Shown here in pieces: positions 1-32,000 of a stretch of DNA of 32,000 nt. This stretch comes from Candidatus Syntropharchaeum caldarium. Its GTDB lineage: Archaea; Halobacteriota; Syntropharchaeia; Syntropharchaeales; Syntropharchaeaceae. How positions within the stretch are numbered: position 1 is the stretch's first letter; each line of letters begins with the position of its first letter. Under the pieces are notes generated by a model that was not told where the DNA came from, made no database searches, and saw only the letters and a list, made by a program, of their open reading frames with translations. Where the stretch lies: the NCBI GenBank assembly GCA_001766815.1, contig LYOS01000002.1, positions 120,001 through 152,000 of the forward strand. The letters run 5' to 3'. Position numbers and translations under genes: made by a program.

Positions 1-1231
<1,231 letters not shown>

Positions 1232-1308
1232 ATAATAAAAAAATAAAATAAAGATCAAACTGCTGATCGGATCGTCGATAAATTATTAGAGCCATTAAGG
1301 CTGGGACG

Positions 1309-1380
1309 GGGCTCGTAGATCAGTGGAAGATCGTCGCCTTTGCGAGGCGAAGGCCCTGGGTTCAAATCCCAGCGAGTCCA
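1309..1380 (+). tRNA. tRNA-Ala (anticodon TGC) in the 16S-23S spacer
   Basis: Hand-folded cloverleaf: acceptor GGGCTCG/CGAGTCC with the G3:U70 alanine identity pair, D stem GATC/GATC, anticodon stem TCGCC/GGCGA with loop TTTGCGA (TGC at 1341-1343), T arm CTGGG-TTCAAAT-CCCAG, discriminator A. CCA is not encoded. Confidence 0.95.
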
Positions 1381-1465
1381 TAGATGCACTCTTGCGCGTA
1401 AGCGTTTGAGGAAGTGTTGATAGCACGCGTGATGCGATGCTAAATGAAACGATCATAAGTTCCAA

Positions 1466-1495
1466 GATCTGGACGCTAACTGGATATAGTGAGGC
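1466..1495 (+). other. 5' strand of the 23S pre-rRNA processing stem (BHB-like motif)
   Basis: 1466-1473 GATCTGGA pairs with 4452-4459 TCCAGATC (8 bp). 1474-1476 CGC pairs with 4446-4448 GCG. 1480-1495 CTGGATATAGTGAGGC pairs with 4430-4445 GCTTTGCTATGTCCAG (16 bp including G-U pairs). This leaves 3-nt bulges TAA (1477-1479) and ATA (4449-4451) on opposite strands. Confidence 0.75.
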
Positions 1496-4429
<2,934 letters not shown>

Positions 4430-4459
4430 GCTTTGCTATGTCCAGGCGATATCCAGATC
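4430..4459 (+). other. 3' strand of the 23S pre-rRNA processing stem
   Basis: Complementary to 1466-1495 (pairs listed for that feature). Its outer helix reaches 4459 and so overlaps the stop codon (4458-4460) of the convergent methyltransferase gene. Confidence 0.75.
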
Positions 4460-5486
4460 ATGGAACTTCAGTATCTTTTTTTAGGAAATAGATCCTTCTT
4501 GTCATACTTCGATGAATCCGCATACTGTACTCATCGATCACCAGGAAACCACTCTTCTTTATGATGTCATCGATCGGCTTATCGGAGATTATAACTGCAA
4601 AACGACCCTTTTTGAGCAGACGAAATATCTCAAAGATTGCATCCCTGTAAAGGGAATCTATCGACTCTCCTTTGATCTTTGAAGACCTTCCATAGGGTAG
4701 ATCCGTCACAACTCCTGCTGCAGAACCGTTCTTAAACGGAACAGATCTTGCATCACCTAATATGAGATCTACCTCCTCGAGTTCTTCAAGATTTCTTGAT
4801 GCGCCAGTGATCATTTTCTCCTGTGCATCAAGACCAATAACTCGAATCCCCATAAGCCCTGCCTCAAGAAGTATGCCACCTGTACCTACAAAAGGATCTA
4901 CAAGGCACTCGTATGGCTTGATATGGCAGAGATTAACGAGTGCTCGTGCTATTTTGGGTTTTAAAACACCTGGTGCAAAAAATGGTCGCCTTTTGGGAGC
5001 GCGTTCTGTAAATTCCTGCTTTGATCTGGTATGTACAACCCTGCCAATCACACATCTCTTACTGATTACGTAAAGTTTCACGATCGTATCAGGTTTTTCG
5101 AGATCGACCCATGAAGATTCGTGATTTATGAGTGCCCCGACCGATCGTTCAAGCTCGGTGGAAGTGAGATCCTCTTCATCCCAGACTGTTGCATCGACAG
5201 CGTAGCTTCCAGAGATCGAAGGGGCCATCCTTGAAGCAGCATCTCGAATGGTATCAAAATCCGCACTCACAACTTCAAACACATCGATTACAATATGCGA
5301 AAGTGCTATGCGTGAGAGAAACTCTGAGAATTGATCTGGTTGCATTCTCTCTTCCAGGGTCACAAGCAGCAATCTATTTAGACGAGAGATCTTCGCAACC
5401 TTCACCCCGTATGTCTCCAGCAGGGCTAATATCTCTGCTTCTGGGAGCTTTTCGTGCTCTCCTGATAGCTCGAATCCATACATCAT
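4458..5486 (-). CDS. THUMP-domain tRNA (guanine-N2)-methyltransferase, Trm11/Trm-G10-like
   Basis: ORF 4458-5513. SAM motif I VDPFVGTGGILLEAG and motif IV VTDLPYG sit in the C-terminal half, with a THUMP-like N-terminal half. Start chosen at M10 (MMYGFELSGEH, typical family N-terminus); the upstream ATG at 5513 is also possible. Confidence 0.8.
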   Translation of the reverse strand: MMYGFELSGEHEKLPEAEILALLETYGVKVAKISRLNRLLLVTLEERMQPDQFSEFLSRIALSHIVIDVFEVVSADFDTIRDAASRMAPSISGSYAVDATVWDEEDLTSTELERSVGALINHESSWVDLEKPDTIVKLYVISKRCVIGRVVHTRSKQEFTERAPKRRPFFAPGVLKPKIARALVNLCHIKPYECLVDPFVGTGGILLEAGLMGIRVIGLDAQEKMITGASRNLEELEEVDLILGDARSVPFKNGSAAGVVTDLPYGRSSKIKGESIDSLYRDAIFEIFRLLKKGRFAVIISDKPIDDIIKKSGFLVIDEYSMRIHRSMTRRIYFLKKDTEVP

Positions 5487-5587
5487 ACTACCACAATTGC
5501 GATCTCTGGCCACAATGACATTTATCTGTGGAGATCAATAATATATACCTGCACATGCATATAATTAAGTAGGAGGTGGAAGGTATT

Positions 5588-5740
5588 ATGAAAGCGAATT
5601 TGTGGACCGTTGGAGCTTCCACTCTGATGATACAGCCTGAAACCACCAAATATGAGCGGGATATGCGAAGAATGTACGTCTTCATCCTTCTGATTCTTGG
5701 ACTGCTCGCTTTATCAGGGTATGTGGCGATTATCTATTGA
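5588..5740 (+). CDS. Small (50 aa) predicted tail-anchored membrane protein, below the ORF-track size cutoff
   Basis: ATG at 5588 lies 8 nt after AGGAGGTGG (5571-5579), which is complementary to the 16S 3' tail. Translation is MKANLWTVGASTLMIQPETTKYERDMRRMYVFILLILGLLALSGYVAIIY, with one C-terminal hydrophobic helix. It fills an otherwise unexplained 277-nt spacer, and AT-rich TATA-like runs lie at 5536-5567. Confidence 0.5.
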   Translation: MKANLWTVGASTLMIQPETTKYERDMRRMYVFILLILGLLALSGYVAIIY

Positions 5741-5763
5741 GCAGCCCCAACCCCTTTTATCAT

Positions 5764-6675
5764 TTACTCATATTCGATCGTTGCAGGTGGTTTTGGTGTG
5801 ATATCATAAACCACACGTGCTACATCAGGGATCTCGGCTGTTATACGGGATGAGATCCTGCGAAGTCTCTCCCATGGCACCTCGATCGGGCTTGCGGTCA
5901 TTCCATCTCTTGATTCAACCGCTCTGACCGCGATTATCCAGCCATGGACCCTCACATCGCCTTTGACGCCCGTCCCCTTCTCGATAACTGCAGCAAACGC
6001 CTGCCATGGATGAAAGTCATGCAACTCTTCCTCGACGATTGTGTTGGCACGCCTTACAACATCAAGCTTCTCGCGAGTAACTTCCCCAATTATTCTCACG
6101 GCAAGCCCAGGTCCTGGAAACGGCATTCTTTCTGAGATCGATTCTGGCAGTCCAAGTTCACGGGCAAGAATTCTCACCTCATCTTTGTACAGGTCCGCAA
6201 TAGGTTCAACGATCTCCTTGAACTCGATATTTATCGGTAGCCCTCCAACATTATGGTGCGATTTGATACCCCCTTCTGACTCGATCCTGTCTGGGTATAT
6301 CGTTCCCTGAATGAGGTATTCCGCATCAACTTTCTTCGCTTCTTCCTCAAAGACGCGAATAAACGTCTCACCGATGATCTTTCGCTTCTTCTCGGGATCA
6401 GAAACCCCTTTGATCGCATCGATAAAGCGATCCTTTGCATCGACCACCTTAAGGTTCATATCCCCAAAGATCTCCATGATCCGTTCAGGCTCTCCTTCCC
6501 TCATAAAACCTGTATCTACAAAAATTGGTATGAGATTGTCGCCTATCGCACGATGCGCAAGCACAACACAGACCGAGCTGTCGACACCCCCTGAAAGCGC
6601 GATTATAGTCTTATTCTGGCACTTATTCCTGATTTTATCAATAGCATCCGCGATGACTTTCTTATAATCAACCAT
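5764..6675 (-). CDS. guaA: GMP synthase (glutamine-hydrolysing) subunit B, ATP pyrophosphatase subunit
   Basis: 303-aa ORF with PP-loop [10 protein letters not shown] and C-terminal dimerisation/GMP-binding end ...[10 protein letters not shown]. The archaeal split GuaA has this size. Confidence 0.92.
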
Positions 6676-6713
6676 AAAATGAGTTTTCTCGCATCAATTA
6701 AAACTTTTGGTAT

Positions 6714-7745
6714 TCATCCAAAGAACGTCTTAGCAAGATCGAACAAATCGAGATCGACTGTTTTAAGTTTGGCGACCGCATCTTCAAGTTTGACAGGTAA
6801 GATTTTGGAGCCGCGCAGCGCAACCATCTTACCATAGTCCTCGTCTTTCAGGAGTTTGACCGCGGTGATGCCCATTCTTGTTGCAAGAATCCGATCAAAT
6901 GGGGTGGGACTTCCTCCGCGCTGGATATGCCCCAGGATTGTAACGCGGACATCAACGCCCACTCGCTTCTCGATCTCGTCTTTGAGCAGATATCCAATCC
7001 CACCAAGTTTGACGTGTCCATATTCATCGATCTCCTGTTCTGGCATTCTGAAGCCTGTACCCTCTTTTGGTATCGCACCTTCTGCCACAACGACCGTGCT
7101 GTAGGCTTTACCATGATCGTATCGTTGTTTCAGATTTTCACAGATTTCTTCAATGTCAAATGGCACTTCGGGAATCAGGATCTCGTTGGCGCCACCAGCG
7201 ATACCTGCTGCCATAGCGATCCATCCGACATGTCTGCCCATCACCTCGATGATGATCACGCGATGATGTGATTCCGCTGTTGTGTGGAGCCTATCGATGG
7301 CGTCGGTCGCGATTGTAACCGCGGTATCAAACCCAATTGTCTTGCTTGTACAGGATACATCGTTATCTATCGTCTTCGGGATACCAACGACCGGGATACC
7401 TCTCCTGTAGAGAGCCAGAGCGGCACTGAGCGTCCCCTCACCACCACATGCAATAATCCCTGAAATCCCATATTTCTTTATATTATCCCTGAGCCGCTGC
7501 AGATCTTCTATATTTTTGGTAGGGTTCACCCTGGATGTACCGAGTATTGTGCCACCTTTCGACAGTATCCCACTGACAGAATAGTGCGTGAGTGGTTCGA
7601 CATCCCCTTCAATCAAACCTTTCCAGCCATTTCTTATCCCAATAACTTCCCAGTCATAGATGATAGCCTGTTTCACAACTGCTCTGATTGCAGCATTCAG
7701 TCCAGGACAATCTCCCCCGCCGGTTAAAACCCCAATCGTCTTCAT
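6714..7745 (-). CDS. pfk: 6-phosphofructokinase, PfkA family (phosphoryl donor not assignable)
   Basis: 343-aa ORF with MKTIGVLTGGGDCPGLNAAIR, ACGGEGTL, GIPKTIDND and EVMGRHVGW, all PfkA-family motifs. Confidence 0.9.
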   Translation of the reverse strand: MKTIGVLTGGGDCPGLNAAIRAVVKQAIIYDWEVIGIRNGWKGLIEGDVEPLTHYSVSGILSKGGTILGTSRVNPTKNIEDLQRLRDNIKKYGISGIIACGGEGTLSAALALYRRGIPVVGIPKTIDNDVSCTSKTIGFDTAVTIATDAIDRLHTTAESHHRVIIIEVMGRHVGWIAMAAGIAGGANEILIPEVPFDIEEICENLKQRYDHGKAYSTVVVAEGAIPKEGTGFRMPEQEIDEYGHVKLGGIGYLLKDEIEKRVGVDVRVTILGHIQRGGSPTPFDRILATRMGITAVKLLKDEDYGKMVALRGSKILPVKLEDAVAKLKTVDLDLFDLAKTFFG

Positions 7746-7832
7746 AAAGCTCTCCTATTCCTCCATTGCATCGCCATCCTGGAGGTCTCAGATCCTGTAA
7801 TCAGTCCCATGATCTCTTCTCCGGGTATAACG

Positions 7833-8486
7833 TTACTCAAGCACTGCGTGTCTTGCTTTAAGATCTGATTCGCTTGCACCGATCACCGCCATTAGTTCCG
7901 CTATGAGGGCGTCAAGCACAACGAGAGAGAGTGTCTCAAATATCGTGCCAAGCGGTGTGAGCGAACGATATTCACCTTTGAGCTGTCGTTCTATATAGTC
8001 TTCACCACCAACAACTTTCCTGTCAAACCTGCCCTTGACCTCAAGAATAACATCCGAGAGCTTTCCGATTGTGGATGATGAGTTGCTCGTAACCGAGGCG
8101 ATGGCAACCCCTCTCGATTTTGCAATTTTTGCCATGTTTGCGATGTTGAGCGTCTCGCCAGATCCTGTTATTGCGATCACAAGATCTCCTTCTTCAACTG
8201 CAGGTGTCGTGGTCTCGCCAACGACATAGACGACAAATCCAAGATGCATCAACCGCATCGCAAATGCCTTTGCAACAAGTCCAGATCGCCCTGCACCCAT
8301 CAAAAAGATCCTGTTTGCTTCCATAATAGCATCAATCATCGCTCTGACTGCTTTTTCATCGATTGCATCAATCGTTTCTCTTATTTCCTCCTCTATCAAC
8401 TTAATACAGCTCTTAAAACTTGCACAGGTAATTCCATTTACTCGTTTTAAGCCGCCGTTCTTACCATTATTTTTGAGATCTGGCAT
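7833..8486 (-). CDS. hxlB: 6-phospho-3-hexuloisomerase (SIS domain, RuMP pathway)
   Basis: 217-aa ORF with SIS-domain motifs LMGAGRSGLVAKAFAMRLMHLGF and AITGSGET. The size and layout fit PHI. Confidence 0.8.
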   Translation of the reverse strand: MPDLKNNGKNGGLKRVNGITCASFKSCIKLIEEEIRETIDAIDEKAVRAMIDAIMEANRIFLMGAGRSGLVAKAFAMRLMHLGFVVYVVGETTTPAVEEGDLVIAITGSGETLNIANMAKIAKSRGVAIASVTSNSSSTIGKLSDVILEVKGRFDRKVVGGEDYIERQLKGEYRSLTPLGTIFETLSLVVLDALIAELMAVIGASESDLKARHAVLE

Positions 8487-8490
8487 AGCT

Positions 8491-8979
8491 CTATCTTTCC
8501 TTTTTACTGATATTTATATTCTTTGCAATCTTTCGCGCTGCAATCTTCTCAACAAGGAGCTGTATCTTACCATCATCAGCCTCCCAGAGAATTGTCTTTT
8601 CTGTATCATGCATTTTGAGCTGGTCATCGATCGTTTCAACGAGATAATCAAGAACGCTCGACTTTGCAAGCGGTGCAGAAAATGTTGCCCTGTATTTATC
8701 CCTTTTTCTTCGATATGAAAGCAGCACAAGTCCCTTACCTTCAATCCGTTCAATATCGGAAAAATGGGCGAGAACGTCCACCTCACATGTAACTTTGGGA
8801 TCGATGGATGCGATATCAGCGAACAGACCCCTTATCTCATTCCTATCTGCCCGCCTACCAAACCACACTACAATCTTGCCGTAGGTGATTGTGAGCATTA
8901 TATTCTCATCGCCGATTGTTAGATACTGGAGGTCACAATCTATCTGATCAAGGAGCCGGGTTTCAACGCCCATCTTCAC
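8491..8979 (-). CDS. Hypothetical protein (162 aa)
   Basis: Long ORF 4 nt upstream of the PHI gene and co-directional with it. I recognise no motif. Coding is inferred from length, packing and absence of a competing frame. Confidence 0.6.
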   Translation of the reverse strand: MKMGVETRLLDQIDCDLQYLTIGDENIMLTITYGKIVVWFGRRADRNEIRGLFADIASIDPKVTCEVDVLAHFSDIERIEGKGLVLLSYRRKRDKYRATFSAPLAKSSVLDYLVETIDDQLKMHDTEKTILWEADDGKIQLLVEKIAARKIAKNINISKKER

Positions 8980-9057
8980 ACATCCCAGATGACTTCGGAA
9001 TTATTCGAATCTTAGGCAAGATATATTAGATCTATCATAGATATTTAAGTATCTCAG

Positions 9058-9660
9058 GTGGTGGACGGGTTGAATGATACAGAAAAACTTCTTGTGCTTT
9101 CACTCGATGATGCAGAGTCGAAGAAGATCTCACAGGTCATCGCGAATGATACAGCACGGGATATTCTTGATCTTCTTGCAGATGAGCCTTTATCGAGCAC
9201 AGAGATCTCAGAAAGGCTTGATATACCACTTACAACCGTCCAGTACAATATCGAGAAGCTGACTGAGGCAGGACTGATCGATGTCAAGGCGCAAAGATGG
9301 AGTAAGAAAGGTAGGACGATCAAGATCTATGGTCCGAGAAGGCGACTTCTAATAATTGTGCCTGAGCGCATCGGGAAAGAAGATATACTTGGGGCTGTGA
9401 AGAGATATATCGGAGTATTGCTCTTTGCAGGGCTTGTATCTGTGGTACTTGAGTTCATAACATGGGGCGGTGGAGCAAATGGAGCCCTGAAAAGCACACA
9501 GGCGGTATCAGAGGAGCGAACATTGGATGCTGTGCCAGTGGCGATTGAGAAGGTTACCACTGACATCTGGAGTTACGAGAATCATATCGGGCTGTACTTC
9601 TTTGCCGGTGCAGTATTTGTTGTGCTGGTTAATATTCTCTATGAGCGATGGAAGAAGTGA
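9058..9660 (+). CDS. ArsR-family winged-helix regulator with C-terminal transmembrane segments
   Basis: GTG start. N-terminal wHTH pattern ARDILDLLADEPLSSTEISERLDIPLTTVQYNIEKLTEAGLI. Two hydrophobic helices follow (IGVLLFAGLVSVVLEFI and IGLYFFAGAVFVVLVNIL). Confidence 0.8.
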   Translation: MVDGLNDTEKLLVLSLDDAESKKISQVIANDTARDILDLLADEPLSSTEISERLDIPLTTVQYNIEKLTEAGLIDVKAQRWSKKGRTIKIYGPRRRLLIIVPERIGKEDILGAVKRYIGVLLFAGLVSVVLEFITWGGGANGALKSTQAVSEERTLDAVPVAIEKVTTDIWSYENHIGLYFFAGAVFVVLVNILYERWKK

Positions 9661-9665
9661 TCCTT

Positions 9666-9818
9666 TCAACTTCGCATCTTACACTGTTTTGGCTGCTTGC
9701 AGGCAAGTTCATCCATACAACAGTCCTCACAGAGCTTCAAATTTTCGAATTCATATACGTCGGTGATCTTCCTGCCGCATTTAGCACAATACACATCTGC
9801 TCTCACATCTTCTTTCAT
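9666..9818 (-). CDS. Small (50 aa) zinc-ribbon protein, below the ORF-track size cutoff
   Basis: Hand translation gives MKEDVRADVYCAKCGRKITDVYEFENLKLCEDCCMDELACKQPKQCKMRS, with a CxxC...CxxC(C) pattern. The ATG is 18 nt after the ABC ATPase stop, with GAGGA 9 nt upstream. The plus-strand track ORFs here look spurious. Confidence 0.55.
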   Translation of the reverse strand: MKEDVRADVYCAKCGRKITDVYEFENLKLCEDCCMDELACKQPKQCKMRS

Positions 9819-9836
9819 ATCAGAACATCCTCTATT

Positions 9837-10547
9837 TTATCCAGAATCGATTAAGAGACCGTCTCGCATACGAAGCATTCGCCGGGCACTTTCCCCGATC
9901 TCTGGATCATGTGTTACAATAACGATTGTCTTGCCCTCTTTATTTAATTGTTTGAGTATCTCCATCACACTATTTCCTGCAGTGGTGTCGAGGTTTCCTG
10001 TTGGCTCATCTGCAAAGATTATCTCAGGCTCATTTGCGAGTGCCCGTGCAATTGCAACCCGCTGCTGTTCTCCCCCGCTCATCGTTGAAGGTTTGTGGTG
10101 AATCCGATCCGCAAGGCCAACCTGTGTGAGGAGTTTTTCAGCACGCAAAAGCCCCTCTGCTCGATTAGTACCCTTGAAGACCATGGGAAGCGCGACATTC
10201 TCCAGTGCGTTCAGCGTCTTGATCAGGTTGAACTGCTGAAATATGAACCCGATCTTATCTCGCCTGATTGCAGCAAGTTCATTCTCGTTGAGTTTTGCTG
10301 TGTCCACTCCATCGATAAATACCCTCCCTGATGTTGGTCGATCGAGACAACCCAGTAGATTCAGGAGTGTGGATTTGCCAGATCCTGATGCACCCATCAA
10401 TGCGACAAACTCGCCGCGCTCGATCTCGATCGTGATACCTTTGAGGACTTCGACACGAACCTCTCCGAGTAGAAAAGTCTTTGTAAGGTTCTCTCCCCTT
10501 ATCGCCGGTGTTTCATAACTGGACGATGACTGCATCGATGATTCCAT
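9837..10547 (-). CDS. ABC transporter ATP-binding protein (MacB/LolD-like)
   Basis: Walker A GASGSGKST, signature MSGGEQQRVAIARA, Walker B IIFADEPTGNLD. The start is uncertain (ATG at 10577, 10547 or 10535), and every candidate overlaps the serA 3' end (stop at 10513). Confidence 0.9.
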   Translation of the reverse strand: MESSMQSSSSYETPAIRGENLTKTFLLGEVRVEVLKGITIEIERGEFVALMGASGSGKSTLLNLLGCLDRPTSGRVFIDGVDTAKLNENELAAIRRDKIGFIFQQFNLIKTLNALENVALPMVFKGTNRAEGLLRAEKLLTQVGLADRIHHKPSTMSGGEQQRVAIARALANEPEIIFADEPTGNLDTTAGNSVMEILKQLNKEGKTIVIVTHDPEIGESARRMLRMRDGLLIDSG

Positions 10548-12099
10548 CCACCTTTTTGACCTCCTCGAGGATATCATTCGGTACAGGTGAGTCGATGTTG
10601 AGAACCATCAATGACGCTTCCCCAACCACTCCACCACCAACATACATTCCTCCAATGTTGATTTTACCATTACCGAGAATCATCCCCACAGGCCCGATCA
10701 CACCTGGTTTGTTTATATGGCGCGAGATGAGCATGTAGGGAGAGAACGGAGCATCTATCCAGTAATCATTGATTCTCACGATCCTGGTCTCATCCTTACC
10801 AAATATTGTTCCTGATACCGTGGTTGTCTCACTCTCGGTCTCAAGCTGTAACGTGATCATACTCGTAAAGTTCTCAATACTCTCTGTCTTTGTCTCAAGA
10901 ACACTTATACCACGCTCTTTTGCGATATGCGGTGCATTAACAAAGTTCACGTTGCTTGATATATGATCAAGAACACCTTTCAGGGCTGCAATTGTCACAA
11001 TTTCGCTCCCAGTTTCCTTCTGTGCGATCTCACCACCATATGTGATCTTGATCAACTTAATCCTTCCAGAGGTAAGCTGGATCGTGAGTTTGCCGAGCAT
11101 TTCACTGAGTTTGATGTATGGCGTGAGCATCGGGAGTGCATCAGCACTTATCGGTGCCATATTGACAGCATTTCTGACATGCCCTCTGATGAGATAGTTT
11201 GCGACCTCCTCTGCCACCGTGACAGCGACATTGACCTGTGCCTCAGTGGTTGACGCCCCGAGATGTGGGGTTACGATAACGTTATCAAGCTCAAGCAGTT
11301 TTGAGTCAAAGGGTGGCTCAGTCTCAAAAACATCGAGTGCAGCACCTGCAACCTTCCCAGAAGTTATCCCCTCATAGAGTGCATCTTCATCGATGATTCC
11401 ACCTCTTGCACAGTTTATAATCCGTACACCATCCTTCATCTTCGAGATCGCATCACGATCAATCATGTGGCGCGTATCCTTTGTGAGTGGCGTGTGAACT
11501 GAGATATAATCTGCAGTTTTAATCACCTCTTCAAACGGTGCGATCACAACACCAAGTTCATCTGCCCGTTCCTTCGAGATGAATGGATCGTACGCAATTA
11601 CGGTCATACCGAGTCCACGTGCACGTTTTGCAACCTCTGTCCCAATCCTTCCGAGACCAAGAAGACCAAGCGTTTTTCCTGTGATCTCAACCCCAAGATA
11701 TTTCGATCGTTCCCACTTTCGCTCAACTTTCAGAGCATGATTTGCATCAGGGATCCTTCGGGTTAGTGCGAAAAGGAGTGCAAGTGTATGCTCTGCGGCT
11801 GAGATCGTATTTCCACCAGGCGCGTTGACAACAACAATGCCTTTCCTTGTCGCCTCCTCGAGATCGATATTATCAACCCCAACACCAGCCCTCCCGATAA
11901 TCTTGAGGTTTGATGCCGCATCGATCACATCTTTTGTAACCTTTGTCTCACTCCTGACAATCAGCGCATCGTAATCACCGATTCGTTCGATAAGCTCCTC
12001 TGGCTTGAGTTTTAAAAGTACATCCACCTCAAGCTCCTTCTCAAGTATCTGAAGTCCACGTTCTGATATCGGTTCTGCGACAAGGACTTTTTTGCTCAT
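10513..12099 (-). CDS. serA: D-3-phosphoglycerate dehydrogenase (long form with ACT domain)
   Basis: 528-aa ORF with NAD-binding GLLGLGRIGTEVA, 2-hydroxyacid dehydrogenase core (...CARGGIIDE..., PHLGAST) and a C-terminal ACT-like region. Confidence 0.93.
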   Translation of the reverse strand: MSKKVLVAEPISERGLQILEKELEVDVLLKLKPEELIERIGDYDALIVRSETKVTKDVIDAASNLKIIGRAGVGVDNIDLEEATRKGIVVVNAPGGNTISAAEHTLALLFALTRRIPDANHALKVERKWERSKYLGVEITGKTLGLLGLGRIGTEVAKRARGLGMTVIAYDPFISKERADELGVVIAPFEEVIKTADYISVHTPLTKDTRHMIDRDAISKMKDGVRIINCARGGIIDEDALYEGITSGKVAGAALDVFETEPPFDSKLLELDNVIVTPHLGASTTEAQVNVAVTVAEEVANYLIRGHVRNAVNMAPISADALPMLTPYIKLSEMLGKLTIQLTSGRIKLIKITYGGEIAQKETGSEIVTIAALKGVLDHISSNVNFVNAPHIAKERGISVLETKTESIENFTSMITLQLETESETTTVSGTIFGKDETRIVRINDYWIDAPFSPYMLISRHINKPGVIGPVGMILGNGKINIGGMYVGGGVVGEASLMVLNIDSPVPNDILEEVKKVDGIIDAVIVQL

Positions 12100-12142
12100 A
12101 CCCCTACCTACTTCCAGAAGAATTTAAGTTTTTCATCGGTCA

Positions 12143-12213
12143 TGCGGCAACCGGGATTTGAACCCGGGTTAGAGGCTTGGGAAGCCCCTGTCCTACCGCT
12201 AGACTATTGCCGC
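12143..12213 (-). tRNA. tRNA-Gly (anticodon CCC)
   Basis: Hand fold of the reverse complement: acceptor GCGGCAA/TTGCCGC, D arm GTCT-AGCGGTA-GGAC, anticodon arm GGGGC-TTCCCAA-GCCTC (CCC at 12179-12181), variable TAAC, T arm CCGGG-TTCAAAT-CCCGG, discriminator A. CCA is not encoded. Confidence 0.93.
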
Positions 12214-12232
12214 CAGTAAAAGCACCAGACGC

Positions 12233-12409
12233 TCAGGCGGTCCCACTCTTGAAGTATATATGCAGGGCGATCACAAAGATTCCTATGAAGATCGAGAATA
12301 TCATAACCGTCTTTGGTGATATCGTGATCGAAGTCTCCTCTGTGTCAAAGTAACGCATAAGCCCTGCAGAGGACATGAGCCCGCCGGAGGAATCTTTCTT
12401 CTTTGCCAT
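12233..12409 (-). CDS. secG: Preprotein translocase subunit Sec61beta (archaeal SecG)
   Basis: MAKKKDSSGGLMSSAGLMRYFD followed by a single C-terminal TM helix, the hallmark of archaeal Sec61beta. Start taken at M6 of the track ORF. Confidence 0.85.
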   Translation of the reverse strand: MAKKKDSSGGLMSSAGLMRYFDTEETSITISPKTVMIFSIFIGIFVIALHIYFKSGTA

Positions 12410-12509
12410 GATCCTATTTTTCACTCAACTCCTTATTAATCTTATCATCCCATCCAGTGGTAGAAGCGTTCGCTTTTTATATCATTGTGGGAGAGAGTTT
12501 AGTGGTTCT

Positions 12510-13913
12510 ATGAGACTCGTGATGAAGTTCGGCGGTTCTTCGGTTGCAGATGGCAGGCGTATACACCATGTTGCCGAGATTGTTTCACAACAGCGTTCAC
12601 TTGGGGATGAAATCGTTGTTGTGACATCAGCACTTGGTGGTGTGACAGATAAGTTAATCAGTGTTGCAAATAAGCTCTCCGTGGTTGGGGACGAACTCAA
12701 GATACTTGAGGCACTGATTAAATTGCGAGATCAGCACACACAGGCGGCAATGGATGCGATAAATGATCCCGATATTATCGAACGAGTTGAAGAGGTGATC
12801 GCACTCAGGCTGGACGAACTTGAAAAAGCACTCATCGGAATCTCGCATCTTGGTGAACTCACTCCAAGGACGCTTGATTATATCACCTCCTTTGGGGAAC
12901 GGCTTGCAGCGCCGATCGTTGCAGGTGCGATCACAACGCTTGGATATGAGGCAATCGCCTTTACCGGCGGTGAGATTGGGCTTATAACAGATGAGAATTT
13001 CCAGAATGCAACACCGCTTGAGTATGCTGAGGATAAGATCAGAGAGTTTCTCATACCTGCTCTTGCTCACTGCATACCTGTTGTCACAGGCTTCATCGGT
13101 GAAACCGAAAAAAACGTAATCACAACGCTTGGCAGGGGTGGATCTGACTACAGCGCCACTATAATCGGCTCTTCCATCGATGCAGATGAGATCTGGTTAT
13201 GGAAGGATACAGAGGGGATTATGAGCGCAGATCCAAAGCTGGTGCCCAATGCTAAAAAGATCCCCGTCCTCGCATATATAGAAGCAATGGAACTTTCCTA
13301 CTTCGGGGCAGAGGTGCTTCATTCAATGTCAATGGAGCCTGTAATCCGAAAAAAGATACCTTTAAGAGTTAAAAATACTTTCAAACCTGAGGATTCAGGA
13401 ACGCTCGTCATCGAAGAACCAGAAAAGATTGATGATGTGGTGAAGGCGATAACCGTTATCCGTGACTGTGCACTCATAAATATAAGCGGATTTGGGATGG
13501 TTGGAACACCAGGGGTTGCAGCAGAGGTCTTTGGAGCACTGGCACGAAAGAATGTTAATATCATGATGATCAGTCAGGGCTCATCCGAACGTGCAATCTC
13601 GATCCTCGTGAGAGAGAGCGATTTAAAAAAAGCAAAATCAGCGCTTAAATCCTGTTTTCCCAATATTAAAAAGGAGATAACCTTACGTGATGATGTTGCA
13701 GCGGTTGCCATCGTTGGTGCAGGTATGGCTGGAACACCAGGGGTTGCAGGACGCATATTTTCAGCACTTGGATCAAATAAAATCAATGTGATCATGATCA
13801 GTCAGGGCTCATCCGAGTATAACATCTCGATGGTTATCAAGGACTCGGATATTGAGCGTGCGGTACAGGCAATACATGATGAATTCAAACTTGGAGAGAG
13901 TGGGGATGCTTAG
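12510..13913 (+). CDS. lysC: Aspartate kinase with tandem ACT domains
   Basis: N-terminus MRLVMKFGGSSV, GRGGSDYSA, and duplicated ACT-region blocks (NVNIMMISQGSSE and KINVIMISQGSSE). The track ORF start at 12375 overlaps secG and adds a non-homologous leader, so ATG 12510 was chosen. TTTTTATAT lies at 12474-12482. Confidence 0.92.
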   Translation: MRLVMKFGGSSVADGRRIHHVAEIVSQQRSLGDEIVVVTSALGGVTDKLISVANKLSVVGDELKILEALIKLRDQHTQAAMDAINDPDIIERVEEVIALRLDELEKALIGISHLGELTPRTLDYITSFGERLAAPIVAGAITTLGYEAIAFTGGEIGLITDENFQNATPLEYAEDKIREFLIPALAHCIPVVTGFIGETEKNVITTLGRGGSDYSATIIGSSIDADEIWLWKDTEGIMSADPKLVPNAKKIPVLAYIEAMELSYFGAEVLHSMSMEPVIRKKIPLRVKNTFKPEDSGTLVIEEPEKIDDVVKAITVIRDCALINISGFGMVGTPGVAAEVFGALARKNVNIMMISQGSSERAISILVRESDLKKAKSALKSCFPNIKKEITLRDDVAAVAIVGAGMAGTPGVAGRIFSALGSNKINVIMISQGSSEYNISMVIKDSDIERAVQAIHDEFKLGESGDA

Positions 13914-14622
13914 AATCACCCGTGAGGACCTCCGCGACAGGTATGCGCTTGTGCTTGGTGGAGGCAAGTTTGGTACGATTGCGGCGCGATACCTTGTGGA
14001 TGCCGGGGCAGAGGTTACCGTTGTTGATCGAGATCCTAATTGTGAAGCATCCAGGCTTACAGCGTCTCGGGCTGTCAATTTCGTCTGTAGGGATGCACTC
14101 AGTTTCTTTGAGCAATCCATCAAAGATAGAACCCCTTTCATCGTTGTAACTGCGATAACAAAACATTTTGCGGGGATATATGCCGAGAAACTACTCCAGA
14201 AAGGGCACAGGGTATTCCATGATATATCCTGCCTGGAGGAGCAATTCACTAAAGTTACAGAGGAGATCGATTACGGTGTCTTTGAAGAGTATGGAATTGC
14301 AACAGCAAGCTATATGCCGTTCGGGATGGTCTGCCCTGATGATTGTTATCCAGGTAAGCTCTGCACAGTCACTGGAAAAGCGCGTGGCAGGCCCATGTAT
14401 GAGATACTTGCTGATGTTATGGGCGTTCTCGATCTTGCGGTTGTGCTCCCAAGCTATCAACTCGGTAGAGGGGTTGGGGGTGTAATGGGTGAAGATCTGA
14501 TAAGAATGCGAGATCAGTTTGAACATTTTGATGAGGGCAACTGTGGTGTTGCAACCGCATGTCTATGTCACGGCGTCATCAATGCATTTAGGGTTGAAAG
14601 AAGGGGCAAGGAGGTGTCCTAA
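13906..14622 (+). CDS. Rossmann-fold NAD(P)-binding protein with Cys-rich C-terminal half, function unknown
   Basis: ATG 13906 overlaps the aspartokinase stop by 8 nt (ATGCTTAG). Dinucleotide-binding pattern YALVLGGGKFGTIAARYLVDAGAEVTVVDRD. Cys clusters follow: CPDDCYPGKLC and GNCGVATACLCHG. Confidence 0.7.
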   Translation: MLRITREDLRDRYALVLGGGKFGTIAARYLVDAGAEVTVVDRDPNCEASRLTASRAVNFVCRDALSFFEQSIKDRTPFIVVTAITKHFAGIYAEKLLQKGHRVFHDISCLEEQFTKVTEEIDYGVFEEYGIATASYMPFGMVCPDDCYPGKLCTVTGKARGRPMYEILADVMGVLDLAVVLPSYQLGRGVGGVMGEDLIRMRDQFEHFDEGNCGVATACLCHGVINAFRVERRGKEVS

Positions 14623-14637
14623 ATTCATTTAGAAGAT

Positions 14638-15087
14638 GTGATTAAGATCCCACTTGGTGAGGTGATGAATGATAACCCACCCGTCATCGACGAAAGCCTT
14701 ACGCTCCACGAACTTGTCGACACAATGCTAAAGATACAGAGTGATCATGTCTGGGTCATTGAGGATCATTCGAGCATGAGACTTCTTGGTATAATCACCG
14801 AGTTTGACTTTCTGCGAGCGATGCGAAAGCCTGGAACCGGCCAGGAAATTGGATGGGATCTTCTTGGCCTCAAATCGATCCGTTACCACACCGTCCATGA
14901 AGCACGGGATCTGATGGTATCAAACCCTATCACCGCCACCAGATCCACCGAAATCGAAAAGGGCATTGAACTCATGATCCGCAACAATGTCAGGCATCTC
15001 GCGATCGTTGATGATGACCGACTCGTGGGCGAGTTCACGGTCTGCAGATTGATCAGGTTGATAAGGGCACATCTGCCGGAGGATTGA
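14638..15087 (+). CDS. CBS-domain pair protein
   Basis: 149-aa ORF with GTG start and two CBS-like repeats (...VWVIEDHSSMRLLGIITEFDFLRA... and ...VRHLAIVDDDRLVGEFTVCRLIR...). The stop is directly followed by the antiporter ATG (TGAATG). Confidence 0.8.
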   Translation: MIKIPLGEVMNDNPPVIDESLTLHELVDTMLKIQSDHVWVIEDHSSMRLLGIITEFDFLRAMRKPGTGQEIGWDLLGLKSIRYHTVHEARDLMVSNPITATRSTEIEKGIELMIRNNVRHLAIVDDDRLVGEFTVCRLIRLIRAHLPED

Positions 15088-16284
15088 ATGGCAGAGGTTA
15101 CACTTCTTCTTGAACTCGGGCTTGCTCTACTCCTTGCCAAGCTATTTGGCGAGGTATTTGAGCGCATGGGACAGCCTGCAGTGATCGGTGAGATACTTGC
15201 AGGTGTCATTCTCGGGGGAGAGGTGCTTGGTGGATATCTCGGGATAGACCTGCTTTCTGAGCCGTTCAAGGCATTTGCAGATGTTGGTGTGATGATTCTC
15301 CTGTTTCTCTCGGGAACAGAAGTTGAGTTTGCGGAGCTTAAAAAAAGTGGAAAACTCTCATCAGCTGTTGCATTCGGTGGCATAACAATACCGTTCATTG
15401 GTGGATATGCTGTGATGATCCTCTTCGGATATGGGTACATGGAGGCGCTGCTGGTCGGCGCAACCTTAACAGCAACGAGTGTTGGAGTTACAGCCCGTAT
15501 TTTGATGGATGTTGGAGGTCTCAACACCCGGGCTGGAACGAGCATACTTGGCGCGGCAGTGATCGATGATGTGCTCGGCATCATCATACTTGCGATCATA
15601 TCTGGTATTGCAGTGGTCGGTGCAGTTGAACTCAATAGTCTACTCGTTCTTGCGGTTAAGATTATCATATTCTTCATTATCACGTTATACCTCGGTCTCA
15701 AGGTCATCGGCAAGGTTGCAGAGATTGAGAACCGCATGATCTCTGCAAAGGCGTTTCTTGCACTATCACTCTCACTCGGCTTTATATTCGGGGTGCTCGC
15801 AGAAGAGATGCAGATTGCAGCGATTACCGGGGCCTTTGTCGCAGGACTGATCGTTGGGGAGACGCCGTATAAAAAATTAATCAGTGAAGATGTGAAGGTG
15901 CTCGGCTACGGCTTCTTCATACCGCTCTTCTTTGTATTCACAGGCGCCTGGATCGATTTTTCATCATTTACAAGTGCAGGAGGGGTGATAATTGCAGCGC
16001 TCATCGTTGCGATAGTCGGGAAGCTCATTGGCTGTGGAATCCCTGCACTGCTTATGAAGTCATCAAAACTCGAATCGACGATAATCGCTATCGGAATGAT
16101 TCCAAGGATGGAGATGGGACTGATCATCGCTGCAATCGGAGTTAATCTTGGGATGGCGGGCGATCCTGCTGGAATCGTTGCAAAGGAGACGCTATCGCTC
16201 GCCGTCGTGGTCTCGATCGTTACAGGACTTATACCACTATTCTTTTTGAAAGGACTCATTGAGCGGTATGTTCAGGATGTTTGA
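15088..16284 (+). CDS. Cation:proton antiporter (CPA2/Kef-NapA type)
   Basis: 398-aa polytopic membrane protein. N-terminus LLLELGLALLLAKLFGEVFERMGQPAVIGEILAGVILG is typical of Na+(K+)/H+ exchanger family proteins. Confidence 0.88.
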   Translation: MAEVTLLLELGLALLLAKLFGEVFERMGQPAVIGEILAGVILGGEVLGGYLGIDLLSEPFKAFADVGVMILLFLSGTEVEFAELKKSGKLSSAVAFGGITIPFIGGYAVMILFGYGYMEALLVGATLTATSVGVTARILMDVGGLNTRAGTSILGAAVIDDVLGIIILAIISGIAVVGAVELNSLLVLAVKIIIFFIITLYLGLKVIGKVAEIENRMISAKAFLALSLSLGFIFGVLAEEMQIAAITGAFVAGLIVGETPYKKLISEDVKVLGYGFFIPLFFVFTGAWIDFSSFTSAGGVIIAALIVAIVGKLIGCGIPALLMKSSKLESTIIAIGMIPRMEMGLIIAAIGVNLGMAGDPAGIVAKETLSLAVVVSIVTGLIPLFFLKGLIERYVQDV

Positions 16285-18979
16285 AAAATCGCTTCATGAG
16301 GAACTTCTCTATCTCAATCACGAAGAGTCCAGAGAGTGCGAGCAGAATTATGGGTATCCACCACGCTGCAGGGAAGGCTGCTGTCCTGAATATGGTCTGG
16401 AGAACGGGGATATAGATTATCATAAGCAGTGTGATGAGCGTTACCGCAACACCTATTGGCACCCACCTGTTTGATAGCGGACTGAAAGTAAATACAGACT
16501 CCGTTATCGATCTGGCAGTAAAGAGATAAAAGATGTGTACCATTGTTACAGTCGCAAACGCTGCTGTCTGCGCCTGACTCAGCAGGAGCTCATCCATCGA
16601 ATCAGAGAGTGCGGGCGATCCATAGTGGTAATATACCATGAACCCTGCAGATGCCATGACCAGCGAGACCAGCCCGACCTTCCTGAAAAAGAGGCGATCT
16701 GCTATCTTCTCATCAGGATCGCGTGGCGGTCTTTCGAGTAATCCTTTCTCAGTGGGCTCCCTGATCAAAGGCAGAGCAAGGAATACCGCGTCAGCCAGAT
16801 TTATCCAGAGGATGTGTATCGGCTCAAGCGGGAGGCGGAGTGCAAAAAGTGGTATGAACGGTAACATCGCTATGGCCCCCATTATCAATAAAGCCTGCCC
16901 CCCGTTTGTGGGAAGTGTATACAGGATGATCTTGCGGATATTCTCAAAGATATACCTACCCTCCTCCACCGCCGCCACGATGCTCGCGAAGTTATCATCA
17001 GCCAGAACCATATCAGCGGCTTCCTTGCTTACCTCGGTTCCTGTTATTCCCATGGCTATACCGATATCGGCTGCCTTCAGGGCAGGAGCATCGTTCACGC
17101 CATCGCCGGTGACCGCTACGATATGCCCCTTTTTCTGCAACTGTGTTGTTATTCTGAACTTGTGCTCAGGTGCAACCCTTGCATAAACAGAGATCTCCTC
17201 TACAATTTCATATAGCTCATCATCACTCATCCCAGATAGCTCTTCTCCTGTCAGGACCCTCTCAGTATCCGTCCCGATCCCTATCTCTCTTGCGATGGCT
17301 TTTGCTGTCTGGACATGGTCGCCTGTCATCATCACCACCCGTATACCTGCTTGCTTGCATCTGGCGACCGCCTCTATCGCCTCTTCTCTTGGTGGATCTA
17401 TCATCCCCTGAAGTCCGAGGAAGGTCAGTCCTTCCAGATCATCGTTCCTGATTGTTCTGATCTCCCTGGATACAGTCTTACAGGCAAAACCAAGCACCCT
17501 CAATGCATCTCCTGCAAGTTCGTGTGCCTTCGCCAGTACAGTTTCACTGCTGAGAGATTCAGTTCTACCACCGATCAACTGGTTCTGACACATCCTTAAA
17601 ATCCGTTCGGGCGAGCCCTTCACGTAGATGATATTTTCTTCCTCACCCTGGTGGAGGGTTGCCATGTACTGTTTTTCAGACTCGAATGGGATCCTGTCGA
17701 GTTCTGGAAGGGTTTCGTCAAGACCTGCCTTGCGTGCAGCGACCAGTAAAGCACCTTCAGTGGGGTCTCCGTTGACGATATACCCTGTCTCATCCTTCAA
17801 TAGGGTTGCGTTGTTGCAGAGATAACCTGCTTTCAGCGTCTCAATCAGCTCTTTTTCCTCCGTGGCGGGATCGATCTTCTTACCTTCAAGAATAAACTCA
17901 CCTACGGGTTCATACCCAACCCCGCTCACATGGTAATCTTTTCTTCCGCAATACACCCTCACAACGGTCATCTGATTCCGTGTGAGCGTGCCTGTTTTAT
18001 CTGAGCATATAACTGTGGTACACCCCAGTGCTTCTGCCGCCGGCAGTTTCTTTATAAGTGCGTTTTTGTGCGCCATGGCTGTTACGCCAAATGCCAGTGT
18101 TATCGTCAATATAGCAGGCAACCCCTCTGGTATCGCCGCCACCGCCAGCGAGACCGAAGCCATGAAAGAATACACGAAGGAGAATCCAAATACCACTCCC
18201 ACAATAAAATTGATGGCAGCAATCATCAGAATAATGACGATAATGGCTCTGGTGAACTCATTTATCTTTCTCATCAGTGGTGTGGTGATCTCGTGGGTCT
18301 CTTTCATGATCTCAGCGATTTTACCAAGCTCTGTCTTTTCTCCTGTGGCTACAACGATTCCTCGCCCATAGCCTCGTGTGATGAACGTGCCACTGAATAC
18401 CATGCAGCGTTGATCCGCCGGGGTCAGATCAGACACAGGTATGGGTTCAACATTCTTCTCCACCTGGACCGATTCACCTGTAAGCGCAGCTTCGTCAGCA
18501 GCAATGTTTTTTGCATAGAATAGACGCAGATCTGCTGGCACTCTGTCACCACCTTCAAGCAGAACCACATCGCCTGGAACCAGTTCACGTGCCTGTATCG
18601 TACACCTTTTGCCATCTCTCAGCACGGTACACTCTGGCACCATCATATTTTTCAGCGCCTCTATAGAAGATTCCGCCTTTCCCTCCTGGAGAAATCCTAT
18701 GATCGTATTTGCAATGACAACCCCGATGATAACCGCTGTATCTATCCAGTGACCCAGAAACCCGGTAACAAGTGCAGCGAGAAGTAAAACATATATTAAT
18801 GCGTTGTGGAACTGCCGCAGAAATCTAACGAGCGGGCTAACTCCCCTGAACTTCAGTTCGTTATATCCATATTTTTTGAGACGTGATTCCACCTCACTTC
18901 TGGTAAGACCGTTACTGCTCGATCCCAGAGCTTCAAAAACCTCTTCCACCCTCAGGTGGTACCATTCAGTTTGGCTCAA
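16256..18979 (-). CDS. P-type cation-transporting ATPase (type II, Ca2+/Mg2+-like)
   Basis: 907 aa with TGES, phosphorylation site CSDKTGTLT, MTGDH and hinge VTGDGVNDAPALKAADIGIAMG, plus about 10 TM segments. Confidence 0.95.
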   Translation of the reverse strand: MSQTEWYHLRVEEVFEALGSSSNGLTRSEVESRLKKYGYNELKFRGVSPLVRFLRQFHNALIYVLLLAALVTGFLGHWIDTAVIIGVVIANTIIGFLQEGKAESSIEALKNMMVPECTVLRDGKRCTIQARELVPGDVVLLEGGDRVPADLRLFYAKNIAADEAALTGESVQVEKNVEPIPVSDLTPADQRCMVFSGTFITRGYGRGIVVATGEKTELGKIAEIMKETHEITTPLMRKINEFTRAIIVIILMIAAINFIVGVVFGFSFVYSFMASVSLAVAAIPEGLPAILTITLAFGVTAMAHKNALIKKLPAAEALGCTTVICSDKTGTLTRNQMTVVRVYCGRKDYHVSGVGYEPVGEFILEGKKIDPATEEKELIETLKAGYLCNNATLLKDETGYIVNGDPTEGALLVAARKAGLDETLPELDRIPFESEKQYMATLHQGEEENIIYVKGSPERILRMCQNQLIGGRTESLSSETVLAKAHELAGDALRVLGFACKTVSREIRTIRNDDLEGLTFLGLQGMIDPPREEAIEAVARCKQAGIRVVMMTGDHVQTAKAIAREIGIGTDTERVLTGEELSGMSDDELYEIVEEISVYARVAPEHKFRITTQLQKKGHIVAVTGDGVNDAPALKAADIGIAMGITGTEVSKEAADMVLADDNFASIVAAVEEGRYIFENIRKIILYTLPTNGGQALLIMGAIAMLPFIPLFALRLPLEPIHILWINLADAVFLALPLIREPTEKGLLERPPRDPDEKIADRLFFRKVGLVSLVMASAGFMVYYHYGSPALSDSMDELLLSQAQTAAFATVTMVHIFYLFTARSITESVFTFSPLSNRWVPIGVAVTLITLLMIIYIPVLQTIFRTAAFPAAWWIPIILLALSGLFVIEIEKFLMKRFFKHPEHTAQ

Positions 18980-19049
18980 TTAATAATACACTTCCTCTTT
19001 TTATTCTTATAGATACTCTTAAGATTTAAATCAAATAGGTGGAACCGAA

Positions 19050-19505
19050 ATGTTTGCACTTGATATCGGATGCGGAGAGAATATAGAGCCTGCACTCGAA
19101 CTTGCTCGGGATGGCTACATCGTGGTGGCGGTCGAGAATAACCCGTATGTTGTGAAAGATTACAAAAAAAGGCTTGATAATTCTGAAAGTGAGAACAGAA
19201 CATGCGTCAGTCCAATCATTGCAGATGCAAGATTTTTACCCTTCAAAGAAGAGTCTTTCAATCTCATAATCGCTTATTATGCCTTTGACTGGATCTCGAT
19301 ACTTGGTGAGCCAGCAGATATTAATCTGGCATCAGATGAAGCAAAAAGAGTATTGAAAGAGGGGTGTAAGCTGGTTGTACACGAGTACTGGGAACAGGGA
19401 GGTCTTAAAAGAAAAGAAGCACTCGGATTGGCAGGTTTCACAGTTAAATATGAGGATGAGGATAATGACGAGGTTGTGCTCATCGCGGTGAAACAGAAGA
19501 GGTAG
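19050..19505 (+). CDS. Class I SAM-dependent methyltransferase (short, 151 aa)
   Basis: Motif I ALDIGCGEN lies almost at the N-terminus, with later IIADARFLPF and FNLIIAYYAF motifs. AGGTGG lies 7 nt upstream of the ATG. Confidence 0.75.
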   Translation: MFALDIGCGENIEPALELARDGYIVVAVENNPYVVKDYKKRLDNSESENRTCVSPIIADARFLPFKEESFNLIIAYYAFDWISILGEPADINLASDEAKRVLKEGCKLVVHEYWEQGGLKRKEALGLAGFTVKYEDEDNDEVVLIAVKQKR

Positions 19506-19509
19506 GGGA

Positions 19510-19616
19510 TAGGATGGAACTCAGATGGATCGCAAGAAAATTAGTTGGTTAATATTTCGTAGGAGGTGAAACAAACCATGCTAAGTAGGAGGTGTGCTTA
19601 CGATCCGTCCATCCTA
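19510..19616 (+). repeat. Imperfect long-range inverted repeat in a convergent intergenic spacer, enclosing two anti-16S-tail (SD-like) motifs
   Basis: 19510-19518 TAGGATGGA pairs with 19608-19616 TCCATCCTA (9 bp). 19527-19532 GGATCG pairs with 19601-19606 CGATCC (6 bp). 19534-19536 pairs with 19597-19599 (3 bp). The interior carries AGGAGGTGA (19561-19569) and AGGAGGTG (19587-19594). Confidence 0.5.
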
Positions 19617-19642
19617 CAGAGATGCCTATTACATCTTGGTAT

Positions 19643-20257
19643 TTAAAAGCTTCGTTTTTTAACGCTACCCTGTTTCAGGTATCGCCCGATCAGGAGCCCA
19701 CCTAAAAGTCCGCTCAGGTGTGCTGTATGTGCAATCATATCACCCGAGCCACTCATCAGTATATCAAACGCTGCAAGAAGGACAACCGCGTGTGTGATCT
19801 TCATCGGGAGGAAGTAGACGAATATCAACATATCAGGCTCAAGGATTACAAGCGTACCCAGAACCCCGTATAGCGCCCCACTGGCACCGAGAACAGCCGA
19901 ATCTGGAGAGGTCAGCACGTGCCCGAGCCCACCTAAAAGTCCACAGAATAGAAATATGAATAAGAACTTATCGCTTCCAACCCGCCGCTCAAGCACAGGC
20001 CCAAAGAAGAAGAGAAAGAGCATATTGAAGAATAGGTGTCCCATATTCCCATGTAGAAAAATGTGGGTTACAAGTGTCCATGGACGTGCATAGAGGTTTG
20101 AACCACTCAAGACAAAGTAATATGTGAAAGGATGGATGAGTGTCTGCAGAAAGAAAACAATAACACAGATCCCGATTAAGTACAGCGTATAGTTTTTATT
20201 CCGAACGTAGTAGCGAAAAGGTTCGTAGTACTGTTCACCACCTGATCTCTGTCTCAT
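19643..20257 (-). CDS. Rhomboid-family intramembrane serine protease
   Basis: 204 aa and polytopic, with HIFLHGNMGHLFFNM, catalytic-Ser motif GASGALYG and catalytic-His motif AHLSGLLGG. Confidence 0.9.
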   Translation of the reverse strand: MRQRSGGEQYYEPFRYYVRNKNYTLYLIGICVIVFFLQTLIHPFTYYFVLSGSNLYARPWTLVTHIFLHGNMGHLFFNMLFLFFFGPVLERRVGSDKFLFIFLFCGLLGGLGHVLTSPDSAVLGASGALYGVLGTLVILEPDMLIFVYFLPMKITHAVVLLAAFDILMSGSGDMIAHTAHLSGLLGGLLIGRYLKQGSVKKRSF

Positions 20258-20260
20258 AGT

Positions 20261-20839
20261 TCACGGCTCTCCTTCTCTTTCCCGATTCTCCGGAGTAATT
20301 TCAATATCAAATCTTTTCTTTACCCAATCCCTGATGATCTCTCCTGCCTTCTCTGGTGTGATCTCGACTGTGTTTATCACAACCTCAGGATTCTCTGGAG
20401 CTTCATACTTTACATTAATACCAGGAACATTTGCACCAGGTAACTTCGATTTGTCATAGATCCCTTTTGGTGAATATTTCGCATCACGCTCTGCCTCCTG
20501 TTTTATACAGCGATCAATCGGGGTTTCTATGTAAACTTCAATAAAGTTCGGGATCAAGCCTCTTGCAAAATCTCGATATGACCTCCTGTTGGCTGTTGCA
20601 TCTATTATAACATTTATTCCATGATCATAGAGGAGTTTTGCCATGTAACCAAGACTCCTGTAAACGATCTCCCGTTCCTCCTCTGAGTAGGTTGGCTCTG
20701 GTGTCACGTATCTGCGAATCTCATCAAGTTCAAGTCGTGTGACTGATATCCCATCCGCCTCAAAGCTTTCCTGAACTTTCAGTGAGATTGTTGTCTTACC
20801 CGACCCAGGCAGGCCCGTAATCCAGATTACCCATCCCAT
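20261..20839 (-). CDS. Adenylyl-sulfate (APS) kinase-like P-loop kinase
   Basis: 192 aa with P-loop ITGLPGSGKTT and an APS-kinase-like layout (...LELDEIR..., FIEVYIETPIDRC, VPGINVKYEAPENPEVVI). The stop lies 3 nt from the rhomboid start. Confidence 0.65.
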   Translation of the reverse strand: MGWVIWITGLPGSGKTTISLKVQESFEADGISVTRLELDEIRRYVTPEPTYSEEEREIVYRSLGYMAKLLYDHGINVIIDATANRRSYRDFARGLIPNFIEVYIETPIDRCIKQEAERDAKYSPKGIYDKSKLPGANVPGINVKYEAPENPEVVINTVEITPEKAGEIIRDWVKKRFDIEITPENREREGEP

Positions 20840-21022
20840 ATATCAACCATAGTTTTTGTCTATGGCTAAATAAGTGCTTCTGTTCTCTATCAAACTCATT
20901 TCAAAAGATTCAACACCAGCCAGGGAAGAAATGAGTTTTGTGATAGAGCTTTCGCTATCTTTTTAAGTTTTGTTTCCACACTTCATCACCTGGCCGCACT
21001 TGCCTTACAGATGTACCTCATC

Positions 21023-21502
21023 TTACACTGCGCGCATCCCTTTTTTTCTCCCGAGCTGATTTGCTGCCATTATCACCATGAAACCAGTCAGACTTATTCC
21101 ACCGGGGATTAAAAATTCCCTGTGTAGATAAATCGCAAGTGGAATGGCGATGATTGGAACGATCGTCAACAATCCCCAGGTTAAACCCGCCATTTTCATT
21201 CCAAGTTCATAATTACCCGATTTCTCTTTGAATAAACATGAACTCAATTTACCCCAGCCCGTGCCACAGAACTTGCCGTAGTAATAACAGTGTGTGCAGA
21301 GATGCTTCCTTAAAACGAATCCGAGCATTAAGAACGCAAATAACAGATAAATAATGGAAATTATCGGTAACCCCACAAATCTCAATGCAGACATTCCGTA
21401 AGCTGCAAATCCAAACCAGAGCAATAGCAAAACATTTGTTAAAACAACTGTTGGCTTTGGATAATTCTCCAGCCCATTTTCGTATAGTTTTTGTTTTTTC
21501 AT
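21023..21502 (-). CDS. Hypothetical polytopic membrane protein with a Cys motif
   Basis: 159 aa with four hydrophobic segments and CTHCYYYGKFCGTGWG between TM2 and TM3. No family recognised. Confidence 0.65.
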   Translation of the reverse strand: MKKQKLYENGLENYPKPTVVLTNVLLLLWFGFAAYGMSALRFVGLPIISIIYLLFAFLMLGFVLRKHLCTHCYYYGKFCGTGWGKLSSCLFKEKSGNYELGMKMAGLTWGLLTIVPIIAIPLAIYLHREFLIPGGISLTGFMVIMAANQLGRKKGMRAV

Positions 21503-21831
21503 AGTTCACACTTCCTTTCTATTTTCCATATTATAGGTACATATTAAATAACCATACCTCCGCCAAACTTTCCCATAGATGCCTATTTCAAGTGAGAACC
21601 CCGGGAAAGAGTATTACCTTTTGACAAACGATTCTGATTTTTGAGAGGGTGAAATGGCTCAAGGTCTGTAGGACGTTTCCATGGGGAGAGAGTATGATAA
21701 GACCTGAAGCTATGATGCATCAGCAGAGGAAAATGGGCTTTAAAGATGGTTTGCTTCTGGTTTTTGGAGGGGTCAATTCTGGAATACACGGAGAAGGAAA
21801 GTTTTGAATACCTGAAGGATGTTTATCTTTC

Positions 21832-21990
21832 ATGGGTATGAAGGAATTTGAGATCGGACCTATAAGACCACCAGGTGAGGGGGGTAGTTTCTCTCTTCTC
21901 ATAAGAGCGACGAGGAACTGCCCGTGGAGCAGGTGCACGTTCTGCTATGGCACCCTGTACATATCCAGGATGCAGACTCGCTCATCATGA
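21832..21990 (+). pseudogene. 5' remnant (52 codons) of a radical-SAM protein gene, truncated at the cassette boundary
   Basis: Hand translation gives MGMKEFEIGPIRPPGEGGSFSLLIRATRNCPWSRCTFCYGTLYISRMQTRSS*. The IGPIRPP...SLLIRATRNC-x4-C-x2-C block matches my recollection of the N-terminus of a radical-SAM family. After about 21960 the frame runs antisense into the 155-aa gene and stops, and no continuation exists in the window. Confidence 0.55.
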
Positions 21991-22412
21991 AGACCCGGGA
22001 TCTGCGTAACGGTTCTTCTCCCCTTCTCCTCCACTACTTTAAACGCTAACCTTTCATTACCTACCCAGAGCGCAAATTCACAGTTAGGAGAGGCTGCAAC
22101 ATAGCTTTCAAGCTGTTCAATGCCTTCCTTTTTATCTGATGGCTTAACGTCTTCGCTCTTCACCTCGACGTTCATGTAAATGTTTTCCTGTGTGTGCTCC
22201 TCGTCTTCAGAAAAGATCGCAATATCTGCTCGCTTTTTCGCCGTTCCCATCTTGATAGGAAACTCCACGTCGATATCCCGTTTCTCATAGCCATACTCTT
22301 CGATCAAGCTTCTCGCTACATCCTGTCTCACCCTTTCCTCGGGTGTATCCTTTCTGAGCTTTCCTGTGATGAAACACTTTACTTTTCCTGGGGGGATTGG
22401 TTTATCGGGCAT
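21945..22412 (-). CDS. HsdR_N-like (type I restriction enzyme R-subunit N-terminal domain family) PD-(D/E)xK protein, stand-alone
   Basis: 155 aa with TPEERVRQDVARSLIEEYGY, RADIAIF...(17)...NVEVK (D63...E83-x-K85), IEQLESYV and ALWVGNERLAF, which is the HSDR_N pattern. It has its own RBS, GGAGG 8 nt upstream of the ATG. The last ~15 codons overlap the radical-SAM remnant on the other strand. Confidence 0.7.
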   Translation of the reverse strand: MPDKPIPPGKVKCFITGKLRKDTPEERVRQDVARSLIEEYGYEKRDIDVEFPIKMGTAKKRADIAIFSEDEEHTQENIYMNVEVKSEDVKPSDKKEGIEQLESYVAASPNCEFALWVGNERLAFKVVEEKGRRTVTQIPGLHDERVCILDMYRVP

Positions 22413-22474
22413 TTATTTAGCCTCCAGTTGAGGATATGAATGGTGTTGATATGGAAAATGCACGCGAGAGAATA

Positions 22475-24388
22475 TTACTGTGATTCATCGTCTCCCTCCC
22501 TTGAACTTCCATCGATGGTTAAGTAACAATATGCACCCTTCTCCACTTGTACTATGTCAGGACTTTCACTTGTCTTAAAATTTAATTTTTTCAACGTTTC
22601 TTTTAATTGCCTTTCAGAATCACTGTGCGCTCTTTGTCTTTGATCTTTAGCTTCCACCAGTAGAACGCCTAGACTCCCATTTTTAAACCCTAAACCAAAC
22701 CCATCAATATCGGTCAAATGATTTCGTTTGTCATCGTACACCAATATCGATGATAAAGATAGTAACAATTCTGAACGATGACTTAGATTGCCAAGGGAGT
22801 CTTGTAGTGTTTTAAGCTCGTGGGATCTCGAATTGAAAGAATTTAAATCTTTACATATCTTTTTAATTATCTTTGCAGCATTTTTTGAGCCTTTAACTGC
22901 CAACATAAATATCGCAAACAGATTTTCATCTTTAAGCTCAAAAGATAGTTCTTCCTCGGTGATATATCCAAGGATGGAAAGCAATAATTCTTGATATGGT
23001 TTTTGAAACACGTAATCAATAAAAACCTCGGTTTCGGGCACATCATGAACTTCATTTTTTATTTTATCATTTAAATTAATCAAATCTTTCAAAAAATATC
23101 CGAGTATTTCTACATTTTTCTGTATTTGAGATTGCGGATAAAAGGATAATGTAATTGCTATATGTTTCGAGGTGGGCGCTGCTTGTAATGCCAACTGACA
23201 AGAGGTTGTGCCATATTTTTTATTCCATTTTTCTTCGATTTCATACGATAAATTTTTCTTGAATGCATTAGTGAGGAGGGGAAACGGAAGTATTTCAAAC
23301 AAAACATGGATATTAAAAGCCTTCTTCCAATCCTTAGATTGAGGTTGAAAGTCATTATAATCTTTCATTAAGTATCTCTGAAGTCCTGTTATTTTGGTAA
23401 GCTCCTTATCTTTTTTCTCCTTACCAATCAATTGTTCGATTCGTTTTGTATGAAACCCTAACTCCCTCATGGACTTATCGGAATGGTACATATTAATCGA
23501 AAGAAGATCCTCTAAAGAATCAAGTGTTCTGATGATTGGGGTATCATATTCCTTAAATAGGGGTACAATGTGGTCTGGAAAATTTAGGAATATCGTCGAG
23601 AGGTTAAAATCAATTGGAACAGGACCATACTGGGAATCTAAAAAAAGATAAGAAACCTGCCTTATTCTATGAAAAAGATTTTTAAGATTTCTTTGTTTTT
23701 CTTCGTGTTCTTCTGAATCTATAATATAAAAATTTAGCACTTCTTGTAGAAAATCAACAAAATTAGGGATTTTTGAACTATACCTGCGGTATCGCCCAAG
23801 ATGAAAGTAAATGAGAATTTTGTGAAAATTGTATATATCTTCGTTTTCGAGGATTTCTTTGAAATATTCTCTTTGTTTTCTCGCTGGCAATCCTTTTGTG
23901 ATAATCGCTCTCAAATCACTGTGCTTTTGACAATATCTCAAGAGTGCTCTTTCAGTTGCAAATGTACCTGGTAAATGTCCCGCGTTAAATAAAAGTATCC
24001 ATATCTGCAAAATTTCTGCACCAGAAATTTCTTTGCCTAAAATATTAATATTTGAATTTAAACCAAAAAGCCCCTTTACGCTCTTTTCACTCCTTAATTT
24101 ATAGATCAGCTCCAATTGGAGCATCACGTATTCCCAACGCGAGTGGTGTGCGCCTTCATATACACTCCTAATTACCCCTAATTGATCGATTTCCCTCATG
24201 CGATCAATATGGTCATAATTATCAAGAAGATTATAAGTTTCTGTAGCGAGAGGATAAAGTCGAGCAGAGATCTTCCCCAACTGTGGTACGTGGTATTCGA
24301 GGATTTTATTAGTTTCTTCACTCATTTTTTTTACACAGCAAACATTTTTCCAATATCCAAGAGATTTATATCTTAATAATACTATCAT
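22475..24388 (-). CDS. Uncharacterised 637-aa protein: degenerate dGTPase/SAMHD1-like HD region (about res 25-300) plus C-terminal PD-(D/E)xK nuclease-like motif
   Basis: Uninterrupted 1.9-kb ORF whose ATG overlaps the HNH stop (ATGA, 24385-24388). IDRMREIDQLGVIRSVYEGAHHSRWEY and ILLFNAGHLPGTFATE resemble HD-hydrolase motifs with HD replaced by FN. The C-terminus reads TDIDGFGLGFKNGSLGVLLVEAKDQ. The gene is strongly AT-rich compared with its neighbours. Confidence refers to it being a real gene; the function is unknown. Confidence 0.85.
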   Translation of the reverse strand: MIVLLRYKSLGYWKNVCCVKKMSEETNKILEYHVPQLGKISARLYPLATETYNLLDNYDHIDRMREIDQLGVIRSVYEGAHHSRWEYVMLQLELIYKLRSEKSVKGLFGLNSNINILGKEISGAEILQIWILLFNAGHLPGTFATERALLRYCQKHSDLRAIITKGLPARKQREYFKEILENEDIYNFHKILIYFHLGRYRRYSSKIPNFVDFLQEVLNFYIIDSEEHEEKQRNLKNLFHRIRQVSYLFLDSQYGPVPIDFNLSTIFLNFPDHIVPLFKEYDTPIIRTLDSLEDLLSINMYHSDKSMRELGFHTKRIEQLIGKEKKDKELTKITGLQRYLMKDYNDFQPQSKDWKKAFNIHVLFEILPFPLLTNAFKKNLSYEIEEKWNKKYGTTSCQLALQAAPTSKHIAITLSFYPQSQIQKNVEILGYFLKDLINLNDKIKNEVHDVPETEVFIDYVFQKPYQELLLSILGYITEEELSFELKDENLFAIFMLAVKGSKNAAKIIKKICKDLNSFNSRSHELKTLQDSLGNLSHRSELLLSLSSILVYDDKRNHLTDIDGFGLGFKNGSLGVLLVEAKDQRQRAHSDSERQLKETLKKLNFKTSESPDIVQVEKGAYCYLTIDGSSREGDDESQ

Positions 24389-24636
24389 TCGTCTCTGACT
24401 TTTTGCACTTTCTTTGCTATATCGTTCCTCTTACCGCGATTGTAGTTCTTGATCCTATTCCACCTATAATGATCGCTTCTCTTTAACCAGCGAAGCCATT
24501 CCATAAGTGGTTTATCTCCTTTACTTCTGTTACATGCTCGACACGCAGGAATAGTTCTAACACCTCCTTTTGATGCCGCTCTGATGTGCTCATTCTCAAG
24601 GGTTCTGCTACTTCCACAATACATACATTTTTCCAT
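24385..24636 (-). CDS. Small HNH endonuclease (83 aa, zinc-finger type)
   Basis: MEKCMYCGSSRTLENEHIRAASKGGVRTIPACRACNRSKGDKPL contains CxxC...(E)H...GG...CxxCNxxKG, the HNH beta-beta-alpha-Me pattern. GAGGTG lies 5 nt upstream of the ATG. The start is 40 nt downstream of the nrdD stop. Confidence 0.85.
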   Translation of the reverse strand: MEKCMYCGSSRTLENEHIRAASKGGVRTIPACRACNRSKGDKPLMEWLRWLKRSDHYRWNRIKNYNRGKRNDIAKKVQKVRDE

Positions 24637-24676
24637 TAATGCACCTCATTTAACTTCTCAATGCTGTTCTCCTCAC

Positions 24677-26938
24677 TCACCCAACCTCCCCCACCTTATA
24701 CCTCCTCCGATCCTTCAACTCCTGCTTCTTCCCTGCGTTCCACCCACTTACAGCCTGGAGATACCCTGTAACCCTCGATAGGTGCTCGACATTCGTTGAT
24801 CCACAGTTCGGGCATTTATCGCGCAAACCCCCTGCCATGTTGTAGCCATCAAGACAGAGCGTCATATCACGGGTGAATGCAAAGTATCCGGTCTGTGTGT
24901 TCTTTGCAATCCTAAGCGCAAGATCTTTCAGGCCATGGGGGTCGATCGCACTCTCGCCCATGAAAATGTGAAGAATATTTCCCCCATCAACGATTGGGAA
25001 AAAGATATGCTCGATCTTTATCCGTTCAATCAGCGATACATCAGCAGCAGGTGGCAGATGTGTTCCATTTGTGTAGTAGATCGGTAGATCCCGCGTCTCA
25101 TCGATATGCTTCAAGGCTTCTTCTAAGTTTCCCTTTACAACCGCCTCAGCGCACGGTCTGTATTTATCATCGAGTATATCTGCAACCGCAAACCGCTGGC
25201 AGGTCGTCTCTGCAGGGGTCCGTGCAAGCGAGATCGTCATGTTATGCTTCTCTGATAGCTCTCTTGCATAGAGTTCCATCTCGGTCATCATCCTGACAGC
25301 AACTTTAAGCGCATCCCTTGATTCATGCATCTGATTCCCTGTGTGGTGCTCAACCATCTCATTTATCCCAACAACACCGATGATATAGACAAGATCATCT
25401 AAATAGACCGCAACATCTCCCTTTTCACCTGTTATCGGATCGCGGGGGCGTTGTGTTGCAAAGGGCATTCGATTGTTCTCGATAATTATATCCATCCATC
25501 TCCGCTTGATCTTCAATACCTCAACAGCATGATCCATCAGCTTTTTGAGTTCTGTGATAAGCCGCTCATCGTCGTGATCTGCCCGGTATGCAGCCCTTGG
25601 ACAGTTCAGGGACACAACCTGCCAGCCGCCCATCGAGAAGTGTTTTCCACCCCTGAAGTACATCTTGTTATCGAACTCCGCATCGTCCTCTGGGTTGGAT
25701 GCAAACTGGTATGCACAGCACTGGTAACAGGATACACCCTCTCCGCTTCCCCTGTACTCGGGGAGCTGATTATCGAAGTATGGCGATCCGTACTTTGCTG
25801 CAAGCTCAAAGGCAAGATCATAAAGCTCCTCGTAGGTTGGAAGCTCGGGGTGAGTTCTGTTGTATTCTTTTATCTCATCGCTCTCCTCTAAAAAATCACG
25901 CTCAATCGATATCTCTGGCTTCGGGAAGTTGAACGGCTTTCCAAAATAGTCACCATCGAGCATCACCTCCATCAGCGCCTTGAAGCCAAGCCTCACCTCA
26001 CGCTCAAACTCGCCATATCTCCGATCTGTCACCATCCCTCTGTAAACTGCTGGCTTATCTCTCCAGATTCTTGGCACGCCGGGGCTGAGCTGTACCGACG
26101 AGAATACGATCTGTCCGCCCCGTGCGACCATCATCTGCGTCATCTCATAGATGAACATCTGCATGAGCTGTTTGATCTCTTTGTACTCAAGCCCCTCAAG
26201 ATACGGTGCAAGAAATGTTAAAAAATTGTAGAAGCCCTGACCACCCGCAAAGTTTGTCTGTGCACTCCCGAGCGCCTTTACAGCATGAAGTACAGCAACC
26301 TCTGCTTTTTGAGCAGGGCCTGCAACCGAAGCCCGTGTGCCGTTGCCATCGGGCATCAGCCCATAGTAGAAGAAGTATCTCAGATCCCAGTCCTGACAGA
26401 ACGCCCGTGTGCCAAAGTACTCAAGGTCATGGATATGAATATCGCCTTTCAGATGAAGATCTGCGATATGGGGTGGAAGAAGGAGGAGATATTGTTCCTT
26501 CGAGATCTTGTCTGCTTTCTTCTTGTGTGAAGTCTCGGCGTTGCCCTGCAGGTTGGCATTCTCCTTTGCCTCAAAGCCAGTCCCGACATCGATTAAGTGT
26601 GCATCAAAGACCGGGGTTCCGACACGGGTTGAGATGTTTCGCCATTCCGGGTGATCCTCTTCAAGGAGCGTGACATTTGTGATCTCCCGTATCAGTGCAC
26701 CTGCCAGCGTCTTCAGGTTCATCCGTCTGATCCGAGTCTCAACCTTCTTTGCGATATCTTTTGCAAGTTCTTCCGTGATAGGGGGGATGTTATAAAATTC
26801 ACGGCTGAGCTTGGTTTCTTTCAGAAGCTGTCTCACAATTGCACGCCTGTCCCATGAGAGGATGTGCCCATCTGAAGTCCTGACCTTGGGCATCTGGGGC
26901 ATCCTTGTGCCATCAAGTGTCGTCTGGATAAGCCTCAC
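24677..26938 (-). CDS. nrdD: Anaerobic (class III) ribonucleoside-triphosphate reductase
   Basis: 753 aa with an N-terminal ATP-cone-like segment, C-terminal Zn site CPNCGS and glycyl-radical motif SRVTGYLQAV. The GTG start overlaps the upstream stop (GTGA). Confidence 0.95.
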   Translation of the reverse strand: MRLIQTTLDGTRMPQMPKVRTSDGHILSWDRRAIVRQLLKETKLSREFYNIPPITEELAKDIAKKVETRIRRMNLKTLAGALIREITNVTLLEEDHPEWRNISTRVGTPVFDAHLIDVGTGFEAKENANLQGNAETSHKKKADKISKEQYLLLLPPHIADLHLKGDIHIHDLEYFGTRAFCQDWDLRYFFYYGLMPDGNGTRASVAGPAQKAEVAVLHAVKALGSAQTNFAGGQGFYNFLTFLAPYLEGLEYKEIKQLMQMFIYEMTQMMVARGGQIVFSSVQLSPGVPRIWRDKPAVYRGMVTDRRYGEFEREVRLGFKALMEVMLDGDYFGKPFNFPKPEISIERDFLEESDEIKEYNRTHPELPTYEELYDLAFELAAKYGSPYFDNQLPEYRGSGEGVSCYQCCAYQFASNPEDDAEFDNKMYFRGGKHFSMGGWQVVSLNCPRAAYRADHDDERLITELKKLMDHAVEVLKIKRRWMDIIIENNRMPFATQRPRDPITGEKGDVAVYLDDLVYIIGVVGINEMVEHHTGNQMHESRDALKVAVRMMTEMELYARELSEKHNMTISLARTPAETTCQRFAVADILDDKYRPCAEAVVKGNLEEALKHIDETRDLPIYYTNGTHLPPAADVSLIERIKIEHIFFPIVDGGNILHIFMGESAIDPHGLKDLALRIAKNTQTGYFAFTRDMTLCLDGYNMAGGLRDKCPNCGSTNVEHLSRVTGYLQAVSGWNAGKKQELKDRRRYKVGEVG

Positions 26939-27204
26939 AGGATCCCTCCGTTCAAATGCTTCTTTACGAGATCTATATCAACCCCATCCTCCTTGACGAG
27001 TTCTGATGAGGTCAGGAATATGTCATCCCCGATCTGAAGCACGGGTGCAGAGAGTGCGAAAATCCCGTTCATCCGCAGTTCTGTCATCGCATCTGCTGTC
27101 ATCATCTCAACCTCTTCGTACTCAATTCCTTCTGCTGCAAGCGCCTGTTTCAGACGCTCACAACCAGGGCATGTAGTCATAGAATATACCCTCACACGTG
27201 TCAC
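26935..27204 (-). CDS. Glutaredoxin/NrdH-like thioredoxin-fold protein
   Basis: VRVYSMTTCPGCERLKQAL carries a CPGC redox motif after beta1. Start chosen at GTG 27204, 6 nt after GGAGGT (27211-27216); the track ATG at 27249 adds 15 non-typical residues. It is translationally coupled to nrdD. Confidence 0.8.
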   Translation of the reverse strand: MTRVRVYSMTTCPGCERLKQALAAEGIEYEEVEMMTADAMTELRMNGIFALSAPVLQIGDDIFLTSSELVKEDGVDIDLVKKHLNGGIL

Positions 27205-27415
27205 AACACAACCTCCTTCTCGTTGTATTCTGCGTCGTATGCATCGCATATACGCAATTATAGCTGTAAAAAAGCACTATAAAACAATTTTTCAGATCAC
27301 ATCTGATAACGAACCTTTTCTTTTATTATCGTGTTTGTATTCAAATTTAGTAAAATACAGTATCCTGATATATCCCACACCGTAGTTTCATATATGCTCA
27401 AAACAAAGTTTCGAT

Positions 27416-28129
27416 ATGCGAATAACAGGTATTGAAAAGGTTAAATCTAAGGATGGCAGAAAAAGTGTTCGTATCAAGTTCTTTGGATGTAATCTCAGGT
27501 GTCCGTACTGCTTCCACATAACCGAGAAGCAGAAGCAGGAAAAGCTGAGCGTGGAGGAGATTCTTTCCTCAATCAGAGCGTTCTTTGGCGAAGAAGTGGG
27601 ACGGATAACGCTTGGCGGGGCAGAACCAACGATCCAGAAAGATCTGATCGAGCTTGTAAGATCACTTAAAGAAGAAGGGCACACAATCACGCTTAAAACC
27701 GATGGATTCAGGCCAGATGTGCTTGAAGAGCTTCTCGATTATGTGGATCGATTTGTGATCGAGATAAAGGCGCCGCTTGATGATATCGATGCAAATGCAG
27801 CGTTAACTGGCTTATCCCGTGAGCGAGCATCGGTTTATGTTGAGAAGCTAAGGGAGACACTTGATCTTCTGAGAAAGGAACAGAAGAAGTTCAGGGCTTG
27901 GATCAGGGTTATACCTGAGTATGTGAACATTGATACGATTCGCGCGATAGGAGAGGATATCAGGGGTGCAGATGATGCGATGCTGTACCAGTTTTTGAGT
28001 GATCCCACCTATGATATACCGTTTGAAGGATACACAACACCTGTACCACCAAGAGAGGAGATAGATCGGCTTGCAGAGATCCTGCTTGAGTACGTTCCCC
28101 GAATTGAGATAAAAAGTGCTCAAGAATAG
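27416..28129 (+). CDS. nrdG: Anaerobic ribonucleotide reductase activating enzyme (radical SAM)
   Basis: FFGCNLRCPYCFH (CxxxCxxC) lies near the N-terminus, followed by LGGAEPT. The gene is divergent from the grx-like/nrdD pair. Confidence 0.85.
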   Translation: MRITGIEKVKSKDGRKSVRIKFFGCNLRCPYCFHITEKQKQEKLSVEEILSSIRAFFGEEVGRITLGGAEPTIQKDLIELVRSLKEEGHTITLKTDGFRPDVLEELLDYVDRFVIEIKAPLDDIDANAALTGLSRERASVYVEKLRETLDLLRKEQKKFRAWIRVIPEYVNIDTIRAIGEDIRGADDAMLYQFLSDPTYDIPFEGYTTPVPPREEIDRLAEILLEYVPRIEIKSAQE

Positions 28130-28170
28130 TAGAATTGAAAAATGAGTACAGAGAAAACAGAGAAGATCCC

Positions 28171-28737
28171 ATGATAATTGCGATAACAGGCACCCCAGGG
28201 ACGGGAAAGAGCACAGTAGCATCTATCATGAGTGATTTTTATCCAGTTCTCCATCTCAATGAGATTGTAAAGAGTGAGGGCTTCTATTCCGGGATTGATG
28301 AGCAGAGAGGGTCGCTTGAGGTCGAGATGGAAGCGCTTGAAGTTTATTTGCAGAATCTCATTGCCAGTTCTCATGATCTGATCATTGAAGGACATATTGC
28401 ACACCTTCTCCAGATTGATTATGATATGGTGATCGTTCTCAGGTGCATGCCTTCCATACTCTACGATCGGCTCAGGGCAAAAGGGTTTAATGAAGATAAG
28501 ATAAGAGAAAATATCGAAGCAGAGGCGCTCGATCTCATCCTTGTTGAGGCGCTTGAAGGAGGATTTAAAGCAGTGTATGAGGTCAATACTACAGAACAGG
28601 ACGCAAACAGCGTTGCAGCGTGTATAAAGGAGATCATCGAGGGAAACGTGGAGGCGTATCGTGTGGGAGGTGTAGACTGGAGTTATGAACTTCAGCAAAT
28701 TGCTGATGGCAGTTTCTGGCGTGATAGGTGTCTCTGA
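28171..28737 (+). CDS. Fap7/adenylate-kinase-6-like nucleoside-triphosphatase
   Basis: MIIAITGTPGTGKSTVA P-loop at the N-terminus, later LIIEGHIAHLL and VIVLRCMPSILYDRLRAKGF, as in archaeal putative adenylate kinases of the Fap7 family. Start taken at M13 of the track ORF. Confidence 0.8.
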   Translation: MIIAITGTPGTGKSTVASIMSDFYPVLHLNEIVKSEGFYSGIDEQRGSLEVEMEALEVYLQNLIASSHDLIIEGHIAHLLQIDYDMVIVLRCMPSILYDRLRAKGFNEDKIRENIEAEALDLILVEALEGGFKAVYEVNTTEQDANSVAACIKEIIEGNVEAYRVGGVDWSYELQQIADGSFWRDRCL

Positions 28738-29339
28738 TGCTTGATGCATATCGTGGAATCTGTGAGCACATCATTGAACCACTCGTAGATCTTTCAGTGA
28801 GAATTGGGCTCACTCCGAATATGATCTCTGTCATCTCCTTTTCCTTTGCTGTCGCATCAGGAGTCTTCTTCTATCTTTCAAGCAACAAAGATTCGCTCCT
28901 GATCGCCGCGGTTCTGATGCTAACAAGTGCGGTCCTTGATGTGGTTGATGGATCGGTTGCAAGAAGGATAGAACAGGCAAACGCAAAAGGAGATCTGCTC
29001 GACCACGTCTTTGATCGGTATGCAGATATTTTCATACTCTGCGGGATACTCTTTGGCGGTTATGCGCCCGCATGGATCGGGGTTCTTGCGATAACAGGAG
29101 TGCTTCTTACAAGTTACATGGGCACGCAGGCACAGGCGGTTGGGATCGGCAGGTATTACGGCGGAATACTCGGGAGGGCGGATCGACTCATGCTCCTTCT
29201 TGGGTCAACCATCGCAAACTGGGTTTATCCTGCCAGGATTTTTGATTTACCGATTCTTGGATGGATTCTCGTACTCTTTGCCATAACAGGACACTTCACA
29301 GCGATCCAGCGATTTGTATTCATCTGGAGGAGACTTTGA
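28737..29339 (+). CDS. CDP-alcohol phosphatidyltransferase family protein
   Basis: Signature D-x2-DG-x2-AR...G-x3-D-x3-D is read as DVVDGSVARRIEQANAKGDLLDHVFDRYAD. The protein is polytopic. Its ATG overlaps the upstream stop (TGATG). Confidence 0.88.
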   Translation: MLDAYRGICEHIIEPLVDLSVRIGLTPNMISVISFSFAVASGVFFYLSSNKDSLLIAAVLMLTSAVLDVVDGSVARRIEQANAKGDLLDHVFDRYADIFILCGILFGGYAPAWIGVLAITGVLLTSYMGTQAQAVGIGRYYGGILGRADRLMLLLGSTIANWVYPARIFDLPILGWILVLFAITGHFTAIQRFVFIWRRL

Positions 29340-29893
29340 TGAAGCGAAAGGTCATTGCATGGGTTGGTTATCCAGCCTCCGGAAAGTCTGAAGCATCACG
29401 GGTTGCAGCATCGATGGGTATCCCGGTTGTTGTGATGGGGGATATCGTCCGCAAGGAGGCTCGGAGGCGCGGATTCAAGGAGGAGGATGTCTCCATCGGG
29501 GCCGTTGCCGAGGATCTCAGAAAGAACGAGGGTATGGACGCGATCGCAAAGCGCTCGATCCCATGTATTATGAAAAAAGAGGGTGTGGTAGTTGTTGACG
29601 GTGTGAGGGGGATAGCAGAGGTTGATAGATTCAGAGCTGAATTTGGAAATGATTTTTTTCTTGTAGCGATTCTATCGCCGTTTAAACTGCGGTTTGAAAG
29701 GATGCAAAAGCGTGGAAGGGGGGATGATGGCCTCACAGAAGCAGCATTTAAAGCACGGGACCTGCGAGAAGAGGGGTGGGGACTTCGTGATGCAATCGAG
29801 GCTTCTGATATTGTGATACAGAATGAGGGGGATCTTGATGCGTTTTCAAAGGAAGTTTATCAGGTACTTATGGAGATGATCACAGATGAGTGA
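29339..29893 (+). CDS. UPF0200-type P-loop nucleotide kinase-like protein
   Basis: MKRKVIAWVGYPASGKSE P-loop, VVVDGVRG, and LRFERMQKRGRGDD lid-like segment. Its ATG overlaps the upstream stop (TGATG). Start taken at M27 of the track ORF. Confidence 0.75.
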   Translation: MKRKVIAWVGYPASGKSEASRVAASMGIPVVVMGDIVRKEARRRGFKEEDVSIGAVAEDLRKNEGMDAIAKRSIPCIMKKEGVVVVDGVRGIAEVDRFRAEFGNDFFLVAILSPFKLRFERMQKRGRGDDGLTEAAFKARDLREEGWGLRDAIEASDIVIQNEGDLDAFSKEVYQVLMEMITDE

Positions 29894-30656
29894 AATCGGT
29901 TTTTCATCACTGCTTGTAACAAGTGACCCGTTTGAATGGGTGTGGAAACTTGAGGATGTGGGTTTTGAGGTTTGGGAGGTGGTTGATGAGGGCAAACACA
30001 GAGTTGAAGGGATTAGAGACGGGATCAAAGAGGTCTATGAGACAACAAATCTCAAAATCACCTCGCATGCTCCATTCTCAGACCTCAACATCGCATCTGT
30101 GAACTATCCAATCTGGTCTGAGTCGATAAGGCAGATAAAGCACTGTATTGATCTGATGAGCGAGTTCATCGAGTTTATAACTGTACATCCTGGTGCCCTC
30201 TCTCCGCTTGGAATGCAGATCCCCGATAAAGTGAGGGAACAGGTGATTGCAGGTTTTACAGAGATCTCTGATCACGCTGCGGAGTATGGAATCAGGGTTG
30301 GGCTTGAGAACATGATCGATATCGAGATGCTTCTTGCAAGAACACCTGAGGAGGTTCTGGGGATCATCGAGAATGTTGGGCGGGATAATCTCGGCATAAC
30401 ATGGGATGTGGGACATTCAAATACAACAGGAACGATCGATGGATTCATAGAAATTCTCGATAAGATCTCCCACGTCCATATCCATGACAATCATGGGAGA
30501 AAAGATGAACATCTGCCTGTAGGCGCCGGTACGATCGACTGGGAATATGTGATGCGCAAGCTTGAGGGATTTGATGGAAAGATAATCATCGAGGCGCGGA
30601 GTTTGCAGGACGGGCAGGAGGGATTGAACTATCTCCAGAATATTACAGGGATCTAA
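29886..30656 (+). CDS. Sugar-phosphate isomerase/epimerase (xylose-isomerase-like TIM barrel)
   Basis: 256 aa with VHPG, GLENM, WDVGH and HVHIHDN metal-ligand style motifs of the AP-endonuclease-2/xylose isomerase-like TIM barrel. It overlaps the upstream gene by 8 nt. Confidence 0.75.
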   Translation: MSEIGFSSLLVTSDPFEWVWKLEDVGFEVWEVVDEGKHRVEGIRDGIKEVYETTNLKITSHAPFSDLNIASVNYPIWSESIRQIKHCIDLMSEFIEFITVHPGALSPLGMQIPDKVREQVIAGFTEISDHAAEYGIRVGLENMIDIEMLLARTPEEVLGIIENVGRDNLGITWDVGHSNTTGTIDGFIEILDKISHVHIHDNHGRKDEHLPVGAGTIDWEYVMRKLEGFDGKIIIEARSLQDGQEGLNYLQNITGI

Positions 30657-31234
30657 CGTGGTACCTCGATCGGATCATCATGCCCTGGTATGATCACATC
30701 AGCGATCTCTTCAATCTTCAGAAAACTCTCCATCGCAAGATCAGGATCCACATGTATTCTCGGGATAACACGCTCGTAGTAGTTGTTACGGGTAGGAATC
30801 GCATCCCCTGCAATTACAATGGTTCGCTCTCCACGATAGACGACAGATATGTGCCCCCATGTATGTCCCGGGGTCTCAATTATGGAGATTTTATCTGTTA
30901 CCTGGCGCGTATAGGGTTCAACTCCTTCTGTAAACTCGCCCCGTTTGATCTCTGCTGGATGGGCATACTTTGGTATCTCAAAGCGATCGTTGCATCCTGT
31001 ATGATCGGGATGGAGATGTGTATTTATGATACAATCGATGGCATCAACCCCAAACCCGACTGCTTCTATCCCTGCTTTTATCTGATCCCAGTCCTCGCCA
31101 AGTGCAGTATCAACAAGCACTCTCAGATCATCGTCGATCAGAACAACGGTCGATGAGGCGTAGATAACCGAAATTTCATCATATACCACCTTGCCTGGTT
31201 TCACGATATAGAGATTTTCACAGACCTTATTCAT
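30653..31234 (-). CDS. MBL-fold metallo-hydrolase
   Basis: 193 aa with [10 protein letters not shown] (HxHxDH), a later TPGHTWGH, and a terminal GH(D). Confidence 0.85.
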
Positions 31235-32000
31235 CGAAGCTCCTCCAGATAGCGCGCAATATCCTTTGCAGCATAGGTGATTATCATATCAGCGCCAGCA
31301 CGCTTCATCGAGAGGTGCATCTCATACATAACCTTCGTTTCATCGATCCAGCCCTGCATCGCCGCTGCCTTTACCATTGAGTACTCACCACTTACACTGT
31401 AAACAGCGGTCGGCATTCCAAATGTGCTCCTGATACGATATACCAGATCAAGGTATGATAGTGCAGGCTTCACCATCACGATGTCAGCACCCTCTAAAAT
31501 ATCAAGTTCAACCTCACGTATCGCCTCATCGGCATTTCCAGGGTCCATCTGGTACGAAGAGCGGTCACCAAATGTATAGGAAGAGTCTGCGGCATCCCTG
31601 AATGGTGCATAGAAGCTGGATGCATATTTTGCAGCATAGGACATGATGAGTGTATCCTGATACCCATTTTCATCAAGAATACCCCTGATCGAGGATACCA
31701 TACCATCCATCATACCTGAGGGTGCAACAATATCAGCACCCGCCCTTGCATGCGATAGAGCCATCCCTGCGATTTTTTCAAGTGTCGGATCGTTCAGGAT
31801 CTTTTCACCCTCAACTATTCCACAGTGTCCATGCGTTGTGTACTCGCAGAGACAGACGTCTGTTATAATAACGAGCCTATCACCAAGCGCATCCCGTATC
31901 GCCTCAATCGTGCGTTGTATGACCCCTTCTTCATCAAGCGCAGAGGTTCCAGCAGCATCTTTCGTTTCTGGTATCCCGAAGAGGAGCACGGCAGGGATCC
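31231..32000 (-). CDS. hemB: Porphobilinogen synthase (delta-aminolevulinate dehydratase), N-terminus beyond the window
   Basis: Zn-site [14 protein letters not shown], Schiff-base lysine context [13 protein letters not shown], and YSVSGEYSM. The frame stays open to the window edge (...[10 protein letters not shown]), so the track start (GTG 31989) is internal. Confidence 0.92.

Follow-up and report, generated by a model that had tools for sequence, protein, structure and literature searches.

A predicted nuclease with a degenerate SAMHD1-like domain in a composite, partly decayed locus of Ca. Syntrophoarchaeum caldarius

Three co-directional open reading frames (ORFs) lie on the minus strand of the window, by which we mean the whole stretch of 32,000 nucleotides analysed, at 24385–24636 (83 aa), 22475–24388 (637 aa) and 21945–22412 (155 aa), the last two being separated by a gap of 62 bp. 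The ORF listing agrees on this layout with an initial annotation, made from the sequence alone, which had interpreted the three genes as a single nuclease system. The interval is adjoined by nrdD (TIGR02487, E = 3e-167), which bears out the housekeeping nature attributed to the upstream flank, and by a glutaredoxin-like gene. As had also been stated, neither a methyltransferase, a specificity (S) subunit, a helicase, an integrase nor a transposase gene is found within the interval; at the island edges, integrase, transposase, terminal repeat and target duplication were likewise looked for and not found. The three ORFs differ in composition, with a GC content of 41.3% for the first, 34.5% for the second and 46.6% (host-like) for the coding fragment of the third, versus 47% for the window.

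The first ORF (24385–24636, minus strand) is a stand-alone HNH zinc-finger endonuclease gene, as initially proposed. Indeed, its 83-aa product matches Pfam HNH_5 (31.1 bits versus a gathering threshold of 27.5) and HNH (23.7 bits, likewise above gathering), and displays the residues C4xxC7, H17 and C32xxC35-N36. The gene starts 40 bp after the nrdD stop, with a Shine-Dalgarno-like GAGGTG element 5 nt upstream. Its homologues form 34 clusters in archaea and bacteria (57–77% identity), almost all of 82–92 aa (range 67–106), and the close ones adjoin GAPDH/CetZ or UPF0150/toxin–antitoxin genes, in contexts devoid of the large-protein family. The HNH gene is thus an independent, small mobile-type gene from a small, horizontally spread family, and no conserved partner of the large gene.

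A small HNH gene does occur upstream of a large-protein homologue in one other locus only, the P0008 contig, where an 81-aa HNH gene precedes the homologue by approximately 100 bp in the same orientation. That such a gene immediately precedes the large one both in the window and, independently, in P0008 exceeds our chance expectation. In P0011, which is syntenic with P0008, the HNH gene is absent and no remnant was found.

The 155-aa ORF had been read as a protein corresponding to the N-terminal PD-(D/E)xK module of type I restriction R subunits, with its own GGAGG ribosome-binding site. This site is present, 9 nt upstream of the ATG, and the match to HSDR_N_2 is clear (Pfam, 76.7 bits, E = 1.9e-21), with a complete PD-(D/E)xK module (D63, E83-x-K85), but the gene itself is incomplete. 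In relatives sharing 74–78% identity, the counterpart of the 155-aa ORF forms the 5' part of a frame of approximately 600 aa (HSDR_N_2 + N6_Mtase) that is followed by Methylase_S, and the best NCBIfam and PADLOC matches of the 155-aa protein are to the N-termini of MAD2 and type I/II methyltransferases. When searched by tblastn, full-length relatives match residues 1–141 only, at 22412–21990. Positions 21990–22412 (minus strand) are thus codons 1–141 of a restriction–methyltransferase gene, of which approximately 460 further codons, encoding the methyltransferase part, have been lost here together with the S-subunit gene. Similarity to homologues ends after residue 141, and the last 14 codons and stop (21945–21989, minus strand) are unrelated to any homologue; they represent read-out across a deletion junction, and a metagenomic copy, 97% identical, has the same aberrant end. 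The 155-aa ORF is therefore the 5' end of a nuclease–methyltransferase gene whose downstream part was deleted, with the junction located within 21961–21989, and this deletion accounts for the absence of a methyltransferase. From their architecture, the intact relatives would belong to the BcgI-like type IIB class: they share with BcgI-like and type IIG-like enzymes the succession of HSDR_N_2 and N6_Mtase in one frame with a Methylase_S gene, whereas the window keeps codons 1–141, without methyltransferase or S gene.

On the other side, a 43-codon fragment on the plus strand (21832–21960, from the ORF listing) abuts the junction. This flank had been described as a truncated housekeeping gene of the host, but the fragment yields no Pfam or NCBIfam match and no tblastn match in plasmids. 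Its CxxxxCxxC motif (NCPWSRCTFC) suggests a truncated gene of Fe-S or radical-SAM type, of which the fragment may be the 5' end.

The large gene is intact, recently acquired and of low GC content (GC3 of 31%), and it alone is notable within the interval. Its ORF formally begins with an ATGA overlapping the HNH stop (24385–24388), and this overlap does exist in the sequence. However, homologues begin at Met22, residues 1–25 are disordered in the AlphaFold2 model (pLDDT < 50), and the segment between the HNH stop and Met22 (24326–24384, minus strand), although formally within the 637-aa ORF, is an AT-rich spacer of 22% GC; the overlap is therefore probably an artefact of ORF calling. The gene would then extend over 22475–24325 (minus strand) and encode 616 aa. 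The spacer contains a TATA-like element (TTAAGATATAAAT) and is a candidate promoter.

A first homologue search retrieved 57 clusters for this protein, and the family comprises at least 864 representative clusters (50% identity, E ≤ 1e-3), nearly all full length at approximately 600 aa, patchily distributed over archaea and several bacterial phyla. It is essentially missing from phages, and plasmids gave one partial match only. The two-domain architecture is fixed, even in distant myxobacterial relatives, and degraded copies occur (a pseudogenised one at L011, a degenerate tandem at L070). No description of the family was found in the literature and the large protein has no match in Pfam, NCBIfam or PADLOC. 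The statement that the three-gene combination fits no named system consequently holds for its middle gene, which stays unassigned in these databases, but not for the combination, which is not one system.

The large protein was modelled with confidence (AlphaFold2, pLDDT 90.2, pTM 0.88), and its N-terminal domain (approximately residues 26–477; 22958–24313, minus strand) exhibits a SAMHD1/dNTP-triphosphohydrolase-like fold with a dismantled HD metal site. The only significant Foldseek matches in the PDB are SAMHD1 (9mr6; E = 2e-4, probability 1.0, target-normalised TM 0.54) and EF1143 (3irh/4lrl), and a profile search against PDB sequences also retrieves 9mr6 (E = 7.9e-6), aligning GASHNRFEH with GAHHSRWEY; Pfam HD gives no match. 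Motif I is the only part alignable to SAMHD1 by sequence, so that the counterparts of H138, R243 and D251 are putative. The proposal of a dGTPase/SAMHD1-like fold lacking the HD dyad is hence borne out, and can be extended: throughout the family, three of the four HD metal ligands have given way to other residues, Tyr87 standing in place of the first His and [L/F/T/S]134-Asn135 in place of the His-Asp dyad, whereas R84, G137-H138, T142 and R243 are kept across the family.

The C-terminal domain (approximately residues 478–631; 22496–22957, minus strand) carries near-invariant E524, [D/E]560, D562, E579 and K581. The D560-x-D562...E579-A-K581 motif pointed out initially is thus real, with D562, E579 and K581 conserved at 98–100% in 173 family members, but the PD-(D/E)xK assignment was confirmed neither by two fold searches nor, at significant levels, by profile searches. 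Against PDB and BFVD, the domain model (pLDDT 90.9) gave no significant fold match (best E = 0.056, TM 0.2–0.36); no sequence-profile match was obtained in the PDB, and none to HSDR_N_2 by hhalign. On the other hand, the predicted alpha-beta-beta-beta-alpha-beta layout fits the secondary-structure order of PD-(D/E)xK enzymes, and in a set of 54 diverse members this domain matches just three Pfam families more than once, HamA, Card1_endonuc and Mrr_cat, and three others once each (Endonuc_Holl, SduA_C and FokI_cleav_dom), always below threshold. Motif, topology and recurrent matches together indicate that the domain is probably a divergent PD-(D/E)xK nuclease. On the whole, the ORFs, the HNH and HSDR_N calls and the N-terminal fold of the initial annotation stand, whereas the 155-aa gene is not complete and the ATGA overlap is probably not the real start.

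Genomic neighbourhoods place this gene close to defence functions. The large gene is solitary and often lies directly beside restriction–modification (R-M) or other defence genes: it adjoins them in approximately one-third of loci, and approximately two-thirds show no recognisable defence gene within two ORFs per side, with neighbours such as MoxR|DUF58, gyrB-dnaN-dnaA, gyrA, sugar metabolism or HEAT-repeat genes. The enrichment near defence genes that the initial annotation had suggested verifying is clear, for R-M as well as for other defence genes, and no neighbour families are commoner than R-M methyltransferases. Type I hsdR/M/S genes are directly adjacent in six loci (L002, L003, L022, L028, L037, L095) and type IIG or Eco57I-type enzymes in two (L004, L031); other homologues stand beside GmrSD and an HsdR remnant (L010), Dcm (L007), or TIR genes, BrxC/D and Dcm-Vsr (L025). 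Several are co-directional with their neighbours at gaps of 12–34 bp (12–28 bp from R-M genes in L028, L037 and L004), and the closest relatives, P0003 (68% identity) and P0004 (67%), occupy the 3' end of hsdR-hsdS-(x)-hsdM operons, co-directionally and with gaps below 80 bp.

The other proposed linkage, to HNH and HSDR_N genes, did not emerge. Relatives of either gene gave no tblastn match near large-protein homologues, in 19 loci and then in 85 (32 non-redundant full-length homologues included); HNH is no recurrent family among the 104 ORFs flanking these 32 homologues, and no small Cys/His ORF was found among the neighbours of non-redundant homologues. The interval is thus composite, made of three unrelated pieces rather than a single system. 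We consider that it probably represents a small, partly decayed defence islet of the alkane-oxidising archaeon Ca. Syntrophoarchaeum caldarius, composed of the HNH gene, an intact and predicted single-gene defence-type nuclease, and the truncated nuclease–methyltransferase gene.

Among the other explanations, the one that survives best, although we regard it as rather unlikely, is that the large protein is not autonomous but assists N6-adenine R-M systems as an accessory or back-up module. One possibility is a second-line effector restrained by the R-M complex, in the manner of PrrC and EcoprrI; another is a modification-dependent (type IV-like) nuclease that would recognise a modified or flipped-out nucleotide through its dead dNTPase pocket. 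PrrC is an anticodon nuclease kept in check by EcoprrI, and Mrr and McrBC travel with R-M loci in the immigration control region of E. coli; like these and GmrSD, the large gene is solitary, nuclease-type and found next to type I R-M operons or at their end. Such a role is consistent with the operon positions of P0003 and P0004, the tight co-directional spacing in L028, L037 and L004, the prevalence of R-M methyltransferases among neighbours, the pairing with GmrSD and an HsdR remnant in L010, and the distance of 62 bp that separates the large gene of the window from the R-M gene remnant downstream of it. However, there is no sequence relationship to PrrC, Mrr, McrBC or GmrSD, many homologues have no R-M gene nearby, and the R-M neighbours are of varied types (type I, type IIG, Dcm), which general defence-island clustering explains equally well. 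Moreover, the window copy is intact despite the destruction of its R-M neighbour.

An interpretation of the large gene, alone or together with the HNH gene, as selfish or addictive mobile DNA that spreads horizontally into varied sites without benefit to the host seems improbable. The patchy distribution, the strongly atypical GC content, the degraded copies, and insertions between the normally paired MoxR and DUF58 or beside the essential gyrB/dnaA and gyrA would fit this scenario, but ordinary defence genes typically show the same features. Besides the lack of mobility hallmarks at the island edges and the near-absence from phages and plasmids, approximately 11 polar residues are under strong purifying conservation in very distant members, which fits a selected cellular function.

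Less credible still is the three-gene nuclease system, of defence or selfish type, which is largely refuted by the absence of conserved linkage (0 of 85 loci). The co-directional, tightly spaced ORFs with their formal overlap, and the pairing seen in P0008, speak for it; against it are the HNH-free syntenic site of P0011, the HNH homologues occurring without the large gene, the truncated nature of the 155-aa ORF, the three distinct compositions, and an overlap that probably lacks a real start codon. We likewise give very little credit to a housekeeping factor of nucleotide or DNA metabolism (such as a regulator, or a nuclease of DNA repair, tied to the supply of dNTPs), which the SAMHD1-like fold, the vicinity of nrdD and the glutaredoxin-like gene, and two homologues adjoining gyrase or replication genes could evoke, but which is at odds with the sporadic, non-vertical distribution, the foreign composition, the pseudogenes, the lost dNTPase metal site, and a variable neighbourhood with a clear excess of R-M, TIR, GmrSD and toxin–antitoxin genes.

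The large protein is best read as a predicted nuclease of defence type whose activity would be gated by a nucleotide-binding domain without catalytic function. SAMHD1-like proteins under nucleotide control are established as effectors of defence: members of the SAMHD1/dNTPase class take part in defence in both animals and bacteria, nucleotides bound at allosteric sites govern their activity, and defence dNTPases depend on a strictly conserved HD motif for this function (PMC12265719). The large protein resembles this class (SAMHD1, EF1143 and bacterial defence dNTPases such as dGTPase and Clover CloA) in the fold of residues approximately 26–477 and, by sequence profile, in motif I (QLG...GA.H.R.E), but Tyr, Asn and a residue that is either hydrophobic or small stand at three of its four metal-ligand positions, and the family always adds a C-terminal E/D/ExK domain of approximately 155 residues. 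Given these lost ligands and this extra domain, dNTP depletion is not the expected mechanism. In its layout, a predicted N-terminal regulatory module followed by a PD-(D/E)xK-type nuclease in defence islands, the protein rather recalls Shedu SduA, Hachiman HamA, Card1/Can2 and Cap4, and the sub-threshold matches of its C-terminal domain include SduA (once only), HamA and Card1. Nevertheless, it has no significant sequence or structure match to these proteins, its N-terminal module is a degenerate dNTPase fold rather than CARF, SAVED or a helicase partner, and its gene has no conserved partner gene.

As a gated nuclease, the large protein would act alone, its dead dNTPase domain no longer hydrolysing dNTPs. 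The retained, putative pocket residues R84, H138, T142, R243 and Y87 would instead bind a ligand, either a nucleotide or a nucleic acid, and might thereby promote oligomerisation, the effect that nucleotides have on SAMHD1 and defence dNTPases; once occupied, the pocket would activate the C-terminal PD-(D/E)xK-type nuclease, whose target would be invading or host DNA.

The interval 21945–24636 of the window does carry three minus-strand ORFs, exactly where the initial annotation had placed them: an HNH gene (24385–24636; 83 aa), a large gene (22475–24388; 637 aa) and an HSDR_N ORF (21945–22412; 155 aa). Both small products also belong to the families proposed for them. The 83-aa protein scores above the curated Pfam thresholds for HNH_5 (31.1 bits, cut-off 27.5) and HNH (23.7 bits, cut-off 21.4), and its translation shows the Cys4 and His/Asn core of an HNH zinc-finger nuclease (C4xxC7, H17, C32xxC35-N36). 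The 155-aa protein matches HSDR_N_2 (PF13588) over residues 24–131 with 76.7 bits (cut-off 25), and its D...ExK motif is retained in an alignment with its homologues, in which R61 and K85 are invariant and D63 and E83 nearly so. As far as ORFs and motifs are concerned, the earlier observation was largely correct; its reading of the three genes as one system is not supported.

Indeed, tblastn searches with the HNH and 155-aa proteins near homologues of the large gene returned no match, first in 19 loci and then in a set enlarged to 85. In a census of the flanks of 32 non-redundant full-length homologues, taken as two ORFs per side (104 ORFs), HNH fell outside the 25 most frequent Pfam families and no small Cys/His ORF was present. 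No conserved operon of HNH, large gene and HSDR_N emerged from these comparisons. At the edges of the island, mobile-element signatures amounted to short repeats at chance level only, and a scan with a sigma-70 promoter/terminator model, which does not apply to archaea, stayed at background level.

The context of the 155-aa ORF elsewhere is that of a restriction–modification (R-M) gene. Its homologues (73–79% identity, mostly 160–270 aa) match only its first approximately 90%, and at four compared loci (L086–L089) its relatives form the 5′ part of a single frame of approximately 600 aa, combining HSDR_N_2 and N6_Mtase and followed by a Methylase_S gene. In the window, similarity stops at codon 141 (21990–21992) and the final 14 residues are unrelated; when full-length relatives and the S subunit were compared with the window by tblastn, residues 1–141 alone matched. 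The ORF is therefore not a complete stand-alone gene. With the same full-length relatives as queries, no N6_Mtase or Methylase_S coding sequence was detected anywhere in the window, no such ORF occurs in the interval, and no canonical R-M system (type I, IIB or IIG) is present. The missing methyltransferase, which had been taken as a mark of an unusual architecture, is thus real as an absence and not exotic: it is a deletion artefact, since the ORF keeps only codons 1–141 of the HSDR_N_2–N6_Mtase frame. The junction can be placed within 21961–21989, because similarity ends at codon 141 and a fragment encoded on the other strand extends to 21960. This plus-strand fragment (21832–21960; 43 codons), which abuts the junction, carries NCPWSRCTFC with an unusual CxxxxCxxC spacing and matched nothing in the Pfam and NCBIfam profile libraries or by tblastn; on its motif alone, radical SAM would be a candidate label. 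The original arrangement was the large gene beside an R-M module, as in many relatives. As a separate observation, the genes of approximately 600 aa in L086 (6001–7800), L087, L088 and L089 (1119–2921) are each broken by one in-frame stop: a TAG where relatives have Gln in L086–L088, on contigs from different samples, and a TAA at another position in L089. The R-M gene may have undergone recurrent nonsense decay in these cases; read-through or recoding is conceivable as well.

The HNH gene is an independent small gene. We retrieved 34 homologue clusters (57–77% identity) from archaea and bacteria, almost all of 82–92 aa (range 67–106), and the two homologue contexts inspected, one with GAPDH/CetZ and the other with UPF0150 and ParE/SocA genes, were both free of large-family members. 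A single other locus, the contig of homologue cluster P0008 (JGI 3300042731), has a small HNH gene (81 aa, 6085–6330) upstream of a large-family member (6429–8261), at approximately 100 bp and in the same orientation; the syntenic locus of cluster P0011 (L097) has neither an HNH gene nor a remnant of one. Two occurrences among approximately 34 loci seem more than expected by chance. In the window, the HNH gene is also flanked by an imperfect direct repeat of 17 nt (88% identity; 24339–24355 and 24622–24638). The HNH start codon falls within one copy, and the second copy lies shortly before Met22 of the large gene; the repeat may be fortuitous, as repeats of similar quality are frequent in this AT-rich stretch.

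Taken together, non-conservation, the reciprocal contexts of both small genes, composition and truncation led us to reject a three-gene system. Regarding composition, the GC content drops sharply at the large gene (34.5% GC, 31% GC3), the window as a whole having 47% and the neighbouring nrdD 50%. At the other extreme, the high GC content of the first 4.4 kb of the window is owing to an archaeal rRNA operon (1–4431: 16S cut at the window start, tRNA at 1309–1380, complete 23S at 1496–4431); another tRNA lies on the minus strand at 12143–12213. More generally, neighbouring ‘nuclease’ ORFs in a low-GC islet should be annotated with caution, since they need not form one system and can be what remains of several unrelated defence genes. 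What is left of the interval is one gene of moderate interest, with a putative function.

The sequence of the 637-aa protein is that of SCAL_000689 from Candidatus Syntrophoarchaeum caldarius (archaeon, Halobacteriota). A word-indexed search yielded 57 homologue clusters, all without annotation, from methanogens, other archaea and several bacterial phyla. An exhaustive profile search extended the family to 864 clusters (50% identity) at E ≤ 1e-3, of which 461 at E ≤ 1e-30, nearly all of approximately 600 aa and matching over their full length. No member was found on phages, and plasmid carriage is limited to one partial match, RE409_RS29430 on the Peribacillus megaplasmid pA, which PGAP labels only ‘hypothetical protein’. 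The large protein has no match in Pfam, NCBIfam or PADLOC, the sole PADLOC-DB v2.0.0 match being a spurious one to DpdC (E = 0.051, 28 residues); the claim that it matches no named system holds for the system models of that database. Its two-domain architecture was not found described in a literature search, nor in a solved structure when the PDB was searched with Foldseek and a sequence profile.

The product is most likely 616 aa long, with a start at 24325, because its homologues begin at the residue corresponding to Met22, residues 1–25 are disordered in the AlphaFold2 model (pLDDT 90.2, pTM 0.88), and the 59 bases from the HNH stop to Met22 are AT-rich (22% GC) with a TATA-like element. 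The ATGA overlap with the HNH stop (24385–24388) exists in the sequence as reported, and its functional role is improbable; translational coupling between the two genes is accordingly unlikely.

The N-terminal domain has the overall fold of the HD-superfamily dNTP triphosphohydrolases (SAMHD1, Dgt, EF1143). In a Foldseek search of the PDB, the full model was matched significantly only by a SAMHD1 homologue (9mr6; E = 2.2e-4, probability 1.0, target-normalised TM 0.54) and by the Enterococcus faecalis dNTPase EF1143 (3irh; E = 1e-3), and the family profile also reaches 9mr6 by sequence (E = 7.9e-6), GASHNRFEH of SAMHD1 being aligned with GAHHSRWEY. The H...HD...D metal-binding set of the superfamily is not retained. 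The first ligand His is aligned to Tyr87, itself 98% conserved; in human SAMHD1 numbering, we take R84 to correspond to R164 and Tyr87 to stand at the place of metal ligand H167. The position of the HD dyad is occupied by [L/F/T/S/A]134-Asn135, with His-Asp in none of 173 full-length members and none of 18 distant relatives, and Pfam HD does not match the large protein. Members with an active dyad were thus searched for within this set and none was found, which strengthens the initial description of an HD fold without its dyad: three of the four metal ligands are missing, and D251, replaced by His in distant clades, is only a candidate for the fourth. R84, Y87, G137-H138, T142 and R243 are retained universally, whereas conservation of H82, N135, D251 and Y301 is limited to the main clade. 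This signature, with metal ligands gone and strong constraint kept, suggests a pseudo-enzyme that still binds something.

The C-terminal domain carries the D560-x-D562...E579-A-K581 motif noted at the outset, and the surrounding set is almost invariant: E524 (98%), an acidic residue at 560, D562 (100%), E579 (98%) and K581 (99%), all kept in the most distant relatives as well. In a dedicated model (pLDDT 90.9), the secondary-structure string, from which the topology was taken, reads as a helix with E524, strands, D562 at the start of a strand, ExK in the next strand, a helix and strands; this agrees with the catalytic set (E, D, ExK) expected on the alpha-beta-beta-beta-alpha-beta core of PD-(D/E)xK nucleases. 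Searches for a known relative were negative: Foldseek with this model returned nothing significant in PDB or BFVD, the domain profile matched no PDB sequence, and hhalign gave no match to the HSDR_N_2 profile. When 54 diverse C-termini were scanned singly, the Pfam families matched by at least two members were HamA, Card1_endonuc and Mrr_cat, with single matches to Endonuc_Holl, SduA_C and FokI_cleav_dom, all sub-threshold (E = 0.0025–0.06), and a closer homologue set gave one sub-threshold match to NERD. All seven are PD-(D/E)xK families, and these matches are the strongest, though indirect, argument for the assignment. From these sequence features the domain is probably a highly divergent PD-(D/E)xK nuclease, graded no higher because the fold and profile searches gave no significant match and the Pfam matches stayed below threshold.

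Both domains appear inseparable across the compared sequences. Distant relatives matched by tblastn in the N-terminal domain alone still align to the family model over both domains, and a swappable C-terminal effector was rejected, as all of them carry the pair. Tandem paralogues occur at L070 (4292–6130 and 6168–7970), the second copy lacking E524, K581 and Y87; it may be a catalytically dead partner. In a Euryarchaeota MAG (L011:9995–11863), frameshifts have broken the gene into three ORFs, leaving a pseudogene; an intact copy, flanked by the same neighbours, occurs on a metagenomic contig (L048:6001–7856).

The family is a solitary gene with a defence-island habit, notably adjoining N6-adenine R-M modules. 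Within the census, the commonest Pfam neighbours were Eco57I (7), N6_Mtase (6) and HsdM_N (5), followed by HSDR_N (inside full-length HsdR), ResIII and AAA_21 (3 each), and a PADLOC scan of the neighbours agreed. R-M, GmrSD, Mrr, TIR or Dcm-Vsr genes lie near the homologue, within two ORFs or a few kilobases, in at least 10 of the 32 loci and in L095, these being raw counts without a background statistic from a systematic survey of ±2 ORFs; on such counts, the expected association with defence genes holds for the large gene. Type I hsdR/M/S genes stand beside the homologue in L002, and with Mrr in L003; HsdM/HsdS are directly upstream in L028 and L037; hsdR-hsdS-x-hsdM precede it in L095; and in L022 hsdR-S-M are followed by SLFN/AlbA, HEPN-MNT and DUF87. 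Other loci show a PLD-SNF2 helicase with an Eco57I/TaqI_C methylase (L004), Dcm (L007), GmrSD with a 57-aa HsdR remnant (L010), TIR genes with BrxC/D and Dcm-HATPase-Vsr (L025) or a 1087-aa type IIG enzyme (L031). The remnant in L010 (9705–9878), directly upstream of the family member, corresponds to an HsdR N-terminus (cf. HsdR of L002) and is, as in the window, a decayed R-M gene beside the large family.

Other homologues lie between MoxR and DUF58, by gyrB-dnaN-dnaA or gyrA, or beside HEAT-repeat genes. Two members lie in or near the replication-origin gene cluster: L024 (2670–7925; 50% identity to the window protein), beside gyrB-dnaN-dnaA, and L029 (7–1635; 63%), beside gyrA. HEAT-repeat proteins of 868–933 aa are encoded directly upstream in a Methanosarcina chromosome (L006:6836–9442) and in two metagenome contigs (L045:2856–5657 and L053), a recurrence that may be mere synteny. 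Directly downstream of the P0011 member, L097 has a 330-aa gene (7008–8000) with a weak Pfam match to dCTP deaminase (DCD); dCTP deaminases are known nucleotide-depletion defence genes.

Several modes of action fit these data, whether autonomous, R-M-linked or modification-dependent. We propose that the N-terminal domain would act as a non-catalytic ligand-binding or oligomerisation module gating the C-terminal nuclease, because the fold and pocket residues are kept, the metal site is lost and a probable nuclease is always attached; a free nucleotide or a nucleic acid would both fit as ligand. A more specific version, in which a SAMHD1-type dNTPase has given up catalysis to sense the nucleotide pool and its ligand-driven oligomerisation licenses the divergent PD-(D/E)xK nuclease, would make the family a new class of single-protein immune nucleases. 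The signal sensed could then be, for instance, dNTPs that are non-canonical or modified, or a dNTP surge induced by phage. We regard this version as unlikely.

A sensor module coupled to a PD-(D/E)xK nuclease is well known in defence islands (Shedu, HamA, Card1/Can2, Cap4), and the large family would share this logic; it differs by its degenerate SAMHD1-type domain, whose use in such a role appears new. Defence dNTPases such as dGTPase and Clover CloA depend on a strictly conserved HD motif, and their activity is under the control of allosteric nucleotide sites (PMC12265719). Compared with these enzymes, the large family has the same fold and several basic and aromatic pocket residues, but lacks the metal site and always carries the probable nuclease.

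The family has no name at present, and Pfam, NCBIfam and PADLOC all miss it. As a compact single gene of approximately 600 aa with about eleven obvious residues for mutation, it can easily be tested. Should the large gene prove to encode a functional immune nuclease, the family would represent a sizeable addition to the defence genes of archaea and bacteria (at least 864 clusters at 50% identity). It would then also exemplify a new use of the SAMHD1 fold, with a dead dNTPase as the regulatory or sensor module of a nuclease, and so link the nucleotide-depletion and nucleic-acid-degradation branches of immunity. Were the pool-sensor reading true, the SAMHD1 fold would serve in this prokaryotic lineage to sense nucleotides rather than to deplete them.

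Follow-up and report, generated by a model that had tools for sequence, protein, structure and literature searches.

A large SAMHD1-like protein family that has lost the metal centre, kept the deoxynucleotide pocket and gained a putative C-terminal nuclease domain

From bacteria to humans, SAMHD1-type dNTPases serve as conserved effectors against viruses, which act by destroying dNTPs. In SAMHD1 the metal is bound by H167, H206, D207 and D311, L150 forms a steric gate against the 2'-OH, Q149 and D319 contact the 3'-OH, and Y374 belongs to the pocket wall (PMC5207538). Such folds can also read dNTP levels, as described for Clover CloA (PMC12265719). In GajA (Gabija) a nucleotide-binding domain restrains a nuclease, hydrolysis not being needed, and the proposed trigger is a change of the NTP/dNTP pool on infection (PMC8136825).

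We analyzed the gene SCAL_000689 of Candidatus Syntrophoarchaeum caldarius, located in a stretch of 32,000 nucleotides (hereafter the window). The family of this gene has HD-core homology to the SAMHD1/EF1143 dNTPases (COG1078, which include the defence dNTPases of prokaryotes, dGTPase and Clover CloA) and a similar fold over ~500 columns. It keeps their N-terminal β-hairpin, their motif I (QLG…GA.H.R.E), the G-H-x-P loop and pocket residues and, like bacterial dNTPases, is found in defence contexts. It differs from them by the absence of the H…HD…D tetrad, of H215 and of a Pfam HD match, and by an additional C-terminal putative nuclease; its predicted output is nucleic-acid cleavage, in contrast to the dNTP depletion by SAMHD1/EF1143. 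The likeness to GajA is one of concept only, i.e. a nucleotide-controlled nuclease: the folds of GajA (ABC-ATPase-like and OLD/Toprim) are unrelated to those of the family, and GajA works with GajB whereas the family has no conserved partner gene. With Hachiman HamA (DUF1837), Card1/Can2, Shedu SduA and Cap4 the family would have a common logic, a regulatory N-terminal part followed by a putative REase-fold effector. The best matches of its C-terminal domain, HamA, Card1_endonuc and SduA_C, cover the D…ExK motif, all being weak and none at the curated threshold. The putative sensor of the family is not a CARF, SAVED or SduA N-terminal domain, and neither a helicase partner nor a cyclic-oligonucleotide synthase lies nearby. 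Like modification-dependent (type IV) restriction enzymes, which are built from a nucleotide or base reader and a PD-(D/E)xK domain, the family protein is a single polypeptide without a methylase of its own, and its gene is often near R-M, GmrSD or Mrr genes. The readers known in those enzymes (SRA, EVE/PUA and others) have no relation to the HD fold, unlike the module of the family.

In the ORF listing the gene is uninterrupted, and its product is 100% identical to OFV68049.1:
22475..24388, minus strand: full ORF SCAL_000689, 637 aa, or 616 aa if the start is M22 (24325)

An earlier note, made from the letters of this DNA, had described the protein as a dNTPase with a dismantled active site fused to a nuclease motif. 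This observation is confirmed overall: the ORF is intact and the peptides quoted at 61-95, 240-261 and T559-Q583 were found as placed. The peptide given as 130-147 is present but its actual span is 130-146.

The N-terminal part of the protein contains the following features:
22889..24313, minus strand: SAMHD1/EF1143-like dNTPase fold (HD core and C-terminal lobe) without the metal site, residues ~26-500
24104..24208, minus strand: motif I (IDRMREIDQLGVIRSVYEGAHHSRWEYV…), residues 61-95; Q69, L70 and R84 are kept and Y87 replaces H167
23948..24022, minus strand: motif II (AEILQIWILLFNAGHLPGTFATER), residues 123-147; the HD dyad gives way to F134/N135 and H215 to F143, while H138 is the counterpart of H210
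23606..23671, minus strand: distal motif (HRIRQVSYLFLDSQYGPVPIDF), residues 240-261; R243 replaces D311, and the counterparts of Y315 and D319 are Y247 and D251
23483..23512, minus strand: Y301 region, residues 293-302; Y301 (169/173) is the counterpart of Y374 in the pocket wall of SAMHD1

Searches with single sequences or curated models did not reveal the origin of this module. With phmmer the SCAL_000689 protein had no match in the PDB; it did not reach the gathering threshold of Pfam PF01966 (HD), and 49 members of the family gave nothing with this model, even at E <= 10. By contrast, hmmsearch with a profile of 49 family sequences against the PDB matched 9mr6, the SAMHD1 of Rhizophagus irregularis, over motif I (E 7.9e-6). 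When hhalign was given human SAMHD1 by itself or a profile of vertebrates only, motif I alone was aligned. Forcing this narrow alignment further set CHDLGH against GLFGLNS, a mis-alignment of motif II that was rejected; alignments of sub-regions recovered the pairing of the earlier note, but with P of 0.1-0.2. Because the narrow query mis-aligned motif II, a diverse SAMHD1-like profile was built, for which 43 diverse SAMHD1-like genes were gathered from viral contigs. Comparison of the profile of 173 family sequences with that of the 51-sequence diverse SAMHD1-like set gave a probability of 96.5% (E 7.9e-10, 225 columns), query 58-309 being aligned onto SAMHD1 138-382, and reproduced all three alignments that the note had drawn by hand. 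At the level of sequence profiles, this is the decisive alignment. Together with the 9mr6 match it places the resemblances well above chance level.

The AF2 model of the protein (pLDDT 90.2, pTM 0.88) led to the same enzymes. In a Foldseek search of the PDB its only matches with E < 0.01 are SAMHD1 and EF1143 dNTPases: 9mr6 (E 2.2e-4, probability 1.0, TMt 0.54, 506 columns), 4lrl (E 7.4e-4) and 3irh (E 1.0e-3). Over the N-terminal part these matches have modest scores (E ~1e-4 to 1e-3, TMq 0.39). The proposed relationship to the HD superfamily is thus present in profile-sequence, profile-profile and fold searches, and specifically with the SAMHD1/EF1143-type dNTPases. Residues ~26-500 derive from a dNTP triphosphohydrolase of this type, and have diverged.

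Conservation was counted on 173 full-length members of the family. The four metal ligands of SAMHD1 are all replaced family-wide: H167 by Y87 (Y in 171/173), H206 by position 134 (L 70, F 36, T 24 and S 23, with His in 0/173), D207 by N135 (Asn in 156/173, Asp being absent among the residues listed for this column) and D311 by R243 (172/173). The catalytic H215 is replaced by F143 (151/173), and the catalytic H233 is not conserved, the position being N, D or S in most members. In the control SAMHD1-like set, the metal, catalytic and pocket residues mapped are invariant or nearly so. No conserved His-Asp pair was found anywhere across the family alignment, and none of the 173 members has an intact HD. 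Several details of the earlier note have to be read accordingly. The Tyr which it saw in place of the EH histidine is indeed at the metal ligand H167. Of the F134-N135 pair reported instead of the HD dyad, N135 is conserved but F134 is not. The distal Asp positions were described as lost: this holds for D311, but D319 is kept as D251. The “first His”, said to be kept as H81/H82, is not a metal ligand, H81/H82 being aligned with S161/H162 of SAMHD1. The interpretation itself gains support, the fold of the dNTPase being retained (AF2 and Foldseek) and the metal site gone (residue map). The reading of SCAL_000689 as a decaying copy was rejected: because the substitutions are family-wide, the loss of the metal site, as the alignment indicates, is an old and selected trait of the family. 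The N-terminal module is predicted to hydrolyse dNTPs no longer.

The residues which in SAMHD1 hold the deoxyribose and line the pocket are kept, i.e. those equivalent to Q149 (Q69), L150 (L70), R164 (R84), H210 (H138), Y315 (Y247), D319 (D251) and Y374 (Y301). The counts are 171/173 for L70, 163/173 for R84, 167/173 for H138, 170/173 for D251 and 169/173 for Y301; position 247 is Y in 121 members and F in 35. Two other potential ligands are conserved, H82 (160/173) and E86 (156/173), and K or R is frequent at position 244. R366 and H370 of SAMHD1 are not kept. In the most distant members, those of Myxococcota, H82 and D251 are lost, as is N135 in part of the branch, and the nuclease motif is kept; the pocket may therefore not be the same in every branch of the family.

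The C-terminal domain contains three features:
22499..22888, minus strand: α-α-β-β-β-β-β-α-β-β domain, putative PD-(D/E)xK effector, residues ~501-630 (domain model pLDDT 92.8)
22817..22819, minus strand: E524 (169/173), at the first turn of helix 520-534; it may be the acidic residue that α1 gives to the nuclease site
22646..22711, minus strand: D560-x-D562-G563…E579-A-K581, a catalytic-type D…ExK hairpin (TDIDGFGLGFKNGSLGVLLVEAK)

No feature of the family is more conserved than the D…ExK arrangement noted earlier: D or E at position 560 in 171/173, D562 in 172/173, G563 in 159/173, E579 in 169/173 and K581 in 171/173. According to DSSP of the predicted model, D562 lies between strands 557-561 and 563-569, strand 572-580 ends at E579 with K581 directly after, and helix 587-602 and strand 612-615 complete the C-terminal order. 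This order of helices and strands fits the α-β-β-β-α-β core. Profile matches, all below curated thresholds, concentrate in PD-(D/E)xK families and cover the D…ExK: within the clan HamA (0.0025 and 0.058), Card1_endonuc (0.0043), YhcG_C (0.04), PDDEXK_9 (0.086), NERD and SduA_C, and in PADLOC HamA1 (3.6e-4) and REase_II (1.2e-3). The isolated domain retrieved no nuclease by Foldseek from the PDB and BFVD (best E 0.013), the returns, e.g. kinase N-lobes and T3SS chaperones, being noise. The C-terminal profile found nothing in the PDB, nor did hhalign find anything between this domain and the neighbouring HSDR_N_2 protein. Thus, of the restriction-endonuclease-like fold that had been expected here, the motif and the helix/strand order fit, but Foldseek gives no nuclease and the profile matches stay sub-threshold. 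The assignment to PD-(D/E)xK is putative, and is based on the motif, the helix/strand order and the convergence of these matches.

The family comprises at least 864 clusters at 50% identity. Its members, of ~600 aa, are found in archaea and bacteria and are annotated “hypothetical” throughout. The whole protein has no usable family match in Pfam, NCBIfam, PADLOC or PHROGs. No system model of PADLOC-DB v2 was matched, the sole full-length match being DpdC at chance level (E 0.051). The N-terminal extensions of P0073 and of the Sorangium homologue contain no recognisable domain. A fusion of a dead-HD or SAMHD1-like module with a nuclease was not found described in the literature searched, nor matched in four HMM libraries, in agreement with the earlier note, which knew of none. 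The family is a large and unnamed one, a SAMHD1-type enzyme without its metal centre which has kept the deoxynucleotide pocket and gained a C-terminal domain, putatively of restriction type.

The gene stands alone: no neighbour is conserved across ~18 independent loci. Its G+C content is 0.31-0.39 versus ~0.48 for the flanks, and its distribution is patchy, with members in Methanobacteriales, Methanosarcina and Syntrophoarchaeum among the archaea and in Bacteroidota, Cloacimonadota, Desulfobulbaceae, Phycisphaerales and Myxococcota among the bacteria. One match is in a plasmid, of Peribacillus. A phage origin was rejected, no match being found in 50,697 phage genome records. No convincing direct or inverted repeats flank the gene as insertion scars; one family copy sits inserted between MoxR and DUF58. 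Roughly half of the ~18 loci have R-M or defence genes no more than a few kb away: type I R-M, GmrSD, Mrr with HsdR, or PLD-SNF2 with Eco57I at some loci, and, at others, BrxC/D with four TIR proteins and MTase/Vsr, OLD-TOPRIM with RelA_SpoT and an integrase, and MTase with DUF87 and HicAB. The neighbours at the remaining loci, about half, are ordinary housekeeping genes. HNH and HSDR_N_2 genes are present in the window itself. A conserved operon with either was rejected, neither recurring in the other loci examined.

Since the pocket is kept and a putative nuclease domain gained, a new immune nuclease, encoded by a single gene and controlled by nucleotide binding, has a good candidate in this family. 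From sequence and models we propose, with a probability of about one half, that it is a stand-alone, horizontally mobile nuclease, most likely devoted to anti-virus or anti-plasmid defence, in which a non-catalytic deoxynucleotide receptor gates the nuclease. The ligand of the N-terminal module would be a 2'-deoxynucleotide whose 3'-OH is free, a dNTP being the simplest case. Arg243 and R84, often with K/R244, would take over the role of the metal by neutralising the phosphates. Occupancy by the ligand would shift the conformation or the oligomeric state, and so switch the C-terminal PD-(D/E)xK nuclease on or off; in SAMHD1 allosteric nucleotides alter conformation or oligomeric state. Through such a ligand-switched nuclease, DNA cleavage would be coupled to the way in which virus replication disturbs the deoxynucleotide pool. 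The ligand might either activate (pool surge, unusual dNTP) or restrain (release on depletion, as proposed for GajA). The idea of a sensor that gates a nuclease gains support because the residues that recognise the deoxyribose are retained. GajA and CloA are precedents for immune enzymes under nucleotide control, and the lack of a conserved neighbour, the low G+C content and the patchy distribution speak for a stand-alone, mobile gene. Against the proposal stand the sub-threshold nuclease matches, the modest Foldseek scores of the N-terminal part, the residues lost in Myxococcota, the housekeeping loci, the negative phage search with its single plasmid counterpart, and the absence of a PADLOC model match.

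These residues would also suit a type IV-like or DNA-end-sensing restriction nuclease, whose former dNTP pocket would bind a nucleotide within DNA and not a free one, i.e. a flipped-out (modified) base or a 3'-terminal deoxynucleotide with a free 3'-OH. In that case the SAMHD1-like module would serve to recognise the target and to position the nuclease on foreign DNA. What is kept would read a deoxyribose and a 3'-OH rather than a metal-bound triphosphate, no partner gene is there to produce a signal, and the frequent R-M, GmrSD or Mrr neighbours denote loci of DNA-modification conflict. A reader domain joined to PD-(D/E)xK in one polypeptide is moreover the usual build of modification-dependent restriction enzymes (MspJI), and also of Shedu. 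We nevertheless judge this unlikely: the invariant Arg gained at D311, with R84 and H138 kept and K/R244 frequent, points to several phosphates, as in a free triphosphate, and profile scans of the family proteins recognised no DNA-binding domain.

The pocket residues might instead be structural, the dead dNTPase supplying oligomerisation (dimers or tetramers of the SAMHD1 type) to a constitutive or otherwise regulated nuclease, e.g. an orphan restriction or repair enzyme. PD-(D/E)xK enzymes usually require dimerisation, hydrophobic residues or Gly occupy many of the conserved positions (L70, G71, L133, G137, L139), H82, N135 and D251 vary in distant members, and about half of the loci are of the housekeeping type. 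This seems quite improbable, because R84, Y87, H138, T142, R243, D251 and Y301, conserved at ~95% or more, are one-for-one active-site positions of SAMHD1. A constitutive, unguarded nuclease without a cognate methylase would be toxic, and the low G+C content and patchy distribution speak against a core repair role. Least credible to us is an N-terminal domain that would still be catalytic on nucleotides or nucleic acid, making a dual-activity effector with a candidate centre at H82/E86/H138/D251 that would perhaps work with another metal or with none. Variant metal sites do occur within the HD superfamily, and these potential ligands are conserved (160, 156, 167 and 170 of the 173 members). 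But all four canonical ligands and H215 are replaced, conservation is absent at H233 and D311 has given way to a cationic Arg, while Myxococcota lose H82, D251 and partly N135 yet keep the nuclease motif.

If the deoxynucleotide-gated nuclease is the right reading, it would be a second evolutionary use of the SAMHD1 fold, as a catalysis-free ligand receptor that drives a nuclease. Prokaryotic immunity would gain a new sensor type. Archaea would be well represented in the system, as in few other candidates, with methanogens and an alkane-oxidising archaeon among its members. It would offer a defined pocket (L70, Q69, D251, Y301, R84, R243) for direct identification of the ligand and, for tool development, a compact nuclease that may be switchable by nucleotides. 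The clusters of the family would leave the “hypothetical” bin. More tentatively, and with some doubt, sequence and models suggest a broader picture: widespread, unrecognised one-gene immune nucleases of archaea and bacteria, in which a non-catalytic receptor derived from a SAMHD1-type dNTPase, with Arg for metal, a gate for the 2'-H and contacts to the 3'-OH, would directly license the nuclease. No pseudo-SAMHD1 sensor would have preceded it, and DNA cleavage would respond directly to the dNTP pool or to unusual dNTPs made by viruses.

Finally, the real start of SCAL_000689 is probably M22 (ATG at 24325), because residues 1-21 are missing from the homologues, which begin at the equivalent of M22. 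In the AF2 model residues 1-25 are unstructured, with a pLDDT below 50. Reading of the sequence upstream of this ATG revealed one further feature:
24364..24370, minus strand: TATA-like “tataaat”, ~42 nt upstream of the M22 ATG
It may be an archaeal promoter element, by which the gene would have an independent transcript.

By descent, the 637-aa window protein (SCAL_000689) belongs to the SAMHD1/EF1143 branch of the HD superfamily. The profile of its family matched PDB 9mr6 (fungal SAMHD1, E 7.9e-6) and, more weakly, 2hek and 2o6i (EF1143). We ran the AlphaFold and Foldseek check proposed in the earlier note: for the AlphaFold2 model built from the family alignment (pLDDT 90.2, pTM 0.88), the only Foldseek hits in the PDB below E 0.01 were 9mr6 (E 2.2e-4, probability 1.0, TMt 0.54, 506 columns) and the EF1143 dNTPase 3irh/4lrl. 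Human SAMHD1 alone, or vertebrate SAMHD1s, aligned over motif I only; we therefore took 43 diverse SAMHD1-like genes from viral contigs to build a comparison profile. H167, H206, D207, H215, H233, D311, K312, Y315, D319, R366 and Y374 show no variation in this set, or hardly any. Profile against profile, the two families match with 96.5% probability (E 7.9e-10, 225 columns), residues 58-309 of the window protein corresponding to SAMHD1 138-382.

Residue map from the profile-profile alignment (SAMHD1 residue; window-protein residue; state among 173 full-length members)
H167 (metal); Y87; Y 171/173
H206 (metal); F134; L/F/T/S, His never
D207 (metal); N135; N 156/173
D311 (metal); R243; R 172/173
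H215 (catalytic); F143; F 151/173
H233 (catalytic); H156; not conserved (N/D/S)
Q149; Q69; Q 115/173, H 54/173
L150; L70; 171/173
R164; R84; 163/173
H210; H138; 167/173
Y315; Y247; Y 121/173, F 35/173
D319; D251; 170/173
Y374; Y301; 169/173

In SAMHD1 the metal is held by H167, H206, D207 and D311, nucleotides with a 2'-OH are kept out by L150 as a steric gate, hydrogen bonds to the 3'-OH come from Q149 and D319, and L150 together with Y374 gives the pocket its tight shape (PMC5207538). Read against these roles, the map argues that the family has discarded the chemistry and retained the residues of a deoxyribose-recognising pocket. From alignment and model, the N-terminal module is a SAMHD1-type dNTPase that lacks its metal centre.

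The earlier note had read the protein as a dismantled dNTPase joined to a nuclease motif; the peptides it quoted all lie where it placed them, and profile, fold and residue map support this structural interpretation. Its details fared unequally. The HD dyad, read there as changed to FN, is lost family-wide, but only the Asn is conserved. Of the distal Asp positions said to be lost, D311 is indeed replaced, an invariant cationic Arg (R243) standing at this metal-binding position, but D319 is retained. H81 and H82, taken for the surviving first His, are not ligand positions. An intact HD dyad, which that note would have read as a sign of decay in this copy, occurs in none of the 173 full-length members; the loss is therefore a selected state, and decay of the window copy is ruled out. 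The most distant members, from Myxococcota, still keep R84, Y87, G-H138, TFATER and R243; H82 and D251 are variable there, and so is N135 within part of this branch. Since the window protein lacks the H...HD...D that defines HD phosphohydrolases, it is not to be filed as one. On a Methanobrevibacter-like contig (L032 13180-14943) a canonical HD + HD_assoc gene of dGTPase type lies 3.4 kb downstream of a family member, so a single genome neighbourhood has the fold in both its dead and its live form.

The best-conserved positions of the whole protein fall in the C-terminal module: E524 (169/173), Asp or Glu at 560, D562 (172/173), G563, E579 (169/173) and K581 (171/173). Modelled alone, residues ~501-630 fold confidently (pLDDT 92.8) in the order α-α-β-β-β-β-β-α-β-β. 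In the models the first turn of one helix carries E524, D562 starts one hairpin strand, E579 ends the returning strand with K581 directly after it, and a helix and one more strand follow. Such a predicted placement is what a PD-(D/E)xK site should show. The nuclease proposed in the earlier note thus stands as to its near-invariant D...ExK and strand order, but direct support is weak: Foldseek of the isolated domain against PDB and BFVD found no nuclease, its profile had no match in the PDB, and matches to families stay below threshold. Among 41 diverse fragments of the domain scanned singly, these concentrate in PD-(D/E)xK families: HamA (2 members), Card1_endonuc (2), NERD, SduA_C and YhcG_C in Pfam; HamA1 (E 3.6e-4), REase_II (1.2e-3) and CARF_PDDEXK in PADLOC. 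In four fragments scanned separately the matched stretches, HamA in two of them, and YhcG_C and PDDEXK_9, lie in or across the D...ExK region; that of Card1_endonuc takes in only the ExK and the following helix. The module is likely a nuclease (roughly four chances in five).

Retention of the pocket makes the idea of a sensor gating a nuclease more specific and directly testable. The ligand of the N-terminal module would be a 2'-deoxynucleotide whose 3'-OH is free, bound but not hydrolysed; a dNTP is the simplest candidate, and R84, R243, H138 and K/R244 would hold its phosphates. Occupancy would govern the nuclease by altering conformation or oligomeric state, in the manner of the allosteric nucleotides of SAMHD1. 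Control could go either way: a surge or an unusual dNTP may activate, as dTTP activates the dGTPase CloA of Clover (PMC12265719), or depletion may relieve a restraint of the kind that NTP/dNTP exerts on the nuclease GajA (PMC8136825).

The retained pocket might instead read a nucleotide within DNA (a 3' end, or a base that is flipped or modified), which would make the protein a type IV-like or end-sensing restriction enzyme. It might also be that the dead enzyme is an oligomerisation scaffold only, or that a remodelled catalytic site persists. We classify the window protein as a putative sensor-nuclease in one polypeptide, its sensor being new and pseudo-enzymatic. As such it would work most like the sensor-plus-PD-(D/E)xK immune effectors HamA, Card1, Shedu and Cap4, and resemble GajA in its predicted nucleotide sensing; none of these has its sensor domain. 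The libraries and literature searched gave no description of a protein joining a dead HD domain to a nuclease.

Models of Pfam, NCBIfam, PADLOC and PHROGs matched neither the window protein nor 49 aligned homologues, and none of 57 relatives from a word-indexed search carries a Pfam domain. When 1.84 billion representatives were searched exhaustively with a profile, 864 clusters (50% identity) reached E <= 1e-3 and 461 reached E <= 1e-30. Almost all match end to end at about 600 aa, so the two-part architecture is fixed. All source names seen, including that in RefSeq for a Peribacillus plasmid copy, are "hypothetical" or "uncharacterized". Archaeal members come from Methanobacterium, Methanobrevibacter, Methanosarcina and Syntrophoarchaeum, others from Bacteroidota, Cloacimonadota, Desulfobulbaceae, Phycisphaerales, Fermentibacteria and several Myxococcota. 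Some carry N-terminal extensions of ~170-200 aa without Pfam match, which could be additional sensor or localisation modules:
Homologue protein P0073 (784 aa), residues 1-166, no Pfam match
Sorangium locus L026, 7428-9680 (750 aa), residues 1-200, no Pfam match

No neighbour is conserved across the about 18 independent homologue loci examined, and the gene therefore works alone. Restriction-modification, defence or mobile-element genes adjoin it or lie within a few kb at the following loci:
Complete type I R-M system
GmrSD
Mrr and HsdR
PLD-SNF2 helicase and Eco57I-type enzyme
BrxC/D, four TIR proteins, SLOG, MTase/Vsr, Eco57I
RelA_SpoT, OLD-TOPRIM, integrase
DUF87, MTase, HicAB, transposase
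DNA methylase, primase, Gp49/HTH module
AAA ATPase, integrase (on a plasmid)

L012 (Methanobrevibacter curvatus, 1482-7989) is a compact defence islet: immediately upstream of the homologue lie a PLD-nuclease/SNF2-helicase protein (1055 aa) and an Eco57I/TaqI_C type IIG-like methylase (1111 aa), and on its downstream side is a Bro-N protein. Other copies lie amid housekeeping genes, one adjoining gyrB-dnaN-dnaA. MoxR AAA ATPase and DUF58/VWA genes are normally operon partners; the nearest homologue (71% identity; loci L028 8001-9833 and L029 1845-3677) splits such a pair, which illustrates insertion as a single-gene cassette. In the window G+C falls to 0.31-0.39 over 22450-24400, against ~0.48 in both flanks, a sharp trough that matches the 637-aa gene almost exactly and suggests, from composition, that this one gene came in from a donor of low G+C; flanking repeats were looked for and none found. 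Neighbours, low G+C and patchy taxonomy fit a mobile, defence-type single-gene cassette.

The uninterrupted ORF of the listing (637 codons, 22475..24388, (-)) encodes a protein identical to OFV68049.1, "hypothetical protein SCAL_000689" of Candidatus Syntrophoarchaeum caldarius (UniProt A0A1F2P9I5). The true product is probably of 616 aa, starting at 24325 (M22), because aligned homologues start opposite M22, the model leaves residues 1-25 without structure, and a "tataaat" lies ~42 nt upstream of this ATG. The overlap of the first ATG with the TGA of the upstream HNH gene (ATGA) is therefore probably incidental. The gene and its two flanks sit as a group directly downstream of nrdD:
21945-22412, (-), HSDR_N_2 (PD-(D/E)xK-like) domain only, 155 aa
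24385-24636, (-), stand-alone HNH endonuclease, 83 aa, Pfam HNH_5 E 2.2e-7
24677-26938, (-), NrdD, 753-aa ORF, assigned by reading its translation
26935-27249, (-), NrdH-like glutaredoxin
27416-28129, (+), radical-SAM activase

The HNH protein, weakly similar to the IscB HNH region, recurs beside none of the examined homologues and is therefore probably encoded by a separate small gene of mobile or defence type. The HSDR_N_2 protein resembles the N-terminus of MAD2 (NCBIfam E 1.4e-23, positions 4-138 of 654) and of type I/II methyltransferases; it is a domain standing alone or else what remains of a longer R-M gene, and no coding sequence is recognisable in the 440 nt downstream (21503-21944). 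The last three genes form an anaerobic ribonucleotide reductase cluster (24677-28129); that the gene of a dNTP-pocket protein lies directly beside genes of dNTP synthesis is probably a coincidence. The window also holds an archaeal rRNA operon (1-4431), its 16S cut at the window start, and a separate tRNA:
1309-1380, tRNA-Ala(TGC), in the rRNA operon
1496-4431, 23S, in the rRNA operon
12143-12213, (-), tRNA-Gly(CCC)
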